A stretch of DNA of 64,000 nt, taken from NCBI GenBank assembly GCA_965205025.1, contig CBDBFU010000010.1, positions 1-64,000 on the forward strand, written 5' to 3'. Shown piece by piece: positions 1 to 64,000 of this stretch (position 1 is the first letter of the stretch; every line of letters begins with the position of its first letter). The stretch is from Candidatus Poribacteria bacterium. GTDB lineage: Bacteria > Poribacteria > WGA-4E > WGA-3G. The notes beneath the pieces were generated by a model, which saw nothing but the letters and a program-made list of their open reading frames with translations, was not told where the DNA came from and ran no database searches. The position numbers and the translations under genes were made by a program.

Positions 1-657
1 GAGAATTATATTTGTATGGACGATTCGTAGTAATGAGATACACTGTAGTTTACTGTTGTGCATGATAGTCTGTTTTGTTTGAAGTCGGTCTAATTTTAGT
101 TTTTCAAGTTTTTTTAGTTGCTTTTTAAGAAATGATTTATTAATGAGCCGTAAACCCTGTTGGGGGTTGGGATAACAAAGGATTTGATGAATTGGTGTAA
201 AATTAGAAAAACTAAAAAAATATTCGGTTGAATTCGCATTGATTTTCCTCTGTATCTGCTTATGAGGTGATAATTCTGAATGTTTTAGTTGTAATTTTAA
301 CATGGATTTTCCTATTTCCCAGATAGTGGATTTGGTTTAATTTGGCATAAAGTTTAGAGATCTAAATAATTAGCCAAAATAATTAGAAGAGAGTTATACT
401 TTCACGATATAAATAATATTTTGTATCTTCCAAGTAACGTGTTATCTTTAGTTTATAATTATTGAACGATGTAGTATTATAACATTTTGTTTATATTTTG
501 AGAATTATATTTATTTTTTTATGTTATTGTGATATATGTGTGAGTTGTTAGATGTTTATATTTTCTTCAATTTTTTTAAGTCTTTCTGTTCTAAATTCTG
601 ACTCAACACATAAAATGATACCCTCATTGCTCCAGCGAGCGGAATAAAGCGTATTGA

Positions 658-732
658 CACATAGCACTCCGCTGGAGTGCGGGAATGTACCGATCATGTT
701 TTCTATAGACATAGCACTCCGCTGGAGTGCGG
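658..732. repeat. Tandem pair of REP-like palindromes (ACATAGCACTCCGCTGGAGTGCGG)
   Basis: Two copies of the GCACTCC-GCT-GGAGTGC hairpin at ~658-682 and ~709-732; the same unit recurs at ~48721-48790. Confidence 0.85.
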
Positions 733-833
733 TATTCTTGTAGGATTCCACTAATATTGAAAACTCACAAAAAATAAACTTATCATTAGAAACTCAGCTT
801 CCTCATGAATAAGAATTGTCCAAACTATAGTAA

Positions 834-1095
834 TACCATTTTTAATTGATGATTACTCGTTACTAATTTGAAGAAACCCCCTAAATCCCCCTTATATGAA
901 GATTAATTTTTAAATTCGGCAATTTTGAAGAAAGGTCCAAATCAACGGTATGAATGCTATTTAGCATTCCCCGTGGTTAGGAAACCGCACCTACCGGGTT
1001 TGGGAAAATTAGAATTACCGAAATATTTACTTAATCTTCATTCAGGGGGACTTCTAAGAGTGATCGTAATGTGAACTGTTTAAATAGAAATGGTA
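834..1095. mobile_element. Nested MITE: TACCATTT...AAATGGTA shell with TAA duplication, holding a REP hairpin interrupted by a second MITE (896-1041)
   Basis: Terminal IR TACCATTT/AAATGGTA flanked by TAA on both sides. The inner element ATGAAGATTAA...TTAATCTTCAT splits AACCCCCTAAATCCCCCTTAT|CAGGGGGACTT, which is intact at 13074. Confidence 0.8.
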
Positions 1096-1213
1096 TAATT
1101 ATCTAAAACTCTTTCCAATTGAATGGTTGACAATGAGGTGACATTGTGTTGAGATGTTAGTCCAGAAACAGGATGCTTTTTAAATACCTTAAACAGAATT
1201 CGCTGGAAACCCG

Positions 1214-1726
1214 ATGGATACGATAAATGTATCCCTATTTCTGTGGTATCTCAAGATAAATGAAGGAGTGAAACCGATGATGAATTCGCAATGGAGAGTA
1301 GTCCAGAGTTTTCAAGAGAATCAAAATTTTATCTCTGCCATCAATACTTTGTCAATTCATATCAAATTAGAAATGGCGGGACATTCCGATTTGAATAGAG
1401 CTGAAGCAGTTCCAAAAGCGAAAGAGGAATTATGTGATTTTTTAAGAGAACTGGACTCTCAAGTAAAATGCATTGAAGTTGAAAAGAAGCCACTGTTAGG
1501 AGTAGATCCGCGTAGACGGAAGTTCGTCAAGCACCTAATTGCTGCTAAAAATGAATATAGGATTCGTTCACCATTTCTGCAAGAAAAACTTCCAGTTGTC
1601 CAACAACTTTTACATTCTGATGCAGAAACGGATAAGCAGGAAATTCTGCTTTTATTGGAAGAGCTCCGGATGCTAATTGAAGAACACATTGGAAGCGATG
1701 TAGAACAACTCTTTGGAGGTTTTTAG
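1214..1726 (+). CDS. Hypothetical alpha-helical protein (true start probably ~1277)
   Basis: 170-aa ORF; GAAGGAG RBS precedes the MMNSQW start; no recognised motif. Confidence 0.65.
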   Translation: MDTINVSLFLWYLKINEGVKPMMNSQWRVVQSFQENQNFISAINTLSIHIKLEMAGHSDLNRAEAVPKAKEELCDFLRELDSQVKCIEVEKKPLLGVDPRRRKFVKHLIAAKNEYRIRSPFLQEKLPVVQQLLHSDAETDKQEILLLLEELRMLIEEHIGSDVEQLFGGF

Positions 1727-1741
1727 TTACAAGATCTCATT

Positions 1742-2101
1742 TCATTGAAGTGGGATAAAGACGATTTGGTCTACAAATTGATCTTCTTCGGATGTACCAG
1801 CGATTCGTATCAACTCGCGAAGAATCGTTCCCATTGACACATTGGGATTAATCATGAAAACTCCTGGTACATGGTGTCCTGCTGCCAGATGGTCCGAAAG
1901 ATGTCTTGGTATAGTATTTGGATCATTTGTCACCAAAGTGAAATTATATTGCTCACACCACTTTAGGATTTCAGGGTCTGGTGTGCTTCTCGCGGGGGCA
2001 CCATCATCGCCAATCGCCAGAACCGTTAGTGATGGTTCATGATAAAGCAATTGCGTGCGGTATTTTGTAGAAATATTTTCATCTATCAAATACCGACGCA
2101 T
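1742..2101 (-). CDS. DUF5615/VapC45-like PIN-domain toxin
   Basis: N-terminal YLIDEN, TPDPEIL, LVTND and HVPGV motifs; lies directly downstream of a DUF433 domain. Confidence 0.85.
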   Translation of the reverse strand: MRRYLIDENISTKYRTQLLYHEPSLTVLAIGDDGAPARSTPDPEILKWCEQYNFTLVTNDPNTIPRHLSDHLAAGHHVPGVFMINPNVSMGTILRELIRIAGTSEEDQFVDQIVFIPLQ

Positions 2102-2102
2102 T

Positions 2103-3704
2103 CTATTCCTGTTCTTTTATTGATGGGGATGGTGTTGTTGCGGAGTCGTTTTCAGGAATGTCCATGTGTGAATCATCAGATTCAGCTTGTCTTTCTGCTT
2201 TAAGTTGACGTAGCCGAACAACACCTGGAGGCGGATTTTTCTCGTATTCCTCCCGTAAAATTTGGCTGAACTGGAGATTATCTGCTAAATAACCTCCTAT
2301 TTTTATGGGATTTTGTAGGTAATAAAGAATCGTTGCGTAGACCTCTTCCAATGTCAATGTAGAATAATTTTCAACGATTTCCTCCGGTGTTTGTGATAGG
2401 TGAAGAGATTCGTACAGGACTGTTTCAATACCGATGCGCGTATCTTTTATTCTAATATCATCCTCTGACAAAAAATCAAAGTTCCTTTCAAAAGGATAGA
2501 TTTGTTCGTATACTTCGATTTGTCTGAGAATACGGTTTTCGACGGGGAAAAATAGTGTACGCTTATTTTGAATTAGATATTCAAGTTGGTTCAATACTTG
2601 GCGGGTATTGCGTCCGGATGTAAGTCCAGCCAATAAACCTAATGTTACAAATTTTAACTGGTTGTACGGAATCTGTTCTTCCCATATTTTAAAGAGAAAA
2701 TCTACAGTCATGTTTAATGCCTTTTGTAGACTTATTCTCTGTTCTCCGAAGGCTTGAACTAAGCTATTGTAGGGTTCAGCGAGGTTCCAATTTGCTTGTT
2801 TTAAAGCCTCCATTAACGTGTCTGTATCAAACTCTGTGTGATAGTAGTGAGAACAAACAAGTTGAATTACCATCTTATTGTACTTAACTTTATCAAGAGC
2901 ATCTTGATTTAGGCAATGTTCCAAGACAACTTGTGTCCACACCCCATCAATCTGTAAGTTTGTTCCAGGTTCACTATTGAAGTTTGTTTCTGCATAAGTT
3001 CTGAGCCGTTCATCGTCCGAAAGGAGTAGATATCCTGGCTGACTTGCGATAAGGAGCGTATCCATAAATAACGGTTGAAGCATATCATCAAGTTTCCGCT
3101 TTTCTAATTGATTCATCTGAAGTGCCGGAGTGCATGGAAGAACATCACAATTTTCTCTAATCCATTTGATCAGGTCTTTTAGACGTTCTACGTTACGTTT
3201 TACATCATCAGGGTTTATCTTGTGTCTTACATATCGGTTCCCTTGTTTCTCAATGCTCATCCCTTCTTTTTCATGGATAATTTGTAGTATTTCATCAATA
3301 GTTGATTGGGCAATGCTAAGTTTTCCAAATACCTTGACAACGGTATCAGCAGCTCCTAAAAAGTATAAGGTGGTGAGGGATATGAGATCAACAACAAGTT
3401 TGGGCGTTGAATCGTTAAGTAAAGCAAGTGCTTGAGCCCTTTCTTCTGCACTGCCGTTACAACACCTAATTCCCAAGTCAGGTTTGTTTATGAGGAGATC
3501 CCATACATCTAAGGCGTTGCGCCCCGTCCAACCCATGAAGACTCCGATTGGGGGTTGGTGTTCTTTATATTTATTTTCTATCTGGAGCGAGGTTTCATGT
3601 CGTTTATTGGCAGAGTCAAATAACGTTTGAAATTTTGTGCCTTCAGAATCGTCTCCCTGGATTGTATCTTGGATAGACCTATTTTGCTCGCTTACTCCCA
3701 TCAA
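2103..3704 (-). CDS. PIN-domain protein (TPR-GreAB-PIN conflict-system type) fused to a C-terminal DUF433 antitoxin domain
   Basis: PIN motifs LVVDLISL and LLLSDDERLR; the C-terminal IRIKDTRIGIETVLY...TPEEIVENYSTLTLEEVYATILYY is DUF433-like. Confidence 0.75.
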   Translation of the reverse strand: MMGVSEQNRSIQDTIQGDDSEGTKFQTLFDSANKRHETSLQIENKYKEHQPPIGVFMGWTGRNALDVWDLLINKPDLGIRCCNGSAEERAQALALLNDSTPKLVVDLISLTTLYFLGAADTVVKVFGKLSIAQSTIDEILQIIHEKEGMSIEKQGNRYVRHKINPDDVKRNVERLKDLIKWIRENCDVLPCTPALQMNQLEKRKLDDMLQPLFMDTLLIASQPGYLLLSDDERLRTYAETNFNSEPGTNLQIDGVWTQVVLEHCLNQDALDKVKYNKMVIQLVCSHYYHTEFDTDTLMEALKQANWNLAEPYNSLVQAFGEQRISLQKALNMTVDFLFKIWEEQIPYNQLKFVTLGLLAGLTSGRNTRQVLNQLEYLIQNKRTLFFPVENRILRQIEVYEQIYPFERNFDFLSEDDIRIKDTRIGIETVLYESLHLSQTPEEIVENYSTLTLEEVYATILYYLQNPIKIGGYLADNLQFSQILREEYEKNPPPGVVRLRQLKAERQAESDDSHMDIPENDSATTPSPSIKEQE

Positions 3705-3794
3705 TTCCTACCCCTGTCAAGAATTTCTTTCACAGTGCTTTTATCAGTTTATATGTTGGCACCTTTAATATTAGATTTGTATTACGATAAGTTT

Positions 3795-6700
3795 CTAAAA
3801 CTCCCTTTCTTCCTCAACTTTTGCACGCTCAATCTCTTTTTCTAAACCATCTACAAAGTCGTCAATCCATCGTTTAACGTTCTCGTTATTTTCTCTCTCA
3901 CGGATACGCAATAGTGAACGTTTTTTCGCGTCAAGGTGTAAACTAAGATCTCCTGTCCAAGTTTCTACAAACGTGTAATTTGCTAACAAATTAGTTCGGA
4001 CATCTTTTTCTGCGCCGTAACGCTCAAGTACAGCTCGCGTCAAAGAAGTCGGCCACTCTTCCACTGAAAGAGTTTTAGGTACAAGGCCGAAGGCAAAATA
4101 TTTTACGCGGTTTTCTCTGTCTTCATCAATCCATTCCCAGATTTTTTCACGTGGAATAAGTGTTAATACCCCTTGCTCTTTCTCTGTTGATGAGGAATCT
4201 GAAAAATTTTCACCTTGCAGCCATCTTTCTAAGAAAAAAGTTCTCGAAAGATCGAAGGAACGCTCTAAATATTTACTTATGCATTTCCATACTTCATCAG
4301 GATACTCTTTCAGCACTTCAGTTAAAAATGAATGTGTTTGTAAATAAGGGGCCACAATTGTCCCCTCTTTCCCAAAATGTTCAAGCACCAACTCTACAAG
4401 TTCCAAACTTTTCTCTTGATTGAAATGTAGGAATGCTTTTGCGATTTCACTCCAATCGTAATCAACCATCTGCTCAAACTGGGTTTTGTCGGCCTCTTGA
4501 AATAGAGAGGGGTGGCTTAGTAATCGGAAAGTCAGATCAAACGGTAAGCTCTGCTGTGGTTTTCCAAAAACGTAGTAACCGTGAAAAAGATTCAATGCAA
4601 TTGAGACAGCAGATTTGCTGGTGCTGCCAAGTAGAAACTCAATCCACGAAGTAAAAACTTCCTCAGATAAATTCTCAATGGCTTTGCCATAAACAAAAGT
4701 GCCGAAATGATTAATATCAATGATACCATTTTTTGTAAGATTAAGAATACGTAAACCCGATCGATCTGTCAAACTCGAACGATGTGTGAGTTCTGGAATT
4801 AACACATTCAATGTTGTATCTTTAACCAACGCGTCAAGTTGTTCTTCCCATTCTGCCAAATCGATTTCAAAAATTGATCGGAAATAACCCCCCAGAAAAT
4901 AGGTGCTTCCATTGTCTCCTACATTTCGTTGGGCATTAAGAAGCATTGGTAGTAGTGAAAAATCATTATCTTTCTTCCCAAGTTGATACCCAAACCTATA
5001 TCCATTCTTTGCTTCAGTAGTGACAAGCCAATGTAGTTCTGACTCCAACAAATTAGGCGTATCAACGGCTTGCTGCGCTAGACTGCGAATCTCTGAATGC
5101 CCTTCCTTGAGATAATTTTTATTTTCGTCGAATTGGTCAATCCGCAAAGCCATTCCAACATGCCTTTGGATTAAAGAATGGAAGTCAGAACCAATTAATT
5201 CATCTTTGAAATGTTTCCAACTTTTTCGGACATCATCTGGTAAATTTTTCTCTTCATAATGAAGAAATTCAACAATAGTTTTAATAAGTAATTTGTTATC
5301 AACAAATGTTTTTTTCGAGAGTCTTCGAATTGTATCAATAACCATATCGCTTAAATTTGGGCTTCTGGCGATCCCGCGAACACGTTGGAACAAAATAATT
5401 ATCGCCTCTTTTTGCTCGTTTTCTGGCAAATGATCTAATTGTTCTGACAAAAGAAGCCATACTTGACGGTAAGCATCAAAAAGTTCACCATACGTCTGTG
5501 GGGTCCAGGGTTCAGTTTCTCTGTGTAATCCCTGCTCTTCTGCTCCAGAAATGCGCGAGAAACGATATGTTTCCAATCCTTCATTACATGCTTTCAAGGC
5601 AAGGATTTGTCGTTCACTTGAACCCGATTCAAATGCCTCTTTCAAAACAGGCAAACGTTCGGCAGGCGATGCTTCAGTCGGGGCAACTTTACCGTACCCT
5701 GGCGAAAAGAGTCCAGCAAACACACCACTGGCATTATTTGAATAAGGTTCATTCTCGGCTTCACCAAGGGCAAGGAGTAACCTTGCTGCATCAACGAACA
5801 GATCTCGATGCATAGCAATTTTTTCAAGTGCCCATATTACATCTCTTCGTCCGCCTTTGAATTGTAAAAGGTTTTCTTTATCAAGGGTGCCTATCGTTCG
5901 CATCAGGCACTTTAATGCAGATTTGGGATCTGCTTCAGTTAGTGCGAGAAAAAAATGGCTACCCTCCCTTGTGTTCAGATATTCACTCTCTTGGAAAGGA
6001 CCATTTGGACCGAGAAGGTCTTGAACAATTTGCAATGCTGGTGCGGATTCTCTTGCATACCGGAACATCTCATGGAACCATTCAATCAATTTAGGCGTTA
6101 AACCTTGACTGAAGGTTTCAAGGTCAAAATCAACTCCGTAAATTTCCCACCACTCTACCCATAATTTGATCTGAAGAGCTTTTGGGGTGATGTAGAGAGT
6201 ACTCCCACCTTGAAGAATTTTGCGTTTCTTGAGATCGGCCACAATTTTTTGAAATCTGCTCCAAGTAATCTGTTTATCAGCTTCTTTAACTTTTTCGGCG
6301 ATTGCTTGAGCGTCATCGACAACAAGTGGTCCAAATCCAAAACGTTTAAAAAGCGATATGTACTGAAGGACTAATTCTCGTTGTTGAATCTCTCGATTAT
6401 TCGGATCCTCTCTGCTAAAGTCTACGTAGAAACTTCTATAGAGATAGTCATCACTCAGTAACAGGGATGGATCTCCTGGATGACTGTCTAAAATTTTGCC
6501 CGTGTGGTGCGCCATGCGAGGTGAACCATCACAAAATTGCAGATATAGTTCAGTTTGTTCTTCGGGAACGCCGTACTCCTGAATGATAGTGAGAATTCGC
6601 TCGTCCTCTAAACGTTTCGTTTCAAATTCGGAAACACCTTCACCGGCAACCGGATCGTAATCATTATAGATACTAACCATTTTAATCCGAGAACCGCGAT

Positions 6701-7592
6701 GCTCCAATTTATTCGAAATATAAAATCGATTGGCCGCATCACACTCATCAATTACAAGAATAGCAGAGAACGGATTGTCATCTCGAAGAATTGCATTCAT
6801 TAAAGTTCTGTCTTGAAGAAATTCAGAAGCAGTGCAGTAAATAACAAGCGGAGATAAATCGTCTGTCCTTGTAGCTTCCAAAACGAGTTTTGTTTTGCCG
6901 ATACCGGGTTCACCTAACACCCGCACGTGAACTGTGTTCCGCTTTTCCCGCAATTCGTTCTGGATTTTCGAAATCAAGTCATTTTGTGACTCGCCAGGAA
7001 AAAACGGAACTCGCATAGTGCCATCTTGGGACCAACTCCGATGTGTTTGAAAAACACCTCCATCTTCCCCATTAACCCATAGTGCTAATGATGGGAACGA
7101 CTCCAGAAATCCGGCTAAGGTATTCTGACTCCACACCTCAACGTTTGGCTGCTGCTCACCATACGGCTTTAAATACTCTTTAATTTTAGAGACAATTTCC
7201 ATCTGTTCGCGATAAACAAGATCAATACCAGTACATACCAAAACGTAGGTACTATCAGGATTAAGACAGTCTTGGATGCCTTCCTTCAGATCTTCTCTAC
7301 CGAAAAGTTCATCTTCTAAATTTGGCTTTGTTATCCCCGATTTTATCTGATAACTGGTTTTACCCGACTTAATTATGCCTGTCTCTGATTCGATTTGGGC
7401 TTCGTCAACAGTGGCATCAATTCCTCCGTCTCGGACATTCACGCGGCGAGATATGTTAATCTTACTAAGTTCTATCCCGCTTCTACGTGCTTCTGCCCAA
7501 AGTAACTTCTGAAAAAAATCAACTGCAGAATCTGCCTTAAGCCTACTAAGATCCTCATTTTTTACGGTGAAAATAGTATCACGATTCATCAT
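3795..7592 (-). CDS. Mrr-like PD-(D/E)xK nuclease-STAND NTPase with long helical C-terminus (Avs/NLR-like defence protein)
   Basis: N-terminal DGGID...YQIK; Walker A GEPGIGKT; Walker B ILVIDEC; ~800-aa helical tail; GGAGA RBS before ATG at 7592/7589. Confidence 0.75.
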   Translation of the reverse strand: MMNRDTIFTVKNEDLSRLKADSAVDFFQKLLWAEARRSGIELSKINISRRVNVRDGGIDATVDEAQIESETGIIKSGKTSYQIKSGITKPNLEDELFGREDLKEGIQDCLNPDSTYVLVCTGIDLVYREQMEIVSKIKEYLKPYGEQQPNVEVWSQNTLAGFLESFPSLALWVNGEDGGVFQTHRSWSQDGTMRVPFFPGESQNDLISKIQNELREKRNTVHVRVLGEPGIGKTKLVLEATRTDDLSPLVIYCTASEFLQDRTLMNAILRDDNPFSAILVIDECDAANRFYISNKLEHRGSRIKMVSIYNDYDPVAGEGVSEFETKRLEDERILTIIQEYGVPEEQTELYLQFCDGSPRMAHHTGKILDSHPGDPSLLLSDDYLYRSFYVDFSREDPNNREIQQRELVLQYISLFKRFGFGPLVVDDAQAIAEKVKEADKQITWSRFQKIVADLKKRKILQGGSTLYITPKALQIKLWVEWWEIYGVDFDLETFSQGLTPKLIEWFHEMFRYARESAPALQIVQDLLGPNGPFQESEYLNTREGSHFFLALTEADPKSALKCLMRTIGTLDKENLLQFKGGRRDVIWALEKIAMHRDLFVDAARLLLALGEAENEPYSNNASGVFAGLFSPGYGKVAPTEASPAERLPVLKEAFESGSSERQILALKACNEGLETYRFSRISGAEEQGLHRETEPWTPQTYGELFDAYRQVWLLLSEQLDHLPENEQKEAIIILFQRVRGIARSPNLSDMVIDTIRRLSKKTFVDNKLLIKTIVEFLHYEEKNLPDDVRKSWKHFKDELIGSDFHSLIQRHVGMALRIDQFDENKNYLKEGHSEIRSLAQQAVDTPNLLESELHWLVTTEAKNGYRFGYQLGKKDNDFSLLPMLLNAQRNVGDNGSTYFLGGYFRSIFEIDLAEWEEQLDALVKDTTLNVLIPELTHRSSLTDRSGLRILNLTKNGIIDINHFGTFVYGKAIENLSEEVFTSWIEFLLGSTSKSAVSIALNLFHGYYVFGKPQQSLPFDLTFRLLSHPSLFQEADKTQFEQMVDYDWSEIAKAFLHFNQEKSLELVELVLEHFGKEGTIVAPYLQTHSFLTEVLKEYPDEVWKCISKYLERSFDLSRTFFLERWLQGENFSDSSSTEKEQGVLTLIPREKIWEWIDEDRENRVKYFAFGLVPKTLSVEEWPTSLTRAVLERYGAEKDVRTNLLANYTFVETWTGDLSLHLDAKKRSLLRIRERENNENVKRWIDDFVDGLEKEIERAKVEEEREF

Positions 7593-7709
7593 ATATCTCC
7601 GATGTTTAAGATATAAATAGGATACCACATTTTGCATCCTATATCAAAGACCTTTATGAAAGCAATTCGCTCAGTACTGTATTTAATTTTCTTTGTGGAA
7701 TTCTTAAAT

Positions 7710-10671
7710 TTACTCCTCACCATACCAACTCGGAAAAGCAATCCCCTTCCGCTTAAGCCCCGCCAACTCCGCATCAAGATCACATGTAGATTTCTTCCCA
7801 CCATGGATACTCGGCTCAGCGCAGAGCATATCACGGAGCGTCTGCATAGACTCCAACACGTTATCACTTGTAATACCCAACACCTCAGTCAACAGAGAAC
7901 GATCTAATTCCTCGCGCACGGGATCATGAGAGCATTCGTTGACAGGAAGCATCCGCTTATACTTCAACCGATCAAAGATTTCGTCAGCGTTTGCCAACGC
8001 CTCATCGGAGAGTTTCCGCACATCAAGTGTAGGAAGTGTTTCTAACGTTTGCTGGCGTAGTGTGCCACGTCCCATCTGCTGTTTGCTGCTGTGTGCCCAG
8101 TGACAAAACAAACCTAAACTTGAGTTACACCACAACGTCCACACAATTTCGTGACGCGCTTCGTTGAGTAAAACGTTTATCATTGAACGGATTCCAATAG
8201 AGGATTTCTCAGTAAAGGAAGAAATAATTGAGTTGGAGGTAAATCTAAGATTAATATGATAGTGAGTTTTACTGAAACAGTCTAAAACTCGTTTTACCAT
8301 AGCGTTATCATTTGAACGTGGTATCGCAGTAGAATCTGGTTCAGCCATTATAGAACGTTGTAAAGGTGCGTCAACTTTCCATAGGGCGTCATAACCATCG
8401 CTGTGCGGTTCATAACCTTCAATCATAATAAACGGACCGTCTTTTTCCCTATAAGAATCTGCAGAACCTACCCTCGCAATATCTTGGACTTGGCAAATGT
8501 GAATCGGTAAATTGTTTCTTGACATCGGAAAGTGCAGTTTCCCACTTACCAACTTATTTGCCATCTGTAGCAATGCCATGGATCTTGCTCGTGTTGCGAT
8601 CCAAGGAACACCATCTTTTATTGGACAATCTAACATCAGACCACTGCTTGTGTTTCCAATGCTAATAGTATCGCCTCCGTTAGGGGCATCCTCAAGTTTG
8701 CGTGTGTTGCTACTTCGATTAATCCGATTTGCTATTTCAACAGATTCAAGAGAACTATGTGGTTTATCAGCAAGACAAACAAACTTTCCTCGTCCTGTGT
8801 TTTCACCTACACCTTTTGTCGCAATAACAATACATTCTGCCATAGTAGTGTCTGCAGAGAATGTACAGTCAACTGCTTTTTGCCTGCGCCATGGTTATCA
8901 CGACTACGTTATGGTATTCAGTTGCCCACATATCACGAAGTTTTTGGGTTGTAGGTGATCGTAGCACTGTTAGCGGTAAAATAACCCCCATCGTACCGCT
9001 CTTTCTGAGTTTTTTATCTGCCAAGTCTACGAAAGCAGAAACAAAACCGTTTGCCCCATCAGTTACTCGTGTGTTTTTAGACCTTAAAGCAGCCTGCATC
9101 AACCTCTGATCTTCCTCGGGCCGATCATGACTCTGGAACGTAGATTTTGGAACATCCGTATTACTATCCGATCCAGGACGTGTAAAAGGTGGATTCTGGA
9201 CCACAATGTCAACATCACCGTGTGGGAACTGCTGCTGGAGTTTAACCACAGTGTTTTCCTCACCACCTACCTGTTCAGCATCCGTCTCGAACAGTATCAT
9301 ATCATTGAGCAATTCCAATGAACCGATAGCGTAACCTCGAGTATCCAAAACCCCGTAAGGTGCCGTAACTATTTGAGTGCCACCGATTTTGATACCTGCA
9401 TACGTACTTGCAAGCGCCGCAGCAGTAAGATGCGTAGCATTTGGCATAACATCTGCTCCTGCAATATTCTCCTCTAACATTTTCTGATGGATTTCCCTAC
9501 CGTTGCCACCCGATTGTTCATACAAAGACAGGATACGTTGATAGACACCGTTAAGCAATGCACCTGTGCCGCAAGCAAAATCTGCTACTTTCGGGAGTTT
9601 ACCTTTCGGCAGTTCAGGCATCACAAGTGTAGAGAGCAACACAGCACTTTCGGGTAGGGTGTAGTTTGCTTTAACGTATTTTCTGTCAGTGATGAGCTTT
9701 TGGAACACGATACCCGCAAGTTCGTGGATCTGTGCGATACCGGTATCAACAAGGTCTTTGGCAGCCTCACACAGAAGTCTTAGGATATGTTTGACAAACC
9801 TGTCATCAGTAGCGAGTGCTTCAACGAGGTTACGTGCATCTTCAAAGATAGGACGGTAGTTAACCTTGAGGATTGTGTTCCAGTCGTCAATGACATCGGC
9901 ATAATCAATTGTCGGCAGGAGTTGACGGAGAGAACGGACAGATTCCATCTCTGCTTTACCAGCGAGAGAACTTTGGAAAACAAAAGCATCAGTGATAATC
10001 AGTGCTGCCATACGGAGCGTTTGAATGTTCGGTTTTTCTTTCGTGTCTCCATCTTCCTCAGAAAATACCTCTTGGTGCAAAATTGTTTCAATTTTCTTAC
10101 CGATAGCAGGATGTTCAACGATGGCATTTTCCAGCAGGTATGCTGCCTTGTTGACGCTTTTCTCCATCTCTTCTGCTGCATTTTCAAGATGAGAGTTCGG
10201 CATTGCACCGACGCGGAGCGCATTTGCTATGTCTGCAACTGTACCTGTTGCCCACCCGTTTTCTGGGAAGTGTCCAACGATGTCACCGACGGTATTGACA
10301 AGTTTGTATTGGAGGTCATCCGCTGAACGTAGTTGGGAATTGACATCTGCCCCTTGCATCGTCTTAAATCGGTCAGGATATAGGATTGCCATGACGTTAT
10401 TGAGGGTATTTCCAACAACATGGTATTCCGTTTCAAGTTCGAGAACAAGTCTGTCTTCTGCTTGGGAAATAAGATTCTTGGCATTCGTCGTGGTAGCAAA
10501 TTTTGCTTCTATTCCGACGGGTTCTCTACCGCGTTCAATAACGATGGCGTCGAGTTCACTGTTGCCCTTAATAAAGGCGTTAACTTCCGTTTCGAGTTCC
10601 CATGCATGACGCATGTTTCTCAGGATATTTACCAGTTCGTTTGTAATTGTAGTTTCGCGTCGTTTTGGCAT
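7710..10671 (-). pseudogene. Fused restriction-modification enzyme (Type IIG/IIL-like REase + N6-adenine MTase + TRD), split by a 1-bp frameshift
   Basis: N-terminal D...EAK nuclease motif, motif I DFACGTG, motif IV NPPF. Removing one base of the T5 run at 8877-8881 joins ORFs 8869-10671 and 7710-8843 through AKAVDCTFSADTTMAEC. Confidence 0.85.
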
Positions 10672-10797
10672 ATTTTTCTTTCAAAGATGTTAATAACATT
10701 CAATTTTATTAATTGGTTTAAATCCACAGATTGGGGGTGAACTATTCCAAAATTATACCATTGCCTGTACTTCATAGTAAAGCAATATCAAGGTATG

Positions 10798-11133
10798 GGG
10801 TATGTAAATAATTTGTCACTATATGTGTCTATTTTGTAGCATAAACTGTTAGTTTGTGCTATAACGCAAGACGCAATCTGGATGAAGATTAAAATAATAA
10901 TTCGGTAATGTGTTAGAAATACGAATCAACGGTATGAATGCTATTTAGCATTCCCCGTGGTTAGGAAACCGAACCTACCAAGTTTGGGAAAATGGGAATT
11001 ACCGAATTTAAAACTTAATCCTCATGAAGATTGCGATACAAATATCGGGCGGGGAGACCCCGCCCCTACGAAGAGGAAAAGAAGAGTCTAATGTGTAAAT
11101 TAACATCTATGGTGACAAAAACTTTACACACCC
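10798..11133. mobile_element. IS256-like-ended MITE carrying REP hairpins, with a nested MITE at 10882-11025
   Basis: Ends GGGTATGTAAATAATTTGTCAC / GTGACAAAAACTTTACACACCC; closely similar to 58170-58429, which lacks the nested insertion. Confidence 0.85.
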
Positions 11134-11213
11134 AAAGGTTTGGTCGAATTTGACAACTGGGAAGGAATATTGTATAATATGGAAAAGTCGTAATAATGTG
11201 GAGATACGAATAA

Positions 11214-11573
11214 ATGCATTCCCCACAGGTAATAGATCACTTTGAAAATCCTCGTAATATTGGATCAATACCTGATGCAGATGGCACATCCACTATTGGG
11301 TCTGCAGCGAGTGGGGAGATGTTACAACTTACACTTAAAATAGAAGATAATACAGTCGTTTCCGCTAAGTTTAGAGCATTTGGGTGTCCTACTGCGATTG
11401 CAAGCGGATCCGTTGTAACGGAATTGATTAACGGTAAAAAAATCTCAGATGCAAATAACATAACAGCATCACAAATTTCAAGTGCCTTAGGCGGATTACC
11501 AGAAGACAAGGCACGATATGCCACATACGCAGAAGAAGCATTAAAAGCAGCGATTGAGAACTCAATTAAATAA
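11214..11573 (+). CDS. IscU/NifU-N-like Fe-S scaffold homolog with degenerate ligands
   Basis: HFENPRNIG and FRAFGCPTAIASGS; only one of the three canonical Cys is present. Confidence 0.85.
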   Translation: MHSPQVIDHFENPRNIGSIPDADGTSTIGSAASGEMLQLTLKIEDNTVVSAKFRAFGCPTAIASGSVVTELINGKKISDANNITASQISSALGGLPEDKARYATYAEEALKAAIENSIK

Positions 11574-11587
11574 CAGGAGATATACAG

Positions 11588-11917
11588 ATGATTAATGTTA
11601 CGGAAGCTGCAGCTCAAAAAGCGATCACATTGATAGATAATAGTGAGAGTGATAGTGAAACCGATCTCGGTTTACGGATGCAAGTAATCGGTGGAGGATG
11701 TTCAGGATTTCAATATAATCTTGAGTTTGGTGAAGCAAAAGGCACAGATAGAGTGTTCGAATTTCATGGTCTAAAGGTATTCATAGATCCTCGTAGTTCG
11801 CTATACCTTGCGGGATCTGTGTTGGACTACAATGACGGACTGATGGAATCAGGATTTAAGATTTCGAATCCGAATGCCAAAAACACTTGCGGTTGCGGAG
11901 AATCATTTAGCGTGTAA
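11588..11917 (+). CDS. iscA: A-type Fe-S carrier (IscA/ErpA/HesB family)
   Basis: GGGCSGFQY and NPNAKNTCGCGESF. Confidence 0.95.
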   Translation: MINVTEAAAQKAITLIDNSESDSETDLGLRMQVIGGGCSGFQYNLEFGEAKGTDRVFEFHGLKVFIDPRSSLYLAGSVLDYNDGLMESGFKISNPNAKNTCGCGESFSV

Positions 11918-11924
11918 AAGAAAG

Positions 11925-11957
11925 CCGGTAGAAATGTGTGTTAACATCTCTACCGGT
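11925..11957. terminator. Hairpin between convergent genes
   Basis: CCGGTAGA...TCTACCGG stem just after the iscA stop. Confidence 0.55.
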
Positions 11958-12007
11958 GTGTTTGTATAATCCCTATTCTACTATATCAAAAGTCTCTATC
12001 AACCCGT

Positions 12008-12766
12008 TTATAGTGTCTTATATAATTCAGCGTGCCGTTTGAGTACAGCATCTGAATTCTTTGGGTTGATTACCTCAATAGAGACAAACCCCTCATACCC
12101 ATCTTCTTTCAACAGTGTCAGAGAATCTTTTTCTGTATCTGGCATTGGACCTTCGTCTCCAAAGTTAACATGTGCATGGCGTACTTTATTACGTAGATGT
12201 ACATAGGCAACATCTACAGATTGTCCATGTCTGACATGATGTCCAGCGTGCCAATTTACATAGGTATTCTCTGCTTCAGATCGGTACAGTGATTCTGCCA
12301 CGTAGCTTGCCAGAAGATTTCCGTGTGTTTCTAAACAGAGTGCGACCCCTGCATCACCAGCCATACCATCACATGCGCGTATTCCCTCTGCTTCCCAATC
12401 CAATGTTTGATCCACATCTGCTGGCACTTTTGGTACAGGATCACCAAAAAACCTAATATTTTTTGCTCCCATCTTTTCTGATAGATCAATATATCGTTTG
12501 AGTAAATCAACTTGATCTGCGCGTTTTTGGGGATCAGGATCAATGAATCTAACACCCGTTGCTATACACGACAATGTAATTTCATTATCTTCTAAGAGTG
12601 TGCGTGCTTCATCAAGTTGTTGCGTTGATGAATCCAATTCAACCCCATGTCCATGATCCCATTCTACACGGAGTTCCAAGTGTTCGTAATTATATTCTAT
12701 TGCTTTGTCTATTAGTTCAGCCATTGTCAAAGGCGGACAAACAGACGACATAAATCCAAATTGCAT
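12008..12766 (-). CDS. Sugar phosphate isomerase/epimerase (xylose-isomerase-like TIM barrel)
   Basis: ALCLETHG, HAHV and GYEGFVSIE motifs. Confidence 0.85.
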   Translation of the reverse strand: MQFGFMSSVCPPLTMAELIDKAIEYNYEHLELRVEWDHGHGVELDSSTQQLDEARTLLEDNEITLSCIATGVRFIDPDPQKRADQVDLLKRYIDLSEKMGAKNIRFFGDPVPKVPADVDQTLDWEAEGIRACDGMAGDAGVALCLETHGNLLASYVAESLYRSEAENTYVNWHAGHHVRHGQSVDVAYVHLRNKVRHAHVNFGDEGPMPDTEKDSLTLLKEDGYEGFVSIEVINPKNSDAVLKRHAELYKTL

Positions 12767-12986
12767 GTATAGCCTCCAGTTTTTGATAGTTCTCTTACAT
12801 CAGTTCTATTTTGTATAGGTTCATTACGATTTTAAGATAACGCAATTTTATAGAGTATCTCAACAAAGGTGTCACTCCCACAGAGAAAAAACTTACACCA
12901 CATATACTCTACTTGGTAATGAACCTTTCATGAGTAAGAATTTGCATGAATGTGTAAGGTCGTTAATCACTTTATACTAATCTTCA

Positions 12987-13147
12987 ACGTGAATTTGATA
13001 ATTAACAAGATGGACGCAAAATGAACAGAGAACGGACATATTTGCTGAAAAAATCGTCATTTTGGTGTTTTTAACCCCCTAAATCCCCCTTATCAGGGGG
13101 ACTTTAAGAGGAAATGTGGAAGACCTAACTATTTATCAAACTCACGT
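12987..13147. mobile_element. MITE with ACGTGAATTTGATAA/TTATCAAACTCACGT ends carrying a REP hairpin
   Basis: Terminal IR plus flanking direct repeat TAATCTTCA (12978-12986 and 13148-13156); same ends occur at 54310-54427. Confidence 0.8.
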
Positions 13148-13283
13148 TAATCTTCAATACAAACTCCTAAGCAAATGACTTTGAACATTATATCACTTTT
13201 TTATGAGATTGACGATTCATATATTCCTGAAGATTAACAATGAGGGTATTAGCAAAATAAACGTGAGTATGATAACTCAGATT

Positions 13284-13410
13284 TATAGTGAAATTCCAAA
13301 ATATGTTTACACTTACCTTGTAGGTGCGGTTTCTAACCGCACGATGAACACAGGTTCGGTTAGGAAACCGAACCTACCGCCATGTCCAAATAATTATGGA
13401 TTCTACTATA
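13284..13410. mobile_element. IS630-end MITE carrying an inverted REP doublet
   Basis: Ends TATAGTGAAATTCCAAAATA / TAATTATGGATTCTACTATA resemble the IS630 end TAATTATGATTTCCACTATA; inside are GTAGGTGCGGTTTCTAACCGCAC and GGTTCGGTTAGGAAACCGAACCTAC. Confidence 0.75.
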
Positions 13411-13517
13411 ATATTCGTCGAATACATTTTAATAATATTTAACTTTACTTTAACATTATTTAAGTGTATAATATTTTAATCCCTTAATTGTATAGCATTT
13501 AAGGAACAATTAATATT

Positions 13518-13808
13518 ATGAGTACACAAAATCCGAAATGGTTATCAGTTCTGAGTGAAGAGGAAATCCATTTTGTCAAACGGTTTATCCTCGCTTCTGG
13601 ATCACTCAAGGACTTAGCTAAACAGTATAAAGTTTCATATCCAACCTTACGAATTCGGTTGAATCGGCTTATAGAGAAAATAGAGATTGCTGATGACTCG
13701 GATAAGGAAAACCCCTTTTTATTGAAAATTCGGTTGATGGTTGCGGAAGGCACGTTAACACAAACCGCAGCAAGGGCACTTATTAAAGCTTATGAGGAAT
13801 CGCAGTGA
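13518..13808 (+). CDS. DUF2089-family HTH regulator
   Basis: LSEEEIHFVKRFILASGSLKDLAKQYKVSYPTLRIRLNRLI. Confidence 0.85.
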   Translation: MSTQNPKWLSVLSEEEIHFVKRFILASGSLKDLAKQYKVSYPTLRIRLNRLIEKIEIADDSDKENPFLLKIRLMVAEGTLTQTAARALIKAYEESQ

Positions 13809-13821
13809 GGAGGAAATTCTA

Positions 13822-14202
13822 ATGAATGAACCTTGGATTTCACAGGAGACATTAGGACTTTTAATCATGGCAATATTCATTCCTCTCGGTCCAATCGTGG
13901 GGACATTGGGATGGTTGTTTGTTCCAAAAGGAAAAGCTAAGAAATTTACTTTAGGTGTTATCGCTTTTGGGTTTGTCATGGGGTTTGTTTTCCTTGTGTT
14001 TGGTGTTATCGCATATCTATTTGGACAACCTCGTTGGGTATGGTTGCGGTCTGGGTTTTACGGATTAGACTGTGCAATTCTTTTTGGAATCGTATACTGG
14101 GTAATTCTCAAAAGATATAGGGATGCTGAACTTAGAAAAACTATGTCTGAAGATTTAACACTTGTAGGTAAAGAGATAAGACACAAAGACAACAATGAAT
14201 AA
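13822..14202 (+). CDS. Small 3-TM membrane protein, paralog 1
   Basis: GAGGAGG RBS; MNEPW start; PKGKAKK loop; AELRKTMSEDLTL tail shared with the two following genes. Confidence 0.85.
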   Translation: MNEPWISQETLGLLIMAIFIPLGPIVGTLGWLFVPKGKAKKFTLGVIAFGFVMGFVFLVFGVIAYLFGQPRWVWLRSGFYGLDCAILFGIVYWVILKRYRDAELRKTMSEDLTLVGKEIRHKDNNE

Positions 14203-14215
14203 TAGGAGGTCTCTA

Positions 14216-14596
14216 ATGAATGAACCTTGGATGAACCCTGGATTGATAGGTGGCATATTAGGTTCAATAATAGGTATTCTTGGTGCACTCATCGGAACGT
14301 TGGCAGGTGCGTTCGTTCCGAGAGGAAAAGCAATAAAACTTACTTTAGGTGTAAACACTTTCGCTTTTGTCTTATCATTCGTCTCACTCGTAGTCGGTAT
14401 CATCGCTAATCTATCAGGACAACCTTACGGTGTATGGTTTGGATTCGGTCATGCGGGAATACTCGGCACAAGCGGATTTAGTTTAGGTTTTTGGATAATT
14501 CTTAAAAGGGCAAGAGATGCTGAACTTAGAAAAACTATGTCTGAATATTTAACACTTAGTGGGTACAAAAAAGATAAGGAGATTTCCCATGAATGA
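14216..14596 (+). CDS. Small 3-TM membrane protein, paralog 2
   Basis: AGGAGG RBS; MNEPW start; PRGKAIK loop; AELRKTMSEYLTL tail. Confidence 0.85.
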   Translation: MNEPWMNPGLIGGILGSIIGILGALIGTLAGAFVPRGKAIKLTLGVNTFAFVLSFVSLVVGIIANLSGQPYGVWFGFGHAGILGTSGFSLGFWIILKRARDAELRKTMSEYLTLSGYKKDKEISHE

Positions 14597-14948
14597 AGCT
14601 TGGTTTCACCCTGGATGGTTAGGTCTATTAGGTAGTTTTGTCGGTATCCTTGGAGCGCTTGTCGGGACTCTGGCAGGCATATTCATTCCAAAAGGAAAGG
14701 CAAAGAAACTTGTTTTAGGTGTTAACACTTTTGCATTTGCAGTGGGACTCATTTCACTTGTAGTTGGTATAATTGCATATTTTTTAGGACAACCATACGG
14801 TATGTGGTACGGATTTGGTCTCTGCGGTTTGATATCCACATTTCTATTTGGTATGTTATACTTTACTTTTCGGCATGAATATAGGAAAGCAGAACTTAGA
14901 AAATCTATGTCTGAAGATTTAACACTTGGAGGTAACAAAAATGACTAA
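14589..14948 (+). CDS. Small 3-TM membrane protein, paralog 3
   Basis: AAGGAG RBS; MNEAW start; PKGKAKK loop; AELRKSMSEDLTL tail. Confidence 0.85.
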   Translation: MNEAWFHPGWLGLLGSFVGILGALVGTLAGIFIPKGKAKKLVLGVNTFAFAVGLISLVVGIIAYFLGQPYGMWYGFGLCGLISTFLFGMLYFTFRHEYRKAELRKSMSEDLTLGGNKND

Positions 14949-16257
14949 CAGAATTAAGCACATAATTTTGACAACAATAATTGTAGGTATATTGTTTGCA
15001 TCTACGACCTTATCTGCAGAAACGCTTGAACCGTATAAATTGGATAATGGACTCACCGTAATTCTCCGTCCTGTACCTGTGGCAAACAAAGTCGCTTTTG
15101 TGGTTCTATACAATATCGGTGAAGATCACGATCCGTTAGGTAAATCAGGAATGGCACATCTACTGGAACACATGTATGTCACTGCAGCAGCTGGCGATAC
15201 ACCCGCACGCGATGCGACGCAGTTCATGAAGCGTTATCCAGCGGGGTGGAACGCGCAAACCGGGACAGACTATACTGTCATTGCCAGTGTAGTTGAAGCA
15301 GAACAATTTTCAGTAGAAGTCAAGGACATAGCAGCACGCATGAACGATCTCCGTATCACTGAAGCGGATATTGAGCGTGAAGTGCCGCGAGTGGCGCAAG
15401 AATTGAGAAATATGTACGGCGGAATCCCAATGTTAGCAGGCGTAAATCATGCACGGAAACAGTTACACCCTATTCCTCAAGGTGGACAACGCGGTGGCGC
15501 CGTTGAACACGTCCAAACAATCACACTTGATGAATTACAACAGTTTTGGCAGGATTACTATAAACCGAACAATGCTATCTTAATTGTGGCAGGTAAGTTC
15601 GACATTGAAACAGCGAAAAAATCTATTCACGAAAATCTTAGTCAAATTACCCCCGGCAAGATATTACCGGAGCCTCATCCTAAACCCCAACCTAAAACTG
15701 GCAATGTTAACAAAATTACTGTCCAACCTGTGGTACCAAATGCAACTGGAGTCGCTTCTATCGGTTATGCCGCACCTTTACCGGGTAGCAAAGAATATGC
15801 GCCATTTCTTATAGTTTATACCCGTTTGTTGGTGAAGCTGCAAACGAATTTTGGGGTAGGCAAAGTTCAACCGATTTACTTTCCGATTCTTGATGACACC
15901 TCAACCTTTGTACTCCAGAAAGAGTTGACGCCTGAAGAAGACATTGACGCGGTCCAGAAAGAACTTGATAAACGTTTGCAAGACGCATTGACTCCGAAAC
16001 TCACGCAGCAGGATAAACAGCAAATTATCAATTTCTTGGGAATGCCATTAGATATTGCTGATGTTCCAGATTTCTATGTGAACCAAAATATCTACGGTTT
16101 AGCCTTCACTATCGGTCGACGACATCAATTGAAAATCAACGGAAAAGAGCTGCGTGCTGCAATTGAGAACGTAACCGATGCGGATATACAAAACTTGACT
16201 AAAACTATCTTGGCACCAGAAAAACGAGTGACCGTAGTCGTTACCTTAGAAGAATAA
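14941..16257 (+). CDS. Secreted M16 (insulinase/pitrilysin) family zinc peptidase
   Basis: Signal peptide; LDNGLTV; inverted zincin motif GMAHLLEH; YYKPNNAILIVAG. Confidence 0.9.
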   Translation: MTNRIKHIILTTIIVGILFASTTLSAETLEPYKLDNGLTVILRPVPVANKVAFVVLYNIGEDHDPLGKSGMAHLLEHMYVTAAAGDTPARDATQFMKRYPAGWNAQTGTDYTVIASVVEAEQFSVEVKDIAARMNDLRITEADIEREVPRVAQELRNMYGGIPMLAGVNHARKQLHPIPQGGQRGGAVEHVQTITLDELQQFWQDYYKPNNAILIVAGKFDIETAKKSIHENLSQITPGKILPEPHPKPQPKTGNVNKITVQPVVPNATGVASIGYAAPLPGSKEYAPFLIVYTRLLVKLQTNFGVGKVQPIYFPILDDTSTFVLQKELTPEEDIDAVQKELDKRLQDALTPKLTQQDKQQIINFLGMPLDIADVPDFYVNQNIYGLAFTIGRRHQLKINGKELRAAIENVTDADIQNLTKTILAPEKRVTVVVTLEE

Positions 16258-16420
16258 GGTATAACTGAAAACTATATGGGAATTGAATTAGAACACTATA
16301 AATATTAACTACCCTCTAACCTCCACCTACCTGATTAGACACATCTAATTGGTGTGTCTAACAATCTTATTTCCACTATTCTGAAAATAATGCAACCTTT
16401 TGATATCTATCTCTTGTCAC

Positions 16421-16455
16421 TTAATTATATGAGGTAGATCATTCGTGTTACATAA
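16421..16455 (+). promoter_or_regulatory. Conserved upstream motif, copy 1
   Basis: TAATTATATGAGGTAGATCATTCGT-GTTACATAA is repeated almost exactly at 17332-17367, upstream of the next gene. Confidence 0.5.
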
Positions 16456-16527
16456 TACCAATTTTACTTAATTAGTTTACATTAATAACAAATCGGAGAA
16501 GCTAATTTACAATGAGGAGAACAAAAA

Positions 16528-17232
16528 ATGAAAAAAGTTGTTTTGACTGTCATTCTTTCAATCGTTTTGGTTTCTGCTTGGGTGTTATACCTTGAGTATA
16601 GTAATAGACGCTTTGTGGAGGACCTCTCAAAAGCACCGATCCCCATCTCGCAACCTGTTGACACCACGAACACCCCTATAGAGACTGAAAACGGTAAATC
16701 GGATACGGAAGCGAATCCTATGCCTGTAGCGTCAGACGACTCTATAGTTGATAACATACACGTAAGGCGTGAACACACTAAAGCAAGCGTGCATCCCCAA
16801 GACGAGGAAGGCACGCCGGGACTTACGGAAGGCGAATCACGTGTTGAAGGCGTTAAACAGAACATGGATATAGAGGATGTCCTTGCATTATTCGGTTTCA
16901 CGATGGAAGACTACCAGTGGGCAAGGGAGACTACATCGAGAATATTGAATAATCCTGATAATTATATATGGGGAGGTCCTGGTTCTGGTCAATCCGGTTT
17001 TGTGTCGATTATGTCACAGGAAGATAGGGAGACACTTGCTAAAGCATCTTACATTTTGAATCCAACTGAAGAAAGTAGAAAGTGGATGGAAGAAGTAAAG
17101 AGAATTACCCCTCCAAGGAGTATTCCGCCCATAACCGAGGAAGAGCGTAAAGGTATGAAGGTTATAGAATTCAAAGGTTACAAAATTTATATACCTCGCA
17201 CAGTTGCCAACGAGATAGGGATAGGGGAGTAG
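16528..17232 (+). CDS. Hypothetical N-terminally anchored/secreted protein
   Basis: GAGGAG RBS; hydrophobic N-terminus followed by an acidic low-complexity linker. Confidence 0.75.
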   Translation: MKKVVLTVILSIVLVSAWVLYLEYSNRRFVEDLSKAPIPISQPVDTTNTPIETENGKSDTEANPMPVASDDSIVDNIHVRREHTKASVHPQDEEGTPGLTEGESRVEGVKQNMDIEDVLALFGFTMEDYQWARETTSRILNNPDNYIWGGPGSGQSGFVSIMSQEDRETLAKASYILNPTEESRKWMEEVKRITPPRSIPPITEEERKGMKVIEFKGYKIYIPRTVANEIGIGE

Positions 17233-17331
17233 GAAGGTTTATTAGAATACTCACAGGAGATTTTTATGTCCCATCCTTTCTACTTCAGACACCTATTTAC
17301 TTTGAGTTCTTAGCTCTTACTCACTATAAGT

Positions 17332-17367
17332 TTAATTATATTAGGTAGATCATTCGTTGTTACATAA
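17332..17367 (+). promoter_or_regulatory. Conserved upstream motif, copy 2
   Basis: TAATTATATTAGGTAGATCATTCGTTGTTACATAA. Confidence 0.5.
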
Positions 17368-17455
17368 CAATGTATAACAGAACAATTATTAGGATCTAAA
17401 GCATTTAATGCAGTTCTTAAGGGGCTGCAGAGTAAAGAAAAATACTGACATATAA

Positions 17456-17685
17456 TACCATTTCTATAAATTATTGTCTCATTAGGCGATTATTATGGTA
17501 GTCATTTTTCAGGACACAAACTGAATGAAGATTAATTTTTAAATCAGGTAATTTTAAAGAAAGATTCCAGTGCGGTTAGGAAACCGCACCTACCGGGTTT
17601 GGGAAAATTAGAATTACCGAAATATTTACTTAATCTTCATAAAGTTTGTGGTACAAAAAAGAGACATTTTCAATTAGAAATGGTT
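17456..17685. mobile_element. Nested MITE: TACCATTTC shell with TAA duplication, holding a hairpin split by an ATGAAGATTAA MITE (17525-17640)
   Basis: TAA|TACCATTTCTA...TAGAAATGGTT|TAA; the inner element is closely similar to 896-1041 and splits CACAAACTGA|AAAGTTTGTG. Confidence 0.8.
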
Positions 17686-17723
17686 TAAGTTATCGTAAAA
17701 TCCACGATAAGAAGGAGAAAAAG

Positions 17724-18548
17724 ATGATTCGGCATATCTTGACAAACAAATGGTTAATGGGAAGTACGATAGTTTTTACCGGCATCGTTGTTACTTGTAT
17801 ATTCTGGTATAATCGTGAAATTATATCTTTCAAGAAAGACCTTGACATATCTAATGAATTAATTGCTCAAAATGAAACACCTCTTGAGGAAGATACTCTA
17901 ATCATAGTTGGAAACACCGATAAACTATCAGACAAATCTAATAATGATATTTCCAGTGAAGACATAGAGGTTACCGATGAAGATATAGAGAATTTACTCA
18001 AGGAAATTGCAGATGAGAAGATAGTATCTGAAGGAGTTTTAGAAAAATTATTTGAGGAGATGGCTACACTTGAACTCACCGAGGAAGGGATTAGTGATGA
18101 TTTATCACCTGAAGAAAATGCAAATCAGGAACGACGACGCAAGGTGAAGGAACTCTTTGATAAAATCAGTAAGATAATACAGGGAGCTGGCGGAAGAATA
18201 CATTCTGCTACACATCCAGAAGAAATGCAAAAGATTGTTAACCTTTTAGAAGAGGCTTCAGGGGGAACAACGATATTTACTCAGATGCATAATTTTGGAA
18301 TGATGTTCAAGGATAGTGTGAGTGAAAACGGTGATGTAAAGACATCTGAACTCTTAAGAATGGCAGAATACTATGAATCAGATATGTCTGGTTTAGGTCC
18401 TATAGCTCAGCAATCTGCAGCAGGTTTACGGAATATGGCACTCTATGCTACGATCAAAGGTTACGAGGTAATAAATCTCCAAGAGATAGCTAATAATCAG
18501 GAAGACATTGAAAAAGTCTTGACAGAGTATTATGAGAATAATGACTGA
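17724..18548 (+). CDS. Hypothetical membrane-anchored acidic protein
   Basis: AAGGAG RBS before MIRHILTNKW; single N-terminal TM helix. Confidence 0.75.
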   Translation: MIRHILTNKWLMGSTIVFTGIVVTCIFWYNREIISFKKDLDISNELIAQNETPLEEDTLIIVGNTDKLSDKSNNDISSEDIEVTDEDIENLLKEIADEKIVSEGVLEKLFEEMATLELTEEGISDDLSPEENANQERRRKVKELFDKISKIIQGAGGRIHSATHPEEMQKIVNLLEEASGGTTIFTQMHNFGMMFKDSVSENGDVKTSELLRMAEYYESDMSGLGPIAQQSAAGLRNMALYATIKGYEVINLQEIANNQEDIEKVLTEYYENND

Positions 18549-18682
18549 TCCTACAACGAAATGGAGGCGTGTATGACATTTACTGTCATACACTTCCTTA
18601 CCATACTATATGGATAATTACGAATTAAAGTGTTAATGTACTAACAAAGAAGAACTATTTAAGACAAAATGATATTAACATT

Positions 18683-18906
18683 ACGACTTGTGCCAGTTAA
18701 CTAAATGTATTTGTTGTTTTTACGGATTTTGGTTTTTTATTATAGACATTCCGTCCCTACGGGACTCAACTTAGGTTTTTCATTGGTTTTCTATAGACAT
18801 TCCGTCCCTACGGGACTAAAGAAAGTCTTAACTAATGTAGGATATTCATATCAACTATTATATATGTGAAATTATTGGTTGCTAAAAGTTATTTAGCACA
18901 ACTCGT
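18683..18906. mobile_element. MITE with ACGACTTGTGC/GCACAACTCGT ends and a 7-bp duplication, carrying two tandem REP-like units
   Basis: TAACATT at 18676-18682 and 18907-18913; TATAGACATTCCGTCCCTACGGGACT occurs twice inside. Confidence 0.7.
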
Positions 18907-19001
18907 TAACATTTGACGTTTATACACTGTTGGTATAGGTTAAATTGAGCTATTCCACATTAGATTAATGCATAATTATATTCGATTTCAAAGGTGTTAC
19001 A

Positions 19002-22000
19002 ATGGAACAGAAAGACGCTGAGCTTATTCAACAGGTGCTACATGGTAAGCAAGAAGCCTTCAGTCTTCTTGTCGAAAAGTATCAGAAAGGTATACATGCG
19101 GTTGTGTGGCGTAAAATTGGTGATTTTCATATTGCGCAAGAAATCACACAAGATACATTTCTTAAGGCATACCAAAAACTCGATACATTGAAAAACCATA
19201 ATATGTTCTCTGGATGGCTCTATGTCATTGCGGCACGACTCTGCACAAACTGGTTTCAAAAGAACCGTATAACAGAACAATCTTTAGAGGTTACAGATGC
19301 AAGTGAGGTGGATAAGGTGTCCTATTCTGGATACATGGAAGAAAAACACGCCGTCGACGCTGATGAAACGCGTCGAGAAATTGTAAAAGAATTACTCCAA
19401 AAACTACCTGAAAGTGAAAGAACCGTGGTAACCCTTCATTATCTCGGTGAAATGACAATCAAAGCTATTAGCGAATTCCTTGGTGTATCATCAAATACAA
19501 TAAAAAGTCGTCTTAGTAGAGCGAGGAATCGTTTGAGGAAAGAGGAAGACATTATACAACAATATCTTCCGAGTTTCCAGTTACCTGCGAATCTTACAGA
19601 GAACATCATGAAGGAAATCTCACGTACTTCCTCCATTACACCTGTCACGACTAAGCCCGTGATGCCTTGGGTTCTCTCTTCCGTATCTGCTATTTTCATT
19701 TTCTTACTGATAGGTGTTGGTACACAAACCCTTTTTCGTCATCAACAATCCTACGATTTAGATGCAACATCTGAACAGTCTGTTGAAGTAATTGAGGCAT
19801 TTATCGTTTTGGATTCTATTGAAGAACCCTCTAAACAAATTCAGTTAGGAAACTCTGTTTTTCCCGGTAGTAGACAAGGAACAGAACCAAGTTCTGATCC
19901 AACATTATCCGATACTGCATTAGTTGATTCCTCAGAAAGTATATCGACTAACATGCAATGGAGTCAAATTGACAGTTTAGAAGGGGGTGTCGTCAACGAT
20001 CTTTTTATGACTAATTCAAGTGATATTTTTGCAGGAACACCTACAAGTCTTTATAAATTATCAGAGGATTCAAGCTCATGGAAATTGGTCAATACAAGAA
20101 AAGCAAGTTCACTAAGCTTCCAAGATTCACTCGTTGGTTCATCACAGATGAAAGCTTATTACGAAACGCTCTATCTTGCTACTGATACTGAATTATTAGT
20201 ATCAGAAGATAGTGGTGAGTCATGGAAGTCGTGGGGTATGCACCCAGGAGGCACACCCAAAGGTTTGGTGATAACCGATATGGGAGTTTATATTGCTTTT
20301 CTTGAAGATATCTACTTCTCAAAGAATGCAAACATACCCTGGATTTCGTTAAAAAATGGATTGGATGTCAAAAAGATACGTGCACTTGCCGCAGTTGAAA
20401 ATACTGTCTTCGCTGGTACTAATAAAGGACTGTATCGTCTCGATTCCGATACTTGGGTAGAGTTACCAGTTGGTCCTGTAGATAAAAGTAAGGATAAACT
20501 TACTATCCACGCATTAGCATCATCGAAATCGCGTCTCTATGTAGTAGCTGGTCGAGAGTATACGTATCAGACAGACACACTCCAAAAAGTAATAATGACA
20601 GATACCAATAGCTGGTCCCTTTATCTGTCAAATGATTTGGGTCGCACTTGGAACGAAATATTTCCTGTTGATAAGAAGGAAAAGAAATATCAGATGTCGT
20701 TATTATTACCGACGCCGAGTAAAACTTCAACACCTGTTGATTTTACCTACTCAAATATCAGATTAATTGTCAATAAAGATAATATACTGTTAGCTGATTC
20801 AAAAGAATCTTTCTACTCAACTAATGCAGGTGAAACATGGACATCCATAGATCTAAAAGATATGTCTAAAACTACAAATTTTGCTCCTCCAATTGTAATG
20901 ATGGATGACAACACATTCTTCATAGGAAACCAGTTCGGGGTCACCCGTACTATCGATGCTGGCAAGTCATGGCAAGAATTTAATATTGGAATCACTGGAG
21001 CAACCATTAGGGAACTATATGCTATTAATGGTCAACTCTATGTATCAGATTTGAGTGAACTTATGACTACAACCGATGGTGGTAAGGTTTGGAAACAGGT
21101 AACCGTTGATAAACCTGATATATCAGGTTCTTCCAGTATACCTGTATTGGAGACATTTAACGATATATTGTATATGAAAATCATGATAAATATGACACCA
21201 CATATTTATCGTTTAACAAATACGGATAAGAAGTTTACTCAAATTCAAGGGATTCCCATGATTAATGATGAGTTTACAACTGAAAAAGCTAACATCTCGA
21301 ATAATAATCTACCAAACCAGATGCAAAACAAAAATTATAACAACATTTTTAATAAACTTAACAATGCCGCTAAACAAGGTCTTGAGAACAGCGAATCTCC
21401 TAATATGGACAATATTGATATTGAGACAATATTGAAGAATATTTTTCAAGAAGCATTGATGTCTGATTTAATACCGTCTTTAGGAAACTTTGCAGTTAGT
21501 GGTGAGACTTATTATCTTGAATACAAGCAGAAACTTTATCGTTGGAAATACGGGGCAGATGAGTGGCACTATACTGGTTTAGAGGATAAGAGTGAAAGCA
21601 CCATATCAAGATTACTTCCGACAACGTTTGACTATTCGGACAGTTATTTTGATATTTTCAATAATTTTGGTAATATGGGTTTCAAAATTGCAGTATTAGG
21701 TAATACTGTTTACGTTGGGAAAGGAGATGGACAACTCGCTCAATCTTGGGATGAGGGAGACACTTGGAACGACATCACTGCAGATCTTCCGTTTGCTTTT
21801 TCGGTATTTTACGCTCTCACTTTTGCTGGAAAAACGATTTATGTAGCAACTGACAAAGGTAGCGCGTTTTCAAGGGACGGTGTCACTTGGCATAGCTTAA
21901 TAAACTCTGAAGGCATACCAATTATCATAGAGAAATTTGCAGTGGAAGGCATGAAGGTATACGGACAAGACAAAAACCACGTCTATCAACTGAACGATAA

Positions 22001-22127
22001 ATCAATTACCTGGGAACAGATAACACCAGAAATTCCTGATTCCGTCTTATCGTTTGCTGTTGATGAAAACATGCTATATATTGGAGCTTCTAATCGGGGT
22101 GTGTTAGGTTTTAGGCTTGATGAGTAG
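19002..22127 (+). CDS. ECF sigma-70 factor fused through a TM helix to a large extracytoplasmic BNR/beta-propeller domain
   Basis: Region 2 (AQEITQDTFLKAY, FSGWLYVIA) and region 4 (TIKSRLSRARNRL); TM at ~aa 221-240; repeated SxDxGxTW Asp-boxes. Confidence 0.9.
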   Translation: MEQKDAELIQQVLHGKQEAFSLLVEKYQKGIHAVVWRKIGDFHIAQEITQDTFLKAYQKLDTLKNHNMFSGWLYVIAARLCTNWFQKNRITEQSLEVTDASEVDKVSYSGYMEEKHAVDADETRREIVKELLQKLPESERTVVTLHYLGEMTIKAISEFLGVSSNTIKSRLSRARNRLRKEEDIIQQYLPSFQLPANLTENIMKEISRTSSITPVTTKPVMPWVLSSVSAIFIFLLIGVGTQTLFRHQQSYDLDATSEQSVEVIEAFIVLDSIEEPSKQIQLGNSVFPGSRQGTEPSSDPTLSDTALVDSSESISTNMQWSQIDSLEGGVVNDLFMTNSSDIFAGTPTSLYKLSEDSSSWKLVNTRKASSLSFQDSLVGSSQMKAYYETLYLATDTELLVSEDSGESWKSWGMHPGGTPKGLVITDMGVYIAFLEDIYFSKNANIPWISLKNGLDVKKIRALAAVENTVFAGTNKGLYRLDSDTWVELPVGPVDKSKDKLTIHALASSKSRLYVVAGREYTYQTDTLQKVIMTDTNSWSLYLSNDLGRTWNEIFPVDKKEKKYQMSLLLPTPSKTSTPVDFTYSNIRLIVNKDNILLADSKESFYSTNAGETWTSIDLKDMSKTTNFAPPIVMMDDNTFFIGNQFGVTRTIDAGKSWQEFNIGITGATIRELYAINGQLYVSDLSELMTTTDGGKVWKQVTVDKPDISGSSSIPVLETFNDILYMKIMINMTPHIYRLTNTDKKFTQIQGIPMINDEFTTEKANISNNNLPNQMQNKNYNNIFNKLNNAAKQGLENSESPNMDNIDIETILKNIFQEALMSDLIPSLGNFAVSGETYYLEYKQKLYRWKYGADEWHYTGLEDKSESTISRLLPTTFDYSDSYFDIFNNFGNMGFKIAVLGNTVYVGKGDGQLAQSWDEGDTWNDITADLPFAFSVFYALTFAGKTIYVATDKGSAFSRDGVTWHSLINSEGIPIIIEKFAVEGMKVYGQDKNHVYQLNDKSITWEQITPEIPDSVLSFAVDENMLYIGASNRGVLGFRLDE

Positions 22128-22172
22128 TATTATGAATAGTCATTTATAGTTAACACCTGACCTAAAAGTTAA

Positions 22173-25100
22173 CTATCTAATTTCAATGGAACTACTATTT
22201 CCTCGTTTTCGGACGTTTATTTTCACGGGTAGACGATTCGTTAATGCCTGTATATGACTAATAAGATAGATTCTTCGTCCTTGAGAACGGAGGGTTTCCA
22301 ACGCAGCCACTGCAACATCAAGCGTTTCCGCATCAAGCGTTCCAAAACCTTCGTCAAGAAATAGTGAATTGAGTTGTGAACGTCCCTTGCTGAGTTCAGA
22401 TAGTGCGAGTGCGAGTGCAAGACTGGTCAAAAATGACTCTCCTCCAGATAACGTTTCAACAGGTCGTTCTTCATTTGCATTCCACCTGTCGATTACGCTC
22501 AACCTACCGATATTTTCAACTTTGAGTTGGTATCGTTCCGATGTTAGATCCTTTAAATATGCATTCGCTATACGACTTACCTGTTTGAACATGATATCCA
22601 ACGCAAAATCACGTAAGGTATTTTGAGGAATTGTGTCTTGTAGCTGTTTCCACCTGTCAAATTCCTTCCTGGCTACATTCAACTCCTTACTTATTTCTTC
22701 ACGTTTTTTGAGTGTATCCTTCAGATCTTCGATTTTCCGGTTTTGAGATCCAATTTGTTCTGTTGTTTCCTGTATTTTTGTTTTAATCTGAGCATCCTGT
22801 TCTTCAATCTTCTTTAATTTCTCTGGATCATACGGAGTTTTTTCAAATATAGATTGTAATTCGGCAATATCCGTATTGAGTTGTTGTATCTCTGTCTCAT
22901 GCTTATCAATACTATCTGCGAGTTCTTGTATCTGGTCATCATCTCGGAATGCTTTCTCATGTTCTTCAGACGAAGTGAATCCGACATCTTCTAATTTGTC
23001 ATGGTATGTTTTCTTCGCTTCCTCAAACCTATCATTACTTTCCTCCATCTGCTTATTACACAATCGTTGTGCAACCTCTTTCTCGGTATGTAAATTACGA
23101 CTTTCCTGAAGTTGTGTGTCCGCTTCGTCGCGTGCTATCTGCTTTTTTTCTATCTCTTCTTCAAACTGTTTGATAGCAGAATTGATCGCTTCTTCGGTTT
23201 CCAAACCATCGGTTTTCTCTTTTACAACACCAATGAGTCGATCACCTTCATTCTGATATTTCTGTATTTCTTTGTTAAGTTCAGAAAGACGGATATTCTC
23301 ACTTTCGAGTGATTTCTGATCATTTTTAATATTAGCATTCAGTACATCAAAATCTTTATTATTCGTTGACAGATTCCGCTCTCTGGAATCTACTTCCTCA
23401 ATCCTATCTTCAAATTGTTGCTTTGCTTCATCAGGGGTGGTATCGTGAAATGAATTAGGCATTGATTCCCAAAACCTATCCTCAGTATCTGAAATACTAC
23501 CCTCTAAATCTTCTATTTCTGAAGTTACGTCTTCCAAATCTTGTTTTGTATCCTTTAACAGATCATTTTCTCGCATGTGATCTCGTTCACATGTATTGAG
23601 TTCTTGAGTGGTTAATTTCAGCGATGCAGATAGTTCAGTCATTTTTTCTTGTGTCGAATTCAGATCGTCAATCGCATTAACCGCTTCATCAATCTTTTCT
23701 TCAACCCAAGCAGATGATATGTCTGAAGATTCATACAATTCATGCCACTGCTTCTCATAACTATCAATTTCAGATGTCAATCTTTCTATCTCCTGTTGAC
23801 CTTCTTTAATCCTTTCAGAAGTATATGATTTATCCTGTTCTTTTTTAAGATGTTCCCTCTCTAAGTCTTGTATCTTTTGCTGTGTTTCGTTGTAAAGTAT
23901 TTTAGCCTTGTCTAATCTATCTTCAATATCCTTAATCAACTCTTCGTTTTCATGTTCGATTATACCTGCATGTGGATGCTCCATAGACCCGCAAACACGA
24001 CAAGGTTTCCCCGGTTCAAGTTCATGTCGAAGCTGGTTAACTGGATCTGTTAGTAGAGCTGATTGTTTTTCTCTCTCTAATTTCTCAACTTCTGCTTCAG
24101 CACCTTCATAATCTGGGTTTAGATCTTCTAATTCCTGCTGAATCCCGCTAAGAACTACATCATGTGTATCACTTTGTTCTTCGAATCCCTTTAGTCTACT
24201 CTTTTCTTCTTTAAGTTGTTGTATGGTATTATCATACTGCTGTGCAATCGGTTGTGCTTTTCTTGCTTTCTTTTGTCCACTTTGCCACTCCTCAGACGTG
24301 CCAACCTTTAGAAGTGTATTGTATTTCGTGTCTATTTCTTGATGCAATTCTGCTATCTTTTCCTTTTCTGATTTTAACTTTTCTCGCTTTTGAGTTAGTT
24401 TTTCTACCTCCACCTCTAAATCAATAATTTGTGATCTATACTCCGATTGATCATTAACTTTTCCTTGCATTTGTTTCTGAAGTGCTTTTATATCTACAAG
24501 TATAGCGGTTGCTCTGGTAAGGCGTTGATTCCGATCAGATGGCAGGGGGTTTTCTTCTAAATAGGCTTTGGTTTCAGTTATCTGTTTTTGCAGTTCTACC
24601 TGACGAGTTTCATGCTCTGACAACTGATCTGTTAGTTTGTCAATCTGCGCCTTCAGTGAATCTCTGGAAGTTGTTCGTTCTCTTACTTGCTCGAATTGGT
24701 TTTCTGCCTGTTTTACATCCAAGATAGCATTCTTGTAAAGACTAACTTTACTGTTTTTTCCTTCTTCTACTGCTGAGTATTCCTCGTTCTTACTTTTAAA
24801 CTCCGTCTGATGTATCTCCACTTGTTTTTTAGCATCAGAAAGTTCTTTTTCAGCTTGCTTGAAAGCCTGCGAAGCCCTCTCACTATCGGTTTTTGCTGTG
24901 TCATACAACTGTTTTTCGGCCCGAAGACGATTTGCCCGTTCTCCGTTTTCAAGTTCCTTCTTCAGATTATCTATTACCGATTGATTCTCAATAAGTTCTT
25001 TTTCGCGCTCCACAGCAGTTTGCAGCTTGTTATAGTTATCCCTTCGTTCTGTCTCTTGATTTAAATCCTTTTGAATTTGTTGAGCTTGCACACCAAATCT

Positions 25101-25811
25101 TTCGGCTACTGCTTGGAATTGCTTTAGTTCTGCTTCAGCTTCTGCAAGTTGTTCTGGAGATACATCTGGGATTGCACCAATATTAACTTCTGCTTGATCA
25201 TACTCACTTTCAACCTTATTTACTTGAGCGGTTAATGTGAGTTTAAGTTCTTCATAGATATCCACATCAGCAGCAGCTTCCAGAATTACGCGTCTTTCTT
25301 CGTTCTTTGCTTTTAAGAAAGCGGCAAATTCCCCTTGTGCCAACATAATTGACCGCTTGAAGGCATCAAAATCAAGACCTAATATAGAGGTAATTTCTTC
25401 GCTTATACTATTCTCACTGGAACCAAGTGATTTACCTTGATTTGAAAGTCTATCAGAAATCAGTTCACCTGTGTCAGCATTTATCAATTGTCCACTGGGT
25501 GAACTTTTTAACTGAGAAGACCACTTGGAAATGTAGCGTTTCCCATTTGCGTTGAAATGTACTTCAGCAAAACACTCTTTTTCACCTTGACTGATTAGAT
25601 GTCTCGGGTTTTGTGTTCCTGTACTTCCCAGACGCGGTGTTTTACTGTAAAGTGCAACACAAATTGCATCTAACAACGTTGTCTTTCCAGCCCCAGTCGG
25701 TCCTGTGATAGCCACAAGCGATGCATCCCCTAAAGGTGGATTTTCAAAATCTATTTCTACCTCTTCCCGAAAACTATTGATATTTTTGAGTTTTAATTTA
25801 GTTAATTTCAT
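22173..25811 (-). CDS. sbcC: SbcC SMC-like ATPase (Rad50 homolog)
   Basis: Walker A GPTGAGKT, zinc hook CRVCG, LSGGE signature, FLDEGFG, long coiled coils. Confidence 0.95.
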   Translation of the reverse strand: MKLTKLKLKNINSFREEVEIDFENPPLGDASLVAITGPTGAGKTTLLDAICVALYSKTPRLGSTGTQNPRHLISQGEKECFAEVHFNANGKRYISKWSSQLKSSPSGQLINADTGELISDRLSNQGKSLGSSENSISEEITSILGLDFDAFKRSIMLAQGEFAAFLKAKNEERRVILEAAADVDIYEELKLTLTAQVNKVESEYDQAEVNIGAIPDVSPEQLAEAEAELKQFQAVAERFGVQAQQIQKDLNQETERRDNYNKLQTAVEREKELIENQSVIDNLKKELENGERANRLRAEKQLYDTAKTDSERASQAFKQAEKELSDAKKQVEIHQTEFKSKNEEYSAVEEGKNSKVSLYKNAILDVKQAENQFEQVRERTTSRDSLKAQIDKLTDQLSEHETRQVELQKQITETKAYLEENPLPSDRNQRLTRATAILVDIKALQKQMQGKVNDQSEYRSQIIDLEVEVEKLTQKREKLKSEKEKIAELHQEIDTKYNTLLKVGTSEEWQSGQKKARKAQPIAQQYDNTIQQLKEEKSRLKGFEEQSDTHDVVLSGIQQELEDLNPDYEGAEAEVEKLEREKQSALLTDPVNQLRHELEPGKPCRVCGSMEHPHAGIIEHENEELIKDIEDRLDKAKILYNETQQKIQDLEREHLKKEQDKSYTSERIKEGQQEIERLTSEIDSYEKQWHELYESSDISSAWVEEKIDEAVNAIDDLNSTQEKMTELSASLKLTTQELNTCERDHMRENDLLKDTKQDLEDVTSEIEDLEGSISDTEDRFWESMPNSFHDTTPDEAKQQFEDRIEEVDSRERNLSTNNKDFDVLNANIKNDQKSLESENIRLSELNKEIQKYQNEGDRLIGVVKEKTDGLETEEAINSAIKQFEEEIEKKQIARDEADTQLQESRNLHTEKEVAQRLCNKQMEESNDRFEEAKKTYHDKLEDVGFTSSEEHEKAFRDDDQIQELADSIDKHETEIQQLNTDIAELQSIFEKTPYDPEKLKKIEEQDAQIKTKIQETTEQIGSQNRKIEDLKDTLKKREEISKELNVARKEFDRWKQLQDTIPQNTLRDFALDIMFKQVSRIANAYLKDLTSERYQLKVENIGRLSVIDRWNANEERPVETLSGGESFLTSLALALALSELSKGRSQLNSLFLDEGFGTLDAETLDVAVAALETLRSQGRRIYLISHIQALTNRLPVKINVRKRGNSSSIEIR

Positions 25812-27010
25812 TTAGATTCCTCAACCATTTGGAGTAATTCGCTAAATGTCTGTTTTAATGGCTCATCTGGAGGGTTATCAAAAGTTGTAATATGATACTG
25901 TTCAAAAATTTCTTCTGGTTGTTCCATATCTTCAATCTGTATAGAAGGTCCTCCATCTGTTTCTGGTAGTTCGACCTCGATTATTAATACTTCACCACCC
26001 TGATCAGTAAATACTGTTCGTATTTCATCACTACTAACTTTTCCAACTTTATTTAATTTTAGTTTTACTTGGATATATTTATTTTCCCAATCCTCTGACA
26101 TAGCCTTTCCAAGCACAGTGGTTTCATCTCCCTCAACAATACATAGCTCTTTAAAAATAGGAATTTCAATCTCCTCTTGTTCCAATGTTCCATCTTCAGA
26201 TATTTCAAGTATGTTAACTTTCTTCTTGTAATTGATTTCACTGAACCTTAAAGGAATTGGTGAACCAGAATATCGGATTGGAAAATCTTTTCCATTTATC
26301 GTCTGTGGTCTATGGAGATGTCCAAGTGCAACATAATCAACACCATCAGGAAAATCAGTGGCATGAACAGCCGTTGCTCCACCAATTCGTATACTCGATT
26401 GAGATTCGCTGAGTGGTTCACCTTGTGTTTTTCTCTCCGAACCACTTACACTTCCACCTTCAACATAAAAGTGTCCCATCAATATCTTTGGAAGGTTTGT
26501 AGACAAACCAGCAAAACATTCAGAATATAATGTCTTAATTCGTTCACGATATCTATCACTTTTTTCTACTTCTGTTTCATAAGAAATATGTTCAAGTACA
26601 CTTTCTGAAAGATATGGAACTGCTGCAACAGCTACCCGTGGGTTTTCGGGAGGAAAAGTAAATACGCATTCAGAAGGTTCATTGACGAGTCCAACAACGT
26701 GGATTCGACCCATCTTCAGGAATTCACGTGGGGCTTCTAAGTGACGCGCTGAATCGTGGTTACCAGCAATAATTACCGTATGAGTCTCAGTTTCATTAGA
26801 TAGTTGGTAGAGGAACTCGTAATAGAGTTTAGTTGCTTCTGCTGAGGGAAGGGAGGTGTCAAATATATCTCCTGAAACGAGGAGGAGTTCTATATCATTT
26901 TCTTTGATTTTTTCTAAGAGCCAGTCAAGAAATTGTTTATGTTCATCATGTCGAGATCGTTCATGTAATTTTTGTCCTATATGCCAATCGGCAGTATGTA
27001 AAATACGCAT
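25808..27010 (-). CDS. sbcD: SbcD nuclease (Mre11 homolog)
   Basis: HTADWHIG, GDIFD, GNHDS, ALGHLH, YSGSP; overlaps the sbcC start. Confidence 0.95.
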   Translation of the reverse strand: MRILHTADWHIGQKLHERSRHDEHKQFLDWLLEKIKENDIELLLVSGDIFDTSLPSAEATKLYYEFLYQLSNETETHTVIIAGNHDSARHLEAPREFLKMGRIHVVGLVNEPSECVFTFPPENPRVAVAAVPYLSESVLEHISYETEVEKSDRYRERIKTLYSECFAGLSTNLPKILMGHFYVEGGSVSGSERKTQGEPLSESQSSIRIGGATAVHATDFPDGVDYVALGHLHRPQTINGKDFPIRYSGSPIPLRFSEINYKKKVNILEISEDGTLEQEEIEIPIFKELCIVEGDETTVLGKAMSEDWENKYIQVKLKLNKVGKVSSDEIRTVFTDQGGEVLIIEVELPETDGGPSIQIEDMEQPEEIFEQYHITTFDNPPDEPLKQTFSELLQMVEESK

Positions 27011-27104
27011 TAATTCCTCAATTTATTACTATTTTTCCATAATTATGATATACTTATTTCTGCTATTATTCAAGCGAAAATAGATAACAACTATTGGAGG
27101 AAAT

Positions 27105-27845
27105 ATGCGTTTTTCATCTCTATTAATTGCTTTCGTTATACTCTTAACACTGTCCTTCTTTACCTTCGTAGACGCAACAGCAAAATTGTTCTTTCATGAT
27201 GATTTTGAGAAGGATGCCGTCGGTAATGAACCCAAGAAATGGGAAATAGGGTTTGATGGGAAGACAAAGGCAGAAGTTGTTGCTGATCCAAATGATGCGA
27301 GTAATAAAGTACTCAAAACATCTACCAATCCATCCAATGCTTCTCGACACGATGTAGGTGGTTCAATCTATGTGGTTGGAGAAGACAGTTGGGATGATTA
27401 TGTAGCTGAATGGGATATGATGTTTCCTGATGATTTCTATATGGGAGTCGTCTTCCGCTTTCAAGATGGTGAGAAATTCTATTTAAGTGATCGACGACAA
27501 GGTGGTAGAGATTATCACTTCTACAAGCGACAAGGTGGTTGGGCTCTCGTGAAGGGCGGTGCTGTGGAAAATAGACCTGAAGTCTGGTATCGAGCACAAC
27601 TAACCCTTTCGGGTGACAAGTTCACATTTAAGCTGAAAGATCGTAAAGACACCACGGTATTTGACAACATTGATCCTGCAACAGAAGGTCAAGATGGTAG
27701 TTTCAAGACCGGTAGGTTTGGGAATTACGGTCTTGTGTATATAGATAACCTCTTTATCGGTGATTCGGTTGATGATTTCGTTTTACCTGTTGAACCACAG
27801 GATAAACTTAGTACGACTTGGGGGGCGATTAAGGATACCTATTAA
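27105..27845 (+). CDS. Secreted concanavalin/LamG-like beta-sandwich protein with a conserved C-terminal tail
   Basis: Signal peptide; FHDDFE, WDDYV, IDNL; tail LPVEPQDKLSTTWGAIK. Confidence 0.75.
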   Translation: MRFSSLLIAFVILLTLSFFTFVDATAKLFFHDDFEKDAVGNEPKKWEIGFDGKTKAEVVADPNDASNKVLKTSTNPSNASRHDVGGSIYVVGEDSWDDYVAEWDMMFPDDFYMGVVFRFQDGEKFYLSDRRQGGRDYHFYKRQGGWALVKGGAVENRPEVWYRAQLTLSGDKFTFKLKDRKDTTVFDNIDPATEGQDGSFKTGRFGNYGLVYIDNLFIGDSVDDFVLPVEPQDKLSTTWGAIKDTY

Positions 27846-27957
27846 AGAAAAGCGTGGAGGGTTGGAAGGAAGTTCCTTCACATAGGATAGTTCTTTCCTC
27901 CTTCTATGCGGATGTTATCACCCGATTCACCTAACCGAACCGCAAGGAAAATAAAAA

Positions 27958-29235
27958 ATGTCGACCTATATTGCCCACGGTGGAAAAGACACTGTCATCA
28001 CATCCGAAGAAAAACGTGCCTTAATACACGAGGCACTCCTCAAATTGGGTGGGACACCGAAGAAGATCTTGGTTGTTCCACCTGATATTACCCGTCTACA
28101 TTCAAACGCTGGCGAACTTACCCGTATTCTCTATGAACTTTGGGATGCTGCAAACGGTACGGTATTTGATATCCTACCTGCTATCGGAACACACTCACCG
28201 ATGACCGCTGAACATATATCAGAGATGTATGGTGATTTACCGAAAGCAACGTACCATGAACATCACTGGCGAACCGGACTTTATCATTTTGGTGATGTGC
28301 CATCAGAATTTGTCAGCGAGGTATCACACGGAAAATTGGATTATAGTATTCCTGTTGCTGTTAACAGTCGCCTTGTTGAGGGAGATTACGAACTTATCAT
28401 CTCTGTTGGACAAGTGATTCCGCATGAAGTAATTGGGATTGCAAATGGATTCAAGAATATCCTTGTCGGTGCTGGTGGTGTGGAAATGATCAATAAATCC
28501 CATTTTCTCGGTGCAGTGGATGGAATGGAACGATTGATGGGACGAACGGATACATCTGTCCGGAGAGTTTTAAACTACGCACATACACACTATCTGAAAC
28601 AACTGGGAATTGTGTATGTCATGAGTGTGATGGATGTTGATTCTGGTGGGGATCGCATCATGCGGGGACTTTACATAGGCGACGATGCACATACCTTTGA
28701 GATTGCTGCAGAATTGAGCCGTAACGTCAACATGACATTTTTAGATGAACCTTTAGAAAAGGTTGTTGTCTACTTAGATCCGAGAGAATTCAAGAGTACT
28801 TGGCTTGGAAATAAGGCTATTTATCGTACACGAATGGCAATGGCAGATGACGGAGAATTGCTTATTATTGCGCCGGGGTTACGTGAATTCGGTGAGGACG
28901 CCGAAATTGATAGACTCATACGCAAATACGGATACTGTGGCACACCTACCACACTAAAGGCAGTGGAAGAAAATCAGGAATTACAGGAGAATCTCTCCGC
29001 TGCTGCACATCTGATTCACGGTAGTACCGAGGGGCGTTTCAAGGTCGTTTATGCAACGGAACATCTCACCCAAACCGAAATTGAATCCGTTGGCTACGAG
29101 TGGGCACCTGTGAGCGAAATCCTTGCTGAATACAACTCTGAAATGCTTGTTGATGGATTTAATGAGGGGGGCTTTTTCTACATCAGTGAACCCGGGCAAG
29201 GGTTGTGGGCACTGCGTTCACGTTTTGCGAAATAG
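27958..29235 (+). CDS. Lactate racemase (LarA) N-terminal domain protein
   Basis: VPPDITR, PAIGTH, PHEVIG, GFKNILVG. Confidence 0.85.
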   Translation: MSTYIAHGGKDTVITSEEKRALIHEALLKLGGTPKKILVVPPDITRLHSNAGELTRILYELWDAANGTVFDILPAIGTHSPMTAEHISEMYGDLPKATYHEHHWRTGLYHFGDVPSEFVSEVSHGKLDYSIPVAVNSRLVEGDYELIISVGQVIPHEVIGIANGFKNILVGAGGVEMINKSHFLGAVDGMERLMGRTDTSVRRVLNYAHTHYLKQLGIVYVMSVMDVDSGGDRIMRGLYIGDDAHTFEIAAELSRNVNMTFLDEPLEKVVVYLDPREFKSTWLGNKAIYRTRMAMADDGELLIIAPGLREFGEDAEIDRLIRKYGYCGTPTTLKAVEENQELQENLSAAAHLIHGSTEGRFKVVYATEHLTQTEIESVGYEWAPVSEILAEYNSEMLVDGFNEGGFFYISEPGQGLWALRSRFAK

Positions 29236-29256
29236 ATTGCTAAAGCTCTCCGTTTT

Positions 29257-29583
29257 ATGGCACACTATACAGCAGAAAAACCAAAAGTTTATATTGAAAC
29301 CAAGCAGCAGCATATCAACAACGTTTGTGTCGCCGCTGGATATCAACCAGCAACCCTCTGTACACCCGAGGCGTTAATGGAGGAAATACAGATGAAAGAG
29401 CAACAGGAACCACAGACAGATCCTATCCTTGAAGAATGTTATCGAATAAAAGCAGAATTTTCTGCCCAATTCAATTCTATAGAGGAACTTTACAACTATT
29501 TGAAGGCAAGAGAGAAAGAGCGCAGAGCTCAAGGTAGGGTATATATAGATCCGCCTCCACCCCCAGCAAAGCAGAGCGAATAG
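29257..29583 (+). pseudogene. Internally deleted PIN/VapC toxin fused to a downstream small partner domain
   Basis: KPKVYIET (PIN first strand) is joined directly to VCVAAGYQPATLCTPEALMEE (typical PIN C-terminus), with the core absent; followed by DPILEECYRIK. Confidence 0.6.
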
Positions 29584-29712
29584 TCTCCGGGGTGATGTGT
29601 TCTACTGTATCGACGAACTCGCTCACGGTCTCTTGCAAGCGTACATTTTTCTTCATCGCAATGCGGTATCCAGTCAGTAGATGAATTCCAACAAACAGAA
29701 GGAAAGAAAAAA

Positions 29713-29931
29713 ATGCAACCGTTTAATATTATCGTCGAAAAACATACCGATGGCTATGTCGCCTACCCGCTCGGGTTGAAAGGTGTTGTCATAGGACAAG
29801 GGGATACCTATGAAGAAAGTGTTGCGGATGTAACCTCTGCGATTCGGTTTTATATTGAGACTTTTGGAAAAGAAGAACTCGAAATTGAGGAGCCTGCCTT
29901 GGATGTTTTCGTAACTGAAGTGAATATCTGA
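29713..29931 (+). CDS. hicB: HicB-family antitoxin
   Basis: DGYVAYPLGLKGVVIGQGDTYEESVADVTSAI. Confidence 0.85.
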   Translation: MQPFNIIVEKHTDGYVAYPLGLKGVVIGQGDTYEESVADVTSAIRFYIETFGKEELEIEEPALDVFVTEVNI

Positions 29932-29934
29932 TTA

Positions 29935-30030
29935 ATGCCGCGTTTTCCAACAGATGCCCCAAAAAACAGAGTTATTCGCGCGTTAGAGCGATTAGGATAC
30001 CGTATAATTCGGGAACGGTATCGTGCAAAT
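29935..30030 (+). pseudogene. hicA: Truncated HicA-family toxin
   Basis: ATG at 29935 reads MPRFPTDAPKNRVIRALERLGYRIIRER; similarity is then lost before the catalytic His; directly downstream of hicB. Confidence 0.7.
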
Positions 30031-30060
30031 GTTCAGGAAAAGGTCCTGGATAAAAAACAA

Positions 30061-30279
30061 GGGTGTGTAAACTTTTTGTCACTAAATTCATAAATTGGAC
30101 AGAACGCTATGAAATTCAATATCTTACTTCTCATAAACATGTAAAAATTAGCGATTAATAAAAAACTGTGCCCCTCTATAGTAACGGTTTGTTGGATTCC
30201 TAAAGACCGATCTACTGTAAACTTCAATTATGTATTGTGTGCTGATAATTCGTTCCAAGTGACAAAAATTTTACACACC
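30061..30279. mobile_element. IS256-like-ended MITE with a 9-bp duplication
   Basis: GGGTGTGTAAACTTTTTGTCACT...AGTGACAAAAATTTTACACACC; AAAAAACAA on both sides. Confidence 0.85.
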
Positions 30280-31723
30280 AAAAAACAATATTAACTTGCA
30301 TAAGACCGATTATTATGTTATAATTTACGCTGTAATATCCTCACCGCTGACATTCAGTAATGAAACAATAATATGGCAATAATGATTCCAGATCAAATAC
30401 CTGACGGAGCTCCGCAGTCAGAAAAAATTATATTTAAAAACCTTATGTATGCCCCCCAAGCCAGAAATTGGGTGGTTTTTCATTCAGAATATGTGGACAA
30501 TCCCAACCATCCTATAAGACCGCGCGAAATTGATTTCCTGATTTTTACTGATAATTGTTCTGTCATCTGTCTTGAAGCAAAGGGCGGATCTTACGAGATC
30601 AATAATAGGGAATGGTATCGTCTGCCAGATCGAGAACTTGTACAACCTTCCCCTCCTGAACAAGCCCGAACTGCTATGTTTGCCTTGCAAAAGGAATTTG
30701 CTCCCCATTTTGGTTCCTCCTCTCTGCTTTCACTTGGATGCGCGGTTGCATTCACCGATTCCCAATTTCCACTTGACATAAGGAAGCCAAAACAGGCGTT
30801 AATAATAGAACGCCCTGACGCTCGAAATCCGGACAGACTAGCAAAGAAATTGGCGGATTATGCAGACGATCTGCCTACAAAACAAGTGAGAGAAATACTG
30901 GACACGAATCGGGAAAAATGTATGGAGGCATTGGAGGCATTGAACAATCTGCGATCTGAATTGGAGAAAACCATGATAATCGAACCACCGAAAACAATAT
31001 TCCGATCTGACTTGGAAACTCTTCGCCCGCAGCTGCTTCGATTGACGACTGCTCAACTTAACAGTTTGAACCGAGTTAGCATAAATGACCGTTGCGTGAT
31101 TGACGGTGCAGCAGGCACAGGCAAAACCGTGCTTGCTATGGAGCTTGCCCGACAACGTTGCGAAGAAGGTGATACTGTTGCCTTATTATGTAGCAATCCG
31201 TACCTGAGTTATCGTTTTGACAGGTGGACGAAGACACTCCCTAAGAACAGTGGAGGCAGAGTTGTAGCAGGCACACCGGCTACGCTACCGTCCTGGGTCT
31301 TCAGATCAGACAATGCTCTGAAGAACAAACATCAACGAAGGTTGGACAATTCACCTGAACTTGAAACATCATTAAAGCGCGGCTATCACCTAGATCACAA
31401 ATGGCCTTCATTCATAGATGAGACAGTTGAAGATTTAGGAGCAGGAGGTATTTTTGACTATCTGATCGTTGACGAGGCACAGAATCTATGCGATGAGATG
31501 TTCCTGAAATTGATGAACATATTGTTAAAAAACGGCTTAGCTGAGGGACATTGGACTATGTTTGGCGATTTCACCTACCAGAATATTGTTTCCCCCCATC
31601 TTACTCAGAATGGAAAGGATGTGCTAAAAAATTTTGGTCTCAACTGGTCAAATGATACATTACAAACTAATTGTCGAAACACACATGAAATAGCCGTTGA
31701 TGTTGCCAAGTACGTTGACATTA

Positions 31724-32627
31724 TAGTGGAAATCATAATTATTTGTACATTTTTACGATTTCATCGATTGACGCTTCAGCATTGTATTCCCATTTACGTT
31801 TTATGTTCGCGAAATCTCTTTCAATAGGATTGAGTTCAGGCGAATACGGAGGTAAAAAAAGTAAACTCGCACCACAGGCAGCAATCAATGCCTCTGTTTG
31901 CTGGCTTTTATGGAAAGACGCATTATCCAATATGACAACGTGTGATGCGTCAAGTAGTGGACACAGCACGCTCTCAAGCCACGCATTGAAGGCAAGCGCA
32001 TCACAAGCACCTTCAAAAAGTACAGGAGCCGTGAAACGCCCTTGTATTTGTGCAGCAATCAGCGTAGTGCATCTATACCGATTGCTTGAGATTTTATCCG
32101 ATACGCAAACCCCTCTTGGCGCATAAGCGAACTGACGAACACTTTCTGTGCTAAAACCGCTTTCATCAACAAAAACAGGTGTTTTTCCGTTCACAAGTGC
32201 TGTCTGAAGTTGGGTGAGATAGGCCTCCTGTTTGACTGGGCATTGTTCTTTATAGGTAAATGTCTTTTTTTCGCGTGCATCCGATCCGCTTCAGACCATA
32301 ACAGATACACCGCTGTGACACGCCAAAATGTGCAGCACGTTCCTTCTGCGTGCTGTCTGGGAATTCTTTGACATGTTCAGCGAGTGCTTCTGGGTCAAGC
32401 CGATAAGGTTTACGAGGCCCCGGTTTTTCATAAGTAAAAGGATCTACTGCGTCTAACCAGTTGTAGATAGATCTGCGTGAAACTTGAAATCTACGGGAAG
32501 CTTCTGCTTTACTACCACCTGCTGCTATGAAATCAAGAACGCGTTTTCGTAAGTCTGGTGAATATCTCATAATATAACTATTATCACAAAATCAGAAAAA
32601 ATGTAAAGGTGTTTTTGCTTTTAACTA
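31724..32627 (-). mobile_element. IS630-family insertion sequence, copy 1
   Basis: TA duplication at 31722-23 and 32628-29; imperfect IR; HTH ORF plus DDE ORF (VDESG, LDNA, LPPYSPELNPIE). Confidence 0.95.
31739..32570 (-). CDS. IS630 transposase, two ORFs joined by a predicted -1 frameshift
   Basis: ORFs 32250-32570 and 31739-32194; A7G slippery site at RKK; the -1 frame reads KKTFTYKEQ... into the DDE domain. Confidence 0.9.
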
Positions 32628-33274
32628 TAAATCGCCGCCGATGTCCGGCGTACACGGACCACTCGTTGAAATTGAATACTTCAAATCGCCTACTGAGTTA
32701 GTGGATACGATAGACAACCTGATACATGATTGGCAAAATAGAAACTTTCAGTCCGAGCAAACCATACTACTGTTTAGTGGCATCACCGATGAGTTTGATA
32801 CCAAACGCTCTTATATTGGTTGGGAACCTCTCAACATACGTGAAATTACAGAAGAAGTTGCCCCGGAAGACAAGGAAGGTGTTCTAGTTCCAAGTGCCTC
32901 TGCCTTTAAGAACACACTCAGGTACAGCGATATCTACGACTTTCAAGGATTGGAAAGTGATCTGGCCATTTTGGTTATTCCAGTAACTGATGATCAGGTT
33001 ATTTTGGAAGGAAATGTCGCGTTGGCACGCGAAGGTCACCTAAATCGAGTCCTTTACACAGGTATGAGCCGCGCTAAGACAATGCTCGTGATTGTCGCTC
33101 ATGAGAGTTACAAGGAAACCTTGGAACTGCGCGCGAATCTGTATCATAAACTAAAAAATTTACAAGAAGCGACGTAAGACCATTAGGACCTTGTCCTAAT
33201 ATCTATGGGCAGATAAATTTATTTCAGCAGACCTCTCTGTTTTGTGGAGGCTTTGTAGAACCGTTCTTGATGTA

Positions 33275-35767
33275 TTATCCTCGCTTTTTCAGGTTCTTAA
33301 GATGTCGCTTGACCTTTGCCTCCCTTATCTCATCGTCACAACCTAACTTCAAGACTATTTCAAAACATCTCTGGGCAGAAAGTCCATCATTTATAAACAA
33401 TTGGCGTATGCCTATGTAATAGTAACGGTTGACATCGTTTTCAGATAAACCGCTGATTATGCTATTTAATCGTACTATAATCTTGTCAAGCTCACTTCTC
33501 CCATAGTTGTCAACCTCATCCATTATCCAGTCTGCGAATTTACGATCAATCAAGTCAGTACCATATGGACAGAGCCTGACCGCGTTGTCGTAGTCCTCAA
33601 CGGCTTTGTCATAATCGCCTTTGTTGTCATAAGCGTACCCTCTGTTGATGTACAACCCAGCACTTTCAGGTTCAAGACTGATAGCTTGGTCGTAGTCTGC
33701 TATCGCCTTATCATAGTCTCCTTTATGATAGTGGTAGGTAGCCCCCCTGTTGTTGTATGCTGCTGCTGCATCTTTGGGGTCAAGTTTAATAACTTGGTCG
33801 TAATCTGCTATCGCCTTATCGTATTGCCTCTTCCTACTATAGGTATTACCCCTGTTTAGGTATGCCGCAACATTTTCAGGGTCAAATTTGATAGCTTGGT
33901 CGTAATCTGCTATCGCCTTATCATAGTCTCCTTTACGCCGGTAAATATTTCCTCTGTTGTTATATGCTCCAGCATCTTCAGGGGAAAATTTGATGACTTG
34001 GTCGTAATCCGCTATCGCCTTATCATAGTCTTCTTTTTCATCATAGGAATTGCCTCTATTTAGATATATCCCAACATTTTTAGGGTCGAGTTTGATAGCT
34101 TGACTGTAGTCCGTTATTGCTTTATCATAGTCATTCTTATGGTAGCGATAGACGTTGCCTCTGTTTAGGTATGCTGCGACACTTTTAGGATCAAGTTTGA
34201 TGGTTTGACTGTAGTCTGCTATAGCCTTATCAAAATCTTCTTTACGGCGATAGGCGTTTCCTCTGTCGTTATATATTCCAGCATCTTCAGGGGAAAGTTT
34301 GATGGCTTGGTTATAGTCTGCTATCGCTTTATCAAAATCTTCTTTACGACGATAGATATCCGCCCTGAGTAAATATCCTGCGATACTTTCAGGATCAAGT
34401 TCGATGGCTTGACTGCAGTCTGCTATCGCTTTATCAAAATCTCCTTTACGGCAATAGGCATTCCCTCTGTTGTTATATATTCCAGCATCTTCAGGGGAAA
34501 GTTCGATGGCTTGACTGTAGTCTGCTATAGCCTTATCAAAATCTTCTTTACGGCGATAGGCGTTTCCTCTGTTGTTATATATTCCAGCATCTTCAGGGGA
34601 AAGTTTGACGGCTTGACTGTAGTCTGCTATAGCCTTATCAAAATCTTCTTTACGGCGATAGGCGTTTCCTCTGTCGTTATATATTCCAGCATCTTCAGGG
34701 GAAAGTTCGATGGCTTGACTGTAGTCTGCTATAGCCTTATCATAATCTCCTTTACGGCGATAGATATCCGCCCTGAGTAAATATCCTGCGATACTTTCAG
34801 GATCAAGTTCGATGGCTTGACTGTAGTCTGCTATCGCTTTATCATAATCTCCTTTACGGCAATAGGCATTCCCTCTGTTGTTATATATTCCAGCATCTTC
34901 AGGGGAAAGTTCGATGGCTTGACTGTAGTCTGCTATAGCCTTATCATAATCTCCTTTGTGATCATGAGTAATTCCCCTATTGTTATATATTCCGGCATCT
35001 TCAGAGGAAAGTTTGATGGCTTGATCGTAGTCTGCTATAGCCTTATCATAATCTCCCTTCTCAAGATAAGCATCCGCCCTGAGTAAATATCCTGTGGCAT
35101 TTTCAGGGTCAAGTTCAATGGCTTGATCGTAGTTTGCCATCGCCTTATCATAATCTCCTTTACGACGATAGGCATTGCCTCTGTTGTTGCATATCCCAGC
35201 ATCTTCAGGGGAAAGTTTGATGGCTTGATCGTAGTCTGCTATAGCCTTATCATAATCTCCCTTTTCAAGATAAACATTCGCCCTAAGTAAATATCCTGTG
35301 GCATTTTCAGGGTCAAGTTCAATGGCTTGATCGTAGTCTACTATTGCTTTATCATGGTTTCCATTTTCAGCGTAGATGTTGCCCCTACTTAAGTATGCCC
35401 TGGTATCTTCAGGGTCAAGTTTGATAGTTTGGTCGTAGTCCGCTATAGCCTTATCATAGTCTCCTTTGCGACGGTGTACTATTCCTCTATATCTGTAGAT
35501 TCTAGTATATTTAGGGTCAAGTTTGATAGCTTGATCATAGTCCGCTATAGCCTTATCATAGTCTCCTTTTTCAGTATAAATGTTGCCTCTATTTAAGTAC
35601 GCTCTAGTACATTTAGGGTCAAGTTTGATAGCTTGATCATAGTCCGCTATCGCTTCATCATAGTCATTTTTTTCAGCGTAGATGTTGCCCCTACTTAAGT
35701 ATGCTTTGGCATCTTCAGGGTTGAGATGGATAATTTCGTCCAAGTCACGAATAGATTGATCATTCAT
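33275..35767 (-). CDS. TPR-array protein with ~21 near-identical repeats
   Basis: 34-aa/102-bp units of the type YNNRGNAY...DYDKAIADYSQAIEL.P. Confidence 0.95.
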   Translation of the reverse strand: MNDQSIRDLDEIIHLNPEDAKAYLSRGNIYAEKNDYDEAIADYDQAIKLDPKCTRAYLNRGNIYTEKGDYDKAIADYDQAIKLDPKYTRIYRYRGIVHRRKGDYDKAIADYDQTIKLDPEDTRAYLSRGNIYAENGNHDKAIVDYDQAIELDPENATGYLLRANVYLEKGDYDKAIADYDQAIKLSPEDAGICNNRGNAYRRKGDYDKAMANYDQAIELDPENATGYLLRADAYLEKGDYDKAIADYDQAIKLSSEDAGIYNNRGITHDHKGDYDKAIADYSQAIELSPEDAGIYNNRGNAYCRKGDYDKAIADYSQAIELDPESIAGYLLRADIYRRKGDYDKAIADYSQAIELSPEDAGIYNDRGNAYRRKEDFDKAIADYSQAVKLSPEDAGIYNNRGNAYRRKEDFDKAIADYSQAIELSPEDAGIYNNRGNAYCRKGDFDKAIADCSQAIELDPESIAGYLLRADIYRRKEDFDKAIADYNQAIKLSPEDAGIYNDRGNAYRRKEDFDKAIADYSQTIKLDPKSVAAYLNRGNVYRYHKNDYDKAITDYSQAIKLDPKNVGIYLNRGNSYDEKEDYDKAIADYDQVIKFSPEDAGAYNNRGNIYRRKGDYDKAIADYDQAIKFDPENVAAYLNRGNTYSRKRQYDKAIADYDQVIKLDPKDAAAAYNNRGATYHYHKGDYDKAIADYDQAISLEPESAGLYINRGYAYDNKGDYDKAVEDYDNAVRLCPYGTDLIDRKFADWIMDEVDNYGRSELDKIIVRLNSIISGLSENDVNRYYYIGIRQLFINDGLSAQRCFEIVLKLGCDDEIREAKVKRHLKNLKKRG

Positions 35768-36057
35768 GTAGCAATCTCTTTTCTCTGATTAACTTTATAT
35801 TCATACAGAGTCATTAAGTTTTAAATAGGACAGACAACTGGTCATAAATCTCTCTAATAAGGCAGATTGCATTGGGCGAGTACATAGCAAAACCGTACCT
35901 ACCCCAGTTTGAGGTGAAACCCAATTGAAGAAAATTGAAAAATATAAAAGTGAATATCTCTGATATTCATAGTGGGGACATCTATAACGCTCTGGTCGAT
36001 TTGAACCAAAATTTCATTATCGCATATTTTACAAAAAAGGTCAAATTTATTTCATTG

Positions 36058-36771
36058 TTATCCATTACACAACTCCGGCAATTCGGCAAGACTCTGAATC
36101 GTCTCTTCCCATCTACCAGTTTGTGTGTTGTCTCGGTCAAGCAATATCGGACGAATCCCGACCCTTTTCGCGCCTAAGATGTCGGCGTCAAAGGCATCAC
36201 CCACATGAACTGTTTCTTCAGCAGTGACTCCGACTTTCTTGAGAGTATACTCAAAGATATGTGGATCCGGTTTTGCTGACCGAACCCGCTCATCATGTGA
36301 AGCCGTGATCGTGTCAAAATAGTGGACAATACCGAGACGTTCTAATAACGGAAATAACGGTGTATCCCAATTTGAGACAATCGCTAACTTAAAGTTCGTT
36401 TCTCGTAAATGCTGTAGAGTAGGTATGACATCGTCATATAGTTTTGCATCTGTGACAGAAAAAAGCGGGTGTCCTGATTGCAGGAGTTCCCATGCAATTT
36501 GTTCCACATGATCCTGAATACCCAATTTTCTAATAAAATCACACTCCCGATTCATTGTAGTCATCACTGAATCAAGTAATGAATCCAGAACAGAATTGGA
36601 AGCTGGAGTTTCTACGAAAAGATCCTTTACTGCTATGTCATATATATCATAATTTTCCCAATTAACCACTATATCATAACTATTTACTATTCTTTTAAGA
36701 CTTGCTTTAAATGTACTCTCTCCCCAAACTGAGAGAGTCTTGTAAAAATCGAAAAATACTGTTTTTACCAT
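36058..36771 (-). CDS. HAD-IA family hydrolase, paralog 2
   Basis: FFDFYKTL, IVSNWD, KPDP, HVGDAFDAD. Confidence 0.9.
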   Translation of the reverse strand: MVKTVFFDFYKTLSVWGESTFKASLKRIVNSYDIVVNWENYDIYDIAVKDLFVETPASNSVLDSLLDSVMTTMNRECDFIRKLGIQDHVEQIAWELLQSGHPLFSVTDAKLYDDVIPTLQHLRETNFKLAIVSNWDTPLFPLLERLGIVHYFDTITASHDERVRSAKPDPHIFEYTLKKVGVTAEETVHVGDAFDADILGAKRVGIRPILLDRDNTQTGRWEETIQSLAELPELCNG

Positions 36772-36783
36772 AAATTTCTTGGT

Positions 36784-37500
36784 CTATACAGTACATGCCG
36801 AACCAGCAAGAAGTTCTGGCAATTCTGATAAAGTTTGAATCGTTTCATCCCATCTACCTTCTTGTGAACCAACGCGATCAATCAGAATTGGACGAATCCC
36901 AACACCTTGCGCACCTACGATATCCGCTTCAAAAGTATCACCAACATGAACTGTTTCTTCAGCAGTAACACCAACTTTCTTGAGAGTATACTCAAAGATA
37001 TGTGGATCCGGTTTTGCTGACCGAACCCGCTCATCATGTGAAGCCGTGATCGTGTCAAAATAGTGGACAATACCGAGACGTTCTAATAACGGAAATAACG
37101 GTGTATCCCAATTTGAGACAATCGCTAATTTATATCCATTCTCTTTCAGAAGTTTCAAAGTCGGAACAGTGTCATTGTAAAGAATAGCGTTATTCGCTCC
37201 AAAGAGTGAATGTTCGGATTGCAACAACTCCCATGTAATCTGTCCTACATGTTTTTCAACACCGAGTTGTTTGATAAATTCGCCATAACTTTTGACGATT
37301 TTTTCCATCGTCCCAATGAGTGAATGGGTTTTTGGATCTGATCCTGATGCATCCCCATACAAACTCCTGACCGCTACTGAGTATTTATCGCAATCAACTT
37401 CAAAATCATATCGTTCTGCAATCTTTTGAACTCTATCCTCAAGTGGCTGTCCCCAAACGCCTAAAGTGTAATAAAAATCAAAGAAAACCGCTTTTACCAT
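36784..37500 (-). CDS. HAD-IA family hydrolase, paralog 1
   Basis: FFDFYYTL, IVSNWD, KPDP, HVGDTFEAD. Confidence 0.9.
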   Translation of the reverse strand: MVKAVFFDFYYTLGVWGQPLEDRVQKIAERYDFEVDCDKYSVAVRSLYGDASGSDPKTHSLIGTMEKIVKSYGEFIKQLGVEKHVGQITWELLQSEHSLFGANNAILYNDTVPTLKLLKENGYKLAIVSNWDTPLFPLLERLGIVHYFDTITASHDERVRSAKPDPHIFEYTLKKVGVTAEETVHVGDTFEADIVGAQGVGIRPILIDRVGSQEGRWDETIQTLSELPELLAGSACTV

Positions 37501-37606
37501 AATTTTCAGGTCAAACGCCTATGCCTTCAAACACAAACAATCGCTCCGTGAATGTGCGTTGAATACTCGTCTGAAAAGGCGGTAGGGTTGGTCTTATCGC
37601 GTACCT

Positions 37607-38479
37607 TCATTCAAAAAGCTTTTCAGTAAAAGCATCAAGGTTTTCCGCGTTTACAGCAGTGAGAAGTAGCTGCTCAAGTCGTTGTAAATCGTCTATATCT
37701 TGCAATGCGGGGTCTATGGCGCGCACCGCCTCTACGTGGAATTTCGCATTGAGTACTGTCATGAGACTCTTAAGGGTGGCCTCTTTGGTTCCTTGTTCAA
37801 TAAACTTCTCGCGTCGGCGTTGTTCAAAAGGTGATTCTTGCATAAGTGCCTCCGGTATACGTTCAAATAAATTTGTCCCATGTATGAGACTCCCGAAGAC
37901 CGAGAGCCCATAAAGTAAACTTCCTTTCGTTGCTGGATCAACAGATGCATCCACCGTTGCATCTATACATTGTCCTACCCATTGCTCAGATGTCATATCA
38001 TCAGGGGGTTTCATGAGTGGTGTGAACGGCAACAAGCCCGGCAGTTGTGCCTCTAAAATCGATTGTCCCTCTATATCGATCAACCGTATCACCTTATAAC
38101 TGAAATGGTAATCGTAACCATTCCAACTATACGTATAACCCCCTGGATCGTTTTTTCCTGCATCTGGATGAAAGTAAATCACGTTGGAGTAGACAGGCAT
38201 TTGATGTTCACCGACGAGATATCCATGATAGCTGGCGTTTCGTGCCCACATCGGTTTTTCTGTGCTGTCGTGGAGTTGTAATTCAATGTGTAGAACAGCT
38301 TCGTGAGTGTCCAATCGGACACGCTTTGTGATATCTGTCCGAAACGCACGGACCAGTTGTTGTTCGGTGTCAAGGTCTGCAAGTACTTCAACATCCGGTA
38401 CATTTAAGACAAACTGTGCGATTTCGTTAATTTGTTCATTCAGGATGTCTTTTCCGGTCGTATCGTATTCTTGTGCCAT
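37607..38479 (-). CDS. Rpn-family recombination-promoting nuclease / PD-(D/E)xK putative transposase
   Basis: RTD...LHIELQ; GLLPFTPLM; MQESPFE; DUF4351-like tail. Confidence 0.8.
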   Translation of the reverse strand: MAQEYDTTGKDILNEQINEIAQFVLNVPDVEVLADLDTEQQLVRAFRTDITKRVRLDTHEAVLHIELQLHDSTEKPMWARNASYHGYLVGEHQMPVYSNVIYFHPDAGKNDPGGYTYSWNGYDYHFSYKVIRLIDIEGQSILEAQLPGLLPFTPLMKPPDDMTSEQWVGQCIDATVDASVDPATKGSLLYGLSVFGSLIHGTNLFERIPEALMQESPFEQRRREKFIEQGTKEATLKSLMTVLNAKFHVEAVRAIDPALQDIDDLQRLEQLLLTAVNAENLDAFTEKLFE

Positions 38480-38627
38480 AGGTATTATACAATCGGTTGC
38501 TGCGAACTGTCAAGTGAGAAAATTATCAGAATTAATTCGCGTTTTAGTTTTTAAGGCATCAAGGCTATCAAGGAGAAAGGAATTATCAAACATCAAAGCA
38601 CTGCTATCAGAAGTTATGTTCCCTCGT

Positions 38628-39347
38628 TCAAATATAGTGTGTTGGATCGGGGATGCCTGCGTCTTTAAAGCCTCTCTTTCGGAGCAAGCAGCTATCACAT
38701 CTCCCACACGCTCTACCATCAGCATCAGGGTCATAACAACTTAAAGTGAGGCTATAATCAACACCGAGATCCGTTCCGATTTTTATTATTTCTGCCTTTG
38801 TTTTGTCAATCAGCGGGGTACATATTGTTAGTTTTGTTTTACCTTCTACACCGGCTTGTGTTGCAAGGTTCGCCATCTTCTGATATGCCTTTATATATTC
38901 TGGACGGCAATCTGGATAACCACTATAGTCAACAGCATTGACTCCAATGAAAATAGTATGGGATGAAAGCACTTCTGCCCAGGATAGTGCATAGGAGAGA
39001 AAGATGGTATTTCTGGCGGGAACGTAGGTAATAGGTATACCTGAAGTCATTACCTCTTCAGTTCGATCTTTAGGTACATCAATATCAGCGGTTAATGCAG
39101 ATGCACCAAATAAACGAAGATCTATATCAATGATAGTATGTTGTTTTGCTCCCAATAACCTTGCATTGTTTTCAGCACATCTAAGTTCAACATTGTTTCT
39201 CTGTCCATATCGAAAGCTCAAGGCGTAGGTGTCAAATCCTTCCGAACGCGCAATTGCTAAAGTAGTTGTGGAATCCAATCCACCACTTAACAATACAACA
39301 GCCTTGGGGAGATCCTGAAGATTGTGAGAAGTTGGTGTGGTTGACAA
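38628..39347 (-). CDS. queC: 7-cyano-7-deazaguanine synthase
   Basis: [26 protein letters not shown]...CGRCDSC. Confidence 0.97.
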
Positions 39348-39405
39348 TTCTTAATCCATTATATTTAGGGGTAGCCATGTGCCACCCCTAAATAACTTGA
39401 TATGC

Positions 39406-39933
39406 TTATTCTTGTTCAAACTCAAGCTTGGCAAACCGTAGAAAAATACCGCCACCAGGTCTGGCAAACGGACCGTTGACAGCTAAACATGCCAACACAT
39501 GTTCAGCACCAGGTTCTGCACTTTCGGACACAATAACTCTTTGCGGAGCGTTAAAACCTGATGCAGCACCACGTCCAGATTTACCAAATGCCAAGTCAAT
39601 TTCACCATCAACCCAGACTTCTCCGTAATCATCAATACAGGTATGAAACCACACTTTAGAGCCAGCGATTGATTTTCCATCAACCTCTTCAGGTAAAGTG
39701 ACAGTTATACGATACCAACCAAAACAGAATCCTGTTGAGACGACCTCTTGTATATTTTCACAGACATCCCAACCTGAATCGTCATAATCAGCGAGTCGTG
39801 CCGGTGTTTCCTGCATTTGATCGACCAACCCACCATTAGGTTCACCGGGAACAAGTCCGTCAGCATAACGCCATTGGGCATTTGTAAGGTCAAGATGTTC
39901 AGCATTTTCTAAATCAAGTTCAGCAATAATCAT
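39406..39933 (-). CDS. Galactose-binding-like domain protein (GH2 sugar-binding-type fold)
   Basis: YDDSGW, GWYR, IDDYGEVWVDG; GGAAGGA RBS before MIIAEL. Confidence 0.7.
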   Translation of the reverse strand: MIIAELDLENAEHLDLTNAQWRYADGLVPGEPNGGLVDQMQETPARLADYDDSGWDVCENIQEVVSTGFCFGWYRITVTLPEEVDGKSIAGSKVWFHTCIDDYGEVWVDGEIDLAFGKSGRGAASGFNAPQRVIVSESAEPGAEHVLACLAVNGPFARPGGGIFLRFAKLEFEQE

Positions 39934-39946
39934 GGAAGTTCCTTCC

Positions 39947-41125
39947 TTATTTTTTATGAGTAACCAAAAGTTTATAGGCAATATAGGTTGAACAAATCAG
40001 GAATAATCCTGCAACAATAAAAGGTGTATGAATAGAAATATTAATTAGAATTCCACTTAGAACATATCCGAAAAGAAATCCAGTGCTCCACGCTAAATGC
40101 GTGAGACCGACACCGTGTCCTTTCTCTTCAGAATCCGTAAACTCATTAATGAATCTTGGAATAGTGGTTGAAAGTCCCCACGCTGCACCAGCTCCCAGTA
40201 TCCCAAATACCTCAAGGGCAACGAATGAATTGTGAAAGACCGCTAAACCGAAAGCAAGAATTGTGATGATAGCATTTGTAAATAGGGCAGGTATACGATG
40301 CCCTACTGCATCACAGATTCTACCAACAGCGAATTGACATGTAAAGGCAAACAGCAAACTGAAAGTTCCGTAATAACCGGTAGCTCTTTCTCCAGCGATA
40401 CGATGAATCAGTATCGGCATTAGAAGATTTACTGAACCCCAATAGTATGTTGGAAACACCCGTAACCCTATCAGCATCCACATATCAGAACGACGTAATA
40501 GATCGAAATATTTGCCTTTATTCAGGGTTGATTTCCAACTTCCCTCCTTTGTCTGTGGGTTATCACTTGTTCTATTAAGACGGGGTAAGAATATACAAGC
40601 ACCTATAAATACAAATCCTGATAGGATTATAGAACCAATACCAAAATTACTGAAATGTTGCCGAGATATTATTTCTCCAGCAATTGCATTTCCAATGGCG
40701 CTTCCAACTGTACTGCTGATAAAGTAGAGACCGGTTGCTGACCCTAATCGTTCAGGGGTTACTGAACTAATAAGGTATGTTTGCCCTCCTGCAGTTTTGA
40801 ATCCTGATGCAACACCTTCATAGCACAAAATACCCCAGATGAATAAAGGTATTTCTGTAGTGAATAGACTCCCAATTACAACAGCACCAGTTATACCGAT
40901 GAGTAATGTCGGTTTTCTACCAAACCGGTCACATAGCTTACCTCCGATGAGTGCTGTAATACCACCAAGTCCAATTGGAATTGCACGTAATAATGCTGCA
41001 TATAATGGGTTTTCACCCAAGACTTCTTCTGTGTATACTGGAAAGAATAGATGTACAGGACCTGTAATCAATCCAATTACAAACACGATGATGCAGAGAG
41101 AAAGAAAACCTCGACTCCACATCAA
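39947..41125 (-). CDS. MFS transporter
   Basis: GKLCDRFGRK motif A; about 12 TM helices. Confidence 0.92.
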   Translation of the reverse strand: MMWSRGFLSLCIIVFVIGLITGPVHLFFPVYTEEVLGENPLYAALLRAIPIGLGGITALIGGKLCDRFGRKPTLLIGITGAVVIGSLFTTEIPLFIWGILCYEGVASGFKTAGGQTYLISSVTPERLGSATGLYFISSTVGSAIGNAIAGEIISRQHFSNFGIGSIILSGFVFIGACIFLPRLNRTSDNPQTKEGSWKSTLNKGKYFDLLRRSDMWMLIGLRVFPTYYWGSVNLLMPILIHRIAGERATGYYGTFSLLFAFTCQFAVGRICDAVGHRIPALFTNAIITILAFGLAVFHNSFVALEVFGILGAGAAWGLSTTIPRFINEFTDSEEKGHGVGLTHLAWSTGFLFGYVLSGILINISIHTPFIVAGLFLICSTYIAYKLLVTHKK

Positions 41126-41181
41126 ATTACGTCACTTGTGGTCATACTAAGCCTGTCTATCTTACTTGTTTCTGGTGATAT

Positions 41182-42810
41182 TTACAAACTTAATCTCATT
41201 AAACTGTCTGTGATATTTGGTGCAGCAGTCCCGAGTCCACAAGCGCTTGTTGCCTTCATCACACTTCCGATTTCTTCAATCAAATCTTTTGATTTCTGAG
41301 TTAGTGGTTCAGATAAGAGTTCAGTAAGTCTGTGTGTTCCAATCCTGCATGGAAAACACTTTCCGCACGACTCCTCAGCAAAGAAACCCATAGCATTACG
41401 TGCTACATCCACCATATCACGCGTATCATCAAACACCATTATACCTGCAGCTCCAAGCATTGCCCCCACTTTTTGGAAACTGGGTTCATCAATATTGATG
41501 TCAAAATCCGTTTCACCAATAAACCCGCCTGATAATCCTGCGGTAGTAATTGCCTGAATGGATCGTCCATCTAACGCGCCACCTGCCCAATCGTAAAGCA
41601 GTGTTCTTAGTGGAAGACCAAACGGCACCTCATAATTCCCAGGTCTTTGTATATCCCCGGACAGACTTATGATTTTTGTCCCGGCAAGGTTTTCATCACA
41701 ACTTAGATTCTTATACCATTCAGCTCCATAACGCACTATCTGTACGGCAGCAGCAAGTGTCTCAACGTTGTTTACTACTGTAGGAAGGTTTTCAAAACCG
41801 TGGGTTACTGGATATGGAGGACGATTTCTTGGGAATGGATGTTTACCTTCTAAACTATTTAACAATGATCCTTCTTCTCCACAGACATACGCACCAGCCC
41901 CACGTCGTATGTAAATACGGAATTTTAAATCAGTTCCGAGGATATCATCTCCAATCAATCCTTCCGATTCTGCTTCTGTAAGTGCATTCTCAAGTATTTT
42001 ATAGGTTTCTGGATACTCATATCGGAGATAGATAAACCCACGAGTTGCTCCTGTTGCATAAGCTGCCAGTGTCATTCCTTCAATAACAGCATGTGGAGCG
42101 TAGTCAAGAATAACTCTATCCTTAAAGCAACCGGGTTCCCCTTCATCAGCATTACACACAATAGTTTTTGGCTCACCTGGTGCATTCAGTACGGATTCCC
42201 ATTTCATACCAGTTGGAAAACCTGCTCCTCCTCTACCTGCAAGTTGGCTCTGTTTTAATGTTTCAATTACTTGCTCTGGACTAAGGGATGATATCGCATG
42301 TTTTAGACTTTCGTATCCACCTGTACGTTGATACCCTTCGAGTGTGTATCGTTCCGGTTCACGTATATCTGCGAAGATGCATTCTTCACTGTCCCCTGGA
42401 TACTGTGGCGGGAGTGGTGTTGGTTGTACAGAAAGTGTTCCTACATCTTTTCCTGTGAGCACTTGATGTCCCTTTAAAACTGGGACACAATCATCACACC
42501 TGCCTGCACACGGCATTTCAGTTGATCCTTCACTTTTTAATGCATTAAGGATTTCTAACCCACCTTGTAGACGACAAACAGGACCAGTACATACACGAGG
42601 CGCAGCCTGTCCGGGTGCTTCACGAGCTAAATGGTGATAGAAGGTTACTGTGCCAAAAAGTTCAGCAAGGGGAATTCGTAGTCCAACTGCAATATCCCGG
42701 AGTGATTCTTCAGAGATGAATCCGTCCCTGTCATGAAAGGCGTGTAATATACCGAGCAGTGGGGCAGGGGCATCATGCCATTCGGCAATCAGATCTGCAT
42801 TCGTTGACAT
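41182..42810 (-). CDS. NuoE-NuoF-like fusion (2Fe-2S thioredoxin-like domain + FMN/NADH-binding domain + 4Fe-4S site)
   Basis: CTGPVC...CAGRC; GRGGAGFPTG; NADEGEPG; GAGAYVCGEE; ESCGKCFPCR. Confidence 0.9.
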   Translation of the reverse strand: MSTNADLIAEWHDAPAPLLGILHAFHDRDGFISEESLRDIAVGLRIPLAELFGTVTFYHHLAREAPGQAAPRVCTGPVCRLQGGLEILNALKSEGSTEMPCAGRCDDCVPVLKGHQVLTGKDVGTLSVQPTPLPPQYPGDSEECIFADIREPERYTLEGYQRTGGYESLKHAISSLSPEQVIETLKQSQLAGRGGAGFPTGMKWESVLNAPGEPKTIVCNADEGEPGCFKDRVILDYAPHAVIEGMTLAAYATGATRGFIYLRYEYPETYKILENALTEAESEGLIGDDILGTDLKFRIYIRRGAGAYVCGEEGSLLNSLEGKHPFPRNRPPYPVTHGFENLPTVVNNVETLAAAVQIVRYGAEWYKNLSCDENLAGTKIISLSGDIQRPGNYEVPFGLPLRTLLYDWAGGALDGRSIQAITTAGLSGGFIGETDFDINIDEPSFQKVGAMLGAAGIMVFDDTRDMVDVARNAMGFFAEESCGKCFPCRIGTHRLTELLSEPLTQKSKDLIEEIGSVMKATSACGLGTAAPNITDSLMRLSL

Positions 42811-42928
42811 TTAACTCTCCAAGACTATGAACATATACAGGAACAAATCAGAAATATTATATGACAGAAGAAATAATTCCATGATTAGAGTATCAAATTT
42901 TATTTGTATGGTCAACATTTTAAAATGA

Positions 42929-43059
42929 CAGGACTTACGCAGTTTGTGTAGAAAATAGGAGATTTTATTCAATAAATCCGATAATTAAGTACTTTTTTGT
43001 CTTTTAACCCCCTAAATCCCCTTATCAAGGGGACTTTAAGAGGTATTGGGTAAGTCCTG
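42929..43059. mobile_element. MITE with CAGGACTTAC ends and a 5-bp duplication, carrying a REP hairpin
   Basis: CAGGACTTACGCA/TGGGTAAGTCCTG; AATGA on both sides; cargo AACCCCCTAAATCCCCTTATCAAGGGGACTT. Confidence 0.8.
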
Positions 43060-43404
43060 AATGAATAATTGAATCATCCATTTCAGTTAGGAGTTTTATT
43101 GTTGAATTATGAAGTCAATTCCTCTCCACTAAATTCAAAGTATAGATCTCGTTATTTTCATAAGGTGTTGGGAGTGAAACACAGGAGTAGAATATCCTAA
43201 TCCATCTACCTATTATTGACAGATACAATAATCTATGAGATAATAACATCATACTACAATAGACCTACTTTAACGTGGGTTTGATAAGACAGATTGTAAC
43301 CCGAACTTATAGTTAACACCAGATTGCACAAACTGGAAAGTTTGTGCTACAAAGACTATCTTCAGGACAAAATTCTGTTTATCAAACTGACGTTACTTTA
43401 AAAT

Positions 43405-44535
43405 ATGGCAACAGTACGACTTGAAAATATTACAAAGAGATTCGGTGATCTCACTGCACTTGATAATATTTCACTTGATGTAGAAGATGAAGAATTCTTT
43501 GTTCTACTTGGACAAACAGGTGCAGGAAAAACAACCACCCTTCGATGTATTGCTGGCTTAGACAAACCTGAAGAAGGCAGTATATACTTAGACGATGTGT
43601 CTGTAAATGACAGAACTCCTGCTGAACGGGATGTTGCATTCGTCTTTCAATCACACATTCTCTATCCACATCTAACTGTCTACGAAAACATGGCATTCCC
43701 ATTGCATCCACGAAAGTTATCCGCTGAAGAGATAGATAGTCGTGTGAAGGATATTGCACAGATGCTACACATTGAGCATCTCCTCATGCGTAAACCGAAC
43801 CAACTTAGCGGTGGAGAGACACAACGTGTTGGTCTCGGCAGAGCAATGGTACGACGTCCTCAAGTATTCCTGATGGATGAGCCAATTTCTAACCTTGACG
43901 CGAAACTACGTACGGAAATGCGTGCTGAAATTCGATGGAGACAACGCGAACTCGGGACTACTACTTTTTACGTAACACACGATCAAGTAGAAGCAATGTC
44001 CATGGCAGATCGGATTGCTGTACTTGATGAAGGAAAAGTACAACAATTAGGAACACCATTCGACATTTATAACCACCCAGAGAATCTGTTCGTGGCAGGT
44101 TTTATTGGTAATCCAAGTATGAACTGTATTCCATGTGAAATTATTATTAATAATGGTGTGCTTCAATTAAACTTATCTAACGGAGTTAGTAAAGACAATA
44201 CATTTACGATTCAAGACGATAATCTTACTAATATAATCAATGGGTTAAGTTTAGACCAACAAATAATCTTTGGTGTCCATCCAGAAGATGTGGTGGTAAA
44301 TCACCAATCTGTTCCCAACTCATTTAAAGCTGAAGTGTATAGTGTTGAACCGCTTGGGGCAGATACGATTGTTGAAATAACTCTGGGAACAGATGAAATA
44401 GGTTCACATACCATCCTAAAATCTGTCACTGCCCCAGACTTTGAAGCTGAAATTGGTGAATTTCTATATGTCTCCTTTGTCTCCGAACGTATTCATCTAT
44501 TCGATAAGACTACAGAAAAAACCCTAATGGCGTAA
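43405..44535 (+). CDS. Sugar ABC transporter ATP-binding protein (MalK-like)
   Basis: GQTGAGKT, LSGGE, LMDEP, VTHDQ, C-terminal TOBE-like domain. Confidence 0.95.
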   Translation: MATVRLENITKRFGDLTALDNISLDVEDEEFFVLLGQTGAGKTTTLRCIAGLDKPEEGSIYLDDVSVNDRTPAERDVAFVFQSHILYPHLTVYENMAFPLHPRKLSAEEIDSRVKDIAQMLHIEHLLMRKPNQLSGGETQRVGLGRAMVRRPQVFLMDEPISNLDAKLRTEMRAEIRWRQRELGTTTFYVTHDQVEAMSMADRIAVLDEGKVQQLGTPFDIYNHPENLFVAGFIGNPSMNCIPCEIIINNGVLQLNLSNGVSKDNTFTIQDDNLTNIINGLSLDQQIIFGVHPEDVVVNHQSVPNSFKAEVYSVEPLGADTIVEITLGTDEIGSHTILKSVTAPDFEAEIGEFLYVSFVSERIHLFDKTTEKTLMA

Positions 44536-44555
44536 CTAATATTCCACATACTATT

Positions 44556-44690
44556 ATGAGTTGGCAACTAAGACTATTTAACCTCCTTCCCAATATTGTA
44601 AAGAAAATCGGATGCCATTTTCTACGTAAACTGGGTCGTGATCCTGATACGTGGTATGAGAATTTTCTGGAAAAACACAAAGGAAAGTAA
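44556..44690 (+). CDS. Possible 44-aa small protein
   Basis: MSWQLRLFNLLPNIVKKIGCHFLRKLGRDPDTWYENFLEKHKGK nearly fills the gap between two co-directional genes; no clear RBS. Confidence 0.35.
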   Translation: MSWQLRLFNLLPNIVKKIGCHFLRKLGRDPDTWYENFLEKHKGK

Positions 44691-44692
44691 AC

Positions 44693-46321
44693 GTGACTGG
44701 TGGAGATATTCTAATTGAATGTTTGAAAGCACAAGGTGTCTCAACTGTATTTGGGATGCCGGGTACACAGAACATTCATATCTACGATTCTCTTCTTCGT
44801 AAGGGAACAGATTCAATTCGTCATTTTCTTGTTCGACATGAGTATTCAGCTACTCAAATGGCAGATGGCTTTGCTCGTGCAACTGGTGATGTTGGTGTTG
44901 CTATTACTGTTCCCGGTCCAGGGGCAAGTAATGCATCTACAGGGATTCTGGAAGCGTATACAGATTGTATACCGGTATTACTTATAACTGGACAGAGTCA
45001 TTCCGATTCTTATAATAGGCATCCGAGTAAGATGTTCCACGGTTTGGACCAGATGCGTTTCTTTGAACCGATAACGAAATACTGTGCTATCGCGCGTAGT
45101 GTATCGGATATACCTAATGTTGTTGAAAATGCATTTAAAGCAATGCGTAATGGCAGACCTGGACCGACTGTATTGGAATTCCCAATGGATGTCACGACTG
45201 GAGAAGGTGAAGTTCGGATACCAATCCGAGTTGAACGCGAAGATTCCACACCCCCTGATGATACAGATCTTAACAAGGCTTTAGAAACAATACAGAATGC
45301 CAATTATCCGTTGATCTTCGCAGGTTCAGCGGTGATTCATTCAAATGCCAGAAATGAGTTAAGACTGCTTGCAGAAAAATTGAATGCACCTGTGATCGTC
45401 TCCCGTTGTGCCAAAGGAGCATTACCCGAAGACCATCCATCCGCATTGCAAATATGTTATGGATATTTAGGACAAGAAGCACTCAAACATACTGATTGTC
45501 TTATCGGTATTGGTCCAAGGTTTACATCCATTGATACCCGGAGTTGGACTTTACAGTTACCACAACCCTTTATCCAGATTGATGAGGATGAAAATGAAAT
45601 TGGACGCGAATATCCGTGTGATATCGGTGTTGTTGGTGATTTAAAGCTTACCTTACAAGCGTTAATTGAGGATATTTCATCAGATGGCAATCAGTGGAAC
45701 TCCATACTTCCGAAACTTCGCGATAACTTTGATATGCAGCCTCCCCTTCCAATCATTCATGAATTACAAGATGTTCTTCCACGGGATACCATTTACTCGA
45801 TTGATGTTCATTCCCTTGGGTACGCATCTTTTGCGGAATTTCCGATATATGATCCGCGTACCTTTCTCTATCCGAATATCGGTGTTGCTTTAGGGTATGC
45901 GTATCCTGCTGCCATCGGTGCAAAAGTGGCATATCCTGATAGACCTGTGGTCTGTTTTAGTGGTGATGGGGGATTCCTTATGGGAGCAATGGAAATGGCA
46001 ACTGCAGTTAAATACGGTATTAATGTTATAGCAATTGTGATAAACGATGACGCATTGTCCGCTATTAAAGGATCTCAATTGAAGGGATTTGAAGGGCGTA
46101 CGATTGATACAGACTTACGGAATCCGGACTTTGTGGAATTTGCGAAATCATTTGGGGTGTATGCCAGGAAGGTTGAGAATTTAGAGGATTTTAAGCCTAT
46201 CTTGAAGGAAACACTCTCAGTTGAACAACCAGCACTTATTGAGGTAATGATGCGCGAACATCAAGATGAGATAATTGATTCTATTGGGTGGTTGAAGGCT
46301 GATGCTCTTAGAAAAACGTGA
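44693..46321 (+). CDS. Thiamine-diphosphate enzyme (acetolactate synthase-like)
   Basis: VFGMPG, VRHE, GPGASN, and the GDGG...N ThDP motif. Confidence 0.92.
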   Translation: MTGGDILIECLKAQGVSTVFGMPGTQNIHIYDSLLRKGTDSIRHFLVRHEYSATQMADGFARATGDVGVAITVPGPGASNASTGILEAYTDCIPVLLITGQSHSDSYNRHPSKMFHGLDQMRFFEPITKYCAIARSVSDIPNVVENAFKAMRNGRPGPTVLEFPMDVTTGEGEVRIPIRVEREDSTPPDDTDLNKALETIQNANYPLIFAGSAVIHSNARNELRLLAEKLNAPVIVSRCAKGALPEDHPSALQICYGYLGQEALKHTDCLIGIGPRFTSIDTRSWTLQLPQPFIQIDEDENEIGREYPCDIGVVGDLKLTLQALIEDISSDGNQWNSILPKLRDNFDMQPPLPIIHELQDVLPRDTIYSIDVHSLGYASFAEFPIYDPRTFLYPNIGVALGYAYPAAIGAKVAYPDRPVVCFSGDGGFLMGAMEMATAVKYGINVIAIVINDDALSAIKGSQLKGFEGRTIDTDLRNPDFVEFAKSFGVYARKVENLEDFKPILKETLSVEQPALIEVMMREHQDEIIDSIGWLKADALRKT

Positions 46322-46347
46322 TTTTCGTCGATCTATACGTGCCAGAA

Positions 46348-47184
46348 TTAGTATTCACCGCGTGCGTTCCAACCAGGATACTGTTCTTCTAACGCTTGTA
46401 GTGTTTGAGGTGTGTAATAGGGGTGGCCTGCAGGTGGGAAACGAAATACCTCCCGTTCTGCCGCTGTTAATGTACCGATGAATTTTGAGAATGTCTCGTG
46501 TCTCCCTTTGTCAGTATAGTGTCGAAATCCTTCCCAAACATGATCTGCACGTCCTAAACCGAACCCCCACGTAAAACGTTGACCATCTTCCCGATGATAA
46601 TCGCTTGCTGAATGGAACGTATAGTTACTGAAAATACAGAGCGTTCCACCTTTACATACAAGTGGTTCGTAATGCGTCGTATCTCGTCCGTATTTGTTTG
46701 CAAGCAATCTAAGTGGTGCCTGATCTTCGTCAACATCTTCAAGGTGTACCCAAAAAACAAGTTGTCCAAATTCAGGAGCTGACTCTGATTGTGGTAGCAA
46801 TGAATTATTCCCGTTATCAATATGCAGTCCACTTGCATCACTCCCAACACCACCCCCTTTGAATCCTGGATATCGGGCAATCATACAACCCGCACGGAAC
46901 TGGATATGCTCAGTTTTCAACCACTTCCGAGCGAATCCCCATGCATCATGATCAACTATTCCGCGTAGTAAAACCATCTCAGACGATGGAAAATCTGTCA
47001 AAATAGCTTTACCAGGAGGTGGATTATCTTTCACATCATCCCATGTTGGCAGCACACGTCTTTGTGCCTCTTGCATCTCTGTAAGGTGTTCACCTGAATA
47101 GTAGTCTGGAACAATGAGATATCCTTTCTCTGCAAATTCGTCGAAATGAGCATCGGTAAATTCTATTGGCATATCTGCCTCCAT
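46348..47184 (-). CDS. Phytanoyl-CoA dioxygenase-family 2OG-Fe(II) oxygenase
   Basis: FAEKGYLIV, LHID, LEDVDE..APL, FHSA. Confidence 0.8.
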   Translation of the reverse strand: MEADMPIEFTDAHFDEFAEKGYLIVPDYYSGEHLTEMQEAQRRVLPTWDDVKDNPPPGKAILTDFPSSEMVLLRGIVDHDAWGFARKWLKTEHIQFRAGCMIARYPGFKGGGVGSDASGLHIDNGNNSLLPQSESAPEFGQLVFWVHLEDVDEDQAPLRLLANKYGRDTTHYEPLVCKGGTLCIFSNYTFHSASDYHREDGQRFTWGFGLGRADHVWEGFRHYTDKGRHETFSKFIGTLTAAEREVFRFPPAGHPYYTPQTLQALEEQYPGWNARGEY

Positions 47185-47211
47185 AGTTTTAAAACAGTTA
47201 TGCGGAAGATT

Positions 47212-47256
47212 AAAAAAATATGCTGACGAACCTTATATGCTAAAGTCCGCCAGCAT
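47212..47256 (-). terminator. Rho-independent terminator after tRNA-Asn
   Basis: Minus strand ATGCTGGCGGAC...GTTCGTCAGCAT followed by ATTTTTTT. Confidence 0.7.
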
Positions 47257-47262
47257 ACTGGA

Positions 47263-47335
47263 CTCCCCCAGACGGACTCGAACCGCCGACACGATGGTTA
47301 ACAGCCATCTGCTCTACCGACTGAGCTATGGGGGA
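47263..47335 (-). tRNA. tRNA-Asn (GTT)
   Basis: TCCCCCA/TGGGGGA acceptor stem, D arm GCTC/GAGC, anticodon arm GATGG-CTGTTAA-CCATC, GGTTCGAGTCC T arm. Confidence 0.97.
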
Positions 47336-47406
47336 ATATTACATCGTAAATTATACACCAAGAGGTTGATATTTGCAAATTAAAACCACATTCAATGTCA
47401 ATTTAC

Positions 47407-47796
47407 TTAGCATCCACAAACTACCTCTTTTCCTTTAACACCTTGTTTACCTTCCGTTTCGTACCCATCGCGACGCCACCATTCTATACCACCCATCAAT
47501 TCTTTGACATTAAAACCTAACTTCGCCATGTTCAATGCACCTTTCGTAGAGGCGTTACAACCGATACCATCGCAATAAGTGATATACAGTTTCGTTTTGT
47601 CCAACATACTTGTCGTATCTTCATTCATCGTTCTGTGTGGAATATTTATAGCGGTTGGTATATGCTCTAACGCATAAGCCTCTGGTGAACGTGCATCAAT
47701 GACAACTATATCTTCGCCGTTATTGAGTGCTTCGTATAGATCCCAAGAGTCTGTCTCGTAATTTAGTTTTCTTTTGTAAAATTCTATTTGATCCAT
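47407..47796 (-). CDS. Rhodanese-like domain protein
   Basis: VIDARS, HIPTAINIP, YCDGIGC, ELMGGIEWW. Confidence 0.92.
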   Translation of the reverse strand: MDQIEFYKRKLNYETDSWDLYEALNNGEDIVVIDARSPEAYALEHIPTAINIPHRTMNEDTTSMLDKTKLYITYCDGIGCNASTKGALNMAKLGFNVKELMGGIEWWRRDGYETEGKQGVKGKEVVCGC

Positions 47797-48140
47797 AAGT
47801 GATTAATATACCGTGTGTATAACCATCTTGTCAAATTGAATCTGCTTTGGAAAATACCCCAGAGAATACCGAAAACAATACACGCTAACTGACCAATAAT
47901 TGCAATCCAAGCAACAATAGTAAAAATAGGATTACCATTATAGTATTTTGAATCAAAATAGTCGTATAAACCGCGATGTGCTCCTATGTCAGCGTGTTGC
48001 GACACTACATTTTCAGCTGTGAAATGGAAAATACCTGCTATTGCTATATACCACACAAACCCGAGTATGATTCCCACAAAAATCCTAAGAAGTAGAATTC
48101 CGATAAATCGAAAACTTGGAATGAGATTCTGTATAAACAT
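47784..48140 (-). CDS. Hypothetical 2-TM membrane protein
   Basis: Two hydrophobic segments; purine-rich RBS; overlaps the rhodanese start. Confidence 0.65.
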   Translation of the reverse strand: MFIQNLIPSFRFIGILLLRIFVGIILGFVWYIAIAGIFHFTAENVVSQHADIGAHRGLYDYFDSKYYNGNPIFTIVAWIAIIGQLACIVFGILWGIFQSRFNLTRWLYTRYINHLWIK

Positions 48141-48318
48141 GATCTTCCCCTTTTTATCGAAGAATTTGTTCGTATATATCTGAATGAATTGAATCTTTGC
48201 ATACTAAGTAATGAGATGGACTTAGGGAGATAATTCTTCAATATTTTATAGGTTCTACCATTTCTATAAATGTCTATCCTATGAACAGTTGTAATACATG
48301 TCTTGAAATACCGCACTA

Positions 48319-48486
48319 TAAGCGTCAATTTAGTGGTTTTCCCAGGCCGGTAGGTGCGATTTCCTAATCGCACTGGATCCTTCGCGAAAAACTTTATGAA
48401 CGCAATTGGAACAAACCCGGTTCGGTTAGGAAACCGAACCTACCGACCTGAAATTTATAGCGTACTTCTCCTTAAATTGACGCTAA
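48319..48486. mobile_element. MITE with AGCGTCAATTTA ends carrying an inverted REP doublet
   Basis: AGCGTCAATTTA/TAAATTGACGCT; flanked by ATGTCTTGAAATACCGCAC at ~48298 and ~48489. Confidence 0.75.
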
Positions 48487-48819
48487 TGATGTCTTGAAAT
48501 ACCGCACAAACTGGAAGTTTATGCTACATTAAACCTTAACACTTGGATGATGTAATCGAAAAATGTGTTAATATTTTCGGCTTGAAATGATTTCACTTTC
48601 ACGGAAACCTTCACGGAGCAATTTTACGAAGCCTTATTCTATAAGGGTTTATAATTTTAAGTAGACCAATTTTCCGTGAATCACGCATGTTAATAATTAT
48701 TTAACTTATCGGGCAATTTTTAGACATAGCACTCCGCTGGAGTGCGGGATTGCTGTGCTTCACTGCTATAGACATATAACTCCGCTGGAGCAAGACGCAC
48801 AACTGAAAAGTGGGGCAAT

Positions 48820-48920
48820 TGACATTGACATATCAATTGTCAATTTTGTATAATAGTCGTTGTATGAAAAGAACTTTGACAAAATCAGTTGACAATTGAC
48901 AATCTTGTATAATAGTCGTT
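48820..48920 (+). promoter_or_regulatory. Tandem duplicated sigma70-like promoter with multiple TTGACA boxes
   Basis: TTGTATAATAGTCGTT occurs twice, each preceded by several TTGACA hexamers. Confidence 0.6.
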
Positions 48921-49028
48921 TTAATATTATTCTATAAGGAGCATACAATCAGTGATGCGGATTGACCAAAGACCTGCAGAGACTTTTTTTAAATAGAGAG
49001 CTGGGTATAAAGGATTTTCCTGTAGGAC

Positions 49029-49466
49029 TTGGAATTGTCTGGCAATATGGAAAACGGAGATAAACGTTCAACTATTTTTACTGTTCAGAATGCAGAGGAA
49101 ACTATCGTTACATTTTTATGGATTGTGTTAGGTCTAATCATAATCGTTTATGTAGTCGCATTCTATTTATCTAAAAGTATTATCAATTCTTTTCTACTCT
49201 TAATTAACAACACAACTAAGATAATGTCAGGAGCAACATTGCTTCTGCTGTTACGGGAAGGAGTGGCAACTATGTTTCTTAGACGCGCACGAAGAGAGCG
49301 TCAGAAATTGAAAGAAGAAAAAAAGAAGAGAGATCAAGAAATCGCTCAAATCAGAGCCGATGCCCAAGCTGAATACGCTAAGAGAATTAACGAGTGGGAT
49401 GAGCGTAGAAAGACAGCTGAAGCACAAGGTAAGGAGTTTACTGAACCACTACCACCACCTGAGTAA
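49029..49466 (+). CDS. Hypothetical membrane protein with coiled-coil tail
   Basis: Two hydrophobic segments, then a charged helix ending FTEPLPPPE. Confidence 0.65.
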   Translation: MELSGNMENGDKRSTIFTVQNAEETIVTFLWIVLGLIIIVYVVAFYLSKSIINSFLLLINNTTKIMSGATLLLLLREGVATMFLRRARRERQKLKEEKKKRDQEIAQIRADAQAEYAKRINEWDERRKTAEAQGKEFTEPLPPPE

Positions 49467-49476
49467 TAAAGGAGAA

Positions 49477-49709
49477 TATAAAGATTCTAAAAAATCATTT
49501 TTTAGAATGTTTATTGTTTTTTAGTTCTGTTGATGTCTGCTGCATTGGAAGTTGTAGCAGGTCGCGTCAGCGTCAAAGCGTATTACCGTAAAGACGGTAC
49601 TTCTTATGTGAGACCTCACTATCGAACGGCACCTGAAAATCAAAGCAGAATATTGACGAGGGAAAGTATACTAAACTTGCTATCTTATCATGAATGTATC
49701 CGAGCTTGA
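49477..49709 (+). pseudogene. Decayed small secreted YRKDGT-motif protein
   Basis: VSVKAYYRKDGTSYVRPHYRTAP in the frame starting at 49533; the upstream signal-peptide region is frameshifted behind an AAGGAG RBS. Confidence 0.5.
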
Positions 49710-49974
49710 ACATGTCATTGACGATGAACTTCATGCCTTAGTCCAAAAACTTGACCCAAAACTACAAGAGAGAGTCTATAAACAATTCAATCTACTCATG
49801 GATATGCCGTTATATCCTTCGCTTCACCTCAAGAAAGTAAAGTGACAAAAGAGTGAACAGTGGTCGATATACATTAGTAGAAACTATCGCGCTCTCGGAT
49901 ACGAAAATGAAGGTGTCGTCAGATGGTATTGGGTCGGACATCACAGTGAATATGATAAAATCTTGAAATCGTGA
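49690..49974 (+). pseudogene. RelE/ParE-like toxin with an internal stop codon
   Basis: YPSLHLKKVK*QKSEQWSIYISRNYRALG...WYWVGHHSEYDKIL; TGA at 49843-49845. Confidence 0.8.
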
Positions 49975-50027
49975 CAGTATAAAAAGAATAGAAGAAAACT
50001 TTTCATATTGAAGGATAATAGGCGTGC

Positions 50028-50342
50028 TTGCCAAGCACGCCTATTATCCTTTACACGATTCGGGTTGAAACAAGAATGGATTATAGAAAGTTTTTCATAC
50101 ACGTTGCTTTACTTGTACTTCTCACTTGTGGCATTATTGTTTTCATCACGTACACTTATACCAGTGAAACACCAGATATACTGAGTGTTTCTGTGGTGAT
50201 TATGGTCCTGAAGCTACTGATTTTTGGCGGAGTGGTTCTCGCGCACTTATATTTGACCTATATTGTATTGCTATTTCTGTTTCGGTTGCTTCAAAAGTTG
50301 CTTCAGTTTATTTCCCACTTGATGCGTAGTATATCGCGTTAA
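50028..50342 (+). CDS. Hypothetical membrane protein (start may be ~50077)
   Basis: Highly hydrophobic ORF. Confidence 0.55.
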   Translation: MPSTPIILYTIRVETRMDYRKFFIHVALLVLLTCGIIVFITYTYTSETPDILSVSVVIMVLKLLIFGGVVLAHLYLTYIVLLFLFRLLQKLLQFISHLMRSISR

Positions 50343-50349
50343 GGAAATG

Positions 50350-52125
50350 TTATTCATATCGGCTATTTATCTTATGTGCGTTTGGCATTTTGACATACAC
50401 ACCACCTGTTTGTATTGCGACTTGTTGTTGAAACTTATCAGAAGTTCCAATCACACTTACGACGACAGGTATATCTTTTAGATAGCCGATAGTTCCTGCT
50501 ATAGAAAATTTTGGGTCTCCAGGTTCATCCGTGATGAAAATAAAATGTGTTTTTGCCTTTGCTCGTATTTTGAGGCGTCTGGTAGCATCAGTAATTGCTT
50601 GAAGTAGGTTTTCATCGTCAGAATAAGGTAGTTTTAATATGCTGTGTATTTTCTCTTGTGTTTGTGGTGGTTTGTAGACATTTACCATATTGACACCTTG
50701 TTTTGCGCGGAAGCGCACAACCCCTAATCTATAGTCAATCAGTGCGATATCCCAATCGCGTATCCAAAAATCTATCTGTTGCTTGAGATACGGCATTTTA
50801 TCTTCCATGCTTTTACTGCCATCAATAAACAAGATAATATCTACTGGCATACTTGCGGCATCTTTTAGTATTACTTTGCTGATTGTCTGAGTGGTACGTG
50901 GACTACTTATAGGTGTAGGTGTTTTTTGCACAATTGTATCTTCTGGAACAGCGTGCCATATCCCTCCTGTTTCTCTTGCGAGACGTTTGTGATCTTGATT
51001 GTCAACACCAAGCACATTCACATGAATTTGTTTTTTTTGACATTGCTGGATGACTTGATGTGCTGTTAGCCCTTGTCGACTTGTGAGTTGTTGTTCATCT
51101 GAGACGAGAATAAGATGTTTGATGGTATTTTTACGGAACCGCATTTTTTTCACAGTTTCATCAATTGCGTCCAATAGGTTTTGACCACCACCCGCTTGTA
51201 TTGCGTAGAGTGGGTGTTTTATATAGTCAACATTTGTTGTCAACGGGTGCACCTCAATATAGTTCTCCCCGTTTCCAATTGTTGTGAATAGGGTAAGTCC
51301 AAGCGCATAGTCACTTTCCGATGCTTCGTAAACATCAATCATTTGCCCCAGATGTTGTGGAACAGCCTTTATATTATCTACCATAGAGCCACTGGTATCG
51401 ACAACAAATACTACATCAATCGGTGCCCCGGCACTTTTTCCTATAATATCTTCAGCAATGCTCTTTATAGTGTTGCCAAACAATGAGCCGCCTCCTCCTA
51501 CACCTGCGCCAATCTCAGCAACACCGTCCGCCGTACCTGTACCTGTGCCTGTGCCTCTCATGTTTAGTCCTTTCCCTATCCCCTTACCTTTTCCAGGCGA
51601 TTTCACACCGGTTCCCTTGCGTCTGCTATAACTTTTTGTGAGTGTGTCACCTATATCCGAAGCAGTAGAAGAGAGGATGGATTCTGCGGATGCAGTCAAC
51701 TTCGCATCTGTAGATAAATTGGGTGTCTCGGACAATTCGGGTGGGTTGACATCTATATTTTTGGGGGCAGGGGATTGCATACCTCCGCCTGCGCGAGCAG
51801 GTGTGTCCATTTTCTTTATCTCTACGGATTGTTCAGGCTTTACAACGTTTACCTGCTTCCGGATAGTTCTCTTTTCCAGTGTTGGCATTTCTACCTTTGG
51901 TTTCGGGATCTCTTTCTTAAGAATAGGCATCGGTTGTTTCTTAGTGATCCGTGGCAACTCTTTAATAAACTCTATCTCCATTTCGTCTTCTATAACTGAC
52001 ACTTCAGTTTGAATAAAAAAGAGAGCATACACGATAATCATAATGACATGGACAACCACAGAAATCCGCAGTGCGTATTTACGATATTTTGCCCGTAGAA
52101 CTTTATGCATAAGCCATTTATTCAT
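50350..52125 (-). CDS. Membrane-anchored protein with a Pro/Gly-rich linker and two vWA domains
   Basis: MIDAS motifs VVDTSGSM and FIDGSKSM; VSDE and ITDE; N-terminal TM. Confidence 0.9.
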   Translation of the reverse strand: MNKWLMHKVLRAKYRKYALRISVVVHVIMIIVYALFFIQTEVSVIEDEMEIEFIKELPRITKKQPMPILKKEIPKPKVEMPTLEKRTIRKQVNVVKPEQSVEIKKMDTPARAGGGMQSPAPKNIDVNPPELSETPNLSTDAKLTASAESILSSTASDIGDTLTKSYSRRKGTGVKSPGKGKGIGKGLNMRGTGTGTGTADGVAEIGAGVGGGGSLFGNTIKSIAEDIIGKSAGAPIDVVFVVDTSGSMVDNIKAVPQHLGQMIDVYEASESDYALGLTLFTTIGNGENYIEVHPLTTNVDYIKHPLYAIQAGGGQNLLDAIDETVKKMRFRKNTIKHLILVSDEQQLTSRQGLTAHQVIQQCQKKQIHVNVLGVDNQDHKRLARETGGIWHAVPEDTIVQKTPTPISSPRTTQTISKVILKDAASMPVDIILFIDGSKSMEDKMPYLKQQIDFWIRDWDIALIDYRLGVVRFRAKQGVNMVNVYKPPQTQEKIHSILKLPYSDDENLLQAITDATRRLKIRAKAKTHFIFITDEPGDPKFSIAGTIGYLKDIPVVVSVIGTSDKFQQQVAIQTGGVYVKMPNAHKINSRYE

Positions 52126-52137
52126 AGCAATTCTTCC

Positions 52138-53295
52138 TTATTTAGACTTGATATGCAGATGCACATCTGTTATTGCCAGTGGGGTTTGATATTTATCTAA
52201 CACCTCTATTCTAAGTCTGACTTTTTTTGTCCGAGCTTGTTTATCCGCAGTAATCGGCATACGCATTGTTTCAAATCCGTTTTTAGCGATGTTGAAGGTT
52301 TTATCAGACATTTTATATCGCAAGTTCCCGATTGTTTTTGGGAGTATACGGACTTTCAGATCTTTCGCAGTTCCGCCCTGATTAGAGATTATCAACTTGA
52401 GTCTAACACTTTCACCCGCTTCAATGTAGCCGTCCTTATTGTCCGGTTCTTCTAAAGTGGTATCAATTGAGATTTCGGGTGGCGTGGGTTGTGGTAAAAT
52501 CATTTTGAAACCACCATATCTATATGCGATAAATACGGCAGTCATAAGAATAGCGATGGGAACTAAGTATTTTATGAGTTTCTTCTGTAGTCGCCTCTGT
52601 CTTTCTTTGTTTGCCAGATAAGCGATGCCTTCTTGGAGTTGTTGTGCAGGCTGGTATGATGGATTAAGCCGTAATGCCTCGTCTACTTGGGTCTTGGCAT
52701 CCGTCAACACGCCAGTTTCCATGTAGCTTTGTGCGAGATTGTAATGAGCGATGGCATGGTTCGGTGAAGCTTTCAGCACTTTCTTGAATGCTGTTTCGGC
52801 TTGTGGATATTGCTTATTTGCAAGGAATACGATACCGCGCTCCAACTCTGTGTCAATATCAATATCATTTTCTTTGGGTGGTGTTTTCTCTTTTTCAGGA
52901 AGGGTTGTCGGGTTAGGTTGCTTTGGCGTATCTTCTTTTTCAACGGGTTTCTCGATCACATTGGGTTGTTCTGTCGGAAGGACAGCTACTTGTGGTGTTG
53001 CGGGCATACTCGGTTCAATGGCTTGTAGAAAGGAGAGTATAGGTTGGTAGGTTATATCAATCCGTAGGGCTTCTCTTGCAGCGTCTTTTGCGTCTTGGAG
53101 TCGTTGCTGCTGTAAGTAGGCAAGGGCGAGGGCGTGATAGGCTTCAATAAAATCTGAATCAAGGGATATAGCCTGCTCAAAGTGTGTTACTGCTTCATCA
53201 TATTGCCCCTCTCTTAGATATGCGTTCCCCAGTGTGTAGTGTCCATCTCTGATTTCGTTCATAGCCTCGCAATACCTCTGGTTTGTGGTAAACAC
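52138..53295 (-). CDS. TPR-containing membrane protein with a C-terminal beta domain
   Basis: Two TPR clusters, a TM helix, then DGYIEAGESVRLKLIISNQG. Confidence 0.85.
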   Translation of the reverse strand: MFTTNQRYCEAMNEIRDGHYTLGNAYLREGQYDEAVTHFEQAISLDSDFIEAYHALALAYLQQQRLQDAKDAAREALRIDITYQPILSFLQAIEPSMPATPQVAVLPTEQPNVIEKPVEKEDTPKQPNPTTLPEKEKTPPKENDIDIDTELERGIVFLANKQYPQAETAFKKVLKASPNHAIAHYNLAQSYMETGVLTDAKTQVDEALRLNPSYQPAQQLQEGIAYLANKERQRRLQKKLIKYLVPIAILMTAVFIAYRYGGFKMILPQPTPPEISIDTTLEEPDNKDGYIEAGESVRLKLIISNQGGTAKDLKVRILPKTIGNLRYKMSDKTFNIAKNGFETMRMPITADKQARTKKVRLRIEVLDKYQTPLAITDVHLHIKSK

Positions 53296-53341
53296 ATCAT
53301 AACATGCACGTCGTAGGGGTTATCCTTTTGCTGAGTTCATA

Positions 53342-53722
53342 TTATGGATTGGTCTTAGATTTATGCTTGTCTATCCGTTCCTGCCGTTCTTTCCGTAAAT
53401 CTCTGAACATATATTTAAAAGATTTTTTTATGCCTGTATTTGGGTATTTCACGGATAGATACACCGAAAGATGTAATGCACCGACTGCGATTGTAACCAA
53501 TGTCTCTAACACCAACTCAAGATCCGAATAGAAAATGCTAGCCATAATGAAAGAAGCGAGAAAAAAGTAAAGGCATTGTACTAAACCTGAATCACTCATG
53601 CTAAATTTTTCTCTATCCGCATTTACTATCATCCGTAAAACAAGATAAATGATTGTTGTATAATAGTATGCGATACATGTGGACACAAAGAATCGTAATA
53701 TCCGAATCAGTATATCTACCAT
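53342..53722 (-). CDS. Hypothetical membrane protein
   Basis: Three hydrophobic segments and a basic tail. Confidence 0.6.
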   Translation of the reverse strand: MVDILIRILRFFVSTCIAYYYTTIIYLVLRMIVNADREKFSMSDSGLVQCLYFFLASFIMASIFYSDLELVLETLVTIAVGALHLSVYLSVKYPNTGIKKSFKYMFRDLRKERQERIDKHKSKTNP

Positions 53723-53802
53723 AGTGAATGTTGCCAGTGATTTTATTTACACGCAACTGGCTGCGTTTGATTTTAGGATTGTGGGTTCTGTATGTCAATA
53801 CA

Positions 53803-54010
53803 TGTGTCCGAGTATTGACACAATGGATTTTAGGAGTGTGAGCCTTACCATCGCTTATTTCTTCTGGTTTGTGCTAAACACCTAAGCGATGTTCATAGCA
53901 GCATTGACGTCCTGTTTGGTTCATAGTATTTGATCGCCACTAAAGTTCTATTTCAACTTTTATTATATCATAAATGTACCAAATTGGTAAATAACAGCAT
54001 TCTATAGATT
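53803..54010 (-). repeat. ~205-bp promoter + structured leader repeat, copy 1
   Basis: Near-identical to 57965-58169; TTTACC-18bp-TATAAT promoter with an extended -10 TG; internal stems. Confidence 0.9.
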
Positions 54011-54309
54011 TATAGAAATCAAAGGATATTTTATAACTATGAAAATACAACATTATTCGTTAGGCGACATTGGTTGTATTTTGATTCTACTCTTTTGTAT
54101 AGCGGGGTGTTCCGATGTGTCTTTAGACTTAAATGTTCAGATGGAGGGTATAACGGAATCAGGAAGGGAATGTCGGATTCAATATTAACTATTTATGGCA
54201 TTCCTATTAAGGTAATGTGTACGTGTTGTTCAAAATTTGCATGCGTTTGGCGGGTTTTTCATAGTGCTGCAATAGAATGTTCTTTTGTGTCAGGAAATTG
54301 TTCTTTACA

Positions 54310-54427
54310 ACGTGAGTTTGATAATAGATATATGTACTTCATTTTTCAATAATTTTAATCTTATTGACCCAGTAGGTGTGGTTTCCTAAACACACCGAAC
54401 ATAAAATCTGATTTATCAAACTCCCGT
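54310..54427. mobile_element. MITE with ACGTGAGTTTGATAA ends carrying a GTAGG-type REP
   Basis: Same ends as 12987-13147; TCTTTA flanks both sides; cargo GTAGGTGTGGTTTCCTAAACACACC. Confidence 0.75.
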
Positions 54428-54480
54428 TCTTTATAGCATCATAAAACTATGAAATTATAAGGCTATAGGATTGTATGGTT

Positions 54481-54651
54481 CTATTTTTTAAAAGTACTTG
54501 CGATAGAAGTCCAAGCCAGATATATTCCAGTGATAGTGATCCCCATAATAACGATTGCTTCAAACCCAGTGTCAAATTTCTCATAAAATACTTCGCGAAC
54601 GAGCATCATGGTCATAAATATTAAAAATATAAACGAAACTATAAATCTCAT
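54481..54651 (-). CDS. 56-aa 2-TM small membrane protein (below the ORF-track cutoff)
   Basis: AAGGTAGG RBS; MRFIVSFIFLIFMTMMLVREVFYEKFDTGFEAIVIMGITITGIYLAWTSIASTFKK. Confidence 0.6.
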   Translation of the reverse strand: MRFIVSFIFLIFMTMMLVREVFYEKFDTGFEAIVIMGITITGIYLAWTSIASTFKK

Positions 54652-54844
54652 ATTAAACCTACCTTAAAGAATGTAAGCGTAAGTTTATAAGATTTCGTTT
54701 ATTGTGTCAAGTTGAAACGATAGGCGAATAAACTTGACTTCGTTGAAAACTTCTAATATATTAACTTTAATGGATAAGAATATCAGATCTACCTCTGGTA
54801 AAATCTTACCCTTATCTAAGAACCTAATACAAGGAGCATTTATT

Positions 54845-55012
54845 ATGTTAGACAAAAAGACCAATTCAATCAAAAAACAACCCAAAAACAAAAAACGGAT
54901 TACAACACCTAAACGGAAAAAGAGGAAATACAATCCCTATATGGTTGCGGGGGGTGATTCCGAGGGAAAAGTAACTTACACTTATCCCACTGGTAATTCT
55001 GAAGATTATTAG
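54845..55012 (+). CDS. Small lysine-rich protein (55 aa)
   Basis: AAGGAG RBS before MLDKKTNSIKKQPKNKKR. Confidence 0.5.
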   Translation: MLDKKTNSIKKQPKNKKRITTPKRKKRKYNPYMVAGGDSEGKVTYTYPTGNSEDY

Positions 55013-55017
55013 AATTA

Positions 55018-55920
55018 TAGTTAAAAGCAAAAATACCTTTACATTTTTCTGATTTTGTGATAATAGTTATATTATGAGATATTCACCAGACTTACGAAAA
55101 CGCGTTCTTGATTTCATAGCAGCAGGTGGTAGTAAAGCAGAAGCTTCCCGTAGATTTCAAGTTTCACGCAGATCTATCTACAACTGGTTAGACGCAGTAG
55201 ATCCTTTTACTTATGAAAAACCGGGGCCTCGTAAACCTTATCGGCTTGACCCAGAAGCACTCGCTGAACATGTCAAAGAATTCCCAGACAGCACGCAGAA
55301 GGAGCGTGCTGCACATTTTGGCGTGTCACAGCGGTGTATCTGTTATGGTCTGAAGCGGATCGGATGCACGCGAAAAAAAGACATTTACCTATAAAGAACA
55401 ATGCCCAGTCAAACAGGAGGCCTATCTCACCCAACTTCAGACAGCACTTGTGAACGGAAAAACACCTGTTTTTGTTGAGGAAAGCGGTTTTAGCACAGAA
55501 AGTGTTCGTCAGTTCGCTTATGCGCCAAGAGGGGTTTGCGTATCGGATAAAATCTCAAGCAATCGGTATAGATGCACTACGCTGATTGCTGCACAAATAC
55601 AAGGGCGTTTCACGGCTCCTGTACTTTTTGAAGGTGCTTGTGATACGCTTGCCTTCAATGCGTGGCTTGAGAGCGTGCTGTGTCCACTACTTGACGCATC
55701 ATACGTTGTCATATTGGATAATGCGTCTTTCCATAAAAGCCAGCAAACAGAGGCATTGATTGCTGCCTGTGGTGCGAGTTTACTTTTTTTACCTCCGTAT
55801 TCGCCTGAACTCAATCCTATTGAAAGAGATTTCGCGAACATAAAACGTAAATGGGAATACAATGCTGAAGCGTCAATCGATGAAATCGTAAAAATGTATA
55901 AATAATTATGATTTCCACTA
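55018..55920 (+). mobile_element. IS630-family insertion sequence, copy 2
   Basis: TA duplication at 55016-17 and 55921-22; differs from copy 1 at only a few positions. Confidence 0.95.
55074..55905 (+). CDS. IS630 transposase (frameshift-joined), first catalytic Asp changed to Glu
   Basis: A7G at 55373-55380; VEESG here versus VDESG in copy 1. Confidence 0.88.
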
Positions 55921-55956
55921 TAAATATTTCTCAAAATACGGAGGGAGGAAATATCA

Positions 55957-56418
55957 ATGAAAACTGTTTTATTTTTTTCAATACTACTCTGTTTAATAAC
56001 GGTGCCGACTTTTGGCGAGCTGTTACCTGCAGACCTTGATAAGATCCGTTTGATTGTCAAAGAAGAAAACGCTCCTATAAAGGCTGAAATCGCATCTATA
56101 AAAACTGATATTGCCTGGGTGCGTGGTAAATTTGAGGGTGTTGATGAACAGTTCGAGAGCGTTAGTAAACAAATCACACATGCAACAAATGTCACATACG
56201 CCCTCATAGCCCTTATTGTGTTCGCTGTTGGTATTCCACAGATCATCATTGCAAGGCGTAGTAAAAAGGAGTTCGGAAACGTGGTAAAGCTTGAAACCCT
56301 CACACGCGAAGAAATTGAGGCAATAATCGAAACCCTCACACGCGAAATTAAAGAAAATAATGAAACCCTTACACGCGAAGTCGAGGCCTTGAAACAGCAG
56401 CACATTGCCAATCCTTGA
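55957..56418 (+). CDS. Hypothetical membrane coiled-coil protein with three ETLTRE repeats
   Basis: GGAGG RBS; signal peptide, coiled coil, TM; GAAACCCTYACACGCGAA three times. Confidence 0.75.
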   Translation: MKTVLFFSILLCLITVPTFGELLPADLDKIRLIVKEENAPIKAEIASIKTDIAWVRGKFEGVDEQFESVSKQITHATNVTYALIALIVFAVGIPQIIIARRSKKEFGNVVKLETLTREEIEAIIETLTREIKENNETLTREVEALKQQHIANP

Positions 56419-56459
56419 TTCTTTTCATGAAATAATTCTCTCAGCTATCTTTTGCCTTT

Positions 56460-56741
56460 TTACTCCCATTTAATGACGCATTTGTTACTCAATGCGTCAG
56501 GTTCTGGATGGAACGGAGACGTTACACCTATGACTGCTATTTCCCATGTATCAGCACTAACACTAACAATCAAGCTGTCTGCTAATAGATTTAGTCGTTC
56601 AGCAATTGTCTCTTCTTCCCAGGAATCCAATGTATACATTTCTTCACACACATACGTAGTCATACCCTTGAAAGTCAAAAAAGCATAAGTAAGATAGTGT
56701 GTTTCAGGGTAAATCCCTAATAATTTTGATGGGTAATACAT
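56460..56741 (-). CDS. Hypothetical protein
   Basis: 93-aa ORF co-directional with three upstream genes. Confidence 0.45.
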   Translation of the reverse strand: MYYPSKLLGIYPETHYLTYAFLTFKGMTTYVCEEMYTLDSWEEETIAERLNLLADSLIVSVSADTWEIAVIGVTSPFHPEPDALSNKCVIKWE

Positions 56742-56778
56742 ACTATCTTAATAAGCACAGCATTACGGACTAAAATAC

Positions 56779-57027
56779 CTACGAAATGTCATTTTCCGAA
56801 TCGTTATTTTTCTTACGGTTCATACAAAATAAAATAATATTGCCAACAATCCATGCTAAAAACCACCAAATGCCGAGTCCAAGCAACTGATACGGCCACG
56901 TAGCAGCACCAACAACTAATACTACTATAGAACCAATCACGGCAAACGCAAAACAAGCAGACTTTAACCGATGTCTTTTTGTGACAATTGCAATAATGAT
57001 TAAAAGAATGATTAAAGACACAATCAT
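56779..57027 (-). CDS. Small membrane protein
   Basis: AGGAGA RBS; three hydrophobic segments. Confidence 0.7.
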   Translation of the reverse strand: MIVSLIILLIIIAIVTKRHRLKSACFAFAVIGSIVVLVVGAATWPYQLLGLGIWWFLAWIVGNIILFCMNRKKNNDSENDIS

Positions 57028-57066
57028 AGGACTAATAATCTCCTACCTTCGTGGCAAACTTGGTTG

Positions 57067-57576
57067 TTATTTCTTTTTAATATGAATTATCCCTAAATTA
57101 TCTAATGCCTCTGCAAATACTTGTCTTGGTGTTTGCTGAGGTCTGTATTGTTCATAATGGATAGGCAATTGTATCACTGCTAAAATTTCCTGTGTTTCTC
57201 GCTTCGAAATCTTAACCTGTTGCATTGTTTCGTATGATTGTACAATGTAGTCCGCTGTAAAATCATCCAATTCAAAATACCATTCGGTTTTAGATGCTTT
57301 TTGAGTTGACCTCTCTGCTTTGTTTTTCTCTTTTTCATGGGCTGCTTGTTCTTGCTCAACATATTTTATCGCAGGTCGCAAATGGACACTGACGTGGCAA
57401 CTGATAAGGATATGTTCAATTTTATTAGAGAAAGCAATTTCGCGTTCTGTGTAGTCTAAAGGGAGGACAATAAAAGACGGATTCTTCGGAACATTGCGAT
57501 AGACAACAAAATTGGTCGTGTGTGAACTACAGCCAACTAAGGTTGATATAAAGATTAACAGAAAAATAGTTTTCAT
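57067..57576 (-). CDS. Lipoprotein
   Basis: AGGAGA RBS; MKTIFLLIFISTLVG-C lipobox. Confidence 0.75.
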   Translation of the reverse strand: MKTIFLLIFISTLVGCSSHTTNFVVYRNVPKNPSFIVLPLDYTEREIAFSNKIEHILISCHVSVHLRPAIKYVEQEQAAHEKEKNKAERSTQKASKTEWYFELDDFTADYIVQSYETMQQVKISKRETQEILAVIQLPIHYEQYRPQQTPRQVFAEALDNLGIIHIKKK

Positions 57577-57662
57577 TATATTATCTCTCCTTGTGATCGT
57601 ATGTTCGCTGTTTAGATCACCATTATTAACTATTTGTGCCGTTCTTATTAAGGTAAAATTAT

Positions 57663-58013
57663 TCATTTATTCGTGTCGTGTATTTTTGAGTGGCAGTCTT
57701 TACACAGTGCGGTGAGGTCTGTGTCTTTCTCGTTGTAAATGCGTTCGTATGTCTCATGATGCACTTGAGTTGCCCGTTCTCCACATTTACGACATTTATA
57801 GTTCGCCATTCTGAGTATTTTGCGTCTTTTCGCTTTCCATTCTTTAGACTGGAGATACTCATGATAGTTCTCGCGTCTAAAGTCCCATAGCAAGGACTTT
57901 AAAGCTTTAGATGTGTTGTCAGTATGGTTTTTCTTGACCGATCGATTGTTTTTGCGTGTGTTTTTGTGTCCGAGTATTGACACAATGGATTTTAGGAGTG
58001 TAAGCCTTGCCAT
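57663..58013 (-). CDS. Small HNH endonuclease
   Basis: YLQSKEWKAKR, CRKC, QVHHETY, DLTALCKDCHSKIH. Confidence 0.9.
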   Translation of the reverse strand: MARLTLLKSIVSILGHKNTRKNNRSVKKNHTDNTSKALKSLLWDFRRENYHEYLQSKEWKAKRRKILRMANYKCRKCGERATQVHHETYERIYNEKDTDLTALCKDCHSKIHDTNK

Positions 58014-58169
58014 CGCTTATTTCCTCTGGTTTGTGCTAAACACCTAAGCGATGTTCATAGCAGCATTTGATGTCCTGTTTGGTTCATAGTATTGATCGCC
58101 ACTAAAGTTCTATTTCAACTTTATTATATCATAAATGTACCAAATTGGTAAATAGCAGCATTCTATAGA
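57965..58169 (-). repeat. ~205-bp promoter + structured leader repeat, copy 2
   Basis: Near-identical to 53803-54010; supplies the ATG and first 16 codons of the HNH ORF. Confidence 0.9.
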
Positions 58170-58429
58170 GGGTATGTAAATAATTTGTCACTATATGCGT
58201 CTATTTTGTAGCATAAACTGGTTAGTTTGTGCTATATCGCAAGGCGCAATCTGGATGAAGATTGCGATACAAATATCGGGCGGGTAGACCCCGCCCCTAC
58301 GAAGAGGAAGAGAAGAGTCGGGAATCGGAGTTCGGAATCAACGGTATGAATGCCATTTAGGCATTCCCCGCCTACAGAAGAGTCTAATGAGTAAATTAAC
58401 ACCTATGGTGATAAAAACTTTACACACCC
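58170..58429. mobile_element. IS256-like-ended MITE with a 9-bp duplication, carrying several REP hairpins
   Basis: TTCTATAGA at 58161-69 and 58430-38; the paralogous site at ~54000 is empty. Confidence 0.9.
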
Positions 58430-58449
58430 TTCTATAGATTACGGTTATT

Positions 58450-58598
58450 TATAGTAAACTTTAGATTTAATTAGACACTTTACTTGTAGGAGCGACCTCC
58501 TGGTCGCGACCGGGAGGTCGCTCCTACAGAAGAGGTGTGGGACGCGAACGTAAGTTGAGCCAATAGAAAATGTAGTATTCATTTTATTGTTTACTATA
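58450..58598. mobile_element. TA-flanked IS630-type MITE with a GTAGGAGCGACCTCC palindrome
   Basis: TATAGTAAAC...GTTTACTATA ends; internal TGTAGGAGCGACCTCC/GGAGGTCGCTCCTACA stem. Confidence 0.7.
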
Positions 58599-58643
58599 GT
58601 TTTAAGAATTTCTTGTTAATGTGTGTTACTTAGAGTTTATCTT

Positions 58644-58718
58644 GTAAGTTAGATTGACTTCGCGAAACCCAACAGGACCCAAAGATTTCGGGTTTCGCTC
58701 CGCTCTACCCGACCTACA
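58644..58718. repeat. REP-like doublet (GTAGGTCGGGTAGAGCGGAGCGAAACCCGA type)
   Basis: One intact unit on the minus strand at ~58687-58717 and a degenerate inverted partner upstream. Confidence 0.6.
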
Positions 58719-58806
58719 AAGATTATTCACTTGGGAGTATGTCAATTGAGTCTCTGTAGATTGGTGTCCGATTGGACAATGTTTGTGGTATTCATCATCA
58801 GTTTGT

Positions 58807-59316
58807 TTAGTGGGTTCTCCAACCGCCTTTGTAGGTTTGTATAAGCCCATCGCCATTTTTATCTGCACCGATGATGACAACTTGCTTTCCTACTGTGTTA
58901 AGGACTTCTATACCCCCGCCATTTTCATCTGAATAGATGCCGGCAGCGAGCTTTCCTCTTGAATCGTAAACGTGTATAACCCCACCAAATTCACCACCAA
59001 CTGAAAAAATGCCGGCAGCGTTCTTTCCTTCTGGGTTGCGGACTGACATTAACCCGCCAGAGTCACCTACACAAATGCTGGCAACCACCTTTCCTGCTGG
59101 GTTGTAAAAATTCATATCTCTTAAAAATCCATTGATACGGGCAACGGTTTTTCCTTCTATGTTGACAACTTCCAATTCTCTACAAACGATTTTATCAAGC
59201 ACCTGTTCATCTTGTTGTGCGTGTGTAGCACTACCACCCAGTGATGCGAGGATGTATCCTGCGATGGTAAATAGACACCCGATACACATATATCCTATCT
59301 TTTGTTTGAAATTCAT
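58807..59316 (-). CDS. Hypothetical exported protein with Gly-rich beta repeats
   Basis: GGAGA RBS before MNFKQKIG; repeated N..GK.AA.I....GG units. Confidence 0.75.
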   Translation of the reverse strand: MNFKQKIGYMCIGCLFTIAGYILASLGGSATHAQQDEQVLDKIVCRELEVVNIEGKTVARINGFLRDMNFYNPAGKVVASICVGDSGGLMSVRNPEGKNAAGIFSVGGEFGGVIHVYDSRGKLAAGIYSDENGGGIEVLNTVGKQVVIIGADKNGDGLIQTYKGGWRTH

Positions 59317-59440
59317 TATTGGTTCTCCGAATGGTTGTATTCTAAATTCATGATTAGTATATCGCTTTTTGAGTGCAGGGGTTTTGCGTCTCCCTGCAGG
59401 ACGTTTCAAAAGGATTCTTATGAAAAATCGTGTTTAATCT

Positions 59441-60424
59441 TCAGTTGTTCTGTATAGAAGGGGTTGTCTGGTCATCCGCCGTTTCTGCATCCGTTTCTAC
59501 GGAAGTGTCAACCGGCAATTGAGTCGTGTAGGCGACGGGGCGTACGGTTTTCCCAAAATCGTTTGCTATCTGCACTAAATCTAATATGTTTATCTGACCA
59601 TCGGCATTGACATCCGCACTGCGATTCGCTTGAGTGATCGGTTGTCCGAAAGCGGCAGCAACGCGCGTCAAATCCAAAATATTAACAACACCATCCGCAT
59701 TGACATCACTGGCAAGCTTCTTGAATGTTGCCACATTATTCACAAGCGTTGCTTGTAAATCCTCATCATTCGCACCAAATAGGTTTATCCCGACTAAATG
59801 GACGACCATCGGCACATCGGGATTGAGCACATCAAACGACAAAGATGCGAGCGTGCCAGTGCCATTTACAGTAAGCTGTGTGCCATCTGCAGCAAGCGGT
59901 GCGACACTGACAACACTTACGGCTTGATACTTTAGATCAGAAACGCCAACATCGGTGTCTATGTCTGGCAATTGTTCAATAACCTCAACATCATTGCTTC
60001 CCTCTGGCAACGGTTCACTCTCTGTGGGATCCGGCACCTTAAAAAAGAATTCTGATAATGAAAGTGTCTGTGCGTCTTCACCTACTCCAAAAAGGACAGA
60101 CTGCCCTGAGGTTGTCCTTCCGTCAATGCTGAGTTGAAGTTCGTAGGTATCATTAGCACCCAACGCAGGGCGGATAAAGATACCACCGGTAGGTAGGTAA
60201 TCTCCCTGTGTTGTGTCAATATATTTCAAAACAACTGGATCATAGACCAGAAACAGACTATAGCCAGCGACACCTTGTCCATCTGCCAAGTGAATATCAA
60301 CTTTTATTCTGGGTAAAGCCACATCGGTATTCTGTTTCAGGGATACCACCATTTCAGCATAACTTAATGATGTCAAGACCAATAACAAAATGACCGTAAA
60401 TAAGTTAAAAAATGTTTTTTTCAT
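59441..60424 (-). CDS. Secreted cohesin-like + dockerin-like domain protein
   Basis: Signal peptide; AGYSLFLVYDPVVLKY..GDYL and GTLASLSF (cohesin-like); twin DVNADG.VNILDL EF-hand-like repeats (dockerin-like). Confidence 0.85.
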   Translation of the reverse strand: MKKTFFNLFTVILLLVLTSLSYAEMVVSLKQNTDVALPRIKVDIHLADGQGVAGYSLFLVYDPVVLKYIDTTQGDYLPTGGIFIRPALGANDTYELQLSIDGRTTSGQSVLFGVGEDAQTLSLSEFFFKVPDPTESEPLPEGSNDVEVIEQLPDIDTDVGVSDLKYQAVSVVSVAPLAADGTQLTVNGTGTLASLSFDVLNPDVPMVVHLVGINLFGANDEDLQATLVNNVATFKKLASDVNADGVVNILDLTRVAAAFGQPITQANRSADVNADGQINILDLVQIANDFGKTVRPVAYTTQLPVDTSVETDAETADDQTTPSIQNN

Positions 60425-60492
60425 GTATATGTGCTCCTTTGTAAATTATGAGTGAACTTTAAATAGGAATTAGAGGTATTATACCTCAGATT

Positions 60493-63400
60493 TTATCTTA
60501 AATTGACGCCTATAGTTCTTGTTTTGAAGTTTCCCCACTGTGTTATCATTTTCCCTTTGGCAGAAATGAAACCTCGTAAGCGCGTTGTGGTGAGGACTTG
60601 ATGTTCCCCTGCATGCGATACATCTTCTATGCGATAATAGTAGACAGTATTTGGTTTAGCAGTTGTATCTGTCCATGCGTATGTGCTTCGTTCACCTGTA
60701 GTGCCAGCCCCTTGTATCAGTTTAACGTTGATCTTCTGAAACTCACCTGTCTTTGTGCGGCTCCGATGTATATTAAAACCGGCATTGTTCAGTTCTGATT
60801 CAGTAGTCCAGTTGATGACAACACCGTCAGGCGTATGCTCCGCTTTGAAACTCGACAACGTCACAGGGAGCGGCGTACCCTTGCGATACCCAGGATTACC
60901 CACATCCGTGGCATCTCCGTAATAGGTGATGATTTTCGGTGGAACGTCTGCTGTAGACACCCACGCTGTGACATGCCTGCCATCTAATGGTAGCCGTTTT
61001 TTGTATAACCGTCGGATAGATGCGCGGGCACCATCGCTTGTTTCACCGGGTGGTAGCGTCCATGCAGGTGTGTCTTTGGTGTGCGGGTAGCCATCTAAGT
61101 TGCCGACAGTATCCACGACGTTGCCGGTAGCATCTGTGAGTTGGATCAGAAACCCGTCACTGCTGAGCAGGCGGAACCGATTTGGCATGGGTGAAAAAGC
61201 CTTCGGGTGCCGCTGAAACAGGTTGTAGGTGCGGTTGTCAGGTAAATGCTTTGAATGTACACCGCGTGCAGTTATGAGCAGCGCTGTCTGGTTCGGGAGC
61301 ACATCAAACGCTTCAAGAGTCATAACAATCTGCTGATGTTTGCCCTCTTGCAACGTTTCAACAATGAGTTGATAACCTAATAGTTTAACCGAATCGGTAA
61401 AGGATGGATTATAGAGTTCAATCCACTGAGGCAAGGTTCGGGATCGGGTATTTGTCTCAAACATTATCTCACTGATACTCAAGGCAACCGTTGGACTTGT
61501 ACCGGGTACGATCTGATGCAAAAATAACGGTGTAGCAATATCTGTCGGGTGTCCATAATATACGTTTATGCCGATGGCAACCGATACGGCAGACATCCAT
61601 CCCGAAGCCTTTGTGCCTTTTAGTACATCACCATCAAAACGACGTAGCAGCGAAAAACGGTGTCCCTGTGGTGTCATACTGTCGGGTAGCGTCCATGTCG
61701 GCAGATCATTTTTTGTGTCTTTATCACCATCAAGGTTGCCGACACGGTCAACGACGCGTCCAGTAGGGTGTATCAGTTTTAGAGAAAAACCCTCTGTGCC
61801 GAAGATAGTGTTTTTGAGGTGTCGTCTGAACACATCTCGGTGTGCCTCAGAGAGATCATAAACCCGGTCGGTTGGCAGTGCATCTGAGCTTTCACCCGGT
61901 CCTGTCACCAAAATCCCCATCTGTTTCGGCGGCAGCACAAGGGTCTTGAGCGTCAGGGTAGCATATCGTTGTGTTCCGTCTGTCAGGGTTTCGACACCTA
62001 ACTGCCAACCTTTCAAATCAACGGGTGTTTGAGAAGCGTTATAGAGTTCAATCCATTGCGGAAGCGTATCGTCCTTCGTTTCGAACATAAGTTCTGTGAT
62101 CCGAACCTCATCGGGTAAGGTCGGGTTGAATATAACCGCTGCTGCATTCGCGTTAGGAGCGAATAAGGCATTTTGTCCATCTTCAGGTGCGTTGGGAGCA
62201 GATCCGATACCCGGTGGTGATTGGTTCACTGTCCATGCAGCTGCGAGGTATCCATGTTCTCTGGTTTCTTTGCGCTGCCAATTGCCTACCTCGCTCAGCA
62301 GTGCTGCAGGCGCACTTGGACGACGCGTATTCGCAAGGGGCCAGACCTCCGTGCTATTATTGTTATCAACAGCACTTCGGAAATAATTGCCTGCGACATC
62401 TTCAATCGACTCTGGAGTGCCGTTTCTACTGCGCGCATGCCGTAAGATCAATAAATACGGTGTACTCGGCAGCTTCAAATCAGAAGCAACAAGATACGGA
62501 TGATGTGCACCCTGCTTCCGCTTTGCACCCTGGGTGATGTTCAGTCCATCAATCATCACCGTCTCATCTGGATCGGTATTGGTAATCAGCAGCACACCAC
62601 CCACCGACAATGTGTAGTCAGGGAACGATGCAATGTCCACATCTTGATCCGCATACTCACCCGTGCTCGCGACGATGCTAATTTCCCAATCCTTAAGCCG
62701 GACATCCGTGCCACATACATTCTTGAGTTCTATATAGTCGTTTGTGTTATCAGAGGCGTTGCGTATCTTGTTGAAAATAACACGATACACCAACGGCAGT
62801 GTGGCAGATGTGAAAGGGTCATAATAGGAGTCATACTGCGATTGGATTTCTGTCCATGCAGTGGCAAGATACCCGCGTTCGCGTATGTCTTTGCGCTGCC
62901 AAACACCTACCCAGTTCAACTCGGCTACAGGCACACTTGGACGATGTGTATCGGCAAGAGGCCAGACCCCCATATTGTTGTCAACAGTGTTTCGGAAATA
63001 ACTACCCGCAACATCTTCAATCGACTCTGGGGTGCCGTTCTTCTCAAGCGCATGCCGTAAGATCAGCAGAAAAGGTGTGTCCGGTAATTTCAAGTCAGGC
63101 GCAACAAAATACGGATACCGCGCGTCTGTCTCCTGCTCACTTGCAGCAATATCCAACCCACTCGCAAGCCATGTCTCGCTTGGATCGGTGCTGGTAATTA
63201 ACAACAGGCCTTGTGTAGGCAATATATAATCCGGGAAAGATACAATGTCCACATCTTGATCCGCATACTCCCCCTCGCTTGCGACGATGCTGATTTCCCA
63301 ATCTCTGAGTCTAACATCCGTATCACATACATTCTTGAGTTCTATATAGTCGTATGTGTCATCAGAGGCATTGCGTATTTTGTTGAAAACAACACGGGAC

Positions 63401-63999
63401 ACCACCGGCAACACGGGTGAGGAATCACGTAGGTAACCGGGTGTGCCAAGACACATCGACGCTGGGGCATGCCGATCATAACCGAGATGTGCATGATAAC
63501 CGCTCGGTATCCACGCAGCAGCAAGATACCCCGGCTGTTCTAAATGCTGACGCTGCCACGCACCAAATTCTGCTAACGGGGCAGTTGCTTCTGTCGGATT
63601 AGGCTTGTAGGAATGCGGATAAACTTCGGTGGTGTCGTACAATACTGGCCAAAGATAATTACCAACAGCATCTTCAATCGTTCTCACGAAGTCTCCATCT
63701 TTCTCCTGCACATGTCGTAAAATCAGTAAATACGGTGTGCTTGGCAGCTTCAAGTCAGAAGCAACAAAATAGAGATGCTGCGCACCTTTCTGCTTTGCAC
63801 CTATAGCAATATTTAGTCCGCCAGCAACCACCGTTTGACTCGGATCGGTGTTGGTAATCAGCAACACACCACCCATCGACAATGTATAATCGGGGAACGA
63901 TATTATGTTCGCATCTTGATTCGTATACTTACCCTCGCTTGTGACGATGCTGATTTCCCAATCTCTGAGCCGGACACCCTCGCCACAGACATTCTTAAG
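60493..63999 (-). CDS. Large secreted multi-lamin-tail-domain (LTD-like) repeat protein, 5'-partial
   Basis: Repeated ISEIMF...QWIELYN and FNKIRN...DYIELKN modules; LPVTLSSF domain; KMITQWGNFK tail; frame stays open to the window edge. Confidence 0.85.
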   Translation of the reverse strand, partial: LKNVCGEGVRLRDWEISIVTSEGKYTNQDANIISFPDYTLSMGGVLLITNTDPSQTVVAGGLNIAIGAKQKGAQHLYFVASDLKLPSTPYLLILRHVQEKDGDFVRTIEDAVGNYLWPVLYDTTEVYPHSYKPNPTEATAPLAEFGAWQRQHLEQPGYLAAAWIPSGYHAHLGYDRHAPASMCLGTPGYLRDSSPVLPVVSRVVFNKIRNASDDTYDYIELKNVCDTDVRLRDWEISIVASEGEYADQDVDIVSFPDYILPTQGLLLITSTDPSETWLASGLDIAASEQETDARYPYFVAPDLKLPDTPFLLILRHALEKNGTPESIEDVAGSYFRNTVDNNMGVWPLADTHRPSVPVAELNWVGVWQRKDIRERGYLATAWTEIQSQYDSYYDPFTSATLPLVYRVIFNKIRNASDNTNDYIELKNVCGTDVRLKDWEISIVASTGEYADQDVDIASFPDYTLSVGGVLLITNTDPDETVMIDGLNITQGAKRKQGAHHPYLVASDLKLPSTPYLLILRHARSRNGTPESIEDVAGNYFRSAVDNNNSTEVWPLANTRRPSAPAALLSEVGNWQRKETREHGYLAAAWTVNQSPPGIGSAPNAPEDGQNALFAPNANAAAVIFNPTLPDEVRITELMFETKDDTLPQWIELYNASQTPVDLKGWQLGVETLTDGTQRYATLTLKTLVLPPKQMGILVTGPGESSDALPTDRVYDLSEAHRDVFRRHLKNTIFGTEGFSLKLIHPTGRVVDRVGNLDGDKDTKNDLPTWTLPDSMTPQGHRFSLLRRFDGDVLKGTKASGWMSAVSVAIGINVYYGHPTDIATPLFLHQIVPGTSPTVALSISEIMFETNTRSRTLPQWIELYNPSFTDSVKLLGYQLIVETLQEGKHQQIVMTLEAFDVLPNQTALLITARGVHSKHLPDNRTYNLFQRHPKAFSPMPNRFRLLSSDGFLIQLTDATGNVVDTVGNLDGYPHTKDTPAWTLPPGETSDGARASIRRLYKKRLPLDGRHVTAWVSTADVPPKIITYYGDATDVGNPGYRKGTPLPVTLSSFKAEHTPDGVVINWTTESELNNAGFNIHRSRTKTGEFQKINVKLIQGAGTTGERSTYAWTDTTAKPNTVYYYRIEDVSHAGEHQVLTTTRLRGFISAKGKMITQWGNFKTRTIGVNLR

Positions 64000-64000
64000 T

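Follow-up and report, generated by a model that had tools for sequence, protein, structure and literature searches.

The locus and its repeated unit

The locus lies in a window of 64,000 nucleotides (the whole stretch of Candidatus Poribacteria DNA that was analysed) and is built around a leader unit of about 205 nt, present twice in the window and a third time on another contig.

53803–54008, minus strand: copy 1, with promoter, leader and the first 16 HNH codons, followed by unrelated DNA
57965–58169, minus strand: copy 2, with promoter, a leader of about 100 nt and the first 16 codons of the intact HNH gene
G000:C15:132959–133117, another contig: copy 3, more diverged (76% identical overall, about 93% in the aligned parts)
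53962–53991, minus strand: sigma-70-like promoter with extended −10 in copy 1, a consensus match only
58123–58152, minus strand: its twin in copy 2, likewise a consensus match only
53866–53932, minus strand: tnpB 3'-end fossil of copy 1 (core 53879–53911)
58030–58094, minus strand: tnpB 3'-end fossil of copy 2 (core 58041–58074)
53849–53891, minus strand: 9-bp stem CATCGCTTA / TAAGCGATG, joining the fossil to the HNH start codon by pairing
57663–58013, minus strand: HNH endonuclease-like gene P0003 (116 aa), with its start ATG (58013–58011) inside the repeat
53765–53802, minus strand: 38-nt promoter-like module directly after copy 1 (TTGACA-17-TAAAAT, 11 of 12 matches)
54009–54725, minus strand: flank A, upstream of copy 1, which in contigs of other organisms runs through one element into the HNH gene
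53275–53295, minus strand: 21-nt leader piece (fossil end and ribosome-site region), directly upstream of the start of a TPR gene

An earlier description of this DNA, made without database searches (the sequence-only reading), had noted two near-identical minus-strand copies 4.2 kb apart, and this holds: copies 1 and 2 are 96% identical over 205 nt and are spaced by 4162–4163 nt. Its structural observations also stand. Both copies have an extended −10 promoter (TTTACC/TTACCA, a spacer of 17–18 nt and TG-n-TATAAT, 10 of 12 matches, by pattern match only), the stem that buries an ATG is perfect over 9 bp and appears in both the MFE and centroid folds, and the terminal TGTGTC/GACACA hairpin is found at 53822–53803. 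The arms of the stem are CATCGCTTA at 53891–53883 and TAAGCGATG at 53857–49, the latter including the ATG, and a Shine-Dalgarno-like AGAAG/AGAGG lies in the loop. As had been described, copy 2 supplies the start of a small HNH gene, its ATG opening the 116-aa ORF at 57663–58013, and copy 1 yields an 18-codon ORF (53851–53795) upstream of a 126-aa membrane protein, P0004. The complete gene is attached to copy 2 only. From these patterns we infer the use of the promoter, 5' UTR and ATG of the leader unit.

A tnpB remnant beside an HNH start codon

Direct reading of 53911–53882 gives D V N A A M N I A stop, as previously reported, and copy 2 does carry one extra A in the fossil relative to copy 1. 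The suspected resemblance to TnpB RuvC-III is genuine homology, at the nucleotide level, with the RuvC-III end of tnpB. Comparison of the repeat with tnpB 3' ends of related genomes, which the sequence-only reading had proposed, gave nucleotide similarity over 33 nt (91–94%): the 33-nt core is 94% and 91% identical to intact TnpB genes (384 aa) in G050 and G023 (genomes in the same genus as the window organism), with per-genome E-values of 3.6e-7 and 6.4e-6, respectively. Over 30 nt, the core is 93–97% identical to the RuvC-III coding end in these two genomes, and against NCBIfam guided_TnpB, which has a cut-off of 100, the G023 protein reaches 214.8 bits. Gapped alignments to four more loci (L084, L090, L059 and L044) lengthen the homologous stretch to about 65 nt and reach several TnpB subfamilies, with local scores of 41–58 compared with a mean of 21.9 (sd 3.4, maximum 32) in 200 shuffles. 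A degenerate 27-mer had one exact match among the genome contigs of 185,579 species, and this was a Candidatus Poribacteria record. The fossil is interrupted by a stop and a frameshift, with about 65 nt of tnpB left and no ORF. On its sequence, this stretch of the leader is a dead fragment of the tnpB 3' coding end (RuvC-III).

TnpB elements are common in the genus, with a match in 35 of the 39 other genomes, and three Y1 transposase genes are found in the genome under study. Its own assembly gave no TnpB (PF07282 best 15.1 bits, PF01385 best 12 bits, no match to a protein query at E ≤ 10) across 33 contigs that are 95.5% complete, at the breaks of which a multi-copy tnpB element could fall.

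The part of the unit 3' of the fossil has a different origin. P0003 matches PHROG 119 (E 1e-11) and 11 further HNH or terminase-linked PHROGs, carries the core motifs W..KR, CxxCG, HHxxY, N and CxxCH, and scores 16.8 bits against Pfam HNH, below the 21.4-bit cut-off. C74, C77, H85, H86, N94, C104, C107 and H108 are invariant in 13 aligned HNH sequences. All 12 homologues at E ≤ 1e-3 align, 10 of them with 92–100% query coverage that includes the N-terminus, where an L..L..I.S.LG segment aligns across the homologues; in two genomes of another genus (L100, L102) the tblastn matches begin at residue 4. Because of this coverage, the start codon inside the repeat would be the native HNH start. Homologues that are 55–91% identical retain the N-terminus with no tnpB fragment nearby, and none of the 29 HNH loci fetched has TnpB or leader-unit DNA within 1.5 kb, if a single 18-nt chance match is set aside. 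Read from these alignments, what is conserved 3' of the fossil consists of the HNH gene's own ribosome site and start codon and the N-terminus of its product. The HNH family occurs patchily and in multiple copies, in 60 of 112 genomes of the bacterial family (the window's own counted). It resembles the free-standing HNH genes of phages and islands (PHROG 119/144 type) in its core motifs, PHROG score and patchy multi-copy distribution, but differs from them in falling below the Pfam HNH cut-off and in its family-specific, helix-like N-terminal segment.

In the IS200/IS605 family, the omega-RNA is said, in TnpB papers of 2021, to overlap the 3' end of tnpB. The leader unit is like this system in its approximately 65 nt of homology to the RuvC-III coding end, where the predicted RNA scaffold of a related TnpB family has its first hairpin. 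However, the unit lacks a tnpB ORF, the later scaffold hairpins and the right end, has no cognate protein in the assembly, and contains a protein-coding start after the fossil. The right end of the nearest TnpB family (...TCGGTGAGTATGTCAA, also written ...CACCGAnnCTTTAGCTCGGTGAGTATGTCAA) and its hairpins have no counterpart in the unit, and neither this right end nor hairpins 2–4 align with it.

In one rival reading, which takes up the earlier proposal, the repeat is a stand-alone, omega-RNA-derived ncRNA with its own promoter, an end at the terminal hairpin and a copy-specific 3' guide, the nuclease partner being a TnpB elsewhere or the HNH protein. A real RuvC-III fossil does lie where omega-RNAs begin, there is a promoter-like site upstream, and a hairpin stands at the point where copies 1 and 2 part. 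Nevertheless, the stretch from the ATG to that hairpin encodes the conserved HNH-family N-terminus, and there is no shared scaffold end followed by a copy-specific guide, copies 2 and 3 running some 17–20 nt past the supposed boundary. The fossil and one stem arm are gone from copy 3, and the leader fold is not more stable than that of shuffled sequences (z-score −0.61; 49 of 200 shuffles fold as well). A comparison with Rfam, also suggested at the outset, returned nothing at gathering score for the repeat: only a tRNA reaches that score in the whole window, and the best sub-threshold match in 53700–54100 has E 0.77. With HNH coding after the fossil, no common boundary and no TnpB in the 33-contig assembly, the proposal fails, and we consider it extremely improbable; a partnership of such an RNA with the HNH protein is likewise unsupported.

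The fossil could nevertheless have been put to use, as may be suggested by the length of the 9-bp stem, which exceeds chance expectation (about 0.03 in 200 nt, a rough estimate). Pairing of the tnpB-derived CATCGCTTA with the HNH start region would then throttle translation of a potentially toxic nuclease. The stem is perfect, covers the ATG in both predicted folds, is identical in copies 1 and 2, and is kept in those contigs of relatives that align across it. Against this, all copies are near-identical and so offer no covariation, the 5' arm is lost in copy 3, the overall fold is not unusually stable, and the HNH homologues, from the same genus and from another, have short leaders without the stem. 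Taken together, a regulatory role of this kind appears quite unlikely. There is a slim chance that the fragment was recruited as a cis-acting translational brake on a selfish HNH gene and that the promoter-leader module is finding further use ahead of other small genes for envelope proteins in this variable island of Poribacteria.

Ragged copies in a mosaic island

The three copies do not share their ends. Copy 3 starts at the −10 region, with the −35 part missing, and is without a 34-nt stretch that includes the tnpB fossil. The HNH reading is broken off at codon 16 in copy 1 and at codon 23 in copy 3. The abrupt divergence described after the terminal hairpin is correct for copy 1 versus copy 2, but not for copies 2 and 3, which remain alike for about 17–20 nt beyond the end of copy 1. 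Thus both left and right ends are ragged and non-coincident. The left flanks of copies 1 and 2 keep homology with the upstream regions of relatives (G053 L074; G041 L101), and because of this continuation the left "end" of the unit is not an element terminus.

These ends bear on whether the unit could be a PATE- or MITE-like derivative, that is, an internally deleted tnpB-only IS in which the left end, with the tnpB promoter, has been joined to the last codons and the right end; such an element would be mobilised in trans and would serve as a mobile, outward-facing promoter. Non-autonomous IS200/IS605 derivatives of this type are short, multi-copy and derived from IS605-family sequence, and the leader unit is likewise short and multi-copy, with such sequence inside it. 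In favour of this, the promoter-like site upstream of the fossil is strong, the genome has its three Y1 transposase genes, TnpB elements are abundant in the genus, and three copies precede three different genes. However, the copy number is only three and the copies differ at both ends, with neither identical termini nor a left-flank target motif (the left flanks read ATAAA and TACCC). Neither on the left nor on the right was there a hairpin-bearing end with homology to a parent IS, homology with relatives runs on into both left flanks, and the right part is HNH coding sequence. There was no significant match to the left ends of TnpB loci (L029, L032–L070; best 30 nt, E 0.74), and the 111 other genomes of the family yielded no copy, only short tnpB-motif matches and chance matches inside genes. 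Such an origin is very unlikely. The related idea of a portable expression leader for captured cassettes is weakly supported: a promoter and leader do stand upstream of three different genes, but the ends are ragged, the gene downstream of copy 1 has a strong promoter-like site of its own, and there is no sign of mobility.

The surroundings are themselves modular. The 38-nt promoter-like module has one repeat, on contig C15, where the locus contains the leader unit, this module and a 619-nt stretch of the TPR gene, arranged in another order. In G055 the P0004 gene stands as a 418-nt module between unrelated flanks, and a frameshifted IS630-type transposase gene lies between copies 1 and 2. The 21-nt piece has three matches in the window and none in 100 shuffles. 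Pieces derived from the unit lie directly upstream of four genes, all in the same orientation, a placement which is suggestive of selection or of a directed process.

Single contigs of runs X3 and X4, from two other organisms and two studies (low-depth contigs, at 4.65 and 2.46), join window positions 54725–53904 directly to 58066–57654 (joint 58066>53904). In these relatives flank A leads through a single element into the HNH gene, and therefore the left junction of copy 2 and the right junction of copy 1 are secondary. What we find is a complete parent (copy 2), truncated copies (1 and 3) and a single path A-E-HNH in X3 and X4, where E is the leader unit, which is the pattern of segmental or partial duplication.

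Alternatively, a 4.16-kb unit (HNH, a lipoprotein gene, small membrane genes, IS630 and flank A) might have inserted here, with copies 1 and 2 as its junctions. It would have entered by Campbell-type integration or as a terminally redundant linear piece, and the repeats would mark that insertion rather than a local duplication. The X3/X4 joint, which goes back 4163, fits a circle or a tandem array as well as a single-copy A-E-HNH locus; an HNH orthologue in the same-genus genome G041 adjoins a tyrosine recombinase; and both ends of the repeat fall arbitrarily, one within a conserved upstream region and the other within the HNH ORF. On the other hand, run X3 does not cover most of the 3-kb middle (56378–57574) at ≥85% likeness, which, although missing cover is weak evidence, suggests that the X3 organism has A-E-HNH without the middle cargo. 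Within the 4.16 kb there is no recombinase except the frameshifted IS630-type transposase, no X-B empty-site joint occurs among the joints listed, and copy 3 is left unexplained. We regard integration of such a unit as unlikely.

Origin and meaning of the unit

In our assessment, the unit of about 205 nt is probably the 5' control region and start of a small HNH gene carrying a tnpB fossil, partly duplicated, rather than an omega-RNA or a discrete mobile element. It would comprise a sigma-70-type promoter, a 5' UTR of about 100 nt, a ribosome site, a start codon and the first 16–23 codons. An IS200/IS605-family element once present at the site would have left about 65 nt of the tnpB 3' end in the UTR. 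Copy 2 is the intact gene, and copy 1 and the C15 copy are partial duplicates; recombination, either illegitimate or homologous, presumably produced them within an island where IS630 and other transposase genes also occur, along with several further short modules that are shared. The path of rearrangement may have been tandem duplication with deletions, integration of the Campbell type, or the entry of a 4.16-kb unit with terminal redundancy, and the duplicates may lend promoter activity to the DNA downstream of them.

In kind, this is an ordinary IS fossil in a 5' UTR, with ragged partial duplications, in a rearrangement-prone island. Decayed insertion-sequence fragments are known in intergenic regions and 5' UTRs, and the leader is like them in being a short, frame-broken piece of transposon between a promoter and a host gene, with many intact copies in relatives. 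It differs from them in that the fossil pairs perfectly with the downstream start codon and has been duplicated together with the promoter.

A caution follows: a TnpB motif beside hairpins and abrupt divergence mimics an orphan guide RNA, and it is homologous proteins and the contigs of relatives that reveal the start of a gene with an IS fossil in it. This lineage of Poribacteria has apparently lost its tnpB elements, which other members of the genus commonly carry, and keeps only a trace; its variable islands are built of short promoter-and-gene modules shuffled among loci.

The repeated leader and its tnpB fossil

The element, about 205 nt of promoter, leader and first HNH codons, occurs as follows.

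Window 53803-54008, minus strand: copy 1
Window 57965-58169, minus strand: copy 2
Contig C15 of the window's own genome, 132959-133117: copy 3
Window 53275-53295: 21-nt leader piece, directly upstream of the start of a TPR gene

The sequence-only reading had described two near-identical minus-strand copies about 4.2 kb apart, each with an extended -10 promoter, a stem burying an ATG and a TGTGTC/GACACA hairpin, and this description holds. Copies 1 and 2 have 96% identity along their roughly 205 nt, at an offset of 4162-4163 nt. Both contain a promoter-like site (TTTACC/TTACCA, 17-18 nt, TG-n-TATAAT; 10 of 12 consensus matches), a perfect 9-bp stem (CATCGCTTA / TAAGCGATG) with the ATG inside it, and the hairpin TGTGTC-8-GACACA. 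As had also been read, copy 1 encodes DVNAAMNIA-stop at window 53911-53882, and the same stretch in copy 2 carries one extra A. Beyond these two copies, the genome has the third copy on C15 and the 21-nt piece, which has three matches in the window versus none in 100 shuffles.

The proposed likeness of the DVNAAMNIA stretch to the RuvC-III end of TnpB is borne out at the nucleotide level. A search of 40 relatives gave a single 27-nt match (93%), in genome G023, where it falls in the RuvC-III end of an intact ORF of 384 aa, which ends ...HDRDVNAAMNIAQVGAS... and scores 214.8 bits on NCBIfam guided_TnpB (cut-off 100). Among the 111 other family genomes, the repeat matches tnpB 3' ends over 33 nt, at 94% in G050 (per-genome E 3.6e-7) and at 91% in G023 (E 6.4e-6). 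When the element was aligned locally to 33 TnpB loci at their 3' ends, the six top scores were 58, 54, 52, 50, 46 and 41, all above the shuffle maximum of 32 (mean 21.9, sd 3.4), with the gapped alignments covering roughly window 53932-53866. Judged by these alignments, the resemblance is true homology, and the fossil, that is, the remnant of the tnpB 3' coding end, spans about 65 nt. Across a collection of genomes from 185,579 species, the degenerate 27-mer is matched exactly only once, by a Candidatus Poribacteria bacterium record. The source is therefore a TnpB subfamily of the window's genus, which we infer to belong to the Poribacteria.

TnpB matches are present in 35 of the 39 other genus genomes (E <= 1e-10), with dozens of copies in some; none was found in the window's own assembly (33 contigs, 95.5% complete). 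Three copies of a 170-aa Y1 (IS200-type) transposase ORF, with near-identical Pfam scores, are located on contig C27 (L091-L093) of this genome, in which no tnpB was found.

Element-DNA matches in the 111 family genomes were also considered as further copies and rejected, the inspected ones outside tnpB being chance matches or promoter-like words:

L075, L086 and L088: chance matches inside Mfd-like helicase genes
L080: chance match inside a NusA-like gene
L081-L083 and L085: chance matches inside other genes
L087: generic promoter-like AT-rich words

Four promoter-word matches (L076-L079) gave no alignment on re-check. Comparison of the promoter part with the left ends of TnpB loci yielded nothing significant (best E 0.74), and a by-eye likeness to the sequence upstream of the G023 tnpB, TATGATATAATA, was rejected as reflecting the -10 consensus alone.

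The HNH gene start and the omega-RNA question

The 116-aa ORF that begins in copy 2 (P0003) matches PHROG HNH families (E 1e-11) and scores under the Pfam HNH cut-off. Its 12 homologues in a large protein collection are 55-91% identical in alignment, with query coverage of 92-100% in 10 of them, and those aligned retain the N-terminal pattern M..L..L..I.S.LG, as in MARLTLLKHIASILGHK, MKRLTSLIKQIAVAL and MKFLKILPSVISK...LRSILSELGQ. In two genomes of another genus, tblastn alignments of P0003 begin at residue 4. Neither TnpB nor element DNA was found within 1.5 kb at any of the 29 HNH loci fetched, and the three closest genome homologues have short leaders without the fossil. As homologues with no fossil nearby keep the N-terminal segment, the ATG in the stem is the native start codon of the HNH gene. 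Codons 11-17 of this gene contain the "terminal hairpin", and the sequence after the fossil is the start of the HNH gene, not an RNA scaffold.

A metagenome contig search with the HNH alignment kept 80 loci, the best of which is 63% identical, so that no relative is close enough for upstream comparison. The HNH family has a patchy, multi-copy distribution and occurs in 60 of 112 family genomes, the window's own counted. In G041, a genome of the same genus, the HNH orthologue (L101) immediately follows a 329-aa tyrosine recombinase, and a second HNH gene is close by; this arrangement suggests an integrative-element context for the family.

The copies do not share their ends. Copy 3 starts on the left only at the -10 region, and lacks 34 nt that comprise the 5' stem arm and all but the first ~20 nt of the fossil. 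Copies 2 and 3 stay alike for about 17-20 nt after copy 1 has diverged, up to and including HNH codon 23. In genome G053, a divergent lipoprotein-like gene is preceded by a stretch 89% identical to the left flank of copy 1 plus the repeat's first 24 nt, and the left flank of copy 2 continues a short likeness to the region upstream of the G041 HNH orthologue. Because the ends differ between copies and flank likeness extends past the left ends in both genomes, the repeat ends are not termini of a transposable unit. A portable leader, as had been suggested, is at best a tentative reading: a promoter-like leader lies upstream of three different genes, which speaks for it, and the ragged ends speak against it.

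The other suggestion was a stand-alone omega-RNA with a variable guide. The five G023-type elements have a common right end, ...CACCGAnnCTTTAGCTCGGTGAGTATGTCAA, beyond which they diverge, and their alignment folds with the RuvC-III region as a local hairpin followed by three helices, with compensatory change at four pairs. Of this RNA, the window's element corresponds to the first hairpin region only. A candidate G023-type equivalent of the 9-bp stem, pairing over a long range, was rejected, as the alignment fold gives a local hairpin there. Rfam returned nothing relevant, either at gathering score or at the E-value threshold. The element folds at -30.6 kcal/mol versus -28.3 +/- 3.75 for shuffles (z -0.61), with 49 of 200 shuffles as stable; its RNA stability is thus not unusual. 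This value, the HNH start after the fossil, the unshared ends and the lack of TnpB in the assembly lead us to reject the omega-RNA.

Surroundings and the single-copy arrangement

The C15 locus and the window have three separate modules in common, in different order: the element, part of the TPR gene, and a 38-nt promoter-like module.

Window 53765-53802: 38-nt module (TTGACA-17-TAAAAT), abutting copy 1
C15 129429-129466: second site of this module, 95% identical

These are its only two occurrences in the genome, each upstream of a different small gene. The TPR gene (window 52138-53265) has a paralogue on C15 (L129, 10890-11508) that is 94% identical over the first 619 nt only; homology starts with the start codon, upstream of which the two differ. 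The C15 locus also holds a putative transposase-like ORF, and a frameshifted IS630-type transposase is found between copies 1 and 2. After copy 1, the gene for the 126-aa membrane protein P0004 and its short leader form a 418-nt module (window 53348-53765), and the gene here has its own promoter-like site (11 of 12 matches). This module recurs at two loci of genome G055 (L217, L218) at 87-89% nucleotide identity with unrelated flanks, and a search of the other 38 genus genomes did not find it; the P0004 orthologues showed the gene module, and the ancestral junction was not found at them.

Beyond copy 2, a perfect-looking palindrome without spacer (window 58485-58528; 22-nt arms, 95% complementary) has parts that recur on C15. 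At window 58871-59164, a 30-nt word occurs five times at 60-72 nt spacing within a 200-aa ORF (58807-59409), which is a repeat protein adjoining a dockerin/cohesin-like gene.

We compared four DNA sequencing runs (X1-X4) with window 53300-58400. X1 and X2, which have the same organism label and contigs without differences, show contig breaks at the repeat edges, as expected of a two-copy repeat. X3 and X4 carry two other organism labels and come from two other studies, and each has a joint that goes back 4163: a 1431-nt X3 contig runs from window 54725 down to 53904 and then from 58066 down to 57654, and a 784-nt X4 contig from 54725 down to 53904 and then from 58066 down to 57864. In X3 and X4, the upstream flank of copy 1 (54009-54725) is thus followed by one element, including the fossil, and then by the HNH gene. 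Since this single element already carries the fossil, the fossil is older than the duplication, and since the flank is joined to the HNH gene directly, the left edge of copy 2 and the right edge of copy 1 are the secondary junctions in the window's genome. They may have arisen by tandem duplication with later deletions, or a 4.16-kb unit may have entered, either through recombination within the element or as a piece with terminal redundancy. Among the listed part of the joints of the four runs, none was an empty-site joint (X-B), which does not count as evidence that it is absent, and in X3 stretches of the 4.16-kb unit are without cover, which is a weak observation.

In all four runs, summed contig depth at window 58259-58400 exceeds that of the adjoining stretches by one to three orders of magnitude, and many loose contig ends fall at 58336 and 58370; this seems to be a short, widely repeated element. 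A 36-nt repeat (86%) occurs at window 54180-54215 and 57621-57656 and nowhere else in the genome, with one site in the upstream flank of copy 1 and the other just after the HNH stop. The relatives' contig alignment stops just where the site after the HNH stop begins.

History of the locus

In the history that we propose, the HNH promoter and the ribosome site would once have been separated by a tnpB element, of which decay left only a stub. Rearrangements would afterwards have duplicated the promoter, the leader and the first codons at two other places, where the copied units may add promoter activity. The 9-bp pairing of fossil and start codon, missing in copy 3 and in more distant HNH homologues, is the sole predicted feature that might go beyond debris. 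Overall, the locus combines an IS fossil within a 5' UTR with partial gene duplications, both of which are already known kinds of events.
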